Shown here: piece by piece, positions 1-64,000 of the stretch | Position numbering within the stretch: the first letter of the stretch is position 1 | Layout: the number at the start of each line of letters is the position of its first letter | Assembly (NCBI GenBank): GCA_965233585.1 | Contig: CBDDTI010000745.1 | Span: forward strand, 160,001 to 224,000 | DNA length: 64,000 nucleotides | From: a bacterium | GTDB lineage: Bacteria; SAR324; NAC60-12 | Reading direction: 5' to 3' | Program-made: the position numbers and the translations under genes | Notes under the pieces: model-generated | Seen by the model: the letters and a program-made list of their open reading frames with translations, nothing else | The model's database searches: none | Told to the model about the DNA's origin: nothing

Positions 1-43
1 TTACGAGAAGTTCAATGATTTTTTTATAAAGGAGAATGCAACG

Positions 44-985
44 ATGTTCAGTAAAATTAATTGGCAAGACTACATTATTTACATTGTCTTTGCAGGGATT
101 TTTTTGTTTTTCTCTTTGACCCTGTCAGATAGGGGTTTTTTAAATCCTGCAAATTTAATGAATATTGCAAGGCAGACGGCTATGATTTCTATCATGGCAG
201 TAGGCATGACCTTTGTGCTTTCTGCTGCTGAAATTGATTTGTCATTTGGTGCTGTGGTGGCGCTGGCAGCCATTGTCTCGGCACTTGCGTTGAGAGCAAC
301 CGATCATGTGTTGATTGCTGTCTTGTCTGGTTTGGGTGCAGGAACATTTGTTGGTGTCCTGAATGGTTTTTTTGTGGGTTATGTGGGAATCCCAAGTTTT
401 TTAGTGACTTTGGGTATGACGGGCATTGTCACAGGTGTAGCCCGTTGGATAACACAGCTACGTTCTATTCCTGTTAACAATGATACCTTTACCTTTATCT
501 TTGGTTCAGGAAACATTGGTCCTTTTTCTGTTTTGTTTTTTTGGATGTTTTTAGTCGCTATCGCTGGTGCTATTGCTTTGAACAAGACTGTGTTTGGTAG
601 AGAAGTTTTGGCAACAGGAGGGAATCTGACATCATCGCTTTATTCAGGGATTCAGGTCAAAAAAATCAAAATGATGGTGCTGATTCTCAATGCTTTTTTA
701 GCATCGTTGGCTGGAATTTTGTATGTTGGACGCCTTCATGGAGCGCGTTACACGCTTGGAGAAAATGACTTAATGGTTGTCATTGCTGCAGTGATCATTG
801 GGGGGACAAGTTTATTTGGGGGCAAAGGAAGGGTGTTAGGGTCAGTCATTGGTGCATTGATTATGGGAATGGTCAATAATGGTCTGATTCTGATGAATTT
901 ATCAGTAGATCATCAGCTTGTGTTACGGGGAATGATTATTATTCTAGCAGTCACTGTGATGATGAAAACAAGCCGAAAATCCTAA
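44..985 (+). CDS. Sugar ABC transporter permease (RbsC/BPD_transp_2 family)
   Basis: Hydrophobic 313 aa; motifs EIDLSFGAV, GIPSFLVTLG, IAAVIIGGTSLFGGKG; AGGAG RBS upstream. Confidence 0.92.
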   Translation: MFSKINWQDYIIYIVFAGIFLFFSLTLSDRGFLNPANLMNIARQTAMISIMAVGMTFVLSAAEIDLSFGAVVALAAIVSALALRATDHVLIAVLSGLGAGTFVGVLNGFFVGYVGIPSFLVTLGMTGIVTGVARWITQLRSIPVNNDTFTFIFGSGNIGPFSVLFFWMFLVAIAGAIALNKTVFGREVLATGGNLTSSLYSGIQVKKIKMMVLILNAFLASLAGILYVGRLHGARYTLGENDLMVVIAAVIIGGTSLFGGKGRVLGSVIGALIMGMVNNGLILMNLSVDHQLVLRGMIIILAVTVMMKTSRKS

Positions 986-1117
986 ATTAAAATGTTGTTC
1001 CCATTTGTCAGTATGAAACATATCCTAAAATCAGGACGTATGCTAAATTCTTGATTTAGCATGAAAATTTTCTTTTCTTAAAGCTGAAACAGGTACAGCC
1101 TTTATTCAATTTATTTA

Positions 1118-3001
1118 ATGTGTGGGATTGCAGGATTTTTTGGGAGTTTTCAGCCTGAGTTACTAGACCGTATGAATGCTATTCAGGCACATCGTGGTCC
1201 TGATTTTGGTACAACTTTTTACCTTCAAAATTCCTTGATTGGTCTGGCACACCGCAGACTTTCTATTCTTGACCCCAGACCTGTTGCCAACCAGCCTTTG
1301 AAAAAAAATCATGCTGTTCTTTGCTTCAACGGGGAAATTTATAACTTCCGCGAACTGAAACAAGATTTAGAACAAGACGGCTTCCAGTTTCTCTCAAATG
1401 GTGATTCAGAGGTGTTCCTTTCTCTCTATCTTCGTGATGGTGTGAAGGCGTTTGAGAAAATCAATGGCATGTTTGCTGCAGCGATTTGGGATTCACAAAA
1501 ACAGTGTTTGTTGATTGCACGTGATCCTTTGGGATTGAAGCCTTTGTATTACACAGAAACCAAGCAAGGTTTTTTGTTTGCGAGTGAGATGAAGGCTCTT
1601 TTGCAAGAGTCTTCGGTGGAAAGACAAATCAATCATGATGCAGTGATTTCGCATCTCAAATATTTGTGGTCTCCAGCCCCTGACACTCTTTTGAAAAATG
1701 TGATGAAACTGGAGCCAGGGGAGTTGATGACTGTCAAAGATTCCCGTATTGTTAGCAAACGCAAATTCTATCATCTGCCTTACGACCAACCTGTTTTAAA
1801 CATCACTGAACAAGAAGCATTAGAAGAAACAAGAAGGCTGGTGAGACAAGCAACCAAAAGGCAACTGGTTTCTGATGTTCCATTGGGTGCATTCTTGTCA
1901 GGTGGGCTTGATTCCACATCGCTTTGTGCGATGGCATGTCAAGAAGGCATGCAAAATTTACCTTGTTTCACAATCGCTTTTGAGGGTGATGAATTTCAAG
2001 CAGAAGGAACAACAGATGATTTGCCTTTTGCCAAGCAAGCCGCCTCTCATCTTGGTCTGAAACTCTCTGTTGTCAATGCCAGTCCGCAAGTCTGCGACCT
2101 CTTGGAAAAGATGATCTATCACCTTGACGAACCTCAGGCAGACCCTGCACCCCTGAATGTTTTTTTAATTTGTGAACAAGCACGGAAACAAGGCATCAAA
2201 GTTTTGCTATCAGGGGCTGGAGGTGATGATATTTTTTCAGGGTATCGCCGTCATCAGGCGTTGCAATGGGACAGCCTTTGGAACGTGATGCCCCAACCTA
2301 TGCGTCAACTGATTGCAAAAAGCTCACATCTCTTGCCACAAAATCAAGTCATATTGCGTCGGATTCGTAAAGCGTTGCGTTCTGTTGACCTGAACCGCAG
2401 TGAAAGATTGGTTTCTTATTTTCATTGGAGTTCGCCAGATTGGATTCAATCTGTTTGTGGTCAGCAACTTCAAGAAACTTTGCAAAAGCCTGCCCCTGAT
2501 TCATTGCTGAATGCTCTTGGTGAGCTTGCCCCAAGTACGCCACCTCTCAATCAAATGCTGTATCTTGACACTCGCTTCTTTTTGGCAGACCACAACTTGC
2601 ATTACACTGACAAAATGTCAATGGCATCGGGTGTGGAGGTTCGCTCTCCTTTGCTTGATTTAGACCTTGTCAATTTTTGTGCAAGGTTACCTGTGAAACT
2701 GAAGCAAAAAAAAGGCATTGGTAAGTATCTTTTTAAGAAGTCCATGCAGGCATATCTTCCTGAATCTTTAATCTATCGTCCAAAAACAGGCTTTGGTATG
2801 CCTCTGCGACATTGGTTGCAGAATGATTTAAAACCGTTGTTTGAAGAAACGTTGTCAGAACAGGCATTGCAAAGAAATCAGCTTTTTGACTCTCAAGGGG
2901 TGCAACATCTTTTGAAACTGACAAAACAAGGTCGGGTAGATGGAACTTACACTTTGTTTGCCATGCTTTGCATTGAAATTTGGAGCAGGCAGTTTCTTTA
3001 A
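1118..3001 (+). CDS. asnB: Asparagine synthase (glutamine-hydrolysing) family amidotransferase
   Basis: N-terminal MCGIAG, HRGPD, HRRLSILD, FNGEIYNF, FLSGGLDS, LSGAGGDDIFSGY. Confidence 0.93.
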   Translation: MCGIAGFFGSFQPELLDRMNAIQAHRGPDFGTTFYLQNSLIGLAHRRLSILDPRPVANQPLKKNHAVLCFNGEIYNFRELKQDLEQDGFQFLSNGDSEVFLSLYLRDGVKAFEKINGMFAAAIWDSQKQCLLIARDPLGLKPLYYTETKQGFLFASEMKALLQESSVERQINHDAVISHLKYLWSPAPDTLLKNVMKLEPGELMTVKDSRIVSKRKFYHLPYDQPVLNITEQEALEETRRLVRQATKRQLVSDVPLGAFLSGGLDSTSLCAMACQEGMQNLPCFTIAFEGDEFQAEGTTDDLPFAKQAASHLGLKLSVVNASPQVCDLLEKMIYHLDEPQADPAPLNVFLICEQARKQGIKVLLSGAGGDDIFSGYRRHQALQWDSLWNVMPQPMRQLIAKSSHLLPQNQVILRRIRKALRSVDLNRSERLVSYFHWSSPDWIQSVCGQQLQETLQKPAPDSLLNALGELAPSTPPLNQMLYLDTRFFLADHNLHYTDKMSMASGVEVRSPLLDLDLVNFCARLPVKLKQKKGIGKYLFKKSMQAYLPESLIYRPKTGFGMPLRHWLQNDLKPLFEETLSEQALQRNQLFDSQGVQHLLKLTKQGRVDGTYTLFAMLCIEIWSRQFL

Positions 3002-3087
3002 ACTTGCATTCTTTCCAAAAACTTTTTATTTTGTAGCCATTGATTCCTTGACTTTTTGAATTGACCTGACTAAAAGCTAAAAAAACT

Positions 3088-4005
3088 ATGAGTTTAAGCA
3101 AAAGATTAGAACGCCTTGCAACGTTTCATTTGGACGATGACACCATTCATAAATTATTGCTCAGTGGAAAGTTAGATGACCGTTATATTGACATTGAATC
3201 TGTGCTGGAGTGGTTGGGGCAACTTGCCAAACTTTTGCCTAATGAACAAAAAAAATTGCTAGAAAAAGCACGCAGGAACTTGGAGTCAAATTGTCAACAG
3301 ATCATCTCTGAATATGCTAACTACTTTCAAGAACATGACCATATTGGCGATGAGCTTCAAGCACCCCCTGATTATGTCATCATATTGGGGGCAAATGATT
3401 CTGCCGTTCTGGAAACACGTGTGCAAAAGGGAGTTGAGACAGCAAGGAAGTATCCAAATGCCAAATTCATTTTGTCAGGTGGTGGCATTTGGACAGGAGA
3501 AACAGAAGCACAAAAGATGCAAGGTATTTTTGAAAAGCAATGCGACGGTGGCTGTGAGATTTACAAAGAAGAGGATTCTTTGGATACCATAGGCAATGCT
3601 CTGTTTTCCAAGCTCTTCATTGTCCAAAATGGTTGGGGTTTGCAAAATCGGTCTATCATGGTGATTACATCAGACTATCACGCTATCCGTGTGTTGAGCA
3701 TCTTCAAAAGAGTCTTTGACCCAAAAACCCGAATCATTGTTGAGGTCATCAGAACTCCTTCCTTTGAGAAACAACACATCTTGCCTGAATTAACCATCAA
3801 GGAAATGTCCACAGCTCATCATTCCAACTTTTCTATCTTCCGCCCTGAAGCTAGCTTGATACGTTTGGAACAAGATGAAAATTTGTCAGAACAAGAGAAT
3901 ACTTGGGACGAATCAGAAATCTTTTATCACATGTTGATGAAACATGACATGTACAGAAATCGCTTTGACCTCTTACGCAAATATGCTCAATACATTCGCT
4001 TTTAA
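3088..4005 (+). CDS. YdcF/DUF218 family protein with N-terminal extension
   Basis: VIILG, ILSGG, TEAQKM, EEDSLDTIGNA, VITSDYHAIR motifs. Confidence 0.8.
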   Translation: MSLSKRLERLATFHLDDDTIHKLLLSGKLDDRYIDIESVLEWLGQLAKLLPNEQKKLLEKARRNLESNCQQIISEYANYFQEHDHIGDELQAPPDYVIILGANDSAVLETRVQKGVETARKYPNAKFILSGGGIWTGETEAQKMQGIFEKQCDGGCEIYKEEDSLDTIGNALFSKLFIVQNGWGLQNRSIMVITSDYHAIRVLSIFKRVFDPKTRIIVEVIRTPSFEKQHILPELTIKEMSTAHHSNFSIFRPEASLIRLEQDENLSEQENTWDESEIFYHMLMKHDMYRNRFDLLRKYAQYIRF

Positions 4006-4464
4006 TCATGTTGAAGCAATGATTTGAATCACTCCTGCCTTTTCTTGCATCAAATAAATCTGATACCTTTGAGCTTCTGAAACCACACTGGCATCAAAAG
4101 ATTCACTGGCTAATCCTAAATGAAATTTAAAATCCTTGAAGTAAGGAAAGACAACAGGAAAGGTCTGCTTTTGTTTTAAAAGTTGCTCAAGATCATTGAC
4201 ATGGGCTTGTCTTTTGACTTTCACAATCAAGATGTGGTTCTGATTGAATAAAGTGATGTTATATCGCACAACGGTCTGACCAAATTTGCCACTGATATTT
4301 TGGTTGAGACTATCATAGAAAATACCCTGTATTTCAACAAAGCTGTCTTGTTCTAACGCCTCGTCAAAATAACGATAGACTCGGTCTTCTAGGGTTTCAC
4401 CATCAGAATTGATCAAACCTTTTCTGATAAATAATTCCTCTATTTCATCAAACTTTTCACTCAT
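4006..4464 (-). CDS. PD-(D/E)XK-fold (DUF3782-like) protein, probably inactive; paralog of 62645-63244
   Basis: Aligns by eye with 62645-63244 (MSExFDEI start, VKR..HVxD, QKxTFP..FP, IYLxQExAG); GGAG RBS. Confidence 0.6.
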   Translation of the reverse strand: MSEKFDEIEELFIRKGLINSDGETLEDRVYRYFDEALEQDSFVEIQGIFYDSLNQNISGKFGQTVVRYNITLFNQNHILIVKVKRQAHVNDLEQLLKQKQTFPVVFPYFKDFKFHLGLASESFDASVVSEAQRYQIYLMQEKAGVIQIIAST

Positions 4465-4536
4465 GTTGCTCTCCTAAAAATTCCAAATTTTAAAACCAAA
4501 ACTTTCCAGTCTAGCAGTTTTTTGAGAAAAAAGAGA

Positions 4537-4893
4537 GAGATTGCGGGTCAAGCTCTCAATGACGAGACAAAACAAGCCTGCAACCTCATTCTTCTGTCAT
4601 TCCGTGCTTGACACGGAATCCATCAGCAGTTAGGGGGTAGATTCCTGCTTTCGTAGGAATGACAAAGAAAGAGGCAAGAATGACCAAACGCAACCCAGCA
4701 AACTTTCTCTGTCATTCCGCACTTGACACAGAATCTCAAAAAGCAAGAGTGAGATTGCGGGTCAAGCCCACAATGACGAGACAGAACAAGTCTGCAACCT
4801 CATTCTTCTGTCATTCCGTGCTTGACACGGAATCTCAAAAAAAAAAGTACGAACAGAGTGAAAGAAAAAAAAGATTGCGGGTCAAGGTGAGCA
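4537..4893. repeat. Array of about 7 REP/RPE-like palindromic elements in alternating orientation
   Basis: GTCATTCCGTGCTTGACACGGAATC-type at 4596, 4711, 4810; inverted GAGATTGCGGGTCAAG..AATGAC-type at 4537, 4751, 4872 (partial); GATTCCTGCTTTCGTAGGAATGAC at about 4640. Confidence 0.9.
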
Positions 4894-4979
4894 GTGCCTC
4901 AAAGGCAAGCCAAGCAAAGAGTGCCAAGATGAGGCACTCTTTTTGAAGTGATGGAGAAAAAAATAAGTCTTGAAAAGTA

Positions 4980-7312
4980 TTAGTCTGTAAACTCAATGTC
5001 TATATTTTTCTCAGCACCAGTAACCTTTGAAATATCAGCATTTGAGCCAAATGCTGCAGGTTGCCAAACGATTTTTATAGTCACATTTTGTTGGGTAGTG
5101 TGAGGGTTTGCGTTTCCTTCAAATGTGATGGCAACTTTTTTATTATTATCTTGAAGTTGAGCCTTTAACGTCAAACCACTGGGAACAGCTCCTCTAATCT
5201 GATAGTGCGTATCTTTGACAAGTTTGCCTTGGGGGGCATTTTGTGCTTTAAATTGATCCACACCTTCTAAAGTTACTTCCAATATTCCATCTAAAGACCC
5301 GTCATTGGCAGTCTTTTCTGTAAATTTGGTTGCATTATTTTGGTAAACATACTTGATTTCGTTAGGAAGTTTGGCTCCGCCATTGTTACCTCCATTATTA
5401 TTTCCACCGCCATTGTTGTTATTTTTTGGGGGTAGCTTTGCTAACTCTGTTCTTAATTGAGCAAGAATTTTTTCACCTGCACTGACATTATAAAAATAAA
5501 TGGTTTCTGTTCCTGTTTTTGAATCATATGACATGATACGCTATGGCTTGTTGTCATCATAGTCAGCATCATAAGTCACGACAAGATTATTGAAAGGTCT
5601 TGTATATCTCCCATAGATTAAGTAGTCTTTTCCATCTTTGGTCTTAATCTCATAGTCTCTAAGGTAATACGATTTTTTTGTGTCGTGATGATAAACCCAT
5701 TGTTCACCTCCTGAACCATCAGCTTTTGGATTTTTAAAGTATTCTTTATAATCATTCTCACCTCTATTTTTAGCATAAGACTCATCAGCTGCTTTAATAT
5801 AATCTGCGATGGTTGTTTGATCTAGGTAATCTTTCTTTGATTTCGTGCCACAATTTCTTGATGATGAACGAAAAGGTTCATCTTTAGCAGGACAATCCTT
5901 GTCATTTGGATATGCAATTTGACCAAAAGCTTTCCGTTGATAATTCCAAACATATTGAATGTCTCCTTCTCCAAAAGTGACAGAAACATCTTTGAGTGAT
6001 GCTGTACCATACCTTGCCCTCACTAGATCATTCATCAAAATGGTTTGACCTTTCAAGTCCACTGTCTTTGCTTTGTTGCCTTCTGCTGCCATAGTCTCAA
6101 AAACTGTTTTAATGTTATATCCACTTTTTGGCAATGTGTATTTAGCAATAGTTGTCTTCTCTGCTAACTCGTCATCTTCCAGTTTTTTTTCTAAGTTACT
6201 TTTCATCTCATAAATCTTAACTTTGGATTTAGTTAGGTCTAGCCTAAAAGTAAATTCAACAACTTTTTTACCACTCAAAAAGATGTCATTAAAACTGCTT
6301 CCTTGAGCTTTTGAGCTTCGCTGCACTTTTTCTTTAGCAAATTTGAGAGAATCTTTTGAGGCAGTCACCCCTAAATCATAATTGGCTTGTCCAAACTCTG
6401 CATCGTCAGCTGTCTTTTTCAAATCTTCCAAGCGATTGGAGGCTGTTTGCATGACAACCTGATTGATTGCTGTCAGGTCTGTATCATCAATGTTAGCAGC
6501 TTTCAAAGCTTCTTGAAATTGAGTCGTTTGTTTGACCAATTCTTTTGCCACTTTATGCAGCAATTCCGCATCTTTTTTGGTGTTGGCATCGGTGGCTTTT
6601 TTGTTGGGAATGTAGTCATCAAAAGCAGAGGCGGTGTAGTCTTTGCCATCGTGCATGTCTAGCTTTGCTAAAATATTTTGTTCAGCATCTGTTGGGTCTA
6701 AAGTGGGGTCTATGTCCATTTCTGCTTTAGCGAGGGTGGTCAAAGGAGAGATGACAGCTTGCTTGCCTGCTGGAGTAGAAAGAGTGTAGGGTTTAGCCAC
6801 TTTTGCACCTTTGTCATCTTTGTCTTTGGAATCTGCCGTGACCTCTGCAATGATGGGATAGTTTTCTTGGTCATCAATGACTTGGTCAAAGGCATACTTT
6901 CCAGTTGCATCAGTCATGGCAAAGGGTTCATCTGCATCACATTTGGTGTTTCTGTTTTTGTCAAGACAGACTTTGGCATTTTCAATATAGCCATCTACCA
7001 CTGTTCCAGCAAGTTTGGCTTTGGCTTGAGTGGTCGTCTTTTCTTGTTTTGTTTCAGAAGAGTCAGAGCTACTGTCATCATCATTTGCACAAGCGAAAAT
7101 GACAAAAATTGTCAGCGGAATGAGAAGAGTTTGAGTGAAAAAATCTTTAAAAAAGAAAGGAAAGTTTTTGAGAAAAACTTTGCGAGGGGGTGATTTTTGT
7201 CTTGACTTTTGAAAAAGCTGATTCAGCCTATAATAGATTGCGGATTGCGGATTGCGGATTGCGGATTGCGGATTGCGGATTGCGGATTGCGGATTGCGGA
7301 TAAATTTTCCAT
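4980..7312 (-). pseudogene. Phase-variable surface lipoprotein, currently OFF (heptamer frameshift) and split by an in-frame TAG at 5541-5543
   Basis: ATG 7312 gives MENLSAIRNPQ... and stops at 7223; the adjacent frame is open from the repeat through the signal peptide LLIPLTIFVIFA-C (Cys 7091-7089) into ORF 5541-7001; ORF 4980-5534 continues in the same frame after TAG CGT ATC. Confidence 0.85.
7239..7301 (-). repeat. Simple sequence repeat (ATCCGCA)9
   Basis: Nine perfect heptamers plus ATC, starting 11 nt after the A of ATG 7312. Confidence 0.97.
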
Positions 7313-7390
7313 GTCGTTACCTTTTTTAGGTTGATAATAAAAAGATGCTATTTAGACCATCATCTCAAATAGCTAGAAAAGAAGTAGAAG

Positions 7391-7419
7391 ATTGTAGCTG
7401 AGTCAAAAATGAAATGCAA
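7391..7419 (-). promoter_or_regulatory. Sigma70-type promoter TTGCAT-N17-TACAAT for the lipoprotein gene
   Basis: Near-consensus hexamers with 17-nt spacer; identical copy at 57219-57247. Confidence 0.75.
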
Positions 7420-7608
7420 GCGATTTTTTGAAAAATTTACAAAACATGGAATGATTGAAAAAATCATTTGTCTATCTCTTGCAAAAAATGAGACTTCTTT
7501 AGGTGTTTTTCTTCATGGAACAAAGATGAATCCACTTTTGACCTTTAAGTCACATTTGCTTTTTGGTTGCCAACTTGCTGGTGAGGTCTCAAGGCTGAGT
7601 CTGTGAGG

Positions 7609-8307
7609 TTAGAAGTTTGGAAAGTATTCTGAAATTTTAATGAATTGCGTCTCAAGGTCTCGTCCAGAATAGGAGATCGTGTCAGCATCTTGCCACTCAA
7701 GTTCTATGTTAAAAAACTGACTGGTGATTTGGATTGGAAACGTTAAGACTTTCCCTTGCTTTCTCTTCAGCAAATGAACTTTTAAAGTGTAAACTTCTTT
7801 GGTCTGACCATCTTCCAACTGTGACGTCTCTCGTTTGGCAATGTGGTAAAAAGTTGCGGATTTTTCAGACAATTCCAATCCTCTGACGGTGTTGATACGA
7901 AAGGCAATCGGATTCAGCTTCCCGTTTAAAATCTGGACAAATTTAGAAAAGCCGTTGGGCATCTGGAGTCTGTAAAACTCACGGTCAATGCGTTTGAGTC
8001 GGGGTTTTTCATCAGGGTCAAGAGAACTCATTTGCACCTCAAAATTGGCTTGTGTGTCGTCAAGCAAGTATAAAAACAGATTGGAATTTGGAATCAATAG
8101 CACATCAACAATGACCTGTGCATCGTGCATCGCCACTAGTTTTCTTTTGTAATATAACGCATTGCCGATCCTGCCTTGTGGGAATATCTGATACTCTCCT
8201 TTGTAGGAAACCCCTTGATATTCATTGCCTGTTGGTAATCTTTCTAAACCCCAAACAACCGAACTGGCTAACAAGAAGCCTACCAACGTTAAATATTTCA
8301 TTTTCAT
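7609..8307 (-). CDS. Hypothetical secreted protein
   Basis: About 230-aa ORF with signal-peptide-like N-terminus MKMKYLTLVGFLLASSVVWG; GGAG upstream. Confidence 0.7.
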   Translation of the reverse strand: MKMKYLTLVGFLLASSVVWGLERLPTGNEYQGVSYKGEYQIFPQGRIGNALYYKRKLVAMHDAQVIVDVLLIPNSNLFLYLLDDTQANFEVQMSSLDPDEKPRLKRIDREFYRLQMPNGFSKFVQILNGKLNPIAFRINTVRGLELSEKSATFYHIAKRETSQLEDGQTKEVYTLKVHLLKRKQGKVLTFPIQITSQFFNIELEWQDADTISYSGRDLETQFIKISEYFPNF

Positions 8308-8445
8308 CAAAATCACTCCAAAAGACAGAACATTTGAGAAGGGTCTATTTTAAAGATTCTGGTTGACAATACTAGGGTAGTTTGATAAACAATGTCAACA
8401 GGTCTTCACTCTTTCATCATTTAGCCTTATTAATTTAACTGGTCT

Positions 8446-9687
8446 ATGACTCATGCTATTTTGCTTGGTCTTCGCTGTGCAGAACAAACTTTAGAAGATG
8501 CCCAAATTTCATTTCAAGAATTAAAGGAGCTTTCAAGAAGTTTGGGAATTGAGGAGGTCGGTCAGGCGTTTCAAAGCAAAGTGCATTCAGGACACCGCAT
8601 AGGCAGAGGCAAATTGGAAGAAGTCAGACAGCTTTTTGAAGAGACGCATGCAGACTTGTTGATTGTTGACCATACCTTGACGCCCAACCAAGCAAAACAC
8701 TTGGAAAAAACACTCAAAAGCATGGTTTGGGACAGGACACAGCTGATTTTGGAAGTATTTGCATCACATGCCAAGACGCAAGAAGCTTGCAAACAAATTG
8801 AATTAGCCAGATTGCAATACATGTTGCCAAGACTTGCGGGCATGTGGGCACATCTGGACAGAGAGCGTGGAGGAGTTGGAGTGTCTCGCGGTGGGGGAGA
8901 AAAGCAGATTGAAACCGACAGACGTTTGGCAAGAAGACGTATGACCCACTTGCAAAATGAACTCAAACGGCTGGAAACAAGCGAAGAAACCCAGCACAAA
9001 AAAAGACGAAATTGCCTCAATGTTAGTTTAGTTGGATACACCAATGCAGGTAAGACAACCTTGATGAATACTCTGGTTGGGGAAGCACTCCACGCACAAG
9101 ACCAGCTTTTTGTCACTCTTGACTCCACCACTCGGATTCTTGATAAAAACCGACGCCCTCAAATCTTAATCTCTGACACTGTCGGATTTTTACAGCATCT
9201 TCCCCATGAATTGATTGCCTCGTTCCGATCTACTTTAAAGGTCGCAACTACTGCTGACTTACTGCTGCACGTTGTAGATTCCAGCTCTCCTCATCTTGAA
9301 AAACAGATTGATGTCACACTTAACACTTTGGATATGATTGGAGCAAACTGCATTCCTCGTTTGCTTGTGATGAATCAAATAGACCGCATTGACCTCATTC
9401 AGCAAAGACTCTTGCAAAGACTTTATCCTGATGCCATTTTTGTCTCTGCCATTGAAAATGCTAGTCTCGTGTTTGACAAAGTTGGAGAGTTTTTTGACCA
9501 ACGTATGGAAGAAATCAACCTTGTCATTGATTACGGACAAACTAAACAGCTTTCTCAAATCTATCAACTGGCACAAGTCAAATCTATTGAGTACGGCAAC
9601 CAAGCCATAGAATTACAGCTGATGGTCTCACTACCTAATTTGTCAAAGCTACAAAACTATCTGAAAAAAAGCCCCTCCAAATTCTAA
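8446..9687 (+). CDS. hflX: GTPase HflX
   Basis: QIELARLQYMLPRL, GGGEKQIETDRR, VGYTNAGKTTL, DTVGF motifs. Confidence 0.95.
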   Translation: MTHAILLGLRCAEQTLEDAQISFQELKELSRSLGIEEVGQAFQSKVHSGHRIGRGKLEEVRQLFEETHADLLIVDHTLTPNQAKHLEKTLKSMVWDRTQLILEVFASHAKTQEACKQIELARLQYMLPRLAGMWAHLDRERGGVGVSRGGGEKQIETDRRLARRRMTHLQNELKRLETSEETQHKKRRNCLNVSLVGYTNAGKTTLMNTLVGEALHAQDQLFVTLDSTTRILDKNRRPQILISDTVGFLQHLPHELIASFRSTLKVATTADLLLHVVDSSSPHLEKQIDVTLNTLDMIGANCIPRLLVMNQIDRIDLIQQRLLQRLYPDAIFVSAIENASLVFDKVGEFFDQRMEEINLVIDYGQTKQLSQIYQLAQVKSIEYGNQAIELQLMVSLPNLSKLQNYLKKSPSKF

Positions 9688-9826
9688 AAAGCAGTTCTCT
9701 CTTTTTCTCAAAGTCCTTGCTTTTTGTCTTTCATTTAGGCTCAATTTCAGCTAGTCTAGCTACTTAAAGGTGTTTCTTTTTGCCTGTTCACTTCAACTCA
9801 AATTCATTTAATCTAACACAATTTTT

Positions 9827-10675
9827 ATGAAGAACGTTTTCAAGATTTTTTCCTTCGTTCTCTGCCTGTTCCTGACAGGTTGTAGTGCGCTACGTTCCAC
9901 GTATGACTACGCAGACCGCCTGATTCTTTGGCAATTAGATGACTACTTTGACCTAGAATCTGAGCAAAAAGATGCCTTGTTGATTGCCATTAGACGCAAT
10001 TTAGAACAACACCGCCTTCAAGAATTACCTAAATATCCCAAACTGATTCGCTCTATTCAAGAAGTTGGGAATGATGGTTTAACTGCTGAAGAAATTCAGC
10101 AAACCTTCCAAGAATTTGGACAGTTGTATGAAAATATTGTCAGACAACTTTTACCTGATGCTGCCTTGTTGTTATCTGGACTTTCACAAGAGCAGATTTT
10201 GCATTTTCAAGAAGTCTTGAAAGAGGAAAACGACGAGATTGCAGAACCCCTTGAAGACTCACTTGAAGAACAGGAAAAAGATTATGAAGAACGTGTTTTG
10301 GAAAACTCTGAAGAGTGGCTTGGAGACCTGTCAGATGAGCAGGAAGAACTCCTCAAAAAGAAGAGTAAAGAATGGTACAACGGGGGGGAGGGAATCAGGA
10401 AAAGGCTTGAAAGCCGCAAAAACTTTCAAAGCCGCTTGTTTGAATTTTTGCAGACTCAACCAGACGCCCAAAAAACAGAGGTCTTTTTAGGAAATTTATT
10501 ACAAGAACAGTATTCAGATGATTCGGACGATTCCGATGCTTCAGAAAACTCTTTCATTCAAGGGATTTTGGAAATAGACCAACTTGTTACACCTGAACAA
10601 AGGCTTTATGCCTCACAACAACTTGATGAATACGCAGGAATCATAGAAGAAATTTTGGAAGAATACAAAGAATAG
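9827..10675 (+). CDS. Lipoprotein, DUF6279-like
   Basis: Lipobox FLTG-C; YDYADRLILWQLDDYFDL; EEWLGDLSDEQ. Confidence 0.65.
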   Translation: MKNVFKIFSFVLCLFLTGCSALRSTYDYADRLILWQLDDYFDLESEQKDALLIAIRRNLEQHRLQELPKYPKLIRSIQEVGNDGLTAEEIQQTFQEFGQLYENIVRQLLPDAALLLSGLSQEQILHFQEVLKEENDEIAEPLEDSLEEQEKDYEERVLENSEEWLGDLSDEQEELLKKKSKEWYNGGEGIRKRLESRKNFQSRLFEFLQTQPDAQKTEVFLGNLLQEQYSDDSDDSDASENSFIQGILEIDQLVTPEQRLYASQQLDEYAGIIEEILEEYKE

Positions 10676-10749
10676 CTCTAGTTCATATTTCACAAATATT
10701 TATGTTGACTTTCATCAAACAAAAAAGATAAACTGGCGGGTTTGTATTT

Positions 10750-10821
10750 TGGGGTGTAGCCAAGTGGTAAGGCAACGGGTTTTGATCCCGTCATGCGAAG
10801 GTTCGAATCCTTCCACCCCAG
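10750..10821 (+). tRNA. tRNA-Gln(TTG); CCA not encoded
   Basis: TGGGGTG/CACCCCA acceptor stem, D-arm AGCCAAGTGGTAAGGC, anticodon stem ACGGG/CCCGT with TTG, T-loop GGTTCGAATCC; followed by ACA. Confidence 0.96.
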
Positions 10822-10845
10822 ACATTTGAATCGCTACGATGCAAG

Positions 10846-10885
10846 AAACCGAGTCAGGTTAAATTTAATTTGAAAATCGGTTTTT
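10846..10885 (+). terminator. Putative intrinsic terminator after tRNA-Gln
   Basis: AAACCGA...TCGGTTTTT imperfect hairpin ending in a T run. Confidence 0.45.
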
Positions 10886-10966
10886 AGATTCCGAACCATT
10901 ACTTTTCACAGATTGCTTCTCATCTCAAAGCGTGATAATCCGAAACCTTCCCCTTCAGGAAACGAC

Positions 10967-11284
10967 ATGACTTATGTTGTTACGCAATATTGCCATAAAT
11001 GCAAGTACACGGATTGCGTAGAGGTTTGCCCCGTTGATGCCTTTCATGAAGGTGAAGAGATGCTTTATATCAATCCTGAAACATGTATTGATTGCAATGC
11101 TTGTACAGAAGAATGTCCTGTGGAGGCAATTTATGCAGATATTGACGTCCCCGAAAAGTGGGAAAATTGGTTGCAGATTAATGCTGATGAATGTGAAAAA
11201 TATGACGTCATCACTGAAAAAAAAGACCCTTTGCCAAGTGCGAAAAGCCTTGAAGAGTTAAGGGAAGCAGACCCTGATGCTTAG
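10967..11284 (+). CDS. fdxA: 7Fe-type ferredoxin (FdxA family)
   Basis: MTYVVTQYCHKCKYTDCVEVCPVDAF and CIDCNACTEECP; ATG 10967 preceded by AGGA. Confidence 0.9.
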   Translation: MTYVVTQYCHKCKYTDCVEVCPVDAFHEGEEMLYINPETCIDCNACTEECPVEAIYADIDVPEKWENWLQINADECEKYDVITEKKDPLPSAKSLEELREADPDA

Positions 11285-11286
11285 TC

Positions 11287-11820
11287 ATGTCTTGGAAAAT
11301 TGACGCAAGAGAAATCTTGCAAAATAGACCACTTAAAAGAGAAGGCTCTTTGACACTCAGCAATCTGGAACGTTTGCAGTCCATAGAACAAGTCCAAGGT
11401 TGCCAAGTGGCATATCACGTTGTTTTGACCAAAAAGCAACAGCTCGGTTTTTTGCTTCAAGGGCATCTTGGTTGCAAGTTTCAAATCTGTTGCGATCGTT
11501 GCTTGGACGTTTTTCATAAGCCCCTTGACCTTGACTTTGAGGTGTTGTTACAACCTGAATCTGAAGACAAGGTCAGCCAAGTGGAAACGATTTTGAGTTC
11601 GGAGATTCCAGAGACTCAGTTTTACTCAAATCATCAAATTCAGTTGTTGGAGTTGCTGGAAGATCAAATCTTGCTGGAATTGGAGATGAAGAATATTTGT
11701 TCAGAATCATGTCAGGGGGTTTGTTTCCAGTGTGGTCAGAATCTCAACTCTAGTCCTTGTCATTGTAGCCTCTCATCAAAAACGGATAACCCCTTTGCGA
11801 AACTCAAACAAGTTATTTGA
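11287..11820 (+). CDS. yceD: YceD/DUF177 family protein
   Basis: CDRCL, CSESCQGVC..CGQNLN..C.C, DNPFAKLK; canonical position before rpmF. Confidence 0.88.
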   Translation: MSWKIDAREILQNRPLKREGSLTLSNLERLQSIEQVQGCQVAYHVVLTKKQQLGFLLQGHLGCKFQICCDRCLDVFHKPLDLDFEVLLQPESEDKVSQVETILSSEIPETQFYSNHQIQLLELLEDQILLELEMKNICSESCQGVCFQCGQNLNSSPCHCSLSSKTDNPFAKLKQVI

Positions 11821-11849
11821 TTCACCATCTTTTGCCCAATTAAATTTTT

Positions 11850-12035
11850 ATGGCAGTACCTAAATATAGAACCTCACGAAGTAAGCGAAATTCAAGGCGT
11901 TCACAAAATAGCAAAATTAAAGTGCCTTGTTTAAGCCTTTGCAGTCATTGCGAAGCAAAGATTCTTCCCCACCGCGTTTGCCCCCAATGTGGCTATTACA
12001 AAGGTGTCAAGATTATAGAAGTTGAAGCGTATTAG
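11850..12035 (+). CDS. rpmF: 50S ribosomal protein L32
   Basis: MAVPKYRTSRSKRNSRR; CxxC...PHRVCPQCGYYKG. Confidence 0.96.
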   Translation: MAVPKYRTSRSKRNSRRSQNSKIKVPCLSLCSHCEAKILPHRVCPQCGYYKGVKIIEVEAY

Positions 12036-12041
12036 GCATTG

Positions 12042-13052
12042 ATGTTGAAGGTTGCAGTTGATGCAATGGGCGGGGATTTCCCAGTCTCTGCACCTGTTGC
12101 AGGTGCCATTGAAGCAGTTCGTCAGCATCAAATTCCTGTCATAATCGTTGGTGATGAAAGGCAAATCACAGTGGCATTGTCCCAACATAAAAATTATGAC
12201 AGTTCTCTAGTTTCAATCAAGCATTGCACGCAAAAAGTGGAAATGGACGACTCACCTTCTGTGGCGTTACGCACTAAAAAAGAGTCTTCTATCCGTATTG
12301 CCATGAATCTTCATCGCGACCAAGAAGTCTGTGCTGTGGTAAGTGCGGGACATTCAGGGGCGACTATGACCATTGCCAAAATCGTTCTCAAAGAAATCAA
12401 ACATATTGACAGACCTGCCATTATCACCCCTTTTCCCTCTAAAAAAGGACATTTTGTCCTTCTTGATGTCGGTGCAAATGTGGAATGTAAACCCCAATAT
12501 CTTTTGCAATTTGCCTTGATGGGAGAGTCCTACTCTCGTCTAGTTTTTGGGGTTGAAGAGCCTCAAGTAGCTCTTTTGAGTAATGGAGAAGAAGAAGTCA
12601 AGGGAAATTCTTTAACCAAAGAAACCTATGCCTTGTTGAAGCAAAGCCAGCTTCATTTTATGGGAAATATTGAAGGCAAAGACATGTTTGATGGTCAAGC
12701 AGATGTCATTGTCTGTGATGGATTTGTTGGCAATATCACTCTCAAAGTAGCAGAGGGAACGTTTGAGTTCATTCGCTACCTTTTAAAAAAGGAAATTGAA
12801 AAATCATGGATAGCGAAGCTGGGATATTTGTGCATGAAGCAATGTTTTAAAAATTTGTTGGAACGCGCAGACTATACCCATGTTGGCGGTGCGCCTTTGC
12901 TTGGGGTCAATGGGAATGTAGTCATTTGTCATGGAAGCTCAAAACCTTATACGATTGCTCACGCCATCAGACATGCGTTTCACTGTGCAAAAATACAGCT
13001 CAACGAAGAAATCTCAAAAGAGTTAGACCGACATTCTGAACTTCTCCAATGA
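12042..13052 (+). CDS. plsX: Phosphate acyltransferase PlsX
   Basis: AVDAMGGD, LDVGAN, CDGFVGNITLK, GGAPLLGVNG...HGSS. Confidence 0.96.
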   Translation: MLKVAVDAMGGDFPVSAPVAGAIEAVRQHQIPVIIVGDERQITVALSQHKNYDSSLVSIKHCTQKVEMDDSPSVALRTKKESSIRIAMNLHRDQEVCAVVSAGHSGATMTIAKIVLKEIKHIDRPAIITPFPSKKGHFVLLDVGANVECKPQYLLQFALMGESYSRLVFGVEEPQVALLSNGEEEVKGNSLTKETYALLKQSQLHFMGNIEGKDMFDGQADVIVCDGFVGNITLKVAEGTFEFIRYLLKKEIEKSWIAKLGYLCMKQCFKNLLERADYTHVGGAPLLGVNGNVVICHGSSKPYTIAHAIRHAFHCAKIQLNEEISKELDRHSELLQ

Positions 13053-13065
13053 CTGATGAAGCTCA

Positions 13066-13512
13066 ATGGTATCACTACTAATTGTTCAAAAGGACAAACT
13101 GAGTCCGGAAGAAAAAAACTGGCTTGCCATTGCAATATGCGGTGCAATCATTGCTGATGGCAGTGTCTCAACCGCTGAAATCAGGTATCTTGAACAGGCT
13201 CTAAAATTCCTCCCATCTTCTGACCAAATCAATTCTCTCATCAACGCAGTCAAACAAAAAAAACTTCCTCCTCTCACCAAGCTAGAAACATCTGCTTCTG
13301 TCAAAGCACAAATTTTGATAGAAATTTCCAACGTCATTGCATCGGACAATAGCCTGAGTATTCGTGAAGTAGATTATCTTTTTGAGATTGGAGGCATACT
13401 TGGTTTTGAAGATGAATATATGCAGATGATTTTACGGTGGTCTAATGAGGGCATCATCTGGAGACATAAAATGAAACATCTACTGAAAGTGGGGGAGCAG
13501 CTGCAACCATGA
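13066..13512 (+). CDS. TerB family protein
   Basis: Two ADG/SD-x(4)-E helical motifs (IIADGSVSTAE; IASDNSLSIRE). Confidence 0.7.
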   Translation: MVSLLIVQKDKLSPEEKNWLAIAICGAIIADGSVSTAEIRYLEQALKFLPSSDQINSLINAVKQKKLPPLTKLETSASVKAQILIEISNVIASDNSLSIREVDYLFEIGGILGFEDEYMQMILRWSNEGIIWRHKMKHLLKVGEQLQP

Positions 13513-14561
13513 AACCCATTCATCAACAACGTTCATTTGGGCTTTCTTCATTTTTTTTAGGGGGGATTTTTTTGATTGCATTGGGTGCAGTGTTGCAATC
13601 GCTCAAAGGAATTTTAGCACCCTTCTTGATTGCATTATTTATTCTCTATCTATTTGAACCCCTACAAAAATTGATGATTCGTTGCAGACTACCCTTAGTT
13701 TTCAGAATCATCATTGTCTTGAGTTCCACACTGATGTCAATGTATTTGATTGCTACATTTCTGATTAGCAATTTGGTGAATGTTGGTTCTCGTCTGGAAG
13801 GCTATGTCAACCAGCTTTTGCAGACCATTCAAGTTTGGGAGAGTTCACTACCGATTGAAACCTTAGACATTGGCTCAATCCTCAGTGGAATAGATTGGTC
13901 TAGGTATTTAGAAGGTGGTGCTGCAAAAGTACTGGGATTCGGTGTGGAAAAATCGGGGGCGCTATTTGTGGATATTGGACTGATTTTGATCTACATGCTT
14001 TATATGCTTTTTGAAAGAGAGTTGTTTTTAAACAGAATCCAAAAAGCATTTAAGCCAGAAAAAGCAAAGAACATCGTATCTATTTTGAAGTACATCAACC
14101 AGCAAATTGCCGCCTATTTAGAGGTCAAAACACTTGTCTCACTCGGGACAGGAATTTTAGTGACATTGCTTTTAACATTTTTAGAGGTAGATTTTGCACT
14201 ACTTTGGGGTGCATTGACTTTTCTCCTCAACTTTATCCCCTCTGTTGGCTCTATCATTGCGACCGTCCCACCTGTCATTACTGTCTTGCTTCAATTTCAA
14301 TCTCTCACATTGACCATAGTCGTTGCGTTAGTTTTGGGGGGACTTCAAATGACAATAGGAAGCATCATTGAGCCTAAAATCATGGGAAACCGTCTTGGAT
14401 TAAGCCCTCTTGTTGTTCTCTTAAGCCTTGTCTTTTGGGGGTGGATTTGGGGACCAGTTGGAATGATTCTTGCCGCTCCTGTGATGTCTATGATTCGGAT
14501 TGTTTGTGACAACGTCCCAGCTCTCCGACCTGTCAGCGTCTTCATGGCTGAAAAATCTTAA
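13509..14561 (+). CDS. AI-2E family transporter
   Basis: LLNFIPSVGS, IIEPKIMGNRLGLSPL, WGWIWGPVGMILAAP. Confidence 0.9.
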   Translation: MKPIHQQRSFGLSSFFLGGIFLIALGAVLQSLKGILAPFLIALFILYLFEPLQKLMIRCRLPLVFRIIIVLSSTLMSMYLIATFLISNLVNVGSRLEGYVNQLLQTIQVWESSLPIETLDIGSILSGIDWSRYLEGGAAKVLGFGVEKSGALFVDIGLILIYMLYMLFERELFLNRIQKAFKPEKAKNIVSILKYINQQIAAYLEVKTLVSLGTGILVTLLLTFLEVDFALLWGALTFLLNFIPSVGSIIATVPPVITVLLQFQSLTLTIVVALVLGGLQMTIGSIIEPKIMGNRLGLSPLVVLLSLVFWGWIWGPVGMILAAPVMSMIRIVCDNVPALRPVSVFMAEKS

Positions 14562-14654
14562 TATCTGCCAAAAAACAAAAACACAATTTTAGTGAAGAGA
14601 CCTAAGCTGATCAAAGTACTTTGCTGAAAGGACAGAGTGTTTTGATGTCTTGTT

Positions 14655-15035
14655 TTAGTTGGGAGTAGGAAGAGAAGCAAACAAAAAGGCTAGCATGACG
14701 CCAAGTGTCACGAGATTTAAGGAAATGCCAAAACCCACCATCCATGACAACAGCTTGAATTTGCTATCAACTTTCTTATTGAGACTAGCAACCTGCTCTT
14801 TCGTCGCTTTTTGCTTCAGCTGCTCTTCTAAACTAGCAACCTGTTCTTTCGTCGCTTTTTGCTTCAACTGCTCTTCTAAACTAGCAACCTGCTCTTTCGT
14901 CGCAAGTTTGGAAAAGTTGCTTTCCACAACAGATTTAAATTCTTCTGTTAGTGCCTCTGCTTGTTCTTGTTCAAAGCCTGCAGATTGAAGATGTTTAGAC
15001 GTCTTAAGTGTGTCAAAAAGCAAAGCAGTTTCCAT
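14655..15035 (-). CDS. DUF1640/CCDC90-like coiled-coil protein with C-terminal TM
   Basis: FDTLK...L..AGFEQEQAEAL, repeated ATKEQV, C-terminal hydrophobic helix. Confidence 0.8.
   Translation of the reverse strand: METALLFDTLKTSKHLQSAGFEQEQAEALTEEFKSVVESNFSKLATKEQVASLEEQLKQKATKEQVASLEEQLKQKATKEQVASLNKKVDSKFKLLSWMVGFGISLNLVTLGVMLAFLFASLPTPN
14784..14903. repeat. 2.5 tandem copies of a 48-bp in-frame repeat
   Basis: ACTAGCAACCTG(C/T)TCTTTCGTCGC recurs at 14784, 14832, 14880. Confidence 0.92.
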
Positions 15036-15303
15036 AAGCCTACGAATGAAACGTCAAAACCAAAATCGTAACAAATCCTGAGACAAAATGAAAGAGAATT
15101 ATTGACATTAGATTTCCCTGACACTTGCTTATTTCATCTTGACATTTGGGTTTGGCTGTCATACATTGACTGCTCGGTTCACTGCCCTAGAGAAAGAGCA
15201 TTGAGACTTTCAAGTCTTGTCTTCCTTAAATCCATTTTTGCTGAAGTGCTAAAATCTTTTAAAGAATTTGATTCTAACTATTTTTAAAGTTTAACGGAAA
15301 ACG

Positions 15304-15996
15304 ATGAAATTCTTGTGGATTGTTGGGCTTGTCTTTTCTATCTCACCTTTAATCTATGGGCAACAAAATGCTGGAAAAAATTCTTTTGAATTAGGTTTGA
15401 TGAGTAATCATAACTACGGCATCCTTGGAATTAATCCAGATATGCCTGTGCATTTTCAATATCGTTATTCTTTCCTTCCTGAACATAATCTTGGTTTTTT
15501 AATCGGAAGCCGCGTTCACGACCCCGTTCCACCTTTTCAAATGACAGATGAAGATGAAGACCCAGAAGAAAATATGGAAAAAGAAAAGGAACTCAAACGA
15601 ATCAAAGGCATTGGTAATTTTTATGCTTTGAATTATGGTTATTCTCTGGGCGAACGAGTAAATTTATTGTGGTTAGTAGATGTTTTTGCGGGATGGCTAG
15701 AAATCAAATTAAGACACGAAGTTCACCCTAGCGGAAACCAAGTTGACACTCAATTCTATCGCTCCAGCAAAACAGAACGTGGTTTTTATTATGGGTCAGC
15801 ATTGCATTTGTCAACACTGAGAAAATCAAGGTGGAATTTTTCTTTTGGAGGTGGAATAGAAGGCTTCAGTTCCCAACAATCAGAAATGACCATTGATGAA
15901 ACCGATCCTTCTTGGGCCGTTTCTAACTTAGAACAAACAGAAGCCAAACTTGCCAATTTCTTTTTTTTGAGGATAGGAGTTCTTTTTTCATGGTGA
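15304..15996 (+). CDS. Hypothetical outer-membrane beta-barrel-like protein
   Basis: Signal peptide; alternating aromatic strands; C-terminal ...RIGVLFSW. Confidence 0.55.
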   Translation: MKFLWIVGLVFSISPLIYGQQNAGKNSFELGLMSNHNYGILGINPDMPVHFQYRYSFLPEHNLGFLIGSRVHDPVPPFQMTDEDEDPEENMEKEKELKRIKGIGNFYALNYGYSLGERVNLLWLVDVFAGWLEIKLRHEVHPSGNQVDTQFYRSSKTERGFYYGSALHLSTLRKSRWNFSFGGGIEGFSSQQSEMTIDETDPSWAVSNLEQTEAKLANFFFLRIGVLFSW

Positions 15997-16075
15997 TGTT
16001 TTAAATTTCTTTTTCATCTTCAGCATTTCTGTTCAAATAAAGTTTTCACACAATTTGACCTACCCTGCTTTTATC

Positions 16076-16564
16076 ATGCGACAATTTATTGCAATCTTAA
16101 TATTTCTCCTCAATATCCTGTTTCTTTTTGTATCTTGTAGCATAGAAAGTTTTGAAGACAAAAAAATTTCTGATAAGAATGTGAAAATCTACACACCTAA
16201 TCTACTCATATCTAACAAAAGTCTTGATGAAAAAATTTTGCTTAAACGGGTTGTATTTCACCCTGATTTAAAAAAGTCATTTTTTGAGTTTGAGCCAAAG
16301 ACTAATAAAGGAGATGTCTCACCTTCCATTTGTGACACTTCCATATGTGCAAAATTTCGTATCGTCACCAGCCAAGACACTTATGATTTGTTAGATTTGC
16401 AAGATAACAAAGGGCGATCACAATCTGAAAAGTTGAAATTTTCCGAACATGAAAATTTTACTTTGTTTTTTGATTATTTTGACCAAACAAAATTTCAATT
16501 AACCGAGGGAGATTGTTCTGATTGTTTTCAGCAAGATGTTGATTTAGAAAAATCCAATTCATAA
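16076..16564 (+). CDS. Hypothetical lipoprotein
   Basis: MRQFIAILIFLLNILFLFVS-C lipoprotein-like signal. Confidence 0.55.
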   Translation: MRQFIAILIFLLNILFLFVSCSIESFEDKKISDKNVKIYTPNLLISNKSLDEKILLKRVVFHPDLKKSFFEFEPKTNKGDVSPSICDTSICAKFRIVTSQDTYDLLDLQDNKGRSQSEKLKFSEHENFTLFFDYFDQTKFQLTEGDCSDCFQQDVDLEKSNS

Positions 16565-16610
16565 TATTGAATTTTATGAATTTTTCATTAAATCTAGTTT
16601 TTAGCAGAGT

Positions 16611-17291
16611 TTAATCAACAGCTGTATTAATGTTTGATTTTGAAAAATGATTCAAGCAATATTGCTGATTCTCTTGCATGAATTTTTTTAGTTTTTGAGC
16701 ATAATCAGAAAGCTCTTGATCAGAACATGAGGCAGGAATGAAAAGAGGTTCTCCAAACCTCCCAAAGATTTTCCCAAATGGTAGGGGGATTTTTTGGCGG
16801 TCCCAACTGGAAGCACGCCAAACTTGGCTTCCTTCATAATGAAAAGGCATGATAGGCAGCCCTGTTTTTTTAGCCAAAAACAACGCCCCAGTTTTGATTT
16901 GATGGGCAGGACCCTTGGGACCATCAGGAGTGACAACAACAGAATTTCCTTGATTCAAAGTCTGAATAGATTGTTTCAAAGCCCCAATCCCACCACGTGT
17001 TGTAGAACCACGTATCGCCTTCATACCAAAATGCCTTGTAACCTCACAAATGGCATCTCCATCTTTGGAACGGCTACTTAAAGACGTCAAATTCAAATGC
17101 TGTAACAAAAAGATAGAAAAATAAATATCTTCGTGCCATAAAACCACAATCACTGTCTGGTATTGCTTGAATATCTCTTTTGCCTGCTCTGCTTGCTCTA
17201 TTTTAACCCTAGAAGTGCCTCCAGTGAGTTTTAAAATGTAAACGACCAACTTAATCAAAAATTGATATTTAAGTCTCTGCAAAAAAGTCAT
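16611..17291 (-). CDS. DUF374 / lysophospholipid acyltransferase family protein
   Basis: LWH, SRSKDGD, IRGSTTRGG, TPDGPKGP, SWDR...PLPF. Confidence 0.9.
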   Translation of the reverse strand: MTFLQRLKYQFLIKLVVYILKLTGGTSRVKIEQAEQAKEIFKQYQTVIVVLWHEDIYFSIFLLQHLNLTSLSSRSKDGDAICEVTRHFGMKAIRGSTTRGGIGALKQSIQTLNQGNSVVVTPDGPKGPAHQIKTGALFLAKKTGLPIMPFHYEGSQVWRASSWDRQKIPLPFGKIFGRFGEPLFIPASCSDQELSDYAQKLKKFMQENQQYCLNHFSKSNINTAVD

Positions 17292-17605
17292 GCTAAACCT
17301 AGTGAAAGTTGTCGTTTGGTATGATAACAACGAACTATTATAAACGAACAAACTCATATAAACCAAGTGTTCCTAGGAACATAGATTCCTCTCTTCACAC
17401 CAAATGGCTAAGAACAAGGTAGGAGTAACTTTATTTTCTGCTATTTTATGAAATTGTTCAGAATTTTAAATTTATCATAAAAACATTAAATCCATACAAA
17501 GCATTGCACTTTATTTTTGAGTAGTTTAGAATGAGTTTGCTTCTAATTTTTTGAAGTCAGCTGAAAGGTTGAAAAATTTAAATACTTTTATACGAGGAGA
17601 AGATT

Positions 17606-18259
17606 ATGAATAAACAGACAGTCAGACAGGTTGCAATAACATTAGGCAGTTTTGTCAAATTTGTCATTCTTTACTTAGTGCTTGCTGAAGCAATCCAAGC
17701 CAAGCAAGTCAAATTAGTTTTTGTAGGAGATTCCATTACAGAAGGCTATGGTCTCTCTCAAAAAGATGCCTACCCAAGTTTGTTGGAGGACAAACTCAAA
17801 CAAGCTAAAATTCCGGTCAAGGTACTCAATGGGGGTGTCAGTGGAGCTAGTTCTGCAAGTGCAGAGTCTCGCGTCAAGTGGTATTTGAAGGTGAAGCCTG
17901 ATTGGATTGTCTTGCAGCTAGGAGGAAATGACGGCTTGAGGGGGCAATCTTTAGAAGAAACAGAAAACAATCTTGCAAAAGCGATTGAGCTAACACGAAG
18001 CAAAGGTGTCAAGGTTGCGATTTTAGGCATACGCATTCCAACAAATTATGGACAACAATATAGAAAGCAATTTGAGGAAATTTTTCCCAAGTTGTCAGAA
18101 AAATATCAAGTGCCTTTGCTCCCTCAATTACTTGAAAATGTTGGAGGAATACCTGAAATGAACCTACCTGATGGCATTCACCCAAACAAAGCAGGGCATC
18201 GTATCATTGCAAAAAATGTCTTTGAATTTTTTCTTCCTCTCTTATCTAAAGACTCATGA
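17606..18259 (+). CDS. tesA: Arylesterase / acyl-CoA thioesterase I (SGNH hydrolase)
   Basis: GDSITEGYG, LGGNDGLRG, DGIHPN. Confidence 0.88.
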   Translation: MNKQTVRQVAITLGSFVKFVILYLVLAEAIQAKQVKLVFVGDSITEGYGLSQKDAYPSLLEDKLKQAKIPVKVLNGGVSGASSASAESRVKWYLKVKPDWIVLQLGGNDGLRGQSLEETENNLAKAIELTRSKGVKVAILGIRIPTNYGQQYRKQFEEIFPKLSEKYQVPLLPQLLENVGGIPEMNLPDGIHPNKAGHRIIAKNVFEFFLPLLSKDS

Positions 18260-18930
18260 CATTACTGAAACTTCAAAATCTTTCCAAACAGTTCCCTTCA
18301 CCTGACAAAACGTCTCCAGTTATCCCACTGGAACGTATAGACCTGACGGTAGAAAAAGGTGAAACTGTCGCCATCATAGGTAGTTCAGGCAGTGGAAAAT
18401 CTACTTTACTGGCATTGCTGGCTGGACTAGATACTCCCACCAATGGAACAATCCACGTTGGTGACCAATGTATTTCTAGCTTTTCAGAAGGAGAGCTGAC
18501 TGAGTTTCGTGCAACAAATTTAGGAATCATTTTTCAGCAGTTTTATTTGTTGCCCCATCTGACAACATTGGAAAATGTCGCATTGCCTTTGGAACTCCAA
18601 AATGATTCTGATGCCTTTCAAAAAGCGCAAAACATGCTGAAACTTGTCAACCTAGACCATCGTCTAAAACACTTCCCTAAGCAGTTAAGTGGAGGAGAGT
18701 GTCAACGGACTGCAATCGCAAGGGCATTGGTGGTACGACCCAAATTGCTGTTAGCAGACGAACCTTCAGGAAATTTGGATCAACAAAACGGAGAGAAATT
18801 AGCGGATTTGTTGTTTGACCTTGTCAAATCTATTCAAATGACAATGATTTTGGTTACCCACAGCCAAGAGCTTGCCAATCGTTGCAGCAGTATTTACCGA
18901 TTGCAGAATGGAAAACTTGTCAAGGTGTAA
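18256..18930 (+). CDS. ABC transporter ATP-binding protein (YbbA/LolD-like)
   Basis: [28 protein letters not shown]; overlaps the tesA stop. Confidence 0.92.
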   Translation: MTLLKLQNLSKQFPSPDKTSPVIPLERIDLTVEKGETVAIIGSSGSGKSTLLALLAGLDTPTNGTIHVGDQCISSFSEGELTEFRATNLGIIFQQFYLLPHLTTLENVALPLELQNDSDAFQKAQNMLKLVNLDHRLKHFPKQLSGGECQRTAIARALVVRPKLLLADEPSGNLDQQNGEKLADLLFDLVKSIQMTMILVTHSQELANRCSSIYRLQNGKLVKV

Positions 18931-18963
18931 TTCAGTAAGTTTGAGTTTAGAGTTTTCAACTTG

Positions 18964-19161
18964 TCACTCTTTAGTCAGTTTTTTCACAATTCTAACAGCA
19001 TAATGTCCATTCTGATTGACAAGTTCCCCCTTGCCCACATGTCTTTCTCCAATATACAGATCAACTAGGTCTTTCATACCCTGTTTGAGTTCCATGAGCC
19101 GATCAGATTTTTTGAGTCGCCCTGTGCTGTGAATCTGAACTTTTAGGATAGATGATAACAC
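18964..19161 (-). CDS. FliN/FliM C-terminal (SpoA)-like fragment
   Basis: VDLYIGERHVGKGELVNQNGHYAVRI resembles the SpoA C-terminal strands; N-terminal part absent. Confidence 0.45.
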   Translation of the reverse strand: MLSSILKVQIHSTGRLKKSDRLMELKQGMKDLVDLYIGERHVGKGELVNQNGHYAVRIVKKLTKE

Positions 19162-19163
19162 AG

Positions 19164-21659
19164 CTACTTCGTGTTAGTGGTCATAATGAATATCAAGCCT
19201 AAAACTCCCGTTACGATGCCATAGAGAGCTATCGCAATCGTTGTGTCGTTGGTGATGACAAATAACAAACTGCTTAAAAGTGGTCCGATTACATGACCTA
19301 TTCTTTCTAGGAAGATATAGGTTGCCGTAATAGATTTATTACCAAAACGCTCTGCAGACCGTGTTTTATTGATATGGGTTAAGACAGGTGCAGCAAGTAA
19401 GCCGTTTGATGCTCCTGCAAGCAACAAACAGACTAAAACAATGTACGTTGCAAGGTTGCTTAAACCGAACAAAGCCAAAAGTTTATTAAACTCTAAAGCG
19501 AGATTTGCTAAGGGAACAATAAGAAAAGCCATTCCTCCTACATCTTCTGCAGAAGTAAAGCCAACCATACCAAGCACAGCCATACTGACTGCCCCTATCA
19601 TTGCGCTAAGGAATAAAACACTCTTCGTGTTTCCAAGTGCATCAACTGTACGAGAAGCATAGTGGGTGACAACCATTGATGAGATATAATATAACATCAA
19701 TAATTGCCCAATTTCTTCTGTGGTAAAACCATTAATTGAAAGCACCAATGGCACTGCAAACATGACTACGCCCGTGATTGCTGCCTTACCAATCAGGCTT
19801 AGGCACATCAAGGTTTTAACAAATTCTGCATCTTTCAGGCAACTGATAATATTTTGCAGCAACCGTCTAAAACGGACAGTTGTTTTAGACTTCATTTGGG
19901 CTTGATGCACAATAGTATCCACACTTGGCACAAGAACCCAGAGGTACACAATGCTAATCATACTGACAGCAGCACTGACAAGAAAAAGTGTTTGATAATC
20001 CATGTAAGAATACAACAAAGCACCAATGGCTGTTCCTGATATTAAACCTGCATTGCGTCCGATCACTTTGACTGCCGCACCCTGTGTCCTTTTATTTTGA
20101 GGGGTAATAGCGAGAATATAAGATTGCAAGCCAATCAAAAATAGTCCTTGACCAATTCCAGAAAAACATCTTCCTATGGTGAGAAACCAATAATCATCAA
20201 TAAATCCTATGAGTAAAAGCCCAACCAATTCAGAAAAGAACCCCACAGCCATCAACTTCTTCAAGTCACCATTTTCTGCATACTGTCCAGCAGGCACGAG
20301 AACCATCGCAAAAAAGAAATAGAAAATGGTAAAAGGAAGAGATGCCGTTGCGGAAGATGAATTGGTCTCAGAAGCGAGTTCTTTCACAAGTTGGGGTAAA
20401 AATGAAACAGCAAGAGCGTTGACAAAAACGACAAGAAAATAGGCAGGCTTGACTAACCGAAGACCCATTTGAAAACTCTCATCATCTTTAGCGAGGTGAG
20501 GGTCATCGTTCTTTTTTTGTTGAGAAATTTCTCTTTTCTCAACCCATACCATCAATGTTGTTCCAGCATCTAAGAACAAGGCAGAGATCAGACCACACGC
20601 AATCAGCAACACTAAAAACGCCTTCCCACGAGACAGAATTTCTTGAAAAATAACATTTTCTGGCAAAGACACAATCACAGCAAAATTTTCAATAGATTCC
20701 TCGGATCCAACACGACTCACTTGACTAATCACATCGCTTGGTTTGGTATAGACTTTTCCTAATTGTGTTTGATCGGTGTGAAAGAGAATATTATTATCTT
20801 TTAAGATGGCAATGTTACTAATATCAGGGTTATTGCGTTGGTAGTTTTGTAAGGCATTGTTTATCCCCTCAATACTTGAAAAATCAATACCCAAATCTAA
20901 AATCACCGACAGCCGCTCACTCAAAGACCCTGACAAAGCGGCAGCTCTTGCAGTAGCACCATGCTCATAAATTTTAAATATCACAGCCCCGATAGAAGAG
21001 GACATAATCAGGAAACAAATCAAATAAACAATCTCTAAAGAACGTCTTTTGTACTTCCTATTAATCCCCAATGCCTCATAGATGATGACAAAGGCTGCAA
21101 AAAAAGCATTGAGACCCAGAAAGATGTTAAAAATCAAACTAAACGAATCTTCTAAATATGCAAAAACTCTATCCTTTCTTGATTCAACAATCAGGTAACC
21201 TGCAACAACAAATTTATTTTTGAGAGACAGAGTGACCCTGAAACTGGCATTTGATTCCTCAACCAAGATGTTGTCTCTGGAATATTCCATTTCGGAATAT
21301 ACCCTTTGTTTGAGGACTTTTGCTAAATCTTCTTGGGCAATATCACTGGCAACGTTTGTAAAAATAGGCTTGCGTTGTGAGTTGAGTAACCTGAAACTTT
21401 CAAGGGTATTGTCAGAGCGAAGCAAAGTGTTGGTTTGATTAGTGAAGCCGCTGTATTGTTTGAGAGATAGCCCAGACTGAAGATAACGATCCAGGGAGTT
21501 TTTAATAATCTCTCCTTGCGCAATAAGCTTTCCTGATTCAAATTTAGGATACTTTCTTTTGACCTCACCCCAACCAATGTAAACCAACAACAGCAGAGTT
21601 AATGCTAAAACTGCAACCAAAGGAAGGGAGAATAACATCCCCAATACTTTTCTATTCAT
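19164..21659 (-). CDS. MFS transporter fused to an N-terminal region with about 4 TMs and two large extracytoplasmic domains
   Basis: C-terminal ~430 aa is a multi-TM MFS (GRCFSGIGQG, ERIGHVIGP); N-terminal TM-loop-TM-TM-loop-TM pattern. Confidence 0.8.
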   Translation of the reverse strand: MNRKVLGMLFSLPLVAVLALTLLLLVYIGWGEVKRKYPKFESGKLIAQGEIIKNSLDRYLQSGLSLKQYSGFTNQTNTLLRSDNTLESFRLLNSQRKPIFTNVASDIAQEDLAKVLKQRVYSEMEYSRDNILVEESNASFRVTLSLKNKFVVAGYLIVESRKDRVFAYLEDSFSLIFNIFLGLNAFFAAFVIIYEALGINRKYKRRSLEIVYLICFLIMSSSIGAVIFKIYEHGATARAAALSGSLSERLSVILDLGIDFSSIEGINNALQNYQRNNPDISNIAILKDNNILFHTDQTQLGKVYTKPSDVISQVSRVGSEESIENFAVIVSLPENVIFQEILSRGKAFLVLLIACGLISALFLDAGTTLMVWVEKREISQQKKNDDPHLAKDDESFQMGLRLVKPAYFLVVFVNALAVSFLPQLVKELASETNSSSATASLPFTIFYFFFAMVLVPAGQYAENGDLKKLMAVGFFSELVGLLLIGFIDDYWFLTIGRCFSGIGQGLFLIGLQSYILAITPQNKRTQGAAVKVIGRNAGLISGTAIGALLYSYMDYQTLFLVSAAVSMISIVYLWVLVPSVDTIVHQAQMKSKTTVRFRRLLQNIISCLKDAEFVKTLMCLSLIGKAAITGVVMFAVPLVLSINGFTTEEIGQLLMLYYISSMVVTHYASRTVDALGNTKSVLFLSAMIGAVSMAVLGMVGFTSAEDVGGMAFLIVPLANLALEFNKLLALFGLSNLATYIVLVCLLLAGASNGLLAAPVLTHINKTRSAERFGNKSITATYIFLERIGHVIGPLLSSLLFVITNDTTIAIALYGIVTGVLGLIFIMTTNTK

Positions 21660-21682
21660 AAATAATAACTAACTGAACGATT

Positions 21683-22846
21683 TTATCTCACCTCTTGCCC
21701 AAAGTTGCGGACCATTCTGCCACTATAATCATAAATAAAAGCTGCTGATTCAATAATACTGAAAGGGATTTTGAGATTGATCTTTCTTGCCACAGCAAAA
21801 TTGATTGCCAAATCAGGAGGCGTTACAACACCAACTTTTAGTTTTCCCGGCTGCACTTGTTTTTTAAGAATCCTAATAGCATATACACTTGCCAAATGAG
21901 CATTGTTTCGTCGGTCAATGCCTACTGCCAAAACAGCGCTGCCTGTGCCTTCACTCACAATGTTAGGGATGGACCCTAAAACTGGAACAACAGAAGAAAG
22001 CTGGCTAATCATATCTATCTTAGAAAAGACAGCAGTACTACTTGTCACCCAGAAAATACTATTTTGCAGTGAGGGGTCATTCTTTTTCATTGTCTCAATA
22101 GCAACTGGGATTTTTTCGGTCAACGTGTATTCAGCAGGAACGTCATCGCCTACTGCAATATCAAAGACATTCAAACCGAGTTGCTCCAATTTAGTTTTGA
22201 ATGGTCTGACCTCTGTTGCCATCACCGCCCCATGATTCCGATCATACATAATCGCAATGTTTTTGATATTTGGCTTGAGCCTCTTGAGGTAATCCATCTG
22301 CAAACTGATTGGAACGTTCAACGATGTCCAAGCAATATTTGAACGACTGCCTGTGTCATAATCCTTGACAAGCCCCAAAAGAACAGGGTCTTTAGTGATA
22401 GAAACGACAACAGGAAGTTTACCACCCTCATAATAACTTTTGATAAAACGAGCTGACTCTGAACCAGCAGTAAAAATCAAATCATAATTATTATTTTCTG
22501 CAAAAACAACTGATCTTTTTGCATATTCTTCATCTTTTGCAAAATTTTGGACGGTTAAGTGAGCATACACCTCCTCACGTTCCAAAATTTCTAGCAGTTT
22601 GTTCACTGCAGTCGTATAGCTGCCAGATTTTTTTGAGACCAAAACAAAAATACGAGCTTCTAGGGAGGAAGACGTTTTTTCCCACTTTGGTTTGATGACC
22701 AGAGATTCTCCCTCGATGGCACTCTGATAAAAATCTAAATTTTTATCATTCAGCTTCAACCAAGAAATGTAATATTTGGAAGTTTGTGCCAGCCCCACTT
22801 GCTGTAAAAACAGAACCAAAACAGATATTAAGATGTATTTTTTCAT
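21683..22846 (-). CDS. Periplasmic substrate-binding protein (ABC_sub_bind-like)
   Basis: Signal peptide MKKYILISVLVLFLQQVGLA; KDPVLLGLV, LKPNIKNIAIMYD, DLAINFAVARKINLKIP. Confidence 0.8.
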   Translation of the reverse strand: MKKYILISVLVLFLQQVGLAQTSKYYISWLKLNDKNLDFYQSAIEGESLVIKPKWEKTSSSLEARIFVLVSKKSGSYTTAVNKLLEILEREEVYAHLTVQNFAKDEEYAKRSVVFAENNNYDLIFTAGSESARFIKSYYEGGKLPVVVSITKDPVLLGLVKDYDTGSRSNIAWTSLNVPISLQMDYLKRLKPNIKNIAIMYDRNHGAVMATEVRPFKTKLEQLGLNVFDIAVGDDVPAEYTLTEKIPVAIETMKKNDPSLQNSIFWVTSSTAVFSKIDMISQLSSVVPVLGSIPNIVSEGTGSAVLAVGIDRRNNAHLASVYAIRILKKQVQPGKLKVGVVTPPDLAINFAVARKINLKIPFSIIESAAFIYDYSGRMVRNFGQEVR

Positions 22847-22995
22847 CTTGCCTTTAGGAATATAAAAATTAGGTTGTAGCACATAATGTGCCACAGTATA
22901 TTTGCTTAAATATAGAACTATTCAAGATTGAGTTTCAAGTCACATATCAAGAAATCCCAGCTATCATCAAATTTGAATCCCCAAGTGATGATCAA

Positions 22996-23661
22996 TTATG
23001 TTCTCTTGGTAAAAAATGCTCCTCTTCCCAACGACCAGCAGTTATTAATTGTCCAATATAAAACTGCTGCTGCTGGGGCTGTGTAAAGAATTACTAAAAA
23101 AAAGAATGCTAAAGCCAGTAATTTCAGAGTTTCAGAAGCTGTTACTGCCTCAAAAAAATAAAGCGACCCCAAATTAATCAAAGTCATAATGACAGGAAGC
23201 ACGTTAACATCAAGTCCTGCAATGTTTAGAATTTGATCAGGTTTTGATAAATCATTGACCAAAAAGAAAGAAACACCCTGAAAAGGAGTGTAACTAATCA
23301 ACAAGAGATATGCCGCTATGAAAAATGGCACTTGAATAAAAAACCCCAAACTGGACCGCAAAGACTGAATGGGGTGATAACGATGTTCTTTGTAGAGTTG
23401 TGAGATTTGTTTAAAACGTTCTTCACCTCGTGAATTTTTTTTAATCTCTATTATTTTGGGTTGCAACACAGACTGAATCTGGCGTTCTTTCTGGTCTAGT
23501 TTTTCTGCAATTTGATAAAGCGGTATCATCAAGAGATTCACAGCCAGACTCAAGATAATAATTGACAAACCATATTCTCCAACCACTGCAAACGCTTGTT
23601 CCAATATCAGTTGCATCAAAAGTGAGAGTGGGGCAATAAAAATAGATTGTAATAACTCCAT
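22996..23661 (-). CDS. Short YidC/Oxa1-family membrane protein
   Basis: YGLSIIILSLAVNLLMIPL, LQPKI..IK, IQVPFFIAAY, DLSKPD, LYWTINN. Confidence 0.85.
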   Translation of the reverse strand: MELLQSIFIAPLSLLMQLILEQAFAVVGEYGLSIIILSLAVNLLMIPLYQIAEKLDQKERQIQSVLQPKIIEIKKNSRGEERFKQISQLYKEHRYHPIQSLRSSLGFFIQVPFFIAAYLLLISYTPFQGVSFFLVNDLSKPDQILNIAGLDVNVLPVIMTLINLGSLYFFEAVTASETLKLLALAFFFLVILYTAPAAAVLYWTINNCWSLGRGAFFTKRT

Positions 23662-24777
23662 TTACAGACTTTCCAAAATTTCAATGATTTGATTGGCAGC
23701 AATTTCACCGACCTGCCCGACATGGTATAAAGAGCTATTCATTAATTCTGTCATTTGTTCCTGATTCATTTGTGTTGTGGTTTGCTTCACGATATGAGCT
23801 AGTTGTGGCAAATCTTTTTCTGTGATTACCGTCCCCAGCATTTTCCTCACACGCAATTCCCAAAGTTCATTATCTAGTAAATCTATTTCCGTTCCTTCTG
23901 TCTCAATTTCAGATTCAACACAGATGACAGGTTTTTTGCACAAAAAAGCAAAATCAAAAATCATGCCTGACAAATCTGAAATCATGGCGTCCGCTTGGAG
24001 CATGGAAGACATTCCATCATTCTCATAGTCCCATGTGACTAAATCAGAATGGCTGAATCTCTGCTTCAAACTTTGCAAAAGTGCGGGATGAGAAATTTTT
24101 GTCTGTGGGTGTGGTCGGACAATCACTGAATAATTCTGGGCAATCAAGGGGTCAATCAACTTGTGTCCATAACGTTCTAGGCAACTATTTTTACCCCAAG
24201 TCCCTGCAATTAAAACGGTTGGCTGATTTGATTCTTGGACAGAATAAGCCTCCTTTTTTTGAAATAAAAAATCTAAGTGAGGAAACCCAGTCTGATAAAG
24301 TGTCTTGGGAGGTGTTTGGTGCTTTTCTTCCAGAGTTCTAATATCCAATTCTTGGTGCTTTCCTGCACACAAAACACTATCAAAGTGATCAAAAGCATGC
24401 GACCGATACAAACCACAACCTGTTGGTGCATGGAAAAGATAAGTGTAATGCTTGACCCCTGGAGACCTCTTGATGTTAAGAATGTTTAGATTTGGTGTGG
24501 TCATCACGACAAGCTTTGCAGCAAGCAAGTTCATCCACAAAGCAGACCCTGTATTTCCTCCGATAAAAAACGCATTCACCCCAGACAGTCCCATCTTAAA
24601 GACAGGATCACTCTGGCTCATGGTCAGAACACAACTTTGCTGACCTTTTTGTGTCAGAGCCTTCAGCACGGGTTCAAGTGTTGAAAAATATTGACCACCT
24701 TCAGAAAAAAAAACTAAATGACGACTTTCTTTGGGAAGGTTCAGAAAACGGATTGCCTCTTTGAGATAAAATCTCAT
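23662..24777 (-). CDS. CDP-glycerol glycerophosphotransferase family protein
   Basis: LIAGTWG, VRPHPQ, ADAMISDLSGMIFDFAFL.KKPVI. Confidence 0.8.
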   Translation of the reverse strand: MRFYLKEAIRFLNLPKESRHLVFFSEGGQYFSTLEPVLKALTQKGQQSCVLTMSQSDPVFKMGLSGVNAFFIGGNTGSALWMNLLAAKLVVMTTPNLNILNIKRSPGVKHYTYLFHAPTGCGLYRSHAFDHFDSVLCAGKHQELDIRTLEEKHQTPPKTLYQTGFPHLDFLFQKKEAYSVQESNQPTVLIAGTWGKNSCLERYGHKLIDPLIAQNYSVIVRPHPQTKISHPALLQSLKQRFSHSDLVTWDYENDGMSSMLQADAMISDLSGMIFDFAFLCKKPVICVESEIETEGTEIDLLDNELWELRVRKMLGTVITEKDLPQLAHIVKQTTTQMNQEQMTELMNSSLYHVGQVGEIAANQIIEILESL

Positions 24778-24992
24778 TTTTTTGGATCAGACTCTTCTTG
24801 TGTATCTGGAACTGACGGCTTAAAGATCATATTTTTGAGCTTATAAAACCAGCCCCGCAAGGTATAGAGTAACGTGGCAATCACCCCGACAACAGCAGAA
24901 ACAAGCATGCTCCCTGTTCCAGGATCAAGGTAAGCAAAAGCATGTTGTGCAAACAAAAGAGCAACAGAGGTTGCAAATAAGAGCTTTGACAT
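24774..24992 (-). CDS. Small membrane protein with signal peptide and YLDPGTGS motif
   Basis: AFA-YLDPGTGSMLVSAVVGVIATLLY; ATGA overlap with the next gene. Confidence 0.75.
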   Translation of the reverse strand: MSKLLFATSVALLFAQHAFAYLDPGTGSMLVSAVVGVIATLLYTLRGWFYKLKNMIFKPSVPDTQEESDPKK

Positions 24993-25081
24993 AGAAACTA
25001 CCCATCAAAAAGTTCAAACCTTCAAATATAACCCACTTTGTGTTAGACTGCAACAATTAAACTTGATATTTAAGGAAGAAT

Positions 25082-25531
25082 ATGAAACGTACTCTGGTAG
25101 ATATGTCTGCAACCATTTTGCATCATGGTCATATAAGACTTTTGCAAAAAGCAAAAGAAATTGGTCACGTGACTGTAGGTCTTTGCACTGACGATGAAAT
25201 TCTGAAAACCAAAGGTTACATGCCTGAATTAGCTTTTGAATACCGCAAGGAAATCTTGGAAAGCATTCGCTATGTTGACAAGGTGATCCCTGCTCCATGG
25301 CTGATTGACAACGCATTTTTGGATAGACATCATATTGACCTGCTCATACACGGACATGACAATTCCAACACTGTTGACCCAGAACGAATCGTCACCTTCC
25401 CACGCACTGAAGGTACAAGCAGTTCTGACATTCGGGAGTATGCCGCACACGCCTACTTGTCAAGCCTACTCACCAAAGAAACCTTACCCGAAAAACTAAA
25501 ACAACTTTGCCTACAACTATCATCTAAATGA
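25082..25531 (+). CDS. Cytidylyltransferase (TagD-like)
   Basis: ILHHGH (HxGH), RKEILESIRYVD, HGHD, RTEGTSSS. Confidence 0.88.
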   Translation: MKRTLVDMSATILHHGHIRLLQKAKEIGHVTVGLCTDDEILKTKGYMPELAFEYRKEILESIRYVDKVIPAPWLIDNAFLDRHHIDLLIHGHDNSNTVDPERIVTFPRTEGTSSSDIREYAAHAYLSSLLTKETLPEKLKQLCLQLSSK

Positions 25532-25534
25532 ACT

Positions 25535-27163
25535 ATGGATTCTAATCAATTAGCTCTTCATGTTGACTCTGTCGGAGTGCAATTCCAAACAGAGTATGGT
25601 CCTGTTGATGCCGTCAACAACGTCTCATTTCAGCTCAAAAAACGCTCAACCCTTGCACTCGTTGGAGAATCAGGTTCAGGTAAGTCTGTTGTTAGTCTGT
25701 CTATTTTGAAACTTCTACCGTACCCAACAGCAGTGCATAAATCGGGGTCTATTTGGTTTGATGGTCAAGATTTGCTTCAACTTTCCCAGTCAAAAATTAG
25801 GCATATTAGAGGCAAGCGGATTACTATGATTTTTCAAGAGCCAATGACTTCTCTCAATCCTCTTCATACGGTTGAACAACAGATTTCAGAGAGTCTTTTT
25901 TTGCATACGAAAGGTATGAAAAAGTCTCTTGCGACTGAACGGACTCTTGAATTGCTGAACCTTGTTGGCATTGATCGCCCATCAAAGCGACTCAAATCCT
26001 ATCCCCACGAGCTATCAGGAGGACAAAGGCAACGTGTGATGATTGCGATGGCTCTTGCAAACACTCCTGATATTTTAATTGCTGATGAGCCAACCACTGC
26101 CCTTGATGTCACAACGCAGCTCCAAATTCTTGATCTTTTGCAAGACCTTCAAGATCGCTTGGGTATGGCAATTTTGTTCATTACCCATGACCTCAATATT
26201 GTCAAAAAAATCGCTCAAGATGTTTGCATTATGAAAGGTGGAGAAATTGTAGAAGCAGGAGAGACAAGGGAGATTTTTACCTCACCTCAACACGAATATA
26301 CGAAAACCCTGATCAATGCCACACCTCAAGGATTCAAAGCACCCCCTGTGAAAGATGCTCCTACCATTCTCAAAGTCAATCACCTCAAGGTGCAGTTTAC
26401 TTTACATAAAAATTGGTATGGAAAAGCGATTGATGTTTTAGATGCCGTCAATGATGTTTCACTTGAACTCAAAGAAGGTCAAACCATTGGAATTGTTGGT
26501 GAATCTGGTTCTGGAAAGTCCACATTAGGCAAAGCCATTTTACACCTTGCCCACTTTCAGAATGGAACAATTCACTTTGAAGGCACTGACATTGCAAGAT
26601 GCACTACAAGAAGTTTGAGGAAGTTGCGCAAAGACATGCAAATTGTCTTTCAAGACCCTTTTGGTAGCTTGTCTCCAAGAATGACGGTGGGCGAAATTAT
26701 TGCAGAAGGATTGCTCACGCATGAAAAACACCTAACCAATCAGCAAAGGCATGAACGCGTTGAGAAAGTGATGAGGGAGGTCTCGCTTGAACCCGATATG
26801 TTTGTACGTTACCCGCATGAGTTTTCAGGTGGTCAAAGACAGCGCATTGCTATTGCTAGATCGTTGATTCTCAACCCTAAGTTTATTTTATTAGACGAGC
26901 CAACTTCTGCACTAGATCGTTTTGTGCAAGTCCAAATTGTCAATCTGTTAAGGGACTTGCAAAAAGAATTGAAACTTGCCTACCTTTTTATCAGCCATGA
27001 TCTGTCTGTCGTACGAGCCATGTCTGATTATGTTCTAGTAATGAAAAATGGAAAGATTTTAGAACAGGGGTCAGCAGAACAAATCTTCAATGAACCTCAA
27101 GCAGAATATACTCGCACACTAATTACTGCTGCCTCACCTGTCGCTATGGATTATGCAAATTGA
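25535..27163 (+). CDS. Dual-domain peptide ABC transporter ATP-binding protein (YejF-like)
   Basis: Two GESGSGKS Walker [13 protein letters not shown] and [12 protein letters not shown]. Confidence 0.93.
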
Positions 27164-30100
27164 ACAACAAATAGAAAGATTGACTTCTCTTTACCAGATC
27201 ATTCCTTTCAATCGTTCAATTCAATCTCAAAATGAGATGTTAAGCTCTTTGGTTCAAGAGCTTCAAACCCACTTCATCTCTGAACAAATTCGCCAAACCT
27301 ACCCCGAGCAATCTATCAATACTGGGTTATCTCAAGCTCATCTCTTTCTCACAAAGAGAACTGAGGTCAACCATGAGCGGTTAAACTATATTGGACTCTC
27401 TTCAGTACCAGAACTCAAACTTGCTCTCTTTGAGACCTTGATTCTGTTCAACACTCCCAAAGGGTCGGAAGTTAAACTTGATCCAGTCAATAAAGACGCC
27501 AGTCAAAAAAAATGGAGGTTGTTCTATGAAAACGCACCATCAGGGATTGCTTGCATTTTACAACAACTTCCCCATGAGATTTTGCGGTCTGTTCATTCCA
27601 CGACCATTTACGAATATGTCCGCCAGTACTACCCTGACCTTCAAAATCCCCTCAAGCAACACGATAACCCTCATATCTGCTCTATTCTCTGTTCTGGAGA
27701 AATAGGAACAGCCGCTTACCACCCAGAGCAACCGATTGACTTCCACCTGATTTGTGATGCCCCCAAAACTTCACTCAAATGGAATGATGCGGATTTTTTC
27801 ATTGCAGCTATTCAAAAAATTTTCTCGGTTACGTACCAAATTTACCAAGAAAAGCTGGATCAAACAAAACTGTCAGAATCTGTGAAAAAACAAATTGACG
27901 AGCAGTATGCTGAATTATTGAGCAAAGATGAATTGCAACAGTTTCAAATCATGTTTCCAGATTCCTATTCGTACATCTATCAACTTGAAACGGAAAAATA
28001 TTTTGAGCAGGAGCAAACCTCTGTTCAAGCTAAAATCCTTTGGTCTGGCATCATTGAAGTTTTGTCTCAAACTCCATACTTTGAAAAATTTTTCTCACAG
28101 TTCAGACGTTTTTTCTCATTTATGAAAGTTCCTGCTGATCTGATGCAAGCCTACTGGTTTCCAGCATCACTAGACAAAGCATGGCAAGAACAAATCAGAA
28201 AGAAACTTCTTGAATTTTATACAAAAACGTATCTAAAGCCTCATCAACTTCAATCTATTTTCCGACACTATAAACTCTCAAAATCTAAAGATCAGGGGAA
28301 AGACCAAGACCTCACCTTGCTTAAACACTTACAATCTACTCCCCAATGTGCATCCATTGTTAAAAAATTTTTGCAAAATATTGTTCACTCTATCAGTTTT
28401 CACCAAATAGACACTTTTCATCAAGCGTTCCAACTTCTTCAGCAACTTTTTGACAAAAAAAGAGAAATTCTTGATAGTGATTTAAGCGATGAGTTAACAG
28501 AAATCATTCAAACCAATTTTTTTAAGCAACAGTTTAAAATTGCTCAAAATTATTTGGACGAGGAACGTTACAAGCATCAGGCAAAACATGAAGTAGAATT
28601 TTATTTAAAATTGCAAGATGCCACAGAATACATCAATACCAAATTTCAAAAAGTGTCTGTCCGCTTTCACGGTCATTTTCTGCGCAACCTTCAAGAAGAC
28701 AAGTTGCAATCCATTCTCACTATCACTCATGCACCAACAGGGGGCAAGCCCTTAAAAGACATTTTATATTCTTCTTTAACAGTTGCAGGACACCCTCTTT
28801 GCCCCTACCAGATCCCACACCTACTTCATACCTTTGGAAAAATTGGAGTGTTGGAGGCAAATTTGTTTCAAACGACTTATTCAGGCTTTAGCAAGGATGT
28901 AGAGGTGAGTTATTTACAGCTTCCTCACTTGGGGGGATTGGAGAAAATCAACCAATTTGGTGCGGCATACATTCTTCCTTTTTTACTTTACGAAACCATT
29001 AAGCTGGAGCAATGGGAGCTTCCTGAAGCCTTGCTCAATGCCTGGTGGCTAGAACTTGCATACTGCCAAGAACAACAACTCACTATTACAGAACTCATAG
29101 ACCAGCCAGAAAAACGTAAAAGCTTGCAACTTGCAAAACAAGGTGCAGAACATTGTCAAGCCATAGTCTCAATAGAGCAAAAATTTCCTAGACTAGCATC
29201 TCATTTCCGATGGGTGCAATTTGCAGAAATCTTTACAAACTCTGGGAAAGAAAATAGAAGTTATGCTGCATGGTGTTATGGAATGTACGTCTCTTTTGAA
29301 CGTATCATTGACGAGACAACACAAGTCAGGCAACTGTGGTCGGGTCAGAACCAGCCTTGGCAGATGCAATTTATTTTCAAATTTGCAGAGCTTTTTCTCA
29401 CAGATTTCACCGATGATTTTTTCATTGCAAATATCAACGGACAATTACAGCAACAAATCCGTCAGGCAAGAAAAATGAGAATTTTGTTCTTAGAAACCTT
29501 GCAACGTACTGAAAAGAAAATTCTTGAATACGATGCCCACCGTTGTTTGTCTAAATTGATGGGACTCCTTCTTAAAAAAAATGATTATGAATTTGCCAAC
29601 CATGCAGAAAAAATCTCAACTTTAACGCAAGAAAAATTAAGTGAGGTTTATTCACGTATCATCTTGACCGAACACAACAACAATCTCCAAGACCAAACGG
29701 CATTGACAGAATATGAATCTGCATCGGAAAGTCATACCGACTTTGAGACGCTAGCTCATCAAACTGCAGAACATTTGTCACAGCAATATCTTAATTTTAA
29801 CATCTTCGTACCAGAAGAAGACCTCAAAGCAGTTCTCTTGTCAAATTGTAGCCACGTGCAATGGAATCAAAATGAATGTGCCATGTTAAGACTAAGGTTA
29901 GCCATGATTTTCCAAAGTCAATCCCACCAGTTGCATTTACCGATTGCATACATGGTCGGAAAACCTAGACGATTTATCACAATTCATTTTGAACCCAATT
30001 CACAACGTTGGTCGTTTGAATCTACCACATTTCAGGTCAATCAGGGCTATCGTAAGTTTAACGAAACCAGTGATCCAGAAAATAAATTTGAAATCTTTGT

Positions 30101-30791
30101 CAATCACTTGAGTCATGGATTAGCGCAGTGTCTTTTCAGCAGGTATTATGGTGTGGAACAGAATGTCAAAACTATTTTTAAGAAAAAATCAGATCGTAAA
30201 CATATCTTGGGAACGGTACCGGGAAACCCTGTTTTCCCATCTACTCTTGAAGACCTATCCCACCAAATTCTGGACTTTTTCGTGCCTCAATCTATACGTT
30301 CTTACGAAATTTTTGCTTCCAAACATTATGTTCGGGATATTTTTGTGATCTGTAACATCAGTCGTTTTAATACGGTGTCTATCATTATCAGGGCAAATAC
30401 TGGTAGAATTTTTGTGTTAGAGCTTCACACGGATAGAATCCCTGTCAAACTTCATAGGAGAGATATGGAAGTAGATCCCGGGATTGCAAGGTTTTTCCTG
30501 CAACTTAATCATCAAAAAAGTAGAATGGAGCTTATACGGCTCATCAATCAATGTGATTTATCCTTTAATGAAAACGCCTTGCCTAGATATAAAATTTGGG
30601 TGAATCCAAATAACTTTGAAACGAGACTCAAGCCACAATACCAACAACCCTATTTGAGAGCCATTGCTAATGCAGTCTGGAATTCCAGACAGATAGGGAC
30701 TTATGATTTTTTAAAACCTGTCAAATTTGATTGTTCACTTAATTCTATTGGACAGAAGGCTGTGCAACAATTAACTGATATTCAAAATTAA
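27153..30791 (+). CDS. Large protein, putative degenerate class I adenylate cyclase-like nucleotidyltransferase
   Basis: ICSILCSGEIGTAAYHPEQPIDFHLIC resembles the G-S-x-G-S/T...S-D-x-D signature; LPEALLNAWWLE resembles the class I AC conserved helix. Confidence 0.5.
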   Translation: MQIEQQIERLTSLYQIIPFNRSIQSQNEMLSSLVQELQTHFISEQIRQTYPEQSINTGLSQAHLFLTKRTEVNHERLNYIGLSSVPELKLALFETLILFNTPKGSEVKLDPVNKDASQKKWRLFYENAPSGIACILQQLPHEILRSVHSTTIYEYVRQYYPDLQNPLKQHDNPHICSILCSGEIGTAAYHPEQPIDFHLICDAPKTSLKWNDADFFIAAIQKIFSVTYQIYQEKLDQTKLSESVKKQIDEQYAELLSKDELQQFQIMFPDSYSYIYQLETEKYFEQEQTSVQAKILWSGIIEVLSQTPYFEKFFSQFRRFFSFMKVPADLMQAYWFPASLDKAWQEQIRKKLLEFYTKTYLKPHQLQSIFRHYKLSKSKDQGKDQDLTLLKHLQSTPQCASIVKKFLQNIVHSISFHQIDTFHQAFQLLQQLFDKKREILDSDLSDELTEIIQTNFFKQQFKIAQNYLDEERYKHQAKHEVEFYLKLQDATEYINTKFQKVSVRFHGHFLRNLQEDKLQSILTITHAPTGGKPLKDILYSSLTVAGHPLCPYQIPHLLHTFGKIGVLEANLFQTTYSGFSKDVEVSYLQLPHLGGLEKINQFGAAYILPFLLYETIKLEQWELPEALLNAWWLELAYCQEQQLTITELIDQPEKRKSLQLAKQGAEHCQAIVSIEQKFPRLASHFRWVQFAEIFTNSGKENRSYAAWCYGMYVSFERIIDETTQVRQLWSGQNQPWQMQFIFKFAELFLTDFTDDFFIANINGQLQQQIRQARKMRILFLETLQRTEKKILEYDAHRCLSKLMGLLLKKNDYEFANHAEKISTLTQEKLSEVYSRIILTEHNNNLQDQTALTEYESASESHTDFETLAHQTAEHLSQQYLNFNIFVPEEDLKAVLLSNCSHVQWNQNECAMLRLRLAMIFQSQSHQLHLPIAYMVGKPRRFITIHFEPNSQRWSFESTTFQVNQGYRKFNETSDPENKFEIFVNHLSHGLAQCLFSRYYGVEQNVKTIFKKKSDRKHILGTVPGNPVFPSTLEDLSHQILDFFVPQSIRSYEIFASKHYVRDIFVICNISRFNTVSIIIRANTGRIFVLELHTDRIPVKLHRRDMEVDPGIARFFLQLNHQKSRMELIRLINQCDLSFNENALPRYKIWVNPNNFETRLKPQYQQPYLRAIANAVWNSRQIGTYDFLKPVKFDCSLNSIGQKAVQQLTDIQN

Positions 30792-30799
30792 AAAAACAC

Positions 30800-31096
30800 A
30801 TGGGTTCAACTCACTCTAAGCCTCAAGATTTATCCGATTCACTTCAAAAACAGCGAAATAGAATTGACGAAATTGACTCACAGCTTCTAACATTACTCAA
30901 TGAACGAGCAAAGGTTGCCTTAGAAATTGGCTATTTCAAAAAACAAAATCAGCTTCCCATTGTTTCATTGGAGAGAGAACAAGAGCTACTTGACAAATTA
31001 AAACAAAAAAATCAAGGCGTGCTTTCTGGTCAACAAATCGCAGCAATTTTCCAGCAAATCATTCTTGCCATGCGGGAAGTTCAACAAAAACTATGA
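30800..31096 (+). CDS. Chorismate mutase (AroQ type)
   Basis: RNRIDEIDSQLLTLLNERAKVALEIG..K, LERE. Confidence 0.88.
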   Translation: MGSTHSKPQDLSDSLQKQRNRIDEIDSQLLTLLNERAKVALEIGYFKKQNQLPIVSLEREQELLDKLKQKNQGVLSGQQIAAIFQQIILAMREVQQKL

Positions 31097-31293
31097 CCAA
31101 AAAATTGGCATCGCTTCAAAATTAGTTGCAGGCTTGACAAAAGTTAAAGTCTGTTACAGAATCAACCGCTTTGACTAGCACCAAACTAACAATATTCTGA
31201 CGGGGAGAGTAAGGACGGTCACCGACCCGATGTCTCAAAATCTCTTGACACAAAGTACGCTCCAACATCTCAATATTTGTCATAGTTCAAACG

Positions 31294-31599
31294 ATGAACA
31301 GAAAACCTCCAATTTGGTTGCCTACCCTGTTTTATCCCCAATACGAAAAGGCTCGTAGAGATTATGTCAGTCCTGTTAAACGAATAGTTCGCACTGAATT
31401 TCAGGTGGTCATTCCATACTATGAACTTTCACAAAGCGACACACAAGATGATGGAACTGGTAGTTTTTTTGAACAAAGTAATGATTTAAGACATACAAGA
31501 CCCCCTGCATTTGTCCTTAGAAAGAAAACACAACCACATCTTAAATTACTGAATCTCAAACGACAGAAAAAGACAATCAGACCTAAATTTGTCATTTAA
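31294..31599 (+). CDS. Hypothetical protein
   Basis: 101-aa ORF filling the gap between a promoter/structured leader and rnpB; no motif. Confidence 0.4.
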   Translation: MNRKPPIWLPTLFYPQYEKARRDYVSPVKRIVRTEFQVVIPYYELSQSDTQDDGTGSFFEQSNDLRHTRPPAFVLRKKTQPHLKLLNLKRQKKTIRPKFVI

Positions 31600-31703
31600 C
31601 AGAGACTGAAATCGGTTTGAATTAAGGTCACATTGTATGCCTCAAAAGAAGTGGTCTTTTTTCTCAATTCTTCTCACGTTGTTTGATGAAAACGAATGAT
31701 CTT

Positions 31704-32064
31704 GAAGCCTGAAAAACGGTCGCTGCGATTTTCAATCGGAGAGGAAAGTCCGGACAACATAGGGCAGAATGCCAGTTAATGACTGGGCAGTGCAAACTGA
31801 CGGAAAGTGCAACAGAAAATATACCGCCAGTTACTTTAAATGAGTGTTCTGGTAAGGGTGAAATGGCAGGGTAAGAGCCTACCGCAAGTCTGGTAACAGA
31901 TTTGGCATTGTAAACCCCATTCGTTGCAAGTCCAAATAGGGTTGTAGAAGTTGCCCGCTTCTATGCAATCGGGTAGGACGCTGGAGGTTTATGGTAACAT
32001 AAGCCCTAGATAAATGACCGTTCTCTTTTCGTTAAGAGACAGAATCCGGCTTATTGAAGGCTTC
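31704..32064 (+). ncRNA. rnpB: RNase P RNA (type A)
   Basis: GAGGAAAGTCCGG, GGAAAGTGCAACAGAAA, GGGTAAGAGCC, ACAGAATCCGGCTTA; P1 GAAGCCT/AGGCTTC. Confidence 0.97.
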
Positions 32065-32087
32065 AAGATTTTTAGCGTGTTTAAAAC

Positions 32088-32438
32088 ATGAACCCTATGC
32101 TTAGAGATGACGGTATGACGCTTCAAAAATTATTGGTTGAAGGAAAGTTTTATGACATCACCCCATACCAAAGGAAAGATGCCAGTCTTTCAATGGAAGA
32201 GACGTTCCCATTTTCTGGGGTATTGCGTCAACATTACAACCCTGCCATGCTGTTTCTACTGGTTGACCCCCTAGAAAAACATGGTCAAATTTATGAGTTC
32301 AACATTGCTGACATTGTGAGAGCTGAAGAACTCCCCAGTCTCACAGCACCTGAAGGAGTGACGCTGGAAAGAGTTAAAATTTTTGTAAAATCTGGCAGTT
32401 TTGCCATGCGTCTGCAACCGTTTATTGTGAAAAAATGA
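32088..32438 (+). CDS. Conserved-looking hypothetical protein
   Basis: 116-aa ORF in operon orientation; FSG..RQH, LLVDP, YEF..ADI..AEELP. Confidence 0.6.
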   Translation: MNPMLRDDGMTLQKLLVEGKFYDITPYQRKDASLSMEETFPFSGVLRQHYNPAMLFLLVDPLEKHGQIYEFNIADIVRAEELPSLTAPEGVTLERVKIFVKSGSFAMRLQPFIVKK

Positions 32439-32447
32439 GACAAATAC

Positions 32448-32476
32448 TTGACATCATCTGCTCAGTTTAGTAGAAT
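32448..32476 (+). promoter_or_regulatory. Sigma70 promoter for rho, TTGACA-N17-TAGAAT
   Basis: Near-perfect consensus about 150 nt upstream of rho. Confidence 0.7.
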
Positions 32477-32623
32477 CTCTGTCTTCTTTTTCGCTTCCGT
32501 TTCAATCGCTCTATTTAGAAGATTAATCTTTCTGAAACTCTCGTTTGTTCCTTATCATCAAGTTGTTCCAAACTGGACATCCTCGCTAAAACTCTCAAAA
32601 ACTGACTATTTCAGTATCCCTGT

Positions 32624-33922
32624 ATGAAAAACCAATCATCACGCACGTCAAATCAATCCTCCGATGGCTTTATCCTGAACCTTGTTGAGCTAAAACGCAA
32701 AGACATTGCAGAATTGATCCAAATTGCCAAAAATTATGACATAGAAAATGTCAGCAGTATGCGACGGCAAGACATCATTTTTTCGCTACTGCAAACACAG
32801 ACTAAAAATAACGGGGCTATTTATGGGGAAGGTGTCTTAGAAACCTTACCTGATGGCTTTGGTTTTTTAAGGGCGCCTGATTACAATTACTTACCGGGTC
32901 CTGATGATGTGTATGTCTCACCTTCCCAAATTCGCAGGTTTAACATGCGAACGGGCGATACCATCTCTGGTCAAATTCGCCAGCCCAAAGACGGCGAACG
33001 TTATTACGCCTTGCTTAAAGTTGAAAAGCTCAACCAACAGCAACCGGAACTTGCAAAAGACAAAATCTTTTTTGACAACTTGACCCCACTCTATCCCGAG
33101 CATTTTCTTAAATTGGAAAGGGACCCCAAAGATTTAACATCACGCATCATTGACTTGGTCGCTCCCATTGGCAAAGGGCAACGTGGGTTGATTGTTGCCC
33201 CACCACGCACAGGTAAAACCATTATCTTACAAACCATTGCAAACAGTATCACACAAAATCACCCTGAAGTTGATTTACTCGTTTTACTCATTGATGAAAG
33301 ACCAGAAGAGGTCACAGACATGCAACGTTCTGTCAGAGGGGAAGTGATTAGCTCCACTTTTGATGAACCCCCAACACGACACGTGCAAGTTGCAGATATG
33401 GTCCTTGAGAAAGCAAAACGCATGGTAGAACAAAGGCGTGATGTGGTGATTCTGCTGGATTCTATCACAAGACTAGCGAGGGCTCATAATGCTGTTGTGC
33501 CTTCCAGTGGTAAAATTCTTTCCGGAGGTGTTGATGCCAATGCGCTACAAAAGCCCAAACGTTTTTTTGGTGCGGCTAGGAACATAGAAGAAGGAGGGTC
33601 TTTAACCATCATTGCCACTGCCTTAATTGAAACAGGTAGCCGAATGGACGAAGTCATCTTTGAGGAATTTAAAGGAACAGGCAATATGGAGCTTGTCTTA
33701 GACCGTAAACTCGTAGAAAAAAGAACGTTCCCTGCCATTGACATTAATAAATCTGGGACGCGTAAAGAAGAGCTATTGATTGCTAAGCCAAGCCTTGATA
33801 GAATCTGGGTTTTGCGCAAGGTTTTATCCCAATTCAATCCAGTAGAAGCCATGGAATTTACCATTGACAAACTGGCTAGATTCAAATCCAATGAACTCTT
33901 CCTAGAAATGATGGATAAGTAG
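32624..33922 (+). CDS. rho: Transcription termination factor Rho
   Basis: [46 protein letters not shown]. Confidence 0.98.
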
Positions 33923-33957
33923 ATTTTCTCAATTTGAAGTACAGCAAGGAAACATCA

Positions 33958-35280
33958 ATGAAATTACATTTCATCAGCCAAGCCTCTACCATTGTTGAAA
34001 CTGCAGATTGTGTGATTTGGACTGATCCATGGCTTTTTGATAAAGCATTTAATGACTCTTGGGAATTGTTTCCTAAACCCAGATTTGATGAAAGTTGGTA
34101 TGACAAGATCACTCATCTTTGGATCTCTCACGAACATCCAGATCACTTCCATTTGCCTACTTTAAAATCCTTACCAACCGATTTTAAGCAAAAAGTAGTT
34201 CTGCTATTCCAAGATAATCACTGTGACAAAATGCCTAACTCTTTTCAAAAATTAGGATTTTGCCAAATCAATTTATTAAAAAATAGAAAAATCACCAACC
34301 TCACTGCTACAACAAAAGTTCATAATTGTCAGATTGGGCAAATGGACTCGTCTTTAGCGATTATCACGCCTAATTATACCTTGTTAAATTTGAATGATTG
34401 TGAAGTGAACACAAAAGACTGCAAGAATTATGTCAAGGATTTAGGAAAAATTGATATTGTGCTCAATCAATTTTCTATGGCTGGTTATAATGGCAATTTA
34501 AATTATCAAGAACAACTTCAAAAAGATGCTGATAAAATTCTGCAAAACATGCTTGAAAATCATCGTGATTTGAAGGCATCTACTACTATTCCCTTTGCAA
34601 GTAACATTTATTTTTGCTGTGAAGATAATAAATTCATTAATGACTTTTCTAATACTCCTCAAAAAGTATTTAATAAGTTTCAGATAAAAAACTTGGATTG
34701 TAAAGTAATGTATCCCGGTGAAAGTATTGATGTTGCTAGCATGAGTTCCCATGATTCTTTAATGTCTATGGACAAGTTTGACGAATTATATGCGACAAAG
34801 GATTCCATAGTTTACAATGTTTCAGAACAAATACCGCTTAAAACTATTGAAAAATCTTTTTTAGAAAGAAGAACACAATTAAAAAAATACTTTCCTACTC
34901 TGATAATTAACAAACTTGGAAGACTGAATATTTACATACCAGATTTACAAAAAAACGTTCAGCTCTCAATAGCCCAAGGAATTTTTCAAGAAACCAAATT
35001 AGATCAACAAAATTTTGATTTACAAATCCATTCTCAACCACTAGAATTTGCATTCCGTTTCAAGTGGGGTATTCAGACTTTAGGGGTTTCTGCAAGATAT
35101 TTTATCAAAAACAATCATTCTACTTGGAGATGGTATCGCATTGTTTCATCTATGAATAATGCAGAGTTTTATCTAAAACTGAAGCATTTAATTTGCAAAA
35201 AAAACATGTATTTGTTGACAAGCAGGGCATCAGCAATTTTGAATCAATTACTTTATCAATTATCTAGGATGAAGGATTAA
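33958..35280 (+). CDS. Metallo-beta-lactamase-fold protein (CMP-Neu5Ac hydroxylase/UlaG-like)
   Basis: TDPWL...FNDSW, ISHEHPDHFH, DSSL, NLNDC, IPFAS; AAGGA before ATG 33958. Confidence 0.75.
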   Translation: MKLHFISQASTIVETADCVIWTDPWLFDKAFNDSWELFPKPRFDESWYDKITHLWISHEHPDHFHLPTLKSLPTDFKQKVVLLFQDNHCDKMPNSFQKLGFCQINLLKNRKITNLTATTKVHNCQIGQMDSSLAIITPNYTLLNLNDCEVNTKDCKNYVKDLGKIDIVLNQFSMAGYNGNLNYQEQLQKDADKILQNMLENHRDLKASTTIPFASNIYFCCEDNKFINDFSNTPQKVFNKFQIKNLDCKVMYPGESIDVASMSSHDSLMSMDKFDELYATKDSIVYNVSEQIPLKTIEKSFLERRTQLKKYFPTLIINKLGRLNIYIPDLQKNVQLSIAQGIFQETKLDQQNFDLQIHSQPLEFAFRFKWGIQTLGVSARYFIKNNHSTWRWYRIVSSMNNAEFYLKLKHLICKKNMYLLTSRASAILNQLLYQLSRMKD

Positions 35281-35441
35281 GTTGATGGGTTTAAGTACCT
35301 TCATCAAATATCTCTCAATTTGTGTATAATGAAGAGCTTCTTAAGTTGGAGCTGTCGGACCCAATTTTGACGCTTTAGAAAGAGAGTTTTCATTCTTTCA
35401 TCTAACTTTTACTTTGAACTGATATTTAAACAAGAGACATC

Positions 35442-35651
35442 ATGAAAAAAGACATTCACCCCAAGTACGAAGCGACAACTTTTCGTTGTTCATGTGGTCA
35501 TCAGCTAGAAACTTTTTCTAGTATTGGTGGAGAAAAACACCTTGAAATTTGCTCACAATGCCACCCGTTTTTTAAAGGGGACGGCAAAGCAAAGCTCGTA
35601 GATACAGCAGGACGCATTGAAAAATTTAATAGACGTTACAGACGTTCGTAA
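35442..35651 (+). CDS. rpmE: 50S ribosomal protein L31 (Zn-binding type)
   Basis: [30 protein letters not shown]. Confidence 0.97.
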
Positions 35652-35677
35652 ACCCACTTCAGACGCACTGCGTTTTT

Positions 35678-36754
35678 ATGTTGGAACAGCTTAAAGACAT
35701 TAAAAAGCGGTATCAAGACATCACCGAACAGATTTCTTTACCTGAAGTCATTTCTGATAACGCTTTGTTTCAAAAACTGACCAAAGAACATAGTAAGTTG
35801 TCAGAATTGATTGAAATTTACGATAGCTATTGTGCCATCAATGCCAATGTTCAATCCAATACACAACTTGCAAATGATCCCAATGAAGACCCAGAGTTGA
35901 GGGACATTGCAAGTGAAGAAATAGAATCAGATAAGAAACAACTTGAGCAGTTAGAGCAAAAAATCAGGATACTACTTTTGCCTGAAGACCCAAATGATAC
36001 ACGGGATATTATTTTGGAAATCAGAGCTGGCACAGGTGGAGATGAAGCTGCTTTATTTGCACGTGACATCTTTCGTATGTATCTCAAATATGCGGAATCT
36101 CATCGCTGGAAGATAGAAATTCTTTCTGAAGCACAGAATGACATAGGTGGCTTTAAAGAAGTCGTGATGGCAATTCATGGAACAGCAGTTTATAGTTATC
36201 TTAAATTTGAGGGAGGGGTGCATCGTGTGCAACGTGTTCCCAAAACAGAGACACAAGGTCGGGTTCATACCTCTGCGGTCACCGTGGCAGTCATGCCTGA
36301 AGCCAAAGATGTAGAAGTGGAAATCAGCCCTAATGATTTACGTGTAGACGTTTTCCGTTCATCAGGTCCTGGTGGACAATCTGTGAATACGACCGATTCA
36401 GCAGTCCGTATTACTCACCTTCCTACTGGCATAGTGGTCTCTTGCCAAAATGAAAAATCCCAAATCAAAAATAAGGCTCAAGCCATGAAAGTTTTGCGTG
36501 CAAGGCTTTATGAACAAGAGCTGATATTACAACAGGCAGAACTTTCTCAAAAACGTAAAAGTATGGTTGGTAGTGGAGACCGAAGCGAAAGAATCCGTAC
36601 ATATAACTTTCCTCAAGGCAGAGTGACTGACCATCGTATCAACCTGACCCTCTATCAGCTTGAACAGATTTTATTGGGACAAGTTGACCCACTAATTGAA
36701 GCACTCCGCACAGACCATCAAGCCAAGTTGCTAAAAGAAGGCTTGAACTCTTAA
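35678..36754 (+). CDS. prfA: Peptide chain release factor 1
   Basis: EIRAGTGGDEA, VQRVPKTE (PxT), GPGGQSVN, GDRSERIRTYNFPQ. Confidence 0.98.
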   Translation: MLEQLKDIKKRYQDITEQISLPEVISDNALFQKLTKEHSKLSELIEIYDSYCAINANVQSNTQLANDPNEDPELRDIASEEIESDKKQLEQLEQKIRILLLPEDPNDTRDIILEIRAGTGGDEAALFARDIFRMYLKYAESHRWKIEILSEAQNDIGGFKEVVMAIHGTAVYSYLKFEGGVHRVQRVPKTETQGRVHTSAVTVAVMPEAKDVEVEISPNDLRVDVFRSSGPGGQSVNTTDSAVRITHLPTGIVVSCQNEKSQIKNKAQAMKVLRARLYEQELILQQAELSQKRKSMVGSGDRSERIRTYNFPQGRVTDHRINLTLYQLEQILLGQVDPLIEALRTDHQAKLLKEGLNS

Positions 36755-38247
36755 TGTCAACCTTGCTATGCAACTTAGTTGAGAATAACATTTTAGATGC
36801 AGAGACCTTAGCAGACAGTGTTGCTCGTTTTCCCGGTCTTCACATCTTCCAACGCCTACATCAACTTTCTCTCAATCAGGAACCACTTGAAAGGCAAATC
36901 TTGGCAACCATAGCCAATCGTTATGGGATTTTGGGCAAATTTGACCAACTCCAACATTTGCAACCCATTCCAAACTACTCTCTTCTCAAAAAATCCTTTA
37001 GTCAGTACAAAATCATTTTATTGCAATCTCATCAGCAACATCAGGCAATTATTTCATTAGAATCTGAATTTGATGCCCTTGAGTTGTTAGAGTTTCAAAC
37101 ATCGCAACCGCTTCTATGTATCTGGGTGACGTGTTTGGAATTGAGAAAACTTTGGGAAACCTGTGAAAATTGGGAGAATTACTCGCAAGTCCAAAGCACG
37201 CATCATGGAGAAATTGGAAATTTTGAAGCCATTTTAGAGTCTGCAATCACCCAGAATTGTTCCGATATTCATTTTGAAGCAGGGATTGGTGATGAGTTTT
37301 ATGCCCGCTTTAGAGTAGATGGAAAACTCTATGATGCCATGCGATTTTCTACTTTTGAAAGTGTCAGAATTATTTCTCGTGTGAAAATTCTTGCAGGAAT
37401 GGACATTGCCATCAAACGACGCCCCCAAGATGGACATTACACTTATGAATCAATGTCAGGACGTTTTTTTGATTTAAGAATTTGCTCTATTCCAACAGAA
37501 AAAGGAGAAAAAATAGCGATCAGAATTTTGGACAAAAAACCTGTTCACAGAAATTTACATTCACTAGGATTTCTTAAAGAAGACATTATAACCTTTGAGA
37601 CAGTTTGTCGTCAGCCCAGTGGCATGATTTTGGTCGTTGGTCCTACAGGCAGTGGAAAAACAACAACCTTGTATGCGTTTTTAAATGCCATCAACTCTCG
37701 TGAGAAAAACATCATGACCGTTGAAAACCCTGTGGAGTATCACATTGACGGCATCAACCAAGTCAGCATCCATCACGAAAAAGGATTGAATTTTTCAGAG
37801 GTGCTGAGAGCTTTTTTAAGGCAAGACCCTGATGTCATTTTGGTTGGTGAAATTCGTGATAATGAGACCGCACAAACAGCCGTGAGAGCAGCATTGACTG
37901 GGCATCTGGTTTTATCAACACTGCACTCCAAAAATGCTTTTGCAGCAATCTATCGTTTGCGAAGTCTTGGCATTGAGCTTGACTTACTTGCTGATACATT
38001 ATTGCTAGTCACTTCCCAAAGACTTGTCCCAAGAAATTCTCACCAAAACGATTCAAAAATTTCTAAAGGACGCTTACCAATTTATGAAATTTTACGTCCG
38101 ACCGATTCCTTCAGAGATAAAGTCCGAAACAACCAATTACAACACCTCAGCCCCAACCTAGATGACTCATTAATCAGAACTTTTCAAGAATCCCACCAAA
38201 AGCAATATGATCTTATTGAAAAGATTGACTTGCAACTTGCCATCTAA
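36754..38247 (+). CDS. GspE/PilB-family secretion ATPase
   Basis: SDIHFE, DIAIKRRPQDG, GPTGSGKTTTL, LRQDPDVILVGEIRD, TGHLVLSTLH. Confidence 0.9.
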   Translation: MSTLLCNLVENNILDAETLADSVARFPGLHIFQRLHQLSLNQEPLERQILATIANRYGILGKFDQLQHLQPIPNYSLLKKSFSQYKIILLQSHQQHQAIISLESEFDALELLEFQTSQPLLCIWVTCLELRKLWETCENWENYSQVQSTHHGEIGNFEAILESAITQNCSDIHFEAGIGDEFYARFRVDGKLYDAMRFSTFESVRIISRVKILAGMDIAIKRRPQDGHYTYESMSGRFFDLRICSIPTEKGEKIAIRILDKKPVHRNLHSLGFLKEDIITFETVCRQPSGMILVVGPTGSGKTTTLYAFLNAINSREKNIMTVENPVEYHIDGINQVSIHHEKGLNFSEVLRAFLRQDPDVILVGEIRDNETAQTAVRAALTGHLVLSTLHSKNAFAAIYRLRSLGIELDLLADTLLLVTSQRLVPRNSHQNDSKISKGRLPIYEILRPTDSFRDKVRNNQLQHLSPNLDDSLIRTFQESHQKQYDLIEKIDLQLAI

Positions 38248-38618
38248 GCCAATGTTTTAGATTGACCTCTCTTTTTTGCAACTTGTTTTTTGTTCAAATC
38301 AAGATTTTGGACAAATCAAACATCAATTTAAGATAAGAAATGCGTCAGTCCCTGTCACTATTACTTAGGAGTAAGGCAAATCAAACTTTAAATTAAAAAG
38401 TTTTTTTAGACAATAAAACTTGGCAAAATCTGCAATAAATTTTACTTTAAAATATAAAATTCAATAAAAATTTATCTCATCGTTTCTTACTAAACCACTA
38501 TCAAAATATCAGATTATCTAGCTGATTTATATGAATTATTTTTTATTAATATACAATAAAAGACCTTGATCGCTTTAAATTACAAAGTTTGTAAAATAAA
38601 TCTAAATTAAAAAATCTC

Positions 38619-38647
38619 TTGACAAGAAAATAAGCCAAGAGTATCCT
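38619..38647 (+). promoter_or_regulatory. Sigma70-like promoter TTGACA-N17-TATCCT in a long AT-rich intergenic region
   Basis: Perfect -35 and 17-nt spacer upstream of the recombinase-like gene. Confidence 0.5.
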
Positions 38648-38761
38648 TAACATCTTCAAATGATTTATGAAATTACAATTTGTTTGTTAGTGATTTAGAA
38701 ATCTATCATAAAATGATTGTTCTAAATCTCTTTTTTAATCTCTTTAACCAAAGGAGTCATT

Positions 38762-39529
38762 ATGAGCACATATGGTTACGTACGCTTGAATGCTTTACAC
38801 ATTCCAGAGAACTTCACGATTGATGATCAAACTCATGTCATTCGTGACTATGCAAAAAACAACAACTTGGAAGTTGCAAATATCATTTCTGATAGGGAGC
38901 AGACCAGTATTTCGCTAGATATGCCAGGAATGAAAAAACTGGTCAATATGGCAGAAAAAGGTGAAATGGACACTTTAGTTGTCGCAAGACTAGATCGCAT
39001 CACTAGAAGTGTTCGCAAGATGAGTCATTTTATTGAACAATTATGTATCAAACACAATGTTAGGTTAATCTCTATTGCTGAAGAGTTTGACTCCCAAAAG
39101 AAATCTAGCCAAGAAGTTGTGAATATAATTCGCATCATCAGCAAATGGGATGTCAAAATGATCTCAGATCGCACCAAAAAACTCATCAGAGATAAACGTC
39201 AAGTTGGTGAATATGTTGGACATGCCCCGTTTGGTTTCATTTACAAGAGCAAGAAGCTTCTTCCTTATCCTAAGGAAGTTGAAATTGTCAAGGATATTTT
39301 CAGAAAACGGAATATTGAAAGAGCCAGCTATCATAAAATTGCGCGTTTCCTCAATGAAAGGCGAGTGCCTTCCAAACGTGGTAAAAAATGGTATGCTGAG
39401 ACAATCAAAATGATTTACAAAAACCCAATCTATAGTTCAGTGGATTGGAATAGTTTCTCTTCGCAAGACCCCAAATGTATGCAGCAGCTTCTTGACGGAC
39501 TACAAAAATTGCGAGCTGAAAGAGAGTAA
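38762..39529 (+). CDS. Serine recombinase-family protein lacking the catalytic Ser
   Basis: YGYVRLNA in place of YxRVS; VVARLDRITRS; GHAPFGF; IARFLNE..VPSKRGKKW recombinase domain; AAGGAG RBS. Confidence 0.85.
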   Translation: MSTYGYVRLNALHIPENFTIDDQTHVIRDYAKNNNLEVANIISDREQTSISLDMPGMKKLVNMAEKGEMDTLVVARLDRITRSVRKMSHFIEQLCIKHNVRLISIAEEFDSQKKSSQEVVNIIRIISKWDVKMISDRTKKLIRDKRQVGEYVGHAPFGFIYKSKKLLPYPKEVEIVKDIFRKRNIERASYHKIARFLNERRVPSKRGKKWYAETIKMIYKNPIYSSVDWNSFSSQDPKCMQQLLDGLQKLRAERE

Positions 39530-39541
39530 ATTGCTAAGGTT

Positions 39542-39910
39542 GTGATTCCTGAAACGATCATTCGTTTAGAAAGGCTTGAGCTGTGGTGTATCATTGGGAT
39601 TCATTCCCATGAGAGGCTCCACGTTCAGCCTCTTCAAGTAGATGTGGATGTCACAATCCCCCAAATCCAGACTGGTCGCCTTGCGTCAACTATTGATTAC
39701 ACGCAACTTGCAGACAGCTTTTCTAAAATTGCCAAAGAAGGTCAATTTTATTTGATTGAAGATTTAGCAGAGGCACTCGCCTCACATGCCTTGTCTTATC
39801 ATTTAGCAAAGTCTGTCTCTGTTACTATCAAAAAACCCCGCGCCGTCCCTAATGCTGTTGCTTCTGTTTCAGTCACTAGACATCAACAAATTCCAGATGT
39901 TTCAGATTAG
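39542..39910 (+). CDS. folB: Dihydroneopterin aldolase
   Basis: IGIHSHER..VQPLQVD, TIDY, LIEDLAE, IKKP.A. Confidence 0.88.
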   Translation: MIPETIIRLERLELWCIIGIHSHERLHVQPLQVDVDVTIPQIQTGRLASTIDYTQLADSFSKIAKEGQFYLIEDLAEALASHALSYHLAKSVSVTIKKPRAVPNAVASVSVTRHQQIPDVSD

Positions 39911-39974
39911 TGAAGTCATTTTTTCATCATAAAAATATATTTTAAACAAATCCAAAATAGTTAGGAGAAGTCAA

Positions 39975-41108
39975 ATGAAACAACATCAGGTGGTCTTTTT
40001 AGTTTTTTTCAGTCTATTGATGAGCCAGTTGGCTTGGGCAAAAACCGTTTTGCAAGAAAAAAATTTTATTGTAGAACAAGTAGTTCAAGACTTGTCCTTG
40101 CCTTGGGGCATGGTCTTTCTTAATCAAGACGAAATTTTAATCACTGAGAGAAAGGGTCAGGTCAAACTATTCAACCTTGCCTCCCAAGAGTTAAAAACGA
40201 TTTCAGGTTTACCTGAAGTCCATTTTTCTAGTCAAGGCGGATTAATGGATATTGCCTTGCCCCCAAAATCCAGTGCTAAAGACTCTTGGATTTATTTGAC
40301 CTATTCAAAAAATCAACAAGGTGAGGGAGCGACAACCCTTGCTCGTGCAAAATTAGCTGGTACTCGTTTGGTTTCATGGCAAGATTTACTTGTCACTGTT
40401 TCTGCAACAGACACGGGCAGACACTTCGGTTCTCGCATCACATTTGACGGCAATGGGTATCTTTTTTTCAGTGTTGGAGATCGTGGAGTGCGTGAAACTG
40501 GACAAGATTTATCTACACATGCAGGTGCGATTATCCGCTTAAAACTAGATGGTAGCCTCCCCCAAGACAACCCTTTCGTAGCAAGACAGAATGCTTTACC
40601 TGAAATTTGGAGCTATGGACATCGCAACCCTCAAGGACTGTTTTACCATCATCAAACACAAAAACTTTGGTCTATTGAGCATGGTCCACGGGGAGGAGAT
40701 GAAATTAACCTTGTTCAAAAAGGACTCAACTATGGCTGGCCAACTATTTCCTATGGTAAAGAGTATTGGGGTCCATTTCAAGTTGGAGAAGGCACTCACA
40801 AAGAAGGCATGGAGCAACCTGTCAAGTTTTACACTCCATCTATTGCGCCATCAAGTTTGCTGGTCTATTCTGGTCGTGCTTTTCCTGAATGGGAAGGGCA
40901 TCTGTTTTCAGGAGCATTGAAAATTCGGCATCTCAATCGTGTTGAGCTAGACCAAAACAATCAACCCATTCGTGAAGAAAGACTTTTAGAATCGCTTAAA
41001 GCAAGAATCCGCTTTGTGACCGAAAGCACAGAAGGTTGGATTTATTTACTGACTGATAGTGGTTTAATGTTAAGAATCAAACCCACGCGTTCTGCTTCAA
41101 CGTATTGA
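39975..41108 (+). CDS. PQQ-dependent sugar dehydrogenase (YliI/Asd-like)
   Basis: QGGLMDI, HFGSRI, YGHRNPQGL, EHGPRGGDEIN, NYGWP. Confidence 0.92.
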   Translation: MKQHQVVFLVFFSLLMSQLAWAKTVLQEKNFIVEQVVQDLSLPWGMVFLNQDEILITERKGQVKLFNLASQELKTISGLPEVHFSSQGGLMDIALPPKSSAKDSWIYLTYSKNQQGEGATTLARAKLAGTRLVSWQDLLVTVSATDTGRHFGSRITFDGNGYLFFSVGDRGVRETGQDLSTHAGAIIRLKLDGSLPQDNPFVARQNALPEIWSYGHRNPQGLFYHHQTQKLWSIEHGPRGGDEINLVQKGLNYGWPTISYGKEYWGPFQVGEGTHKEGMEQPVKFYTPSIAPSSLLVYSGRAFPEWEGHLFSGALKIRHLNRVELDQNNQPIREERLLESLKARIRFVTESTEGWIYLLTDSGLMLRIKPTRSASTY

Positions 41109-41199
41109 AAGACTTCAAAAAGTGAGTAAACAAAGCTCACCTCCATTGTCATTGGGAATGAGACTTGAAAAAGTGAATGAGCTTTTGAAAGGGCAAGGT

Positions 41200-42825
41200 T
41201 CAGCGTGCCAGCCTCGTGTTTTCATTTCTGGCGCATCTAAAGCCAACATCAGGCCATGCCAAATTTAGTTTAGAACGCCCCCTAAAAAACCCTGCTGCTT
41301 CGTACGAGCTATAAGCCCATGATGAACCTTTGACTACTTTTTCATCAGTCTGTTGCGAAGAAGAGTCATAGTAAAAACGAAAGTCATCAGCCACAAACTC
41401 CCTGACGTTTCCTGAAAGATGCCTCACTCCTTCAGGCGTAGTGTCACGATTGACAGTTCTAGTGCCTTCAGATGACTGTTTTCCTGATTCAGTGGTGATA
41501 GTAAATGCAGGCGAAAATGCGACACCTGCCCATGTAAACTTCCTTCCCTCTGTGCCACGTGCGGCATATTCCCATTCTGATTCTGTTGGCAATCTTTTGT
41601 CCATAAACTGACAATATAGCGAGGCATCTTCCCAGCTCACCCCAACAACAGGTAAGGCTGCCTCATACGCTTCAAACTGTCCATTTTTCCAAAAAATAGG
41701 CTCACGATGCCTTTTTTCACGAACAAATTTTAAGTAATCAGCATTTGAAACTTCATAAAGATCCAACCAAAAAGACCTCACTCTCACATATTGCGTAGGT
41801 GCAGCATTATAACTAGGGTCATCACTCCCCTGTTGAAATGTCCCACCTTGAATCAAAGCCATACCGATATGCGATGGTTCTTCTTGCCTCTCTCCTTGTT
41901 GTTTAGAGGCAAAAGGGTCAAAAAGTTCCTGCTTCTTCGGTTGTTGGGGTTCAAACCTCAACAAATCTGCCCAAAGTAAAACACCCGTGAAAATGTTCAT
42001 CATTTTAAACGATGCGACATGTCCAGTATTTTTTGCAGTGATATTGCCATACAAAAACGCATCAACGCCATAAAGCTGACCCAATTTTCTGGCTTCTGAT
42101 TCATCAATAAAAGCCTCTTGATTGAGAGCTTGTTCTTGTGCGAGGAGTTTTAAATTTTCACGGTCAATCAAAACTAAAGAGCTTTTTTGATAGAGGATAG
42201 CGGTCAGATAATCCATGACACGCTGTGAATCAAAATCTTGGTTCGTGTCAATACTCCAAAAGCTAATGTTTCTGATTTTTTCGCCTTGAAACATCTGACT
42301 TTCTTTTTGTAATGACTCTGCCGTCTGATTACCTAGAGCCATCAATGTCAGATGTCTGATGCTATTAGGATTGAGTGTAAAAATATCTGCCCAGACAATC
42401 GCAGAATTTTGAACATCTATCGCCTTGAGAACGAGGGCATCATCGTAGAGTGTCCCATAAATAAACAACTGAACACCCAAAACTTTGCCAAGTTGCCGAT
42501 ATTCATTTGGAGTCACAACGTCAGAAAGCTGAATGCGTTGTTCATTGAGAATAAGCTGTAATTTTGTGCGATCTGTGACACGAAAGCGGCGAGTCCTCAC
42601 AATCTTGACTCCAATGTAGTCAATCAGCTCATTCACCTCTGATTCTTGGTTTTGATTTCGTTGTTTGATACGAGAAATTGCAACAGTTTGGTAATGCTCA
42701 CCAGAAAGTTGCCTAATAGACTCTGCAACACGCGATGCAAGCTGTTCAGTGTGCAATGCCCAAACTGACGGAGAAACCATGAAACAAAAGAAGAGAATAA
42801 AACTAAAAAATTTTAAAACAGACAT
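41200..42825 (-). CDS. Secreted protein with two CsgG/LpoB-like domains and a C-terminal FGE-sulfatase (SUMF1) domain
   Basis: Duplicated DR..L..I/L..EQ.....LG...GV....YG block; YEVSNADY, PVVGVSWEDA, RLPTESEWEYAARG, GNVRE, GFRCA. Confidence 0.85.
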   Translation of the reverse strand: MSVLKFFSFILFFCFMVSPSVWALHTEQLASRVAESIRQLSGEHYQTVAISRIKQRNQNQESEVNELIDYIGVKIVRTRRFRVTDRTKLQLILNEQRIQLSDVVTPNEYRQLGKVLGVQLFIYGTLYDDALVLKAIDVQNSAIVWADIFTLNPNSIRHLTLMALGNQTAESLQKESQMFQGEKIRNISFWSIDTNQDFDSQRVMDYLTAILYQKSSLVLIDRENLKLLAQEQALNQEAFIDESEARKLGQLYGVDAFLYGNITAKNTGHVASFKMMNIFTGVLLWADLLRFEPQQPKKQELFDPFASKQQGERQEEPSHIGMALIQGGTFQQGSDDPSYNAAPTQYVRVRSFWLDLYEVSNADYLKFVREKRHREPIFWKNGQFEAYEAALPVVGVSWEDASLYCQFMDKRLPTESEWEYAARGTEGRKFTWAGVAFSPAFTITTESGKQSSEGTRTVNRDTTPEGVRHLSGNVREFVADDFRFYYDSSSQQTDEKVVKGSSWAYSSYEAAGFFRGRSKLNLAWPDVGFRCARNENTRLAR

Positions 42826-43165
42826 TTTCTTAAGCTACAAATATTTTGGATAGTTGTTGTGTCAAATAATTATCGTAACAAAAATGGCGATACAAGCAAG
42901 AGAGAAGGCACTCTATAAAAGTTCTGCCAACACAAAAATCCCATTCTAGCACAATTCAATATTCTTAAAAAATATATTTTTTATAAAATCTAACATCAGT
43001 CAGATTTTACAAATTTTGTTGTCAAGTGAATTTAAGAAATGCAACAAAGATGACTTGATGAAAGGCTTGACTGGACAACTGGAGGAGTTTGCACACCAGT
43101 CTGAAGGAAGGAGAACAGTAGCCTGCTAAAAATAGCAAGTCACTGTTCTTTAGAAAATTAACAAA

Positions 43166-43564
43166 TCAGTTAATACTAATTTGTTTCGTTTGATGCTGTT
43201 TGGGAGCATAAATCTCCAAAACACCATCGTTGAGCGATGCAGAAATCTCATCATCTTTCAAGGATTGTGAAAGATAAATGTTTCTTTGAAAACCTCCTGC
43301 ATATCTTTCACGACAAACCCAGCTTGTTGCATTTTCTTCAGAAACTTCTCTTTTTGCTTCTATTGAAAGATGACCATTTTTGTAAGAAATAGAAATGGCG
43401 TCTTTTTTCACACCGGGCAAATCAATCAAAAGACCATATGCCTCTTCCGTTTCTTTCACATCAACTGCTGGCATGCGACTTTGCACACCAGAAGGTTCAC
43501 TCCACCCCACTTGGTCAAAGAGTTGAGAAAGTTCAAACGGTTTGTAGTACCTTAGATTTTTCAT
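43166..43564 (-). CDS. Small heat shock protein (Hsp20)
   Basis: PAVDVKE, DLPGVKK, ERYAGGFQR, ASLNDGVLEI..PK; GGAGG RBS before ATG 43564. Confidence 0.93.
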   Translation of the reverse strand: MKNLRYYKPFELSQLFDQVGWSEPSGVQSRMPAVDVKETEEAYGLLIDLPGVKKDAISISYKNGHLSIEAKREVSEENATSWVCRERYAGGFQRNIYLSQSLKDDEISASLNDGVLEIYAPKQHQTKQISIN

Positions 43565-43654
43565 AGTAACCTCCAAAGTTTAATGTTAAATCATCATCAA
43601 ATGAACCTGCACAAAACAGCCCCATGCCGTGATGCTCAAGCTCAACGTTAATTG

Positions 43655-43681
43655 TTAGCACTCATTTTATTTGAGTGCTAA
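43655..43681. promoter_or_regulatory. CIRCE (HrcA operator) overlapping the hsp20 promoter
   Basis: Perfect TTAGCACTC-N9-GAGTGCTAA; minus-strand TTGACA (43692-43687)-N17-TAAAAT overlaps it. Confidence 0.95.
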
Positions 43682-43880
43682 CAATTTGTCAAGATTTTTT
43701 TTCGTTTTTTTGATTTTTGATGTCTTTCACAGCAAAATCTTAACAAATATCATATCTCTACTTGCACTCCTGTCCATAAAACATGTATGATTTCCTGACT
43801 CCGAAGGATTTTTTGGAGTTCATTCCAAAATACGATTTATATTTTGAGTGATTTTTAATTAACATTTCTAGGTTTCAATC

Positions 43881-45617
43881 ATGAAAGAATTATTAGAGAA
43901 ATACCAGTCTTACCCTGCTGTTGACTTACCAGATCGCCAATGGCCTTCTCGTCAACTGAAATCAAGCCCTATTTGGTGCAGTGTTGATCTGCGTGATGGC
44001 AATCAAGCTCTGATTAACCCTATGACTCTTGAACAAAAGCTGGAAATGTTTCAACTACTGCTAGACATTGGCTTTCGTGAAATAGAAGTCGGCTTTCCTG
44101 CTGCAGCTCAAGTGGAATATGATTTTTTGAGAAAACTGGTTGATGATCATTTAATTCCTGATGATGTCGTCATTCAAGTCTTAGTACAGTGTCGTGAACC
44201 TTTGATTCAGAGGACATTTGAAGCATTGGAAGGTGTGAAACAAAGCATTGTTCATATCTATAACTCTACTTCCACAGTGCAAAGACGTGTTGTTTTTGGA
44301 AAAGACCGTTCGGAAATCACTGACATTGCAGTAGAAGGAGCAAAACTTGTGCATGAATTATCCAAGCCTTTGAAAGACAAAGGGTCAAAGGTCATGTTTC
44401 AATACTCTCCTGAAAGCTTTACTGGCACAGAGTTAGACTTCTCTCTTTCTATCTGTGAAGCAGTAATTGATGTTTGGCAACCCACACCCGACAACAAGAT
44501 TATCTTGAACTTACCTGCCACTGTTGAAATGTCTGCTCCCAACGTGTATGCAGACCAGATTGAATGGTTTTGCCGAAATATCAAAAAACGGGATTCTGTG
44601 ATTGTCAGTGTACACACGCATAATGACAGAGGTTGTGGAATTGCAGCATCAGAATTGGGATTGTTAGCAGGAGCAGACCGTGTGGAAGGCACCCTTTTTG
44701 GTAATGGTGAGCGAACAGGTAATGCTGACCTTTTTGTTTTGGCAATGAACCTCTTTGCACACGGTATAGATCCCAAGCTGGACTTCAGAAATATAGACCA
44801 CATCATCAAAACTTATGAATCTTGTTGTCAACTTCCCGTGCATCAAAGACACCCTTACGCTGGGGCGTTGGTTTACACTGCATTTTCAGGGTCACACCAA
44901 GATGCAATCAATAAAGGTATGAAAGCCTACCAAAATCAACAATCAAGCAAAATTTGGGAAGTCCCTTATTTGCCGATTGATCCTCAAGATTTAGGACGCA
45001 CTTATGAGGCAATCATTAGAATCAATAGCCAATCAGGTAAAGGCGGAGTTGCCTATATCATGGCTCAAGAGTTTGGATATGAACTGCCAAAAACATTGCA
45101 CCCTGAATTTGCAAAAGTCATTCAAACTTACTCTGATAAGGTAGAACGCGAAATCACACCTCAAGAAATCTTTGAACAATTTCAGAAAACTTACTTACAA
45201 ATTCAAACTCCTTTTGAGTTTGATGGCTATTCAATCAAGAGCTTACCCCACACCAACCGTGAAGAGTCTGCAGTCCAGATTGATGCTAAATTGTTTTTCA
45301 ATCAACAACCATTAAAGATTCAAGGTTGGGGTAATGGTCCATTGGACGCTTTATGTACAGGGCTGCGAGAAATTGATAAGATCAGCTTTAGGCTGACAGA
45401 ATATCACGAACATGCCCTTGGCAAGGGGTCCAATGCCAAGGCTATTGCCTATGTGCAGATTCGCACAAATCACGGTCAGCATTATTTTGGGGTAGGTCAG
45501 GATACCAACACCACAGTTGCACCATTCAAGGCACTTTTGAATGCCTTCAATCGTGCCTATGCTGCCGGTGACTTTGACGTCAGTTCATTGATAGAGTCAG
45601 AAGCCCTAGCCGATTAA
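43881..45617 (+). CDS. leuA: 2-isopropylmalate synthase
   Basis: WCSVDLRDGNQAL, NLPATVE, HTHNDRG, GNGERTGN, TAFSGSHQDAI, IRINSQSGKGG. Confidence 0.96.
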   Translation: MKELLEKYQSYPAVDLPDRQWPSRQLKSSPIWCSVDLRDGNQALINPMTLEQKLEMFQLLLDIGFREIEVGFPAAAQVEYDFLRKLVDDHLIPDDVVIQVLVQCREPLIQRTFEALEGVKQSIVHIYNSTSTVQRRVVFGKDRSEITDIAVEGAKLVHELSKPLKDKGSKVMFQYSPESFTGTELDFSLSICEAVIDVWQPTPDNKIILNLPATVEMSAPNVYADQIEWFCRNIKKRDSVIVSVHTHNDRGCGIAASELGLLAGADRVEGTLFGNGERTGNADLFVLAMNLFAHGIDPKLDFRNIDHIIKTYESCCQLPVHQRHPYAGALVYTAFSGSHQDAINKGMKAYQNQQSSKIWEVPYLPIDPQDLGRTYEAIIRINSQSGKGGVAYIMAQEFGYELPKTLHPEFAKVIQTYSDKVEREITPQEIFEQFQKTYLQIQTPFEFDGYSIKSLPHTNREESAVQIDAKLFFNQQPLKIQGWGNGPLDALCTGLREIDKISFRLTEYHEHALGKGSNAKAIAYVQIRTNHGQHYFGVGQDTNTTVAPFKALLNAFNRAYAAGDFDVSSLIESEALAD

Positions 45618-45620
45618 GGT

Positions 45621-45650
45621 CATAGTCAGCTTTTATCAAAGTTGACTATG
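45621..45650. terminator. Hairpin between convergent leuA and the dppC-like gene
   Basis: CATAGTCAGCTTT / AAAGTTGACTATG stem. Confidence 0.65.
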
Positions 45651-45664
45651 CTCAAACTTTATTC

Positions 45665-46507
45665 CTATTTGATTCCTTCTTTAAATCGCGGATCAAGGAG
45701 ATCACGGAATCCATCGCCCATGAGGTTCAAACTCAAAACAGCTAGTACAATAGCCAACCCCGGATAGATCGCTAATTGTGGTGCAAAACTCATCATCGTT
45801 TGCGATTCATTGAGCATTCTACCCCAACTGGCTTCAGGTGGCTGAATCCCAAGACCGATGTAGCTCAAAGCTGCTTCTGCAAGAATCCCGAAAGAAAACT
45901 GCAATGTGGCTTGAATCATAATGGGCGATGCGACATTTGGCAAGATATGTCTGAAAAAAGTTGTGGTTGGTGAGTTTCCAACTGCAAAAGAATACGTGAC
46001 AAAGTCTTGTTGTAAAATTGTTAAAACTGCCCCACGTGTGACGCGTGCAAAAACAGGCATTGCAAAAACCCCAATAGCCACTGCCGCATTCCAAGCAGAA
46101 TGTCCAAAAACTGCTGTCAACATGACTGCTGTCATCAATGATGGGAAGGCAAACACAAAGTCATTGGTTCTCATAATCAATTCACTCCAATTTGATTTTG
46201 CCATTCCCGCAACAGTCCCAAGAGGTACACCCACCAAGACCCCTAAACATGTTGCTAGCGATGCCACCCAGAGACTATTTAAACCCCCTCTCATCAACAT
46301 AGAAAGAATGTCACGTCCTAAATGGTCTGTTCCCAACCAATACTGCCAAGACATCGGTTGCATACGTTGTGAAATATTGAGCCTGAACACATCATGGGGA
46401 GTCCAAAAAATAGAAATGACAGCGACCCCAATTATCATCAACGCTATGATGCTACCAACATAAAAACTAGCAGGAAGGTTTTTAAAACGAAGCAAGTTAG
46501 GGGTCAT
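45665..46507 (-). CDS. Peptide/nickel ABC transporter permease (DppC-like)
   Basis: LGTDHLGRD, RHILPN, EAALSYIGLG..PP..SWG, GDGFRDLLDPR. Confidence 0.93.
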   Translation of the reverse strand: MTPNLLRFKNLPASFYVGSIIALMIIGVAVISIFWTPHDVFRLNISQRMQPMSWQYWLGTDHLGRDILSMLMRGGLNSLWVASLATCLGVLVGVPLGTVAGMAKSNWSELIMRTNDFVFAFPSLMTAVMLTAVFGHSAWNAAVAIGVFAMPVFARVTRGAVLTILQQDFVTYSFAVGNSPTTTFFRHILPNVASPIMIQATLQFSFGILAEAALSYIGLGIQPPEASWGRMLNESQTMMSFAPQLAIYPGLAIVLAVLSLNLMGDGFRDLLDPRFKEGIK

Positions 46508-46524
46508 AAATCAATTGCATCTTG

Positions 46525-47448
46525 CTAGAGAGTCACAAATGCCTCATCAAAAATCTGATTAAGTTTTGAGTCAAGGCTTATGCTTTTTTCTAATTTAGAA
46601 TGTGGAATCTTAAGATTTTCTAGGACATTTTTAAATTTTTTGTAACCCATATTGTTTCTCAATTCAACCCATTCTATATGCAGTTGCTCCAATTGAGCTT
46701 TATTTTGGTCTGAAAGTTTATCTGCAATAAAGACTTGACTATCTCTTGCAATCACAGTGTCAGCACCTTCGGGATTCCCTTTGCCCATCAACTTGACCTC
46801 ACACTTGTATTCTTTACCATGACTTTTTAAAAAGAAGTCAACTTCTCTGCTCACCTCTCCTTTTTTAACTCGTCTTGAGGTTTGTTTCATTGCATAGTGA
46901 TCTTGTGAAACTTGATAAAGTTTACACAGAGTCAGCATTAACAAACCCTCTGCCTGCTTGCCAGCAGTACTCCAAAGCCCACCACGCAACGCTGCCCTTT
47001 TGACAGCTAGCGTGTTGATAACAATCAAGCTTTCATTGATGTTTAATTCAACACTCACCTTATTAAATTTAATTTGAAGAGAAAGATTCATATCCTCAAC
47101 TTTTGTCAAATCATCAATCACTTTGTATAGCGTGTCATAATGCTCGTGTGATGCTTCAATAATCACTTCTCTCGTACCAGAGTTGTACATATTCACGACT
47201 GTTTTTTTATTCAACCCAGAATTAATCGCAATTTCTTCAGAGGTAAGTCCATCACTTAGCATCTCTTTTTTGTACCAATCAATGTCAATATCCCTATTAC
47301 TCAACTTTGCTTCTGCAACCTGTTTAAAAAATTTAATCACAAATTGAAGAAACTCAGCATTGATTAAAGTCACAATCTCTATTCTATAATCATCACCCGC
47401 AATTAATTTACGGACTATATTTTTTGTGACCTGCTCTGTTAAAGTCAT
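46525..47448 (-). CDS. Type II restriction endonuclease, CfrBI family
   Basis: INTLAVKRAALRGGLWSTAGK, REVDF, CEVKLMGKGNPE; adjacent to an MTase. Confidence 0.85.
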   Translation of the reverse strand: MTLTEQVTKNIVRKLIAGDDYRIEIVTLINAEFLQFVIKFFKQVAEAKLSNRDIDIDWYKKEMLSDGLTSEEIAINSGLNKKTVVNMYNSGTREVIIEASHEHYDTLYKVIDDLTKVEDMNLSLQIKFNKVSVELNINESLIVINTLAVKRAALRGGLWSTAGKQAEGLLMLTLCKLYQVSQDHYAMKQTSRRVKKGEVSREVDFFLKSHGKEYKCEVKLMGKGNPEGADTVIARDSQVFIADKLSDQNKAQLEQLHIEWVELRNNMGYKKFKNVLENLKIPHSKLEKSISLDSKLNQIFDEAFVTL

Positions 47449-48824
47449 TCTATTTTCTCTCTAAATTCACTTAAAGTAAAAAACTTAGCTCCTCTTTCCT
47501 CAAGAATAGGTAAGTGATTTTGATTAAAAAATGATTTCATATATTCAAAATACTTAGGCTCTTTTTCTGTTAAGAAAAAAAATCTATCCAATAGTTGTGC
47601 AGTTTTACCCAAAGTTCCACTACCACCAAATGGATCAAAAACTAAATCCCCCTTAAATGAGTAATAATTAACAATATTTTTGCATAAATCTGTCGGAAAA
47701 ACAGCCGAATGCACTTTATCAAATTTGGGATCTATCTCCCAAACATTAGAGGTTTCGTATGTTCCTTGAACTTGACTTTCTTCTACGATTTGGGATTCAT
47801 ATTGCCTAATATTCCAGTCAATCAGTTTGTCTGTTTTTTTACGATACACCATTAAATATTCAGTTCTAGCATTGGGTTTATACGCTAATGGTTTGCGGTG
47901 TTGTAGAAAACCAGCATTGCGATTTTTGACGCTTGCCTCTGGCTTGACCCAAACGATGTCATCAATAAACTCCCATCCTATTTCAGCTAATAAGTAATGT
48001 AGATCAAAAGGGATTGGGTAACGTTTTGACGCATACTGGCGACTAATTCTGGGAACAATGACTGGTGATGTATTGACAACCAAAAAACGTCCTTCTTTTG
48101 TTTTTTCAAAAGTCAGTTGAAAAACTTCTTTCAGAAAATCAAGATATGCGCGATAACTTTTATAAATTGAGTAATCACGGGCATTGTAATATGGAGGAGA
48201 AGTAAAGGTCAGGTGAAAGCTTTCATCTGGAATCAATTTTAAGACGTCCCTAACATCGCCTGATACAATAGTATTTTTCAGAAATTCATAAGATTCTGAA
48301 TGCTTTAATTTGTCTTTAGAGACACATTTTTCACTGAAGTACTCTTTTCTAACGATTGTTTGTATAGCTTCATTTTCATGAGATATAAACGCCTTTAATT
48401 TATCATCAATTTTTGGTTCTCCTTTAAATACAAGCAAACCTCTAATGGCTTGGCTTATGACTTTAGGGTCATTGTCCTCTAGCATTTCCACCAAAGCAGA
48501 AACAGCTTGCTTGCTTCTCATTCTTCCAAGAGATGAAACAGCTTCTCTTCTTATTTCTGTGAACTGATCATTTTTTGCAATTTTAAATAAAATTGGAATA
48601 TATTTTTGATTTTTGATTTTTCCAATAGTTTTAACGGCATTTAAGCGAATTTTTTTGTTATCACTTTCTAAAAAATCTTGTAACCAACTATCATCAAAGT
48701 CTTTAGGTAAATGTCCAAGATTTTCAAGTATAAAAATGAGACTTTGATCATCTTTTTTTGACTCAACAAATCTTTTTAAATCTCCAGTGTTTTTTAATTC
48801 TGAAACAGACTTTTTTGTCAGCAT
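47445..48824 (-). CDS. HEAT-repeat / DNA methyltransferase fusion (N4C/N6A, beta class)
   Basis: N-terminal RLNAVKTIG, RREAVSSLG, ISQAIRGL repeats; TSPPY before DPFGGSGT. Confidence 0.9.
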   Translation of the reverse strand: MLTKKSVSELKNTGDLKRFVESKKDDQSLIFILENLGHLPKDFDDSWLQDFLESDNKKIRLNAVKTIGKIKNQKYIPILFKIAKNDQFTEIRREAVSSLGRMRSKQAVSALVEMLEDNDPKVISQAIRGLLVFKGEPKIDDKLKAFISHENEAIQTIVRKEYFSEKCVSKDKLKHSESYEFLKNTIVSGDVRDVLKLIPDESFHLTFTSPPYYNARDYSIYKSYRAYLDFLKEVFQLTFEKTKEGRFLVVNTSPVIVPRISRQYASKRYPIPFDLHYLLAEIGWEFIDDIVWVKPEASVKNRNAGFLQHRKPLAYKPNARTEYLMVYRKKTDKLIDWNIRQYESQIVEESQVQGTYETSNVWEIDPKFDKVHSAVFPTDLCKNIVNYYSFKGDLVFDPFGGSGTLGKTAQLLDRFFFLTEKEPKYFEYMKSFFNQNHLPILEERGAKFFTLSEFREKIE

Positions 48825-48861
48825 TTTAGAATGATTGAAGGCGTTTTCTGAGAACTTTTTT
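48624..48861. repeat. 238-bp direct repeat, copy A
   Basis: Matches 50701-50938 with about 10 mismatches by eye; offset 2077 bp. Confidence 0.93.
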
Positions 48862-48880
48862 TTAAAACTACATTACGATT

Positions 48881-49708
48881 TTACTCACTGACCAAGTTAT
48901 TATTATCTACTAGCCCCAATACCATTAGCGATGTTTCAGCCACATCAACCATGATTGGTATCATTTCTTCTACAGTCCACGGTATTGCCTTGGTGAATAT
49001 TGAGGCAGCCTGTAACATAACTTTTTCACCGTTAGATGTGGTTATAAAAATATTTTTACAGGCATTTTGATTGATTGGCATACTAAAATTAGAAGCAGTT
49101 AAGCGATCTATTCTATTTAATGCCCCAACGTCATGGTGCAATTCAATCTTTCTACCATCTGGACGTTCAACTATCAATGATTCTGTTAAAAAGTTTGAAC
49201 CTTGCAAGAATAAAACATAAGGAAAATGCTTTTCACCTACCATAACATTACGTATTTCATTTATATTTTTGTGTGATCGTTCTATAGCGTTTCCAGCAAC
49301 CATCAGATCTTGATCTTTATTTTTTCCAACTAACACACCATTCCTTATGTTCTCTATATCTTTTCCTTGGTGTTTCGCTTCTGAAACCAACACCACTCGC
49401 CAGTCGCCATTGAAATCTAATACTTCTATTATTCCCCCATCTGGCTTGATAGATGAGTTGCTAACAAAAAGGGTTATTCCTAGTCTTTTATCTATGGCAT
49501 TCAATCTCTGATTTATTTCTGATTTGCTTATTTTTTCCCTGTAACGGAACTTTAAATTCTCAAAAGAGTTTTTTAGGATTTCAAAAACAATCCTAGAAAC
49601 TTCTTTTACTGATCCATCATGATCCTGAGCTGCTTCACCAAAAATGCCACCAACTCCTTTGTTTTTTATGTGCTGAATTGTTAGTCTTTCGGTTTGATTC
49701 TTTTTCAT
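48881..49708 (-). CDS. EcoRI/RsrI-family restriction endonuclease
   Basis: GIFGEAAQDHD, SIKPDGG, SEAKHQGKD, DLMVAGNAIERSHKN, FPYVLFLQGSNF. Confidence 0.93.
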   Translation of the reverse strand: MKKNQTERLTIQHIKNKGVGGIFGEAAQDHDGSVKEVSRIVFEILKNSFENLKFRYREKISKSEINQRLNAIDKRLGITLFVSNSSIKPDGGIIEVLDFNGDWRVVLVSEAKHQGKDIENIRNGVLVGKNKDQDLMVAGNAIERSHKNINEIRNVMVGEKHFPYVLFLQGSNFLTESLIVERPDGRKIELHHDVGALNRIDRLTASNFSMPINQNACKNIFITTSNGEKVMLQAASIFTKAIPWTVEEMIPIMVDVAETSLMVLGLVDNNNLVSE

Positions 49709-50679
49709 TTTTTATGCTGTTGCTTCTTTTTTTTACAATCCATTTTTGGAAATTGGTTTAATGCTCTTGATATATCTATACTTTGAACTATTTCGTAGGG
49801 CTTAACAAACATACTATCCTCAATTTTTTCTATATGAGACTGAAGGTAATCGTTTAGAGAAGGATCATTATCTACTAAAATTGAATTCCTACCTACTTCA
49901 ATACAAACTCTTCCAGTTGTTCCTGAACCAGCAAAAAAATCAAGAACCAATGAACCAGGGTACGAAAGACTTAGAACAAATCTACGTATAATTTCTATCG
50001 GTTTTTGTGTAGGGTGTCCTACTCGCTCCTTTGAATTGCCATTAAGCCTGCCAATTTCCCAAACATTGGTTGGGTTCTTCCCCTTATCTATGGTTTTAGA
50101 ATTTAATCTTTTGTCTTTTTTATACATTTTTTTTGTTTTTTCATCATATGGCTCTCTTACTGAGTCAAGATCAAAATAGTACTTATTTGTTTTTGAAAGC
50201 CAAACAGCTTCTTCATGTCTATTTGCAAAAAACCTGTGTGCGCTCATTCCATTTCGGTAATACCATATGACCAGATTGACGAAACGTAACTTAGTTGAGT
50301 GTCTTGTATAATGTAGTATTTCCAAAAGGTCTCCTTTTTTGAGGTCTTGGTATTGGAAACCCCCAAAAATAACACAATTTCCAGAAGGTGCTAAAACTCT
50401 ATAAATTTCATCAAGCCAAAGTTTCGCCCATTCTAAATAATTGTTAAAAGTATCCCAATAATCTAAATTTAAATTATAAGGGGGATCAACCAATATCAAT
50501 TGAATCGTATTATTAGGAATACTTTTTAATGCCTCAACGGCATCTTGAATTAAAACTGTGTGGATGGTCTTTTCAGTATCATAGATAGGCAAATCCATAT
50601 TAGAGCTATGACTTACACCATTTTTCCTTTGACTATTGATTGCAATATGTCCTTTATTAAAATGTGATTTGTTTGGCAT
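49705..50679 (-). CDS. Adenine-N6 DNA methyltransferase, beta class (M.RsrI-like)
   Basis: DPPY, GMSAHRFFANRHEE, RLNGNSKERVGHPTQKP, DFFAGSG. Confidence 0.9.
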   Translation of the reverse strand: MPNKSHFNKGHIAINSQRKNGVSHSSNMDLPIYDTEKTIHTVLIQDAVEALKSIPNNTIQLILVDPPYNLNLDYWDTFNNYLEWAKLWLDEIYRVLAPSGNCVIFGGFQYQDLKKGDLLEILHYTRHSTKLRFVNLVIWYYRNGMSAHRFFANRHEEAVWLSKTNKYYFDLDSVREPYDEKTKKMYKKDKRLNSKTIDKGKNPTNVWEIGRLNGNSKERVGHPTQKPIEIIRRFVLSLSYPGSLVLDFFAGSGTTGRVCIEVGRNSILVDNDPSLNDYLQSHIEKIEDSMFVKPYEIVQSIDISRALNQFPKMDCKKKKQQHKK

Positions 50680-50691
50680 GATTTTGTTTTC

Positions 50692-50901
50692 TTATTCTTG
50701 AACAGTTTTCACTACATTTAAGCGAATTTTTTTGTTATCACTTTCTAAAAAATCTTGTAACCAACTATCATCAAAATCTTTAGGTAAATATCCAAGATTT
50801 TCAAGAATAAAAATGACACTTTGGTCATCTTTTTTTGATTCAACAAATCTTTTTAAATCTCCAGTGTTTTTTAATTCTGAAACAGACTTTTTTGTCAGCA
50901 T
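50692..50901 (-). pseudogene. Truncated duplicate of the 5' end of the HEAT-MTase gene
   Basis: First ~66 codons nearly identical to those of 47445-48824, then a stop. Confidence 0.9.
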
Positions 50902-50938
50902 TTTAGAATGATTGAAGGCGTTTTCTGAGAACTTTTTT
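50701..50938. repeat. 238-bp direct repeat, copy B
   Basis: Partner of 48624-48861. Confidence 0.93.
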
Positions 50939-51094
50939 GGGAGTCAATTAATCCTCTTTGCAGTGAGACTTTTCAAACTCACACAAAGCGGTTGATAACC
51001 AACGGTTTTGCAAATGGTTTTTGCAAGAAGGAAGGTAAAACTTTTTGGCAGCTTGAAGCAAATCAAGATGCGTCAACAACAAGCGTCAGCAAAG

Positions 51095-51193
51095 TCATCT
51101 CTTCTTGCCTCTACCTGAATAAAGCGATATGCAAAGAGGAATGAAACCAACCAGAACGATTGTAGCGACTGTGAGAAAAAAATCTAATGACAT
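51095..51193 (-). CDS. Candidate 32-aa single-TM small protein
   Basis: Hand translation MSLDFFLTVATIVLVGFIPLCISLYSGRGKKR*; starts 20 nt after the helicase stop. Confidence 0.4.
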   Translation of the reverse strand: MSLDFFLTVATIVLVGFIPLCISLYSGRGKKR

Positions 51194-51212
51194 GTTTCAA
51201 AAATAAAAAGAA

Positions 51213-53198
51213 TTAACCCAAGTATTCTAAAGCATCTTCGTCTAACAAACAAGAAGACTGGTCGTGCCAGCAAAGCATGTCTCTGGGTAGTTCTTCTAAA
51301 AATAAAGAATGCCCCGCCTCTTCTAAGGAACTACGCTGATAGGGTGGCATGAAAGGAGACGTCAAAGTCAAATGTTGTTTTGCCCGCGTGATTGCCACAT
51401 AAAAAAGCCTACGTTCCTCTTCTAAACCTTCGTCAAACTCCAAACACCTCTGATGCGGAAAAAGCCCCCTCGTCAAGCCCATCACTATCACGCTGTGCCA
51501 TTCCAAACCTTTGGCTTGATGAATCGTTGTCAAGACGACACGCCCCCCAATCTTTTCTCCTTCATTTTTCTTTTTGTGGTATGAACCAACAAGCGACATC
51601 TGGTCTAAAAACTGTTGTTTAGAGGTGAATTGTTTGACAAAGTCAGACAGATAAAAAAGATCTGCTTCTCTCTGGTCTGGGTTGTCAAAACTTTTCATCA
51701 AGTAGTCTCCATAAAATGTCTCATAAGTCAGCTCAACAACTTCACTGAGAAGCAAGTCTGGAGGAGTGATTTGAGCAAAACAATTTTGCAACTTATCCCA
51801 AATTTCTTTTGCTTTTTTGGGAATTTTAGAGGAAAGGTCTTTGTTACTTTCAGTGAAGCGGATCGCTTGTTGACGGGCAAAAACTTGGAATATCTTCTCT
51901 GCTGTCTTTTGACCAATGCCTGGCACCATTTCTAAAATCCTTCTCCATGCAATCTCATCAAGGGGATTCACCAACACACGAACAAAGGCAATCATGTCTC
52001 GGATATGAGCTTGCTCAAAAAAAGAAGTTCCAGAACGGACTTCAAAAGGAATCTTGAAACGTTCCAATTCCAACTGCAAAGTGCTAGATTGCAAATGCGT
52101 TCTATACAAGACGCTCATTTGGTCTAACGCCACACCTTCGCTTTGTTTTCTCAAAATCTGCTCAACAATGATTTGTGCCTCCTCTTGTGTTGAAAAGACT
52201 TGATAAACTTCAGGCATTGTGCCGTCAGGAAGTGTAGAGTAAAGAGTTTTTTCAAACTGCGACGTGTTATGAGCAATACAAGCATTGGCTAATTGCAGAA
52301 TTTGGGGCGTACTGCGATAGTTATGCTCCAAATAATAGACTAGTGCCATTTGATACTTTTTAGGGAAGTCCAAAATATTCTTCACCCTTGCACCACGCCA
52401 TGAATAAATAGATTGAGCATCATCACCAACGACCATCAATTTTTGAGAGTTTTGACACAGTGCATCTAAAATCTCAGATTGCACAGAATTGGTGTCTTGA
52501 TATTCATCAACCAAGATGTATTCAATCCCATGTGTCATGCCTTCAAACCGCAGAAGTAAATCAAGCCAATTTTCCAACAAATCGTCAAATCCCATCAGAT
52601 GCCCCTCTTTCTTTTTTTGACGAAAAGACAGAAAAATCTGAAGCAATTCATCTGTCCATTCCATCAAATGAGAGAATCTTTGATAAATCGTTTCTTCAAG
52701 TTCAAAAATCCTTCGTGAATAATTGGTTTCAAGGATTTTTTCACGACATGCGTATAAATTGAATGAGAGAGAAAATAAACTTTGAATCACTGATTTTTTA
52801 GGCAGCCTCTTCTTGACTGAAACATCAGACACCACTTCTGCCATCGCTGTTGCAATCAATGCTGACTCATCTGATGTGTCCAAAATTGTAAAATTGCTCT
52901 CGTAGCCAATTTTAGAAGCATGGCGTCTCAAAAAACGATTGGCAACACTGTGAAATGTGCCATGCACAATCGCACAAGGTTGTTTCAATTCTCTCATCAC
53001 ACGTTCTGCCATTTCATTTGCCGCTTTGTTGGTGAAGGTCAACATCATAATAGAGGACGGAGGCACCCCAGATTTGACCAGTTGTGCCACCCGATGAGTG
53101 ATGACACGTGTCTTACCACTGCCAGCCCCTGCGATGACAAGTGCGGGTTGTTTCCTATGTAAAACGACTTGTTGCTGTTGAGGGTTCAGTTGATTCAC
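51213..53198 (-). CDS. UvrD/PcrA/Rep family ATP-dependent DNA helicase
   Basis: AGAGSGKT, VDEYQD, VGDDAQSIYSWRGA, TIHQAKGLEW, EEERRLFYVAITRA. Confidence 0.95.
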   Translation of the reverse strand: MNQLNPQQQQVVLHRKQPALVIAGAGSGKTRVITHRVAQLVKSGVPPSSIMMLTFTNKAANEMAERVMRELKQPCAIVHGTFHSVANRFLRRHASKIGYESNFTILDTSDESALIATAMAEVVSDVSVKKRLPKKSVIQSLFSLSFNLYACREKILETNYSRRIFELEETIYQRFSHLMEWTDELLQIFLSFRQKKKEGHLMGFDDLLENWLDLLLRFEGMTHGIEYILVDEYQDTNSVQSEILDALCQNSQKLMVVGDDAQSIYSWRGARVKNILDFPKKYQMALVYYLEHNYRSTPQILQLANACIAHNTSQFEKTLYSTLPDGTMPEVYQVFSTQEEAQIIVEQILRKQSEGVALDQMSVLYRTHLQSSTLQLELERFKIPFEVRSGTSFFEQAHIRDMIAFVRVLVNPLDEIAWRRILEMVPGIGQKTAEKIFQVFARQQAIRFTESNKDLSSKIPKKAKEIWDKLQNCFAQITPPDLLLSEVVELTYETFYGDYLMKSFDNPDQREADLFYLSDFVKQFTSKQQFLDQMSLVGSYHKKKNEGEKIGGRVVLTTIHQAKGLEWHSVIVMGLTRGLFPHQRCLEFDEGLEEERRLFYVAITRAKQHLTLTSPFMPPYQRSSLEEAGHSLFLEELPRDMLCWHDQSSCLLDEDALEYLG

Positions 53199-53578
53199 TT
53201 GCTTAGATCATTTTGCTTGAATGTTGATTGAAAAGTCTTTTTTAGGTGGGTTGAGCCAAATTGATGACAAGGAACATATTATAACTGGAGAAACTTACGG
53301 AAACCAATCATTAATAAAACGATTGAACACTTCTTTGGTAGGCTGATTAGCCAAATGCGTTACAATGTATTTTTAATAAAAATATAAATTATTAGTCATT
53401 TTATTTAAAAAATTGTTTTAAATAAAATTTTTTGACTGCAAAAAAAATTTAGACCACACTCAAATTTTTTCGGAAAATTACATATTATTCTTGACAAGTT
53501 ATTCCTTTCAAATACAATATTGATTTGCATATTTTGAAGAGATGTATTGACTAAATATTTTTATCAAGGAGCTTAAAA

Positions 53579-54586
53579 ATGAACTTTATCAAATCAAAAA
53601 AAACCTTTTCTTTGACTCTTAAAAAAGCATTACTGACAGCTTTTGCAATTCCTTTGGCAAGCAATCTTTTTGGTGCAAAGCTAGAGTCCCTAAAGTTATA
53701 CATCCCACCTGTGGGGGTAGGGTTGTTGATGGTGGATGCAGCACAAGATGCCAGTTTGAAAAAATATGCAAAATCGGTGGAGGTCATTCGTTGGAACACT
53801 CCTGACCAGCTGCGGGCAGGCATGCTTGATGGTTCTATTGACATCACTTTTGTACCAAGTTATGTCGGTGCAAATTTCTACAACAAAGGAGTTCAATTTA
53901 AATTGATGAACATCATTACCGGTGGGATTCTCTATGTCATCAGCACAAATCCTAGCATCAAATCTATTGAAGATTTGCAAGGGGAGACAGTGTTAGTGCC
54001 TTTCCAAAATGATATGCCAGACCTTGTTTTACAAAGCATGTTACAAAAATTAGACTTAGAAATTGGCTCTGATGTCAAAATCAAATATGCTCCAACTCCA
54101 ACAGTGGCAGTGAAGATGGCGGTTTCAGGACAAGCAGAAACTTTACTCATTCCAGAAGTTGCGGCAACTAAGATCCAGTTGGTGGCTAAACAGAAACAAG
54201 GCATCACCTTTCACAGAAGCATCAATCTCACCGAAGAATACGGACGTCTTTTTTCTACTACAAACTTTATTCCTCAAGCGGGCGTTGCAGTCCGAGAAAC
54301 TTTTGCAAATCAAAATCCACAACTCATCTCAGCACTACAAAAAGCGATGGAACAATCGGCAAAAGTTTTGATGAAAGACAACAAACGAGTCGTTCAAATG
54401 ACTGAAACTGTCTGGAAGGGACAAGGTCAAGTTTTTGTTAAGTCGCTCCCTTATTGGAATATCAATGTGCAACCTGCGGCTGAAGTGCAGACTGATATTG
54501 AAGAATTTTATCAAATCATGCACAAACTTAACCCCGCGATCATTGGTGGGAAACTTCCTCCTGATGAATTTTACATGAAACTGTAA
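53579..54586 (+). CDS. NitT/TauT-type ABC substrate-binding protein
   Basis: N-terminal signal; IKSIEDLQG, DMPDLV, IGGKLPPDEFY; AAGGAG RBS. Confidence 0.82.
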   Translation: MNFIKSKKTFSLTLKKALLTAFAIPLASNLFGAKLESLKLYIPPVGVGLLMVDAAQDASLKKYAKSVEVIRWNTPDQLRAGMLDGSIDITFVPSYVGANFYNKGVQFKLMNIITGGILYVISTNPSIKSIEDLQGETVLVPFQNDMPDLVLQSMLQKLDLEIGSDVKIKYAPTPTVAVKMAVSGQAETLLIPEVAATKIQLVAKQKQGITFHRSINLTEEYGRLFSTTNFIPQAGVAVRETFANQNPQLISALQKAMEQSAKVLMKDNKRVVQMTETVWKGQGQVFVKSLPYWNINVQPAAEVQTDIEEFYQIMHKLNPAIIGGKLPPDEFYMKL

Positions 54587-54593
54587 CCCAAGA

Positions 54594-55334
54594 GTGCAAA
54601 AGACCGCATTACAATGGCTAGGTTTAGGGTGTGTGGTTGCGTTGTGGCATTGGCTCAGTTCACTCTACCCGAGTATCATTATTCCTTCCATCGCAGAAAC
54701 GTTAGACCGCTTATACCTCATTTTGTTTGAAGAAAACGGAGGTCAACATATCTGGATGACAGTACAACGTGCAGTCGTTGGATTTTTAGCATCGGTCAGC
54801 TTTGGAATTGGCATTGGTTTAATCGCAGGACTCAACAAGCAGGTTCGCTATTTTATGACACCATTGGAGCAGTTGATGCTCAGCATTCCTCCAATCGCAT
54901 GGATTGTGTTAGCTCTGATTTGGTTTGGGGGTGAAGGCATCACAAGCCCTGCCTTGACGATTTTCGTTTCGCAGTTCCCCGTGGTTTATCTTTCAGCCAC
55001 TCAAGCCGTTCGTACGATTGATGCTCAACTGCTTGAAATGGGACGCAGTTTTAATCTAAGCCCCATTGAAGCCCTGATTCAAATCGGAGGAGGACACATT
55101 CTTTCTTATACCTACCCTGCCATCACATTGACCTTTGGTACAAGTTGGAAGGTTGGAGTGATGGCAGAAGTACTAGGAGCAAACAATGGCATTGGCGCCC
55201 AAATTGCCAATGCAAGAGTCAACCTAGAAACTGCTGATGTCTTTGGCTGGATCATCATTGCTGTTGGTTTATACATGATTTGTGACAAAATTTTGATCCG
55301 CCCTATCAACACCTACAACATGAAATGGCGATGA
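54594..55334 (+). CDS. NitT/TauT-type ABC permease
   Basis: SIPPIAWIVLALIWFG, LLEMGRSF, WKVGVMAEVLG..NGIG. Confidence 0.9.
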   Translation: MQKTALQWLGLGCVVALWHWLSSLYPSIIIPSIAETLDRLYLILFEENGGQHIWMTVQRAVVGFLASVSFGIGIGLIAGLNKQVRYFMTPLEQLMLSIPPIAWIVLALIWFGGEGITSPALTIFVSQFPVVYLSATQAVRTIDAQLLEMGRSFNLSPIEALIQIGGGHILSYTYPAITLTFGTSWKVGVMAEVLGANNGIGAQIANARVNLETADVFGWIIIAVGLYMICDKILIRPINTYNMKWR

Positions 55335-57058
55335 CACTCACTTTTTCTAACATTCATTTTGCCTATCCCAATCAGTCTGCTCTGTTCAATGGTCTTTCTG
55401 TGAGTCTTGAAGCAGGTCAGGTGACAACATTGATGGGTCGTTCTGGCTGTGGAAAGTCCACCCTTTTAAATATTATGAATGGCATATTCAAACCAATTTC
55501 AGGAAGGATAGACACGGGGGGCAAAATTTGCGCCACCATTTTTCAAAATCAGCGATTGATTCCTTGGCTAACCATTGGTCAAAATATTGCGTTTGGTGCA
55601 AAATCTTTGAAAATCAAAGTCTCTGCTGAAGAAATTTCTTCAACCTTACTCAATGTCGGACTGCCTGAATCTATCCAAAATGCCTATCCCAAAATTTTAA
55701 GTGGAGGCATGGCTCAACGAGTTTCACTGGCTAGAGCTTTCATTTGCAAACCTGAAATTCTTTTTATGGACGAGCCTTTTTCCGCACTAGATCATGCCCT
55801 GAAAAATGATTTAATGAGTCGCATTGTCAAATTCATCAACCAAACTAAAGGGTACGCTTTTTTTGTCACTCACGACCTGCATGAAGCCTGTCAAATTTCT
55901 AACGAGGTTTATGAAATGAGTGGATTCCCTGCAACACTAAAACCAGTGGAAACGATTCCTATTCCTCCACAAAAACGAGATGATGCTGTGATTGAAAAAA
56001 TTATTATCCAAATCAAAGAAAAATTTCGTAAAAGTAGAGTGCCAAACTTTACCAAATACTGCTTTGCTTCATCTGATGAGAATGTTCAAAGTTATGCTGA
56101 TGAAATGAAACGGAGGCATTGGAGAGCCGAATTTATCCAAGACGATGCCAGCTTTTCTCAAAATGAACGTCCTTTTGAGAAACGTCCGGACTTAATTATC
56201 ATTGATGGTCAACATACTGACATAGAAACTTTGCTCGCATATTGCCAAAATCAAGTCACACGTTTCATATTCATCAAAAACACACCAGCCCTTAAAAATG
56301 TCACAACCATATCAGGCACTAAAGAAAGCCTTCAGCAGTGGTGGGGCTGGGAAGAAATCTATAAAGACCTTGTTGCTGATGTCCCAAACACCAAAATAGA
56401 AGCCATCACGATTGGTCATAATTGGACTTACACCCAAACTCAGAAAAGCTCAGGATTAGCACGCACGCCCAGCAGAGACACTCAAGGTGGTCGCACTGTC
56501 AAAGATGCAGGAACACTTCATCAAAAAACCTTACGACAGCTCGCAGAATATCTTTTTTCTGACGATGATTTAGAACGTTCCATCGGAATTTCTGCAGTCA
56601 ATGCCTACTACAACAGCATTGCCAAAGGACATACAGAAGAACACTACTGGGGGTTTAGACCATTTCGTGAGTGTGTTGGCTCTAAGGTAACGATTGGACA
56701 CTTTCCGCCTGCAACAAAAATTCTGCCAGATGTCAAAGTGATTGAAAGAGAGCCAAAGGAAGGACATTACACAACAGAAGAAGGTGAGGATTTAATCCCC
56801 AATGCTGACCACCTCATCATCACAGCACAAACTTTGATGAATGGCTCACTGCCACGCATTTTATTTCTGGCACAAGGGGCAAACATCATGTTGCTTGGAC
56901 CGACAACTCCACTTGCTCCTATCTGGAAAAAATATGGCGTCCGCTTTGCTTGTGGTATCATTCCAACACACCAGCAAAACATGCTCAATTTTATCTCACA
57001 AGCAGGCACAATGCTGATCCTTGATGAACAAGCACAGAAAATGACGATTGAGTACTAA
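55325..57058 (+). CDS. ABC ATPase fused to a DUF4213/DUF364-like domain
   Basis: GRSGCGKST, LSGGMAQR, MDEPFSALD; C-terminal ERSIGISAVNA, IGHFP, VIER.P, ITAQTLMNGSL, LLGPTTPL. Confidence 0.85.
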   Translation: MAMTLTFSNIHFAYPNQSALFNGLSVSLEAGQVTTLMGRSGCGKSTLLNIMNGIFKPISGRIDTGGKICATIFQNQRLIPWLTIGQNIAFGAKSLKIKVSAEEISSTLLNVGLPESIQNAYPKILSGGMAQRVSLARAFICKPEILFMDEPFSALDHALKNDLMSRIVKFINQTKGYAFFVTHDLHEACQISNEVYEMSGFPATLKPVETIPIPPQKRDDAVIEKIIIQIKEKFRKSRVPNFTKYCFASSDENVQSYADEMKRRHWRAEFIQDDASFSQNERPFEKRPDLIIIDGQHTDIETLLAYCQNQVTRFIFIKNTPALKNVTTISGTKESLQQWWGWEEIYKDLVADVPNTKIEAITIGHNWTYTQTQKSSGLARTPSRDTQGGRTVKDAGTLHQKTLRQLAEYLFSDDDLERSIGISAVNAYYNSIAKGHTEEHYWGFRPFRECVGSKVTIGHFPPATKILPDVKVIEREPKEGHYTTEEGEDLIPNADHLIITAQTLMNGSLPRILFLAQGANIMLLGPTTPLAPIWKKYGVRFACGIIPTHQQNMLNFISQAGTMLILDEQAQKMTIEY

Positions 57059-57218
57059 ATCATTCTTGAATAGCTTTTTTGAAACCAGCATCCAAAAGTG
57101 ATACGGGTTTTAAAGAAACCAAGATGAGTTTTAGCTTTGACGTCAAAACTCACAGAGTAGCAAGCATGATTTGATTTTTTGCATCATCTGTATTTTTCTC
57201 AAATTTTACAAAAAGTGC

Positions 57219-57247
57219 TTGCATTTCATTTTTGACTCAGCTACAAT
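57219..57247 (+). promoter_or_regulatory. Sigma70-type promoter TTGCAT-N17-TACAAT (second copy)
   Basis: Identical to the reverse complement of 7391-7419. Confidence 0.75.
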
Positions 57248-57300
57248 CTCCTACTTCTTTTCTTGCTATTTAAGATGATGGTCTCAAGTAGCATCTTTTT

Positions 57301-59140
57301 ATGAACCTAAAAAATGTGATCTCATGCAAAATTTATCCGCAATCCGCAAAGTTTTTTCACCTCATTAAATCTTACTTCTCCAAACTCTTTCTCATTCCTC
57401 TTTCAATCGTTTTTGTTCTTTCTGCTTGTGCAGAAGATGATCAATCTGGTGACAATAAAGATGAGGATACCAGAGACTTTAACTTGGAGGACGGAAGGTT
57501 CAAACTGACCAAGATAGAGATTAGTGGTGGTACTTTTGAGCTGAATAAGGGTAGCAATTTCGGCATTGAGGTTAGATTGGGAAACAAAGTCTGCTTTTAA
57601 CTTCAAGTATGTCGGAAGAGGGTCATTCAATGCTGCTGATGGCACAACTCTGTCCATGTCTTGTAACCCCGATGTCACTGGCAAGCTGCAGTGGAAGAAA
57701 ATCAATAGTGATGGCATCGTAGAAGAAGCCATTTCAGAAAAAACCTTCTTTTTGCGAGACTGTCCTGTGGGTGCTGCTGATGTATTCAGACCTGAGGTAC
57801 AAGAATCAATCAAGATTATTACCGAAGGCATTGACGATGGATTCCTTGTGGAAATCAAAAATGACGGAGAACAAAACGTTCTCTATTTTGAGAATACGAC
57901 TCTCATACCTTTTCCAGCAAACGCAACAATCAAACTCTACTTCTCTAAAAAGGAAAACAAAGATGAGGACAAAGGAGATGCACCGCTCTCCAAAAAATGG
58001 TCTAAATTGCTTGGTACTAGCAGTGATGATCTTGCATATGGAGTAAGTGTAGATTCTTCAGGAAACGTTTACATGACAGGAGGCTATAGAGGAACTTTAG
58101 ATGATGGATTCTTTTCAAATTATGAGACATTTTTAGTTAGGTATAACAGTTCGGGTAACGAACAGTGGCGGTGGACTTTGGGAAAAAATATAGGAGCTGG
58201 AGTGAGTGTGGATTCTGCAGGAAATGTCTACGTCACAGGAGCCAAAGAGGACGTTGGAGAGGATGATGAAGACGTCGTCCTGTACAAGATTAACAGTTCA
58301 GGTGACTATCAGTGGGAAAGAGTTATCGGCACTAACAGTTGGGATTATGGGACAGGAGTGAGTGTGGATTCTGCAGGAAATGTTTACGTGGCAGGATACT
58401 CTGGAGGAGATTTTGATGGACACATCAATTCAGGAGGGTATGACATGTTTTTAATCAAGTATGACAGTTCAGGCAACAAGAAGTGGTCTAAATTGTTGGG
58501 GTCTGACAAGGATGACTCGGCACAAGGAGTGAGTGTGGATTCTGCAGGAAATGTCTACGTCACAGGAAGCTCCCAAGGAGACTTTGATGGACACACCAAT
58601 TTGGGAGAATATGACGTGTTTTTAGTCAAGTATGACAGTTCAGGTAACAAAAAGTGGTCTCGTCTGCTTGGCACTAGCAATAATGATTGGGGAAATGATG
58701 TGAGTGTGGATTCTGCAGGAAATGTCTACGTCACAGGACAGTTTGGACACACCAAGCAAACGGGAGGTAATATGTTTTTGACCAAGTATGACAGTTCAGG
58801 TAACAAAAAGTGGGCAAAATTGCTGGGGTCTGACAATAATGATTGGGGAGAATCAGTGAGTGTAGATTCTTCAGGAAATGTCTACGTCATAGGAAGCTCT
58901 TGGGGAAATTTTGACGGACATGCCAATTCAGGAGAACGAGACATGTTTTTGGTCAAGTATGATTCATCAGGCAACAAAAAGTGGTCTAAATTGTTTGGCT
59001 CTAGCAGTGATGATGATGCAAATGGAGTAAGTGTGGATTCTGCAGGAAATATCTACGTCACAGGAAGCTCTAAAGGAAATTTTGATGGACACGCTAGTTC
59101 AGGAAGTTGGGACATGTTTTTAGTAAAGTTTGGGCAGTAG
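57301..59140 (+). pseudogene. Lipoprotein with a C-terminal 7-bladed SBBP beta-propeller, frameshifted
   Basis: Signal LFLIPLSIVFVLSA-C (Cys 57427) in ORF 57301-57600; propeller in ORF 57566-59140 in another frame (shift between 57545 and 57597); seven VSVDSxGN(V/I)Y repeats; (ATCCGCA)2 at 57335-57348. Confidence 0.8.
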
Positions 59141-59179
59141 TACCCTTTCTTGTTCGCCTTCAAACCTTGAACTAAGTAT

Positions 59180-59204
59180 TGCTCACCTTGACCCGCAATC
59201 TCTC
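59180..59204. repeat. Partial REP/RPE-like element
   Basis: TGCTCACCTTGACCCGCAATCT is the reverse complement of 4872-4893. Confidence 0.8.
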
Positions 59205-59335
59205 TCCTTTTCCAAAAAAATGTTCTCATCCAAGATTTGGAATTTTTTGAGGAGAAAAACAATGACCGATGGAAGAATGGAAGGAAAGCTGATGAGACCG
59301 TTTTTTCGAAAAAACCATCTCATCAATGAAGGAAG

Positions 59336-59725
59336 TCATGGGGCTGGACTTTCTGACCGTTCTTGATAGTTTTTAATGGCAGCTTTGATCGCATCTTCTG
59401 CTAAGACAGAACAATGAATTTTGACAGGAGGTAACGATAATTCTTCAACAATGTCAGAGTTTTTGATAGACATTGCCTCATCAATCGTTCGTCCTTTAAT
59501 CCATTCAGAAGCAAGGCTTGAGCTTGCAATGGCAGAGCCACACCCAAAAGTTTTAAACTTGGCATCTACGATGACATCGTTTTCCACTTTAATTTGTAGT
59601 TTCATGACATCACCACAAGCAGGTGCGCCAACAAGTCCTGTGCCGATGCTTTCGTCATTTGCATCAAATGAACCCACATTTTTAGGGTTGTTGTAGTGGT
59701 CAAGTACTTTATTGCTGTATGACAT
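59336..59725 (-). CDS. iscU: Fe-S cluster scaffold IscU
   Basis: GAPACGDVM, FKTFGCGSAIASSS, LPPVKIHCSVLAEDA; AAGGAG RBS. Confidence 0.97.
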   Translation of the reverse strand: MSYSNKVLDHYNNPKNVGSFDANDESIGTGLVGAPACGDVMKLQIKVENDVIVDAKFKTFGCGSAIASSSLASEWIKGRTIDEAMSIKNSDIVEELSLPPVKIHCSVLAEDAIKAAIKNYQERSESPAP

Positions 59726-59752
59726 ATTTTTCTCCTTTAAATACAATGAAAG

Positions 59753-60967
59753 TCAGTGAGAAGACCAAGCCACAGTTGAAAGGTCTATACCTTGACATGC
59801 CATCTCGTAAAGAGGGGACATCTCACGAAGACGGGTGACCGCATTGGTCACGCATTGAATGGTATAGTCTATTTCTTCATCTGTGGTGAAGCGGCCTAGA
59901 GTAAAACGGATAGAACTGTGTGCAAGGTCATCTCCCAGACCCAAAGCACGTAAAACATAAGAAGGCTCTAGGCTTGCTGAAGTGCAAGCAGAACCTGACG
60001 AAACTGCGACATCACGAATGCCCATAATCAATGACTCTCCCTCAACATAGGCAAAGCTGAGGTTAAGATTGTTTGGTAATCTTTTTGTAGCACTACCATT
60101 GAGGAAGACATAATCTAACTTTTCAGAGAGTTGCTCGTGGAGTTTGCTTTTCAATGCAATTTGACGTTTGGACTCCGTTGACATCTCTTGCATCGCAAGC
60201 TCAATTGCTTTGGCAAAGCCAATGATCCCCGGAGTGTTGAGTGTGCCAGATCGGTATCCTCTTTCCTGACCTCCTCCATGAAACAAAGGAGCAAGTCTGA
60301 CGCGGGGGCGTTTCCTGCGAATATAAAGTAACCCAACTCCTTTGGGTCCATAAATTTTATGAGCGCTGGCAGAAAGCAAGTCAATGTTCATCGCTTGTAC
60401 ATCAAGGGGAATTTTGCCAAAAGCCTGTGTGGCATCACAATGAAAGATGACGCCTTTTTTTCTGGTGATGGTTCCAATTTCCTCAAGAGGATGCAAAGTT
60501 CCAATTTCACTGTTTGCCGCCATCAAAGAAACCAGCACTGTCTGGTCTGTGATTGCCTTTTCCAACTCCTGAAGGTCAATGTTTCCTTCATTATCTACGT
60601 TGAGGTAAGTCACTTGCGCCCCACGTTGTTCTAAGTAGCGGCAGACATCTAAGACTGCTTTGTGTTCTGTGGGTGCAGTAATGATGTGGTTTCCTTTGTC
60701 GTGATAAAATTCAAAAGCTCCTTGAATGGCTAGATTGTTGGCTTCGGTGGCTCCGCTTGTAAAAACAATTTCTTTGCCTTCTGCACCTAAAGCATCAGCT
60801 AAGGTGGCTCGGCTTTGTTCCACAGCCTCTTCTGAAGTCCAGCCGAATTGATGATTACGACTTGCTGTGTTTCCAAACTCGGATTCAAAATAGGGACGCA
60901 TTGCTTCAACGACTTTTGGGTCAACAGGTGTTGTTGCCCCGTAATCAAGATAGATGGGGAGTTTCAT
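59753..60967 (-). CDS. iscS: Cysteine desulfurase IscS
   Basis: IYLDYGATTP, SAHKIYGPKG, SSGSACTSASLEPSYVL; alternative start 60979. Confidence 0.97.
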   Translation of the reverse strand: MKLPIYLDYGATTPVDPKVVEAMRPYFESEFGNTASRNHQFGWTSEEAVEQSRATLADALGAEGKEIVFTSGATEANNLAIQGAFEFYHDKGNHIITAPTEHKAVLDVCRYLEQRGAQVTYLNVDNEGNIDLQELEKAITDQTVLVSLMAANSEIGTLHPLEEIGTITRKKGVIFHCDATQAFGKIPLDVQAMNIDLLSASAHKIYGPKGVGLLYIRRKRPRVRLAPLFHGGGQERGYRSGTLNTPGIIGFAKAIELAMQEMSTESKRQIALKSKLHEQLSEKLDYVFLNGSATKRLPNNLNLSFAYVEGESLIMGIRDVAVSSGSACTSASLEPSYVLRALGLGDDLAHSSIRFTLGRFTTDEEIDYTIQCVTNAVTRLREMSPLYEMACQGIDLSTVAWSSH

Positions 60968-61373
60968 AGTTTTTTTCATATTGAATAAGTTGTTCTAATG
61001 TCATTCGCTCTACAAAAGAAATCATTTGCTTATGTAAGGCAATGAGGGGATTTTTCACAGGGCATTTGTCAAAAACGCTGCAAGAACAATCTGCAGAGAC
61101 ACAATCTACCAATGCGACCTTTTCATTCATAGCTTGCATGACATGACCGATGTTGACTTGTTCTGCAGGGAAAGCTAACAAATACCCCCCGCTTTGACCT
61201 CTTTTTGATTCAATAATCCCAGAAGTGTTTAATTCTTTCAGGATCTTTGCAATCATTGCTGTTGGGGCGCCATACTGCATTGCGATTGACTTTGCACTCA
61301 ATGCTTTGTTAGAAACCGCCAACGACACCAGTGATATTAAAGCATAATCAATCTTGCGAGATAACTTTAACAT
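60945..61373 (-). CDS. iscR: Rrf2-family regulator (IscR-like)
   Basis: DYAL, SKRGQSGGYLLA, C-terminal Cys cluster; upstream of iscS. Confidence 0.8.
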   Translation of the reverse strand: MLKLSRKIDYALISLVSLAVSNKALSAKSIAMQYGAPTAMIAKILKELNTSGIIESKRGQSGGYLLAFPAEQVNIGHVMQAMNEKVALVDCVSADCSCSVFDKCPVKNPLIALHKQMISFVERMTLEQLIQYEKNYETPHLS

Positions 61374-61518
61374 GCTACCAAAATAAGAGGTTGCTCAAAC
61401 CAACTCAAGTATGTTAACCCATGAATTAGAACCTTTCAAGTACTAATTCAACTTTTAGCAAATTTTTTTTGAAAAACTTGTTTGACTCAACGAATGATGA
61501 GGCTTTGTCAAGGGTGTG

Positions 61519-61670
61519 AGGTTCTTTCGCTCCGAATGACAATAGTTGTCACTTGAGTGCTTGACACGGAATCCATCGTCAATACTTTCGTCATTCCGCA
61601 CTTGATACGGAATCTATCACCAAACCAAGCATGGATTACTACATGACTGGATTCCTGCCCCTGTTTTCAC
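61519..61670. repeat. REP/RPE-like palindrome cluster left of the IS
   Basis: GTGCTTGACACGGAATC about 61557, GTCATTCCGCACTTGATACGGAATC 61590, GATTCCTGCCCCTGTTTTCAC 61650. Confidence 0.8.
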
Positions 61671-62443
61671 GGCAGTGTTCACTTGATATTGGCATGATAT
61701 TTTTCAAACCTTTTATAGTCAAAGAAGAGTTGTAGAGAGTGTTCCAGCATGTCAAAAGTTTTGGAATGTCGTTTAGATTTTCTCATCAAGCGAGCTAGGT
61801 TATCTCTGATGGAAGAATTAGAAGATTCAATGAGATGAGTGTTGTCCTTGCCTATCTGATGCTTTTGTGGAATTTGGAGTTGTGCAAATGCCACTTGATA
61901 GCATGAGTTGGCATCTGTATAAATCGTTTCAATTCTAGCTCGTTGTGCTTTGACTAGTCCATACAGCTGCTTTGCTGCTGCTAATCCTTTGCCTATCACA
62001 AAGGCAATCACACATTGTTCTTGACGAGAATAGGCTGTCCAAACAGCTACTCTTTGGCTTTTTTTTGAACAAAAGTGTAGATCTCATCCATCTCTATACT
62101 ATCTACTTGTGCATGGAAACTTGGTGCGTCTTTTGGAAGTTGAGACACTCTAGCTTTTTTGATCCAGTTGACAATTGAAGCGGGAGACACCTGCAAAAAA
62201 CGAGCGATCTTTCTGATGCCTACACTATTGACATACATCTCTAAGGCTTGACGCTTGGTCTCTAGTGGGATTCTCAAACCATTTGAGGTGAATGCTCTCT
62301 GACATGACTTGCAACGATACCTCTGAACCCCTTTGTAACTTCCATTCTTGATATAAGTCTGACTCCCACAATGATGACAACTTCTCATTTCCATTCCTCA
62401 AATTCACTCTCACATGCAATGACAATACCAACTAAACACTGCC
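61671..62443 (-). mobile_element. IS1-family insertion sequence (773 bp)
   Basis: Terminal IRs GGCAGTGTT(C/T)A(C/G)TTG; 8-bp target duplication GTTTTCAC at 61663-61670 and 62444-62451. Confidence 0.93.
61679..62394 (-). CDS. IS1 transposase InsAB via -1 frameshift
   Basis: InsA CHHC..KNG...QRYRCKSC plus HTH and EMDE; A8G slippery site 62058-62066; -1 frame reads SQRVAVWTAYSR into InsB (YTD...Y, IESSNSSIRDNLAR). Confidence 0.9.
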
Positions 62444-62604
62444 GTTTTCACAGGGGGGACGTTCTTCGCCCCGAATGACAAAGAAAGAGGCAAGAATGAC
62501 CAAATGCAAGCCTGCAATCTGTTCCCAGTCATTCCGTGCTTGACACGGAATCTCAAAAAAAGTGAACGAAGAAAAAAAGAGAGATTGCTCACCTTAGGTG
62601 AGCA
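62444..62604. repeat. REP/RPE-like palindrome cluster right of the IS
   Basis: GTCATTCCGTGCTTGACACGGAATC 62528; TGCTCACCTTAGGTGAGCA 62586; GAATGACAAAGAAAGAGGCAAGAATGACCAAA shared with 4657. Confidence 0.85.
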
Positions 62605-62644
62605 AGAGTGAAGGAGGGTACCAAGCCTAACAGAAAACCAGTGT

Positions 62645-63244
62645 TCAGGATTCCATTGCCTCCAGCTGTAGCTGCAACGAAGAAGGAGTGATGACTTGTA
62701 ATTCTCCAGCTTGTTCTTGAAAAAGATAAATGCCTTCTTCTTCTGCCTCACTGATGAGTTCGTCATAAAAGACTTCTCCCGCTAACCCGCAATAAATTGT
62801 ATAGTCTTGATAACTTGGAAACAATTTGGGGAAGGTCTCTTTCTGCCGAAGCACTTGTTGGAAATCTTTGACATGAGGTTTGCGTTTGACTTCTATCAAA
62901 AGCAAATGTTTTGTTTTGCTGAACAACACAAGATCGTATTGAGCCGTGATGCCATTTTTCCCTTTGAGGTTTTGTTCCACTTCGTCGTAGCGAATGCCTC
63001 CAATTTCAATGAAGCCATATTTTTCTATAACCTGTTCCACAGAACGGCACAGACGACCTTCTAAAATCTCCGAAGTATTGCTGATGAAGTTTTCCATCCT
63101 CTGAATGCCCCGCACCATGCTGGCAACTGCTGGTTTCAGTTCTTGAAGTTGCAAAGTAGTCTCTTCTTGGCGTTTTTTCAACTCCTGCATACCTTTAGCA
63201 TTTTCTTGTAAAATTGCCCAAATCTCATCAAATTGTTCACTCAT
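62645..63244 (-). CDS. Coiled-coil plus PD-(D/E)XK-fold (DUF3782-like) protein
   Basis: N-terminal coiled coil; E...QYDLV...LIEVK nuclease-type motif; GAGG RBS. Confidence 0.7.
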   Translation of the reverse strand: MSEQFDEIWAILQENAKGMQELKKRQEETTLQLQELKPAVASMVRGIQRMENFISNTSEILEGRLCRSVEQVIEKYGFIEIGGIRYDEVEQNLKGKNGITAQYDLVLFSKTKHLLLIEVKRKPHVKDFQQVLRQKETFPKLFPSYQDYTIYCGLAGEVFYDELISEAEEEGIYLFQEQAGELQVITPSSLQLQLEAMES

Positions 63245-63354
63245 CTTTTTCCTCTCAAATTAAATTTCCAAACTTCAAAAATCCCCGATTATAGCATTTT
63301 TTTGAGAAAAAGGGAGAACAAAGCAGAGAAAAAACAAGTCTGCAAACTCTCTCA

Positions 63355-63566
63355 GTCATTCCCCACTTGATGTGGAATCTCAAAAAAAGTGAACGAAGAA
63401 GAAAAAACAAAGGAGATTGCGGGTCAAGTCCCCAATGACAGTTTTCAAGTTAAGCAATGATGCTCCCGTCATTCCGTGCTTGACACAGAATCTCAAAAAA
63501 CAAAAGTTGTTTGGGAAAATGAAGAAGTTAGGAAAAAGAGAGATTGCGGGTCAGGTCCCCAATGAC
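63355..63566. repeat. Four REP/RPE-like elements in two inverted pairs
   Basis: GTCATTCC..CTTGA..GAATC at 63355 and 63468; GAGATTGCGGGTCA.GTCCCCAATGAC at 63413 and 63540. Confidence 0.9.
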
Positions 63567-63704
63567 CAAGACACGCCCGCAGGTGACGGAGCGTTTTAAG
63601 AAAAAAACTTGACTTTTCACAGCAAGTATGAAAACCCTTGCTGGGGAACAAAATACTACTCCAAACACTCCTTCCAACTCCACTACAACCTTTCTCTTGG
63701 CAAC

Positions 63705-64000
63705 CTACCTCCCAAACTTCACTAACAACATGTCATAACTTCCTGAATTGACATGTCCATCAAAAGCTCCTTTAGACCATCCTGTCACGTAAACATTGCC
63801 TGATGAATCCACACTCACTCCTTTTCCAGAATCATTACTGCTACTGCCAAGCAGTTTAGACCACTTCTTATTACCTGAACTGTCATACTTCACTAAAAAC
63901 ATGTCATAATCTCCTGAATTGACATGTCCATCAAAATTTCCCCCAGAGCTTCCTGTCACGTAAACATTGCCTGATGAATCCACACTCACTCCTTCTCCAT
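63705..64000 (-). CDS. 3' end of a second SBBP beta-propeller protein (runs off the window)
   Basis: GVSVDSSGNVYVTG repeats at 171-bp spacing; C-terminus LVKFGR resembles LVKFGQ at 59140. Confidence 0.88.
   Translation of the reverse strand, partial: GEGVSVDSSGNVYVTGSSGGNFDGHVNSGDYDMFLVKYDSSGNKKWSKLLGSSSNDSGKGVSVDSSGNVYVTGWSKGAFDGHVNSGSYDMLLVKFGR

Follow-up and report, generated by a model that had tools for sequence, protein, structure and literature searches.

Two lipoprotein genes in the window (the whole stretch of 64,000 nucleotides analysed here, from a bacterium of the SAR324 lineage) start with similar DNA, including a heptamer array just past the start codon, and continue into bodies without visible similarity. 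Does this arrangement reflect a genome-wide family of surface proteins placed behind a portable module for expression, export and phase switching, as the initial annotation proposed, and if so, how would its members switch and how might the shared DNA have spread?

Two genes with a common 5' region

BLASTN of window positions 7421-7295 (minus strand, copy A) against the genome returns 57217-57341 (plus strand, copy B) with 88% identity over 128 nt (E 3e-39), confirming that the two stretches are homologous. As described, both carry an identical TTGCAT-N17-TACAAT sequence (7419-7391, minus strand, and 57219-57247, plus strand), a similar leader and the same start, followed by ATCCGCA arrays of 9 units at 7301-7239 and 2 units at 57335-57348, and their bodies are unrelated, mutual BLASTP giving no match at E 1e-3. 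Reading from the conserved ATG is out of frame in both and ends after 29 codons in A and 14 codons in B. The further claim, that both would be ON at n = 1 mod 3, holds for the signal-peptide frame of the two genes and fails for the body of B, which would still be broken. The shared module is also longer than the ~130 bp first assigned to it, as homology starts ~150 nt 5' of the ATG and, in undamaged copies, continues for ~150 nt beyond the array, to the lipobox.

The shared sequence of copy A reaches upstream to ~7465 and includes the predicted sigma-70-like promoter (7391-7419, minus strand, as are all features of this copy unless stated), a stem-loop in the 5' leader with a U-rich run behind it (7347-7373, -10.1 kcal/mol), and a weak Shine-Dalgarno sequence (AAAGGT, 7324-7319) with the conserved ATG (7312-7310). 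Beyond the perfect array (7239-7301) lie a conserved post-array block (7193-7238) containing the stops of both OFF frames, then a long basic n-region, a hydrophobic h-region and a lipobox (FAC) at 7089-7192, with the Cys codon at 7091-7089; no alternative in-frame start is present ahead of this lipobox. The lipoprotein body (5541-7088) has no Pfam or NCBIfam match, and its N-terminal ~180 residues are common to 17 lipoproteins with ordinary short signal peptides, which agrees with the proposal that the leader was joined to bodies of other origin. The frame closes at a TAG (5543-5541) and is directly followed, in the same frame, by a 184-aa orphan ORF (4980-5534) with an Asn/Gly linker, either a separate gene or a lost tail of A. 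No Shine-Dalgarno sequence is visible between the two, and the ORF finds no match in any of the 17 homologues. If the TAG is a premature stop, the product of A may be truncated even when ON.

In copy B (plus strand), the shared sequence extends upstream to ~57173 and contains the same promoter (57219-57247), a leader stem-loop (57264-57293, -11.4 kcal/mol) and the conserved ATG (57324) with (ATCCGCA)2, together at 57324-57348. A further in-frame ATG without a Shine-Dalgarno sequence lies upstream (57301). After 57348, ~70 nt have been lost, the post-array block among them; the signal peptide, its lipobox (SAC, 57421-57429, Cys codon 57427-57429) and the first body part occupy 57349-57600, and the remaining body 57566-59140. 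A second frameshift is located near 57568-57581, and the signal-peptide frame is closed by a stop at 57600, having run for 83 codons. Given the deletion and the second frameshift, a change in repeat number would yield a short product only and would not restore the gene; as judged from its sequence, B is decayed, a pseudogene rather than a working switch. An assembly error behind this damage was rejected, as contigs from sequencing runs X2 and X4 are identical to 57220-57727 and a second-sample contig (X1) matches 57534-57693, agreement that must be read with the fact that the three runs belong to one study and may themselves be the source of the assembly. In the run contigs, which cover the 2-unit array of B, no 7-base indel was seen.

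Copy B is itself composite, consisting of the leader, a domain of a repeat-free tandem family and an SBBP beta-propeller (6 stretches) common to the locus C746:304839. The tandem family comprises four ~200-aa lipoproteins at C747:643200-646000 (minus strand) that share the N-terminal domain of B, have signal peptides of their own and lack an array. The gene that ends at window position 63705, suggested as a possible further member, proved to be a 1270-codon ORF with another N-terminus. It encodes a surface protein (C745:223700-227500, minus strand) with SBBP repeats at its C-terminal end; an IS1-like ORF lies just upstream, and ~37 further copies of that IS end are found in the genome.

A family of array-bearing loci

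The assembly comprises 12 Mb in 747 contigs. Coding density is 79-87% in the five largest (2.9 Mb) and lower in most of the others. These five and C723 were treated as the bacterium, and the survey of perfect repeats covers these six; the ~9 Mb that lie beyond the five largest are mostly of low coding density and apparently non-bacterial, the stated contamination being 2%. The family does extend beyond two copies: eight array-bearing loci were found, spread over 4 contigs at least 50 kb apart and with unrelated neighbours. Besides A (n = 9, OFF, orphan lipoprotein body) and B (n = 2, OFF, body ending in the SBBP propeller), they are C746:71130 (n = 18, OFF, DUF7151), C746:488464 (n = 24, OFF, Kelch), C746:304839 (n = 2, ON, SBBP), C747:156588 (n = 8, OFF, a porin-like barrel without a lipobox), C295:101551 (n = 17, ON, no family match) and C747:846441 (10 units of the octamer ATCCGCAA, OFF, DUF7151 plus collagen). 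A further pattern match, C747:76971, has one unit and no ATG and was discarded as a chance match. The varied passengers foreseen are thus present, the bodies being of at least five unrelated kinds, all of them predicted surface or outer-membrane proteins (lipoboxes, the Pfam families SBBP, Kelch and DUF7151, porin-like look-alikes).

The position of the arrays is specific. Among 39 perfect repeats surveyed on the six bacterial contigs, seven have a 7-8-base unit in at least 8 copies, and six of these seven sit 6-26 nt past a family ATG. Repeat count sets the reading frame, two loci being in frame and six out, as expected for one in three. Both OFF frames terminate at most 4 codons from the array at 6/8 loci. 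No start that would bypass the array before the lipobox exists at A and C746:71130, and the sole candidate at C746:488464 and C747:846441 is a GTG within the h-region; B and C295:101551 depart from this pattern, the body of the latter being able to begin past the array. The copies with short arrays are either locked ON (C746:304839) or decaying (B). The genome encodes MutS and MutL domains (domain search) and therefore provides no mutator background.

We hold it probable that these loci undergo slipped-strand frame switching of the opa type on a shared leader resembling that of vpma/vsp genes, the leader having spread by duplication and recombination. The DNA itself shows where the arrays lie, that the frame depends on them, that the OFF frames stop early, that the bodies are unrelated and that the leader is a mosaic. 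Transcription would start at the shared sigma-70-type promoter, and translation from the conserved ATG would enter a perfect 7- or 8-base array, the export signal being reached, by prediction, at one repeat count in three and the other frames stopping soon afterwards. Slipped-strand mispairing during replication could add or remove units, toggling each surface protein independently. Gene duplication with homologous recombination or conversion may have distributed the leader, crossovers at or near the array joining it to unrelated bodies. The genome's separate poly-G lipoprotein family shows the same strategy.

A candidate antisense promoter past the array

On the plus strand of copy A, a promoter-like candidate, TTGACT-N16-CAGCCT (7202-7229), lies within the post-array block and is directed back into the array. 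A sequence of the form TTGA(C/T)T-N16-hexamer is present on the opposite strand in 9/9 loci that retain the post-array block, including both repeat-free relatives of the leader (C745:12375 and C745:26583), in which it is kept despite other amino acids and has the -10 boxes TACAAT and TGCAAT. This antisense promoter is a lead only, and a two-layer switch built on it, in which antisense RNA would cover array, start codon and leader and silence the gene, or in which convergent transcription would set the slippage rate, seems unlikely. The post-array block is poor in synonymous differences (4/76, all four involving one locus, compared with 32/108 and 21/83 downstream), but it also carries the OFF-frame stops and was possibly homogenised by conversion from the array. 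Of 1725 gene starts, 0.5% have a stricter version of the pattern, which codon redraws reproduce in 0.7-5.8% of cases, figures that apply to a pattern drawn up after viewing the family and to nine loci that are homologous, related by descent rather than independent. Heptamer changes at H. influenzae hmw are described as needing transcription (PMC12721329), which fits the convergent variant of this model; the -10 of A, CAGCCT, is poor, and the site is a prediction.

In an extension of the same idea, which we consider unlikely, the array and the post-array block would form a switch-and-export adaptor that recombination at the array can graft onto any surface-protein gene, the antisense promoter coupling frame switching to silencing or to the slippage rate, and the unit itself being replaceable. 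Three units have been found in the one slot, ATCCGCA, the octamer of C747:846441 and ATCCGAA, the last deduced for protein P0021 discussed below. An antisense promoter adjacent to a repeat array was not found described in the portion of the phase-variation and antisense-promoter literature covered by a limited look.

Switching or decay, and occurrence in other genomes

The slipped-strand reading has to be weighed against simple decay of paralogues. Slippage could have enlarged a neutral repeat until most copies were inactivated, the OFF loci being pseudogenes instead of a regulated repertoire, and B, the possible premature stop of A and a 1-base deletion in the C295 leader would accord with this, as would the many IS copies in the genome and the presence of the heptamer in intergenic arrays of many unrelated bacteria (among the matches listed). 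Against it, the four OFF loci outside the window have bodies that remain open over 367-823 codons, and arrays whose unit counts range from 2 to 24 among paralogues stay perfect and are confined to a single position, which three different units occupy. We therefore judge decay as the general explanation to be decidedly unlikely.

The arrays of other organisms lack this context. A scan of the genome collection for four or more heptamers returned at least 122 stretches; those in unrelated bacteria are, among the matches listed, intergenic, mostly of 4-5 units and without the leader context, and none of the 83 arrays examined from these matches combines an ATG within reach upstream with the downstream motif. 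The phylum set contains 88 genomes, and, among those searched, only this one represents its genus. The 87 others, which are sampled and often incomplete, yielded no matching module; one of them has a 3-unit array, intergenic and without the module. The leader profile matched in 6/87, and the four matches inspected are ordinary short signal peptides. As DNA, the module was found in 0/40 relatives and in none of the viral contigs, and a metagenome scan with the post-array block gave 0 matches; the one metagenome match to array plus motif was rejected as an unrelated intergenic repeat.

A profile of six leaders retrieved three proteins. Two are encoded in this genome, and the third, P0021, belongs to another assembly. 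A profile search of 1.84 billion representatives gave five matches: P0021, two proteins of this genome and two repetitive sequences, which were discarded as spurious. In P0021, ~17 units of a different heptamer are followed by the post-array peptide and lipobox of this family; if that array is perfect, the deduced unit can only be ATCCGAA, and the residues preceding it could conceal the family ATG in another frame.

A mosaic leader rather than a single cassette

For the slipped-strand reading, it remains to explain how one leader came to stand before unrelated bodies. The shared DNA was first described as a single portable cassette, a description that the survey does not support: the promoter block is present at only 5/8 array loci, and one further copy has neither array nor signal peptide. 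Three blocks can be distinguished. The first, promoter and leader (up to 150 nt), occurs at those five loci and alone at C747:1048433; the second, ~45 nt directly past the array, is found in 7/8 loci; and the third consists of the long n-region, h-region and lipobox, which is reached ~150 nt past the array. The bare promoter block at C747:1048433 precedes a dioxygenase-like gene (C747:1047376-1048320, minus strand), the first 54 codons of which are in a different frame from the remainder.

Within the first block, the -35/-10 spacer is 17 in 5/5 array loci with the promoter. The promoter of A scores 8.8 with a genome-trained matrix, at about the 90th percentile among best upstream sites; TTGCAT-17-TACAAT was not called by a consensus promoter scan (3/6 at -35). 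A hairpin of 11-13 pairs with a U-rich run is present in 5/6 leader copies. Its covariation is not above that of shuffles (87/500), a terminator scan called nothing at its position, and an Rfam scan of the window returned RNase P and one tRNA only, with no leader RNA match at the gathering score. It is possibly an mRNA stabiliser or a weak attenuator.

The two halves of the leader differ in divergence. Between A and C746:304839, 16/142 sites differ before the array and 44/150 after it, while C746:71130 and C746:488464 show the reverse (53/140 before, 18/150 after). This before/after contrast reaches p < 0.01 in 4/10 pairs and is not significant in 6/10, and the quartet site patterns counted to assess incongruence were too sparse for a verdict. 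These comparisons show a mosaic leader, its two halves differing in history, and not a fixed cassette.

Could promoter, leader, array and signal peptide nevertheless have travelled together, capturing passengers on the way, by a dedicated mechanism, be it a non-autonomous mobile element or site-specific recombination? The dispersal of the eight loci among unrelated neighbours and bodies invites this view, as do apparent grafts at B, at C747:1048433 (the promoter block alone) and at C295:101551, where the lipobox of the leader is out of frame and stands ahead of a gene with a second lipobox of its own. However, identity between copies is only 62-89% before the array and 65-91% after it, the promoter block is missing from three of the eight loci, the left ends of the shared block are ragged (-117 to -154), and no common terminal inverted repeats were detected in 4/4 loci scanned. 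No recombinase was recognised among neighbouring ORFs (judged by eye), IS-like ORFs lie upstream of 2 loci only, and the viral contigs hold nothing of the module. Such a cassette, in either form of the proposed mechanism, is thus very unlikely. An element of the non-autonomous MITE or Correia type is not supported, as the four loci scanned share no terminal arms and the ends are ragged; these observations point to duplication and homologous recombination instead of mobile-element transfer.

Relation to known switching systems

Slipped-strand switching combined with recombination of a shared leader has its closest counterpart in the opa genes of Neisseria, likewise a dispersed multicopy family in which a non-triplet 5' coding repeat sets the frame and copies recombine (as described in PMC3960869). 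As in opa/pilC-type systems, the repeat here is non-triplet and lies at the 5' end of the coding region, the frame is predicted to depend on its count, and the product is predicted to be at the surface; enrichment of such repeats at N-termini is reported as a known signature (PMC3315296). In opa, the coding repeats are CTCTT in the leader peptide, whereas here the unit has 7 or 8 bases, and the bodies, known from sequence alone, are lipoproteins of unrelated folds plus a barrel instead of one protein family. Neither A nor B nor 7 other bodies has a Pfam match indicating Opa homology.

In the vpma genes of M. agalactiae and the vsp genes of M. bovis, divergent mature parts are described as following conserved 5' untranslated and signal-peptide regions (PMC2268961). 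Those genes are clustered and switch by site-specific inversion (Xer1/Mbr) behind one promoter, whereas the present loci are dispersed, most with their own promoter (5/8), and the switch would be a coding repeat. A shufflon of that type was rejected in view of the spread over four contigs at intervals of at least 50 kb, with no adjacent tyrosine recombinase recognised (by eye). The vlp genes of M. hyorhinis resemble this family as independently switched surface lipoproteins forming combinatorial mosaics (PMC4198240, PMC2268961), but there indels in the promoter spacer switch transcription, an alternative rejected here given the constant spacer of 17 and the position of the repeat in the coding frame. 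H. influenzae hmw offers a heptamer contingency repeat, (ATCTTTC)n, an adhesin gene and a structured 5' leader (PMC12721329); its repeat is untranslated and grades expression, whereas the one described here is translated and predicted to act on/off.

The definition of putative mobile promoters (Nijveen, Matus-Garcia, van Passel) asks for upstream regions of unrelated genes that are 80% or more identical across a minimum of 50 nt (PMC3575422). A and B as well as C747:1048433 show such similarity, the last being the cleanest case, and 14/15 pairs of the 6 promoter copies reach 80% identity in local alignments of 104-151 nt. In contrast to the cases in that survey (PMC3575422), where similarity reaching into coding sequence is described as filtered out, similarity here usually extends into the coding leader.

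To call this an undescribed system would therefore be too strong, since opa, vpma/vsp and the putative mobile promoters already provide its parts. What would be new is the combination, in an uncultured lineage, of a slot occupied by three different units with a leader shared by unrelated folds. By analogy, the arrangement resembles the on/off switches of pathogens, and a review describes multi-locus phase variation as apparently restricted to these, perhaps through database bias (PMC11868660). No paper joining SAR324 with phase variation was found, and literature listings showed none on this leader module. With eight repeat-gated loci and a poly-G family, this uncultured marine-type lineage would widen the range of multi-locus phase variation; such loci would name the surface proteins most likely to be under host or phage selection, and one leader on unrelated folds would show a route by which new genes are recruited into a switchable repertoire.

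Other repeats in the genome

The separate poly-G lipoprotein family has 11 loci with a G8-9 run past the start, mostly flanked by the inverted pair TGTCA/TGACA (C745:319800; C746:322033 and 325730; C747:406714, 432718, 434463, 437002, 440890, 517875, 987142 and 990584). A second, independent candidate for heptamer contingency is a perfect (GTCGGAA)15 at C295:240617-240721, in the middle of a class I methyltransferase-like gene (minus strand). Long homopolymers are C14 at C729:57424-57437, within a minus-strand coding frame, and C13 at C295:21866-21878. At C746:197300-197550 (minus strand), the long n-region of a lipoprotein consists of two in-frame copies of a dispersed palindromic repeat, and the window itself contains a 48-base tandem repeat of 2.5 copies (14784-14903) within the ORF at 14655-15035.

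Follow-up and report, generated by a model that had tools for sequence, protein, structure and literature searches.

A lipoprotein gene in the bacterial DNA analysed here carries a perfect heptamer array, (ATCCGCA)9, between its start codon and its signal peptide, and from its sequence we consider it about 80% probable that this is a slipped-strand translational phase variation switch of the neuO/opa type. The stretch examined (the window) comprises 64,000 nucleotides of one contig from a genome assigned to SAR324. The array is part of a family: the same promoter-RBS-ATG-repeat-signal-peptide block, called here the cassette, is present in eight copies in the genome, on five or six unrelated families of exported proteins, some of them ON and others OFF. 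The original prediction, which had described the array and its frames, overlooked two things, this genome-wide family and a possibly premature TAG at the end of the body. The features of the locus and of a second copy in the window are collected in Table 1.

Table 1. Features of the heptamer locus and of the second cassette copy in the window
Feature	Coordinates	Strand	Remarks
Putative sigma70-type promoter TTGCAT-17 nt-TACAAT	7391..7419	minus	By-eye reading of the upstream alignment, five of nine copies
SD-like AAGG (7323-7320) and start ATG 7312	7310..7327	minus	ATG context shared with the start of an intact 464-aa 2-unit paralogue
ORF of the OFF-state peptide, 29 aa	7223..7312	minus	Reads MENL(SAIRNPQ)3SIIG; TGA 7225-7223
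Perfect heptamer array (ATCCGCA)9	7239..7301	minus	Nine 7-nt units, no stops in any of the three frames
Post-array leader	7089..7238	minus	Basic n-region, h-region, lipobox IFA-C, Cys codon 7091-7089; conserved compared with paralogues
Mature lipoprotein body, 516 aa	5541..7091	minus	N-terminal GTVVDGYIENAKVC domain; five homologues, all lipoproteins; TAG 5543-5541
184-aa ORF	4980..5534	minus	Same frame, two codons past the TAG; no SD or signal peptide; weak motif support
Second cassette copy	57172..57450	plus	Has the upstream block common to the cassettes, ATG 57324, two ATCCGCA units (57335-57348), a leader reduced in length and a lipobox; frame does not match ATG 57324
SBBP beta-propeller body of the second copy	57566..59140	plus	Another frameshift, near 57590, lies between this body and its lipobox

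The array consists, as claimed at the outset, of nine perfect minus-strand units, and TRF delimits it at 7236-7301 (9.4 copies, 100% matches). It is not a product of chance, since no 7-mer exceeded two tandem copies in 30 of 30 shuffles of the window. The first unit lies 11 nt 3′ of ATG 7312, which is itself preceded at 7 nt by the SD-like AAGG. The locus has two attributes of an SSR translational contingency locus: a long perfect repeat with a unit that is not a multiple of three, placed between a start codon (deduced from paralogues) and the functional coding region. A putative promoter would lie 5′ of the array, although a promoter consensus scan did not flag this TTGCAT-17-TACAAT arrangement.

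The frames are also as originally described. Reading from ATG 7312 yields only the short OFF-state peptide, and the frame of the signal peptide, the lipobox Cys and the body is offset from it by 2. At nine units 74 nt separate ATG 7312 from the body, so that the two are joined only at n = 7, 10 or 13 (n = 1 mod 3), in agreement with the earlier calculation that 7 or 10 units would restore the fusion. Which frame is read past the array depends on copy number, the two non-body frames stopping after 2–4 codons. The open frame following the array spans 565 aa. The leader of an ON allele would be very long, with 69 or 76 aa ahead of the lipobox Cys, which is a point against the switch. From its upstream stop (7319) to GTG 7001 the body frame lacks ATG, GTG and TTG codons, and thus has none before the Cys; a canonical in-frame start between the tract and the Cys, which would have spoken against the switch, is therefore absent. 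It is for this reason that the program-made ORF list and the public annotation (P0001) both begin at GTG 7001, downstream of the Cys codon, and give a 486-aa product without a signal peptide, an omission that had already been noticed in the ORF list.

In the proposed mechanism, translation would begin at ATG 7312 and proceed through the heptamer array, while slipped-strand gain or loss of 7-nt units at replication would shift the frame. One copy number in three would bring ATG 7312 into frame with a long Sec/SPII signal peptide so that the lipoprotein is made; the other two phases would stop a few codons past the array and leave a short peptide, and the 9-unit assembly consensus would correspond to OFF. 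Since the whole block appears to have been copied onto unrelated exported proteins, each would switch independently and the cell surface would diversify. The stochastic ON/OFF control that had been proposed agrees with the layout, the frames, the paralogues and the leader of a relative (below); change of unit number in the population, with slippage, reversibility and selection by host or phage, is what we infer from these.

The stretch that follows the array has a basic n-region, a hydrophobic h-region and a lipobox Cys, as expected of a Sec/SPII signal peptide, and aligns gap-free across 144 nt with four paralogous leaders (64–72% DNA identity). The Phe at −2 of its lipobox is atypical, the paralogues having ISAC, FSAC and LSAC. 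Five homologues from outside the genome were recovered among 8000 scored candidates, with 32–50% identity across 21–44% of the query. Their Cys (residue 19–26) is invariant in all five and aligns with that of the window protein just before a common GTVxDG..NAxVC domain. The true gene therefore includes the stretch dropped by the caller, and the lipoprotein assignment survives. The body itself has no match to any Pfam or NCBIfam family, matches only clusters without a name in the atlas searched and is absent from 40 related genomes (0/40). A single-sequence fold was useless (pLDDT 34); a 6-sequence fold was confident only for residues ~38–127, whose model gives a middling match to transthyretin-like/carboxypeptidase beta-sandwiches (Z 5.8–6.7), a resemblance that does not assign a function. 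From the kinds of protein carried by other cassette members a binding or adhesion role may be guessed at, and the same bodies (Kelch, SBBP, collagen-like and barrel-like) suggest that the lipoproteins may be surface exposed.

That the outside homologues have signal peptides of ordinary length raises the question of whether the array could instead lie in a 5′ UTR and tune expression, in an hmw-like or Beggiatoa TAACTGA-like manner, with the lipoprotein starting from a non-canonical codon past the array. In-frame codons of this kind exist (CTG 7226 and ATT 7121), and heptamers 5′ of start codons have been proposed as regulators in Beggiatoaceae (PMC4679880). However, neither codon is preceded by an SD, whereas an SD-backed ATG stands 11 nt before the array, and two paralogues are read through from the homologous ATG. 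In one of them, C746:304839 with 2 units, an uninterrupted frame of 464 aa leads from this ATG through the leader; the other, the repeat-free C745:12375 (P0129), opens with MQKL at the homologous position. In both the Cys follows the Met by 57 residues, so that long signal peptides are normal for the cassette leader; together they point to ATG 7312 as the true start of the lipoprotein gene. The codons directly past the array also carry a third-position bias: over the first 24 of them, substitutions among five leaders number 38/37/67 on codon positions 1/2/3 (pairs not independent), and over the leaders as a whole 124/72/142 (10 pairs, not independent), a pattern that would be expected of translated DNA. 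Finally, the folding of the mRNA region is unremarkable (z = -0.12) and provides no indication of an RNA-structure role. We regard a 5′ UTR array as very improbable and retain translation through the repeat.

The cassette family provides the broader evidence for the switch. Seven sites carry tandem ATCCGCA units (24, 18, 17, 9, 8, 2 and 2) and an eighth carries an 8-mer, (AATCCGCA)10. All eight share one layout, an ATG, a short spacer, the array and a conserved leader, which ends in a lipobox except in one copy with a type I signal. The array lies 11 nt downstream of an SD-backed ATG in six of the eight; in the remaining two the distance is 3 nt and 26 nt. Five copies also have in common an upstream block of ~120–150 nt (78–88% identity), in which the promoter-like TTGCAT-17-TACAAT lies. 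The bodies include the orphan lipoprotein of the window, two DUF7151/collagen-like proteins that are mutual paralogues, a Kelch propeller, two SBBP propellers, another lipoprotein and a protein without a Pfam match which we read as barrel-like. In the bacterial part of the genome (2.87 Mb in five contigs, leaving aside the end of C745), six of the eight perfect arrays of at least 40 nt belong to the cassette, each 3–26 nt behind the ATG of a gene for an exported protein. Among the six long arrays (8–24 units) five are OFF and one, the 17-unit array on C295, is ON; random phase would give ~2 ON. A clear SD is missing from one of the long-array copies, C746:488464, and alternative in-frame starts are present past the array in two others, C747:156588 and C295:101551; both points weigh against the switch.

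Two further arrangements were observed around the cassette. In the 17-unit copy (C295:101696-101900) a 1-nt leader deletion causes the original lipobox frame to stop, and a new signal peptide and lipobox occur in the shifted frame, an arrangement that resembles the grafting of a cassette onto a gene. The upstream promoter block is also found, at C747:1048467-1048344, ahead of a gene with neither repeat nor signal peptide.

A leader related to these was found outside the genome. A profile of six leaders retrieved three proteins among 7997 scored, two of the source genome and P0130, encoded on an ENA contig of another assembly. Searched against 1.84 billion representatives, the leader profile gave five matches: two from the source genome, P0130, P0131 and P0133. 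The last two are repetitive chance matches and were dropped as cassette relatives. P0130 reads ..RRSHGK(NPKSEIR)5NPKSEI-YYRLNWLFQKSRQK..ISAC, and only one 7-nt unit, AATCCGA, can encode its repeat, in ~17–18 copies. Since its body is only 28–34% identical to proteins of the source genome, it comes from another organism. The HGK ahead of its array matches the off-frame reading of the window across the ATG (RHGK), which suggests, from the protein alone, that this copy is also OFF; the upstream start called for it could also be real. The unit is thus a 7-mer of one or another sequence or an 8-mer, in 2 to 24 copies, and never a multiple of three. Whichever start P0130 uses, the cassette is retained as its unit changes, a pattern in keeping with selection for slippage and not for sequence.

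Searches for other alleles of the window locus returned the lipoprotein gene body in four runs (two samples of one study, one of which may be the source), as Logan contigs; no RNA run was listed among them, an absence that carries no weight in either direction. Such contigs cannot count a 63-nt array, and variation in unit number is accordingly seen only among paralogues (2–24 units). Four tandem units were present in none of 40 related genomes and, with both unit variants allowed, in none of 63 other genomes of the order, many of which are incomplete. The pattern of array plus flank had no match in the genome contig collection, nor, with either unit, in the metagenome contigs.

Could the arrays simply have grown by neutral slippage in dispensable paralogous leaders, knocking the genes out, so that the window gene is a young pseudogene? 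The OFF phase of five of the six long arrays would fit such decay, as may the possible second lesions in two of the eight cassette genes. One of these is the SBBP (LipL53-like) lipoprotein paralogue at window 57324-59140, which has a ~65-nt leader deletion in addition to a second frameshift and is probably a pseudogene. The other is TAG 5543-5541, which may remove the last 186 aa of the lipoprotein. The final helix motif of the homologues aligns just past this TAG, weakly, as 7 of 300 shuffles reach its score; a full-length profile gave no support for a C-terminus continuing beyond it. The ORF at 4980..5534 would be either the cut-off C-terminus of the lipoprotein gene or a separate gene. Since in-frame neighbouring ORFs are common in the genome (156 of 1862 long ORFs), the TAG could be a normal stop; we nevertheless lean towards a premature one, in which case even an ON allele may yield a C-terminally shortened protein. 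Recoding of TAG found no support, there being no amber-reading tRNA among 36 tRNAs. Against decay as a general explanation, the remaining long-array bodies are open for 367–823 aa, long arrays are nearly confined to the cassette leader, and a second organism carries a long-array cassette as well. We consider decay unlikely, and a functional switch the better account of the family.

A further concern is the assembly, on whose consensus the repeat count rests: the number of units could be an error or a consensus of mixed alleles, the gene being mostly ON in nature. The genome is a 12-Mb metagenome bin in which ~2.9 Mb of gene-dense contigs are accompanied by ~9 Mb of foreign, low-coding, microsatellite-rich contigs, one of them ending in TTTAGGG arrays. 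Nevertheless, the megabase contigs resolve five arrays of identical units at five distinct lengths, those housekeeping genes of the window that were scanned align with almost the full length of their family profiles, and 16 of 18 control G8-9 runs leave the frame around them intact, evidence against assembly indels as a general problem. Mixed alleles, moreover, would themselves favour switching. A miscounted array in a gene that is mostly ON therefore has very little to recommend it, and we keep to the 9-unit allele as an OFF phase of a switch.

The foreign contigs bear on the nature of the sample, since low-coding DNA with microsatellites and TTTAGGG arrays suggests co-binned eukaryote DNA and hence a host-associated source. 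C745, the contig of the window, has few genes and many microsatellites beyond ~575000, as do the small contigs; its end is likely to be chimeric, and the bin to include eukaryote DNA. For release factor 1, the named matches among the best 120 are SAR324 cluster bacterium (4) and Deltaproteobacteria (1), at 62–64% identity, with one relative at 91%; the best matches of PlsX do not exceed 50% identity and do not place the organism. The organism is thus SAR324-like and was probably associated with a host. The SAR324 lineage is known as one of free-living marine bacteria. SAR324 MAGs have also been described from coral skeleton (PMC9868349), a record that did not enter into the placement of this genome.

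Both mutS and mutL are intact, which gives no support to a mutator background; 7-nt loops are poorly repaired by MutS. A rough motif count gave 16 Kelch-like and 12 SBBP proteins in the genome. There is also a second family, of 18 lipoprotein genes (on C747, C746, C745 and C729; for example C747:406675-440851), which share MLEQIKSIQ..LAGC[TV]PP and carry a G-run in the signal-peptide codons. Ten of the 18 are in frame and eight out of frame, and the six copies with the run broken to at most 3 G are all in frame. Compared with the other G8-9 runs, of which 16 of 18 leave their frames intact, this family counts in favour of switching.

Other repeats were observed in the genome. A (GTCGGAA)15 array at C295:240617-240721 (minus strand) lies in a gene that we read as SAM-methyltransferase-like from its YGCGLG motif and that is frameshifted at the array and again shortly past it. 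A C13 run at C295:21866, at the 5′ end of a lipoprotein gene of ~2200 aa and out of frame with the upstream ATG, is a possible further switch. At C729:57424 a C14 run is found where two overlapping open frames meet, and at C746:350495-350794 a 12-mer array of 25 copies lies in frame inside a coding region. In the window itself, the gene for a small CCDC90-like coiled-coil protein carries an in-frame 48-nt tandem repeat (14784-14903, 2.5 copies). At 22996-24777 an unrelated 371-aa ORF runs, at a TAA-ATG junction and without change of frame, straight into a short YidC-like gene of 221 aa; a broken yidC was rejected here, as these are two separate genes. Two adenine DNA-methyltransferase-like genes on either side of an unknown ORF (47445-50679) form a possible restriction-modification cluster.

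Taken further, the data raise an idea for which we see even odds: that promoter, RBS, ATG, slippery 7/8-mer and long signal peptide form a portable switch-and-export module. In a SAR324 lineage living with a host, this module would have spread to surface proteins that are unrelated to one another, and it would persist between species even as its repeat unit is replaced. Together with the lipoproteins of the poly-G family it would endow this uncultured marine lineage with a combinatorial surface repertoire of the kind that pathogens have. If so, the six long arrays alone would provide 64 states. Repeat-driven phase variation is known mainly from vertebrate pathogens and commensals; a switch set in a SAR324-clade bacterium would show bet-hedging of this type in a lineage known as free-living and marine, and would point to the proteins that are pressed by host or phage. 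Gene callers shorten such genes, as with the 486-aa call without a signal peptide here, and the loci are thereby hidden in MAG annotations. The literature covered, outside of which fall most subscription journals and supplementary tables, contains no report of phase variation in SAR324, nor of the ATCCGCA repeat or its peptide.

Among known systems, the pentamer of the opa genes encodes the hydrophobic core of the signal peptide. The closest likeness of the window locus is to neuO of E. coli K1 (CUS-3 prophage), in which a heptanucleotide repeat in the 5′ coding region is in frame at one copy number in three; it has 3–53 units, was OFF in 42 of 64 genomes and shows neighbouring alleles at a few percent (PMC13001214). 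In contrast, neuO is a single gene for a cytoplasmic enzyme, with a different unit and with variation that has been measured, whereas the window repeat precedes a signal peptide and is common to many unrelated exported proteins. The Neisseria opa genes are described as a multi-locus family in which a repeat in the signal-peptide coding region switches translation (PMC4534519 and PMC5953494). They combine a pentamer, CTCTT, with homologous beta-barrel adhesins, whereas the cassette places a 7- or 8-mer in a hydrophilic n-region ahead of unrelated bodies, and the window gene has the unit ATCCGCA and a lipoprotein body in place of an Opa barrel. Such known multi-locus cases repeat one protein; one leader on unrelated bodies suggests a simple route to an on/off switch for any exported protein.

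Genic heptamers in Neisseria pglE and of the H. influenzae HI1369 type, and the promoter heptamers of hmw1A/hmw2A, are likewise given as elements of phase variation or modulation (PMC2651432, PMC5953494). pglE and HI1369 are single genes, whereas the window array is one of a cassette family. The hmw arrays lie 5′ of the start codon and tune expression (PMC2651432), in contrast to the window array, which is 3′ of the ATG. In Beggiatoaceae, as in the cassette, a single heptamer recurs close to the 5′ ends of numerous genes in a marine bacterium: TAACTGA occurs in 2–6 copies, in 169 sets 5′ of start codons, with no functional bias (PMC4679880). The cassette differs in having eight sites, which lie within the reading frame and are all on exported proteins; at none of them is the array upstream of the start. 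N-terminal bias of repeats is itself regarded as a mark of phase variation (PMC3315296). The window locus thus works like neuO and opa and belongs to neither: the mechanism is known, while a portable cassette on unrelated bodies and its presence in the SAR324 lineage are new.
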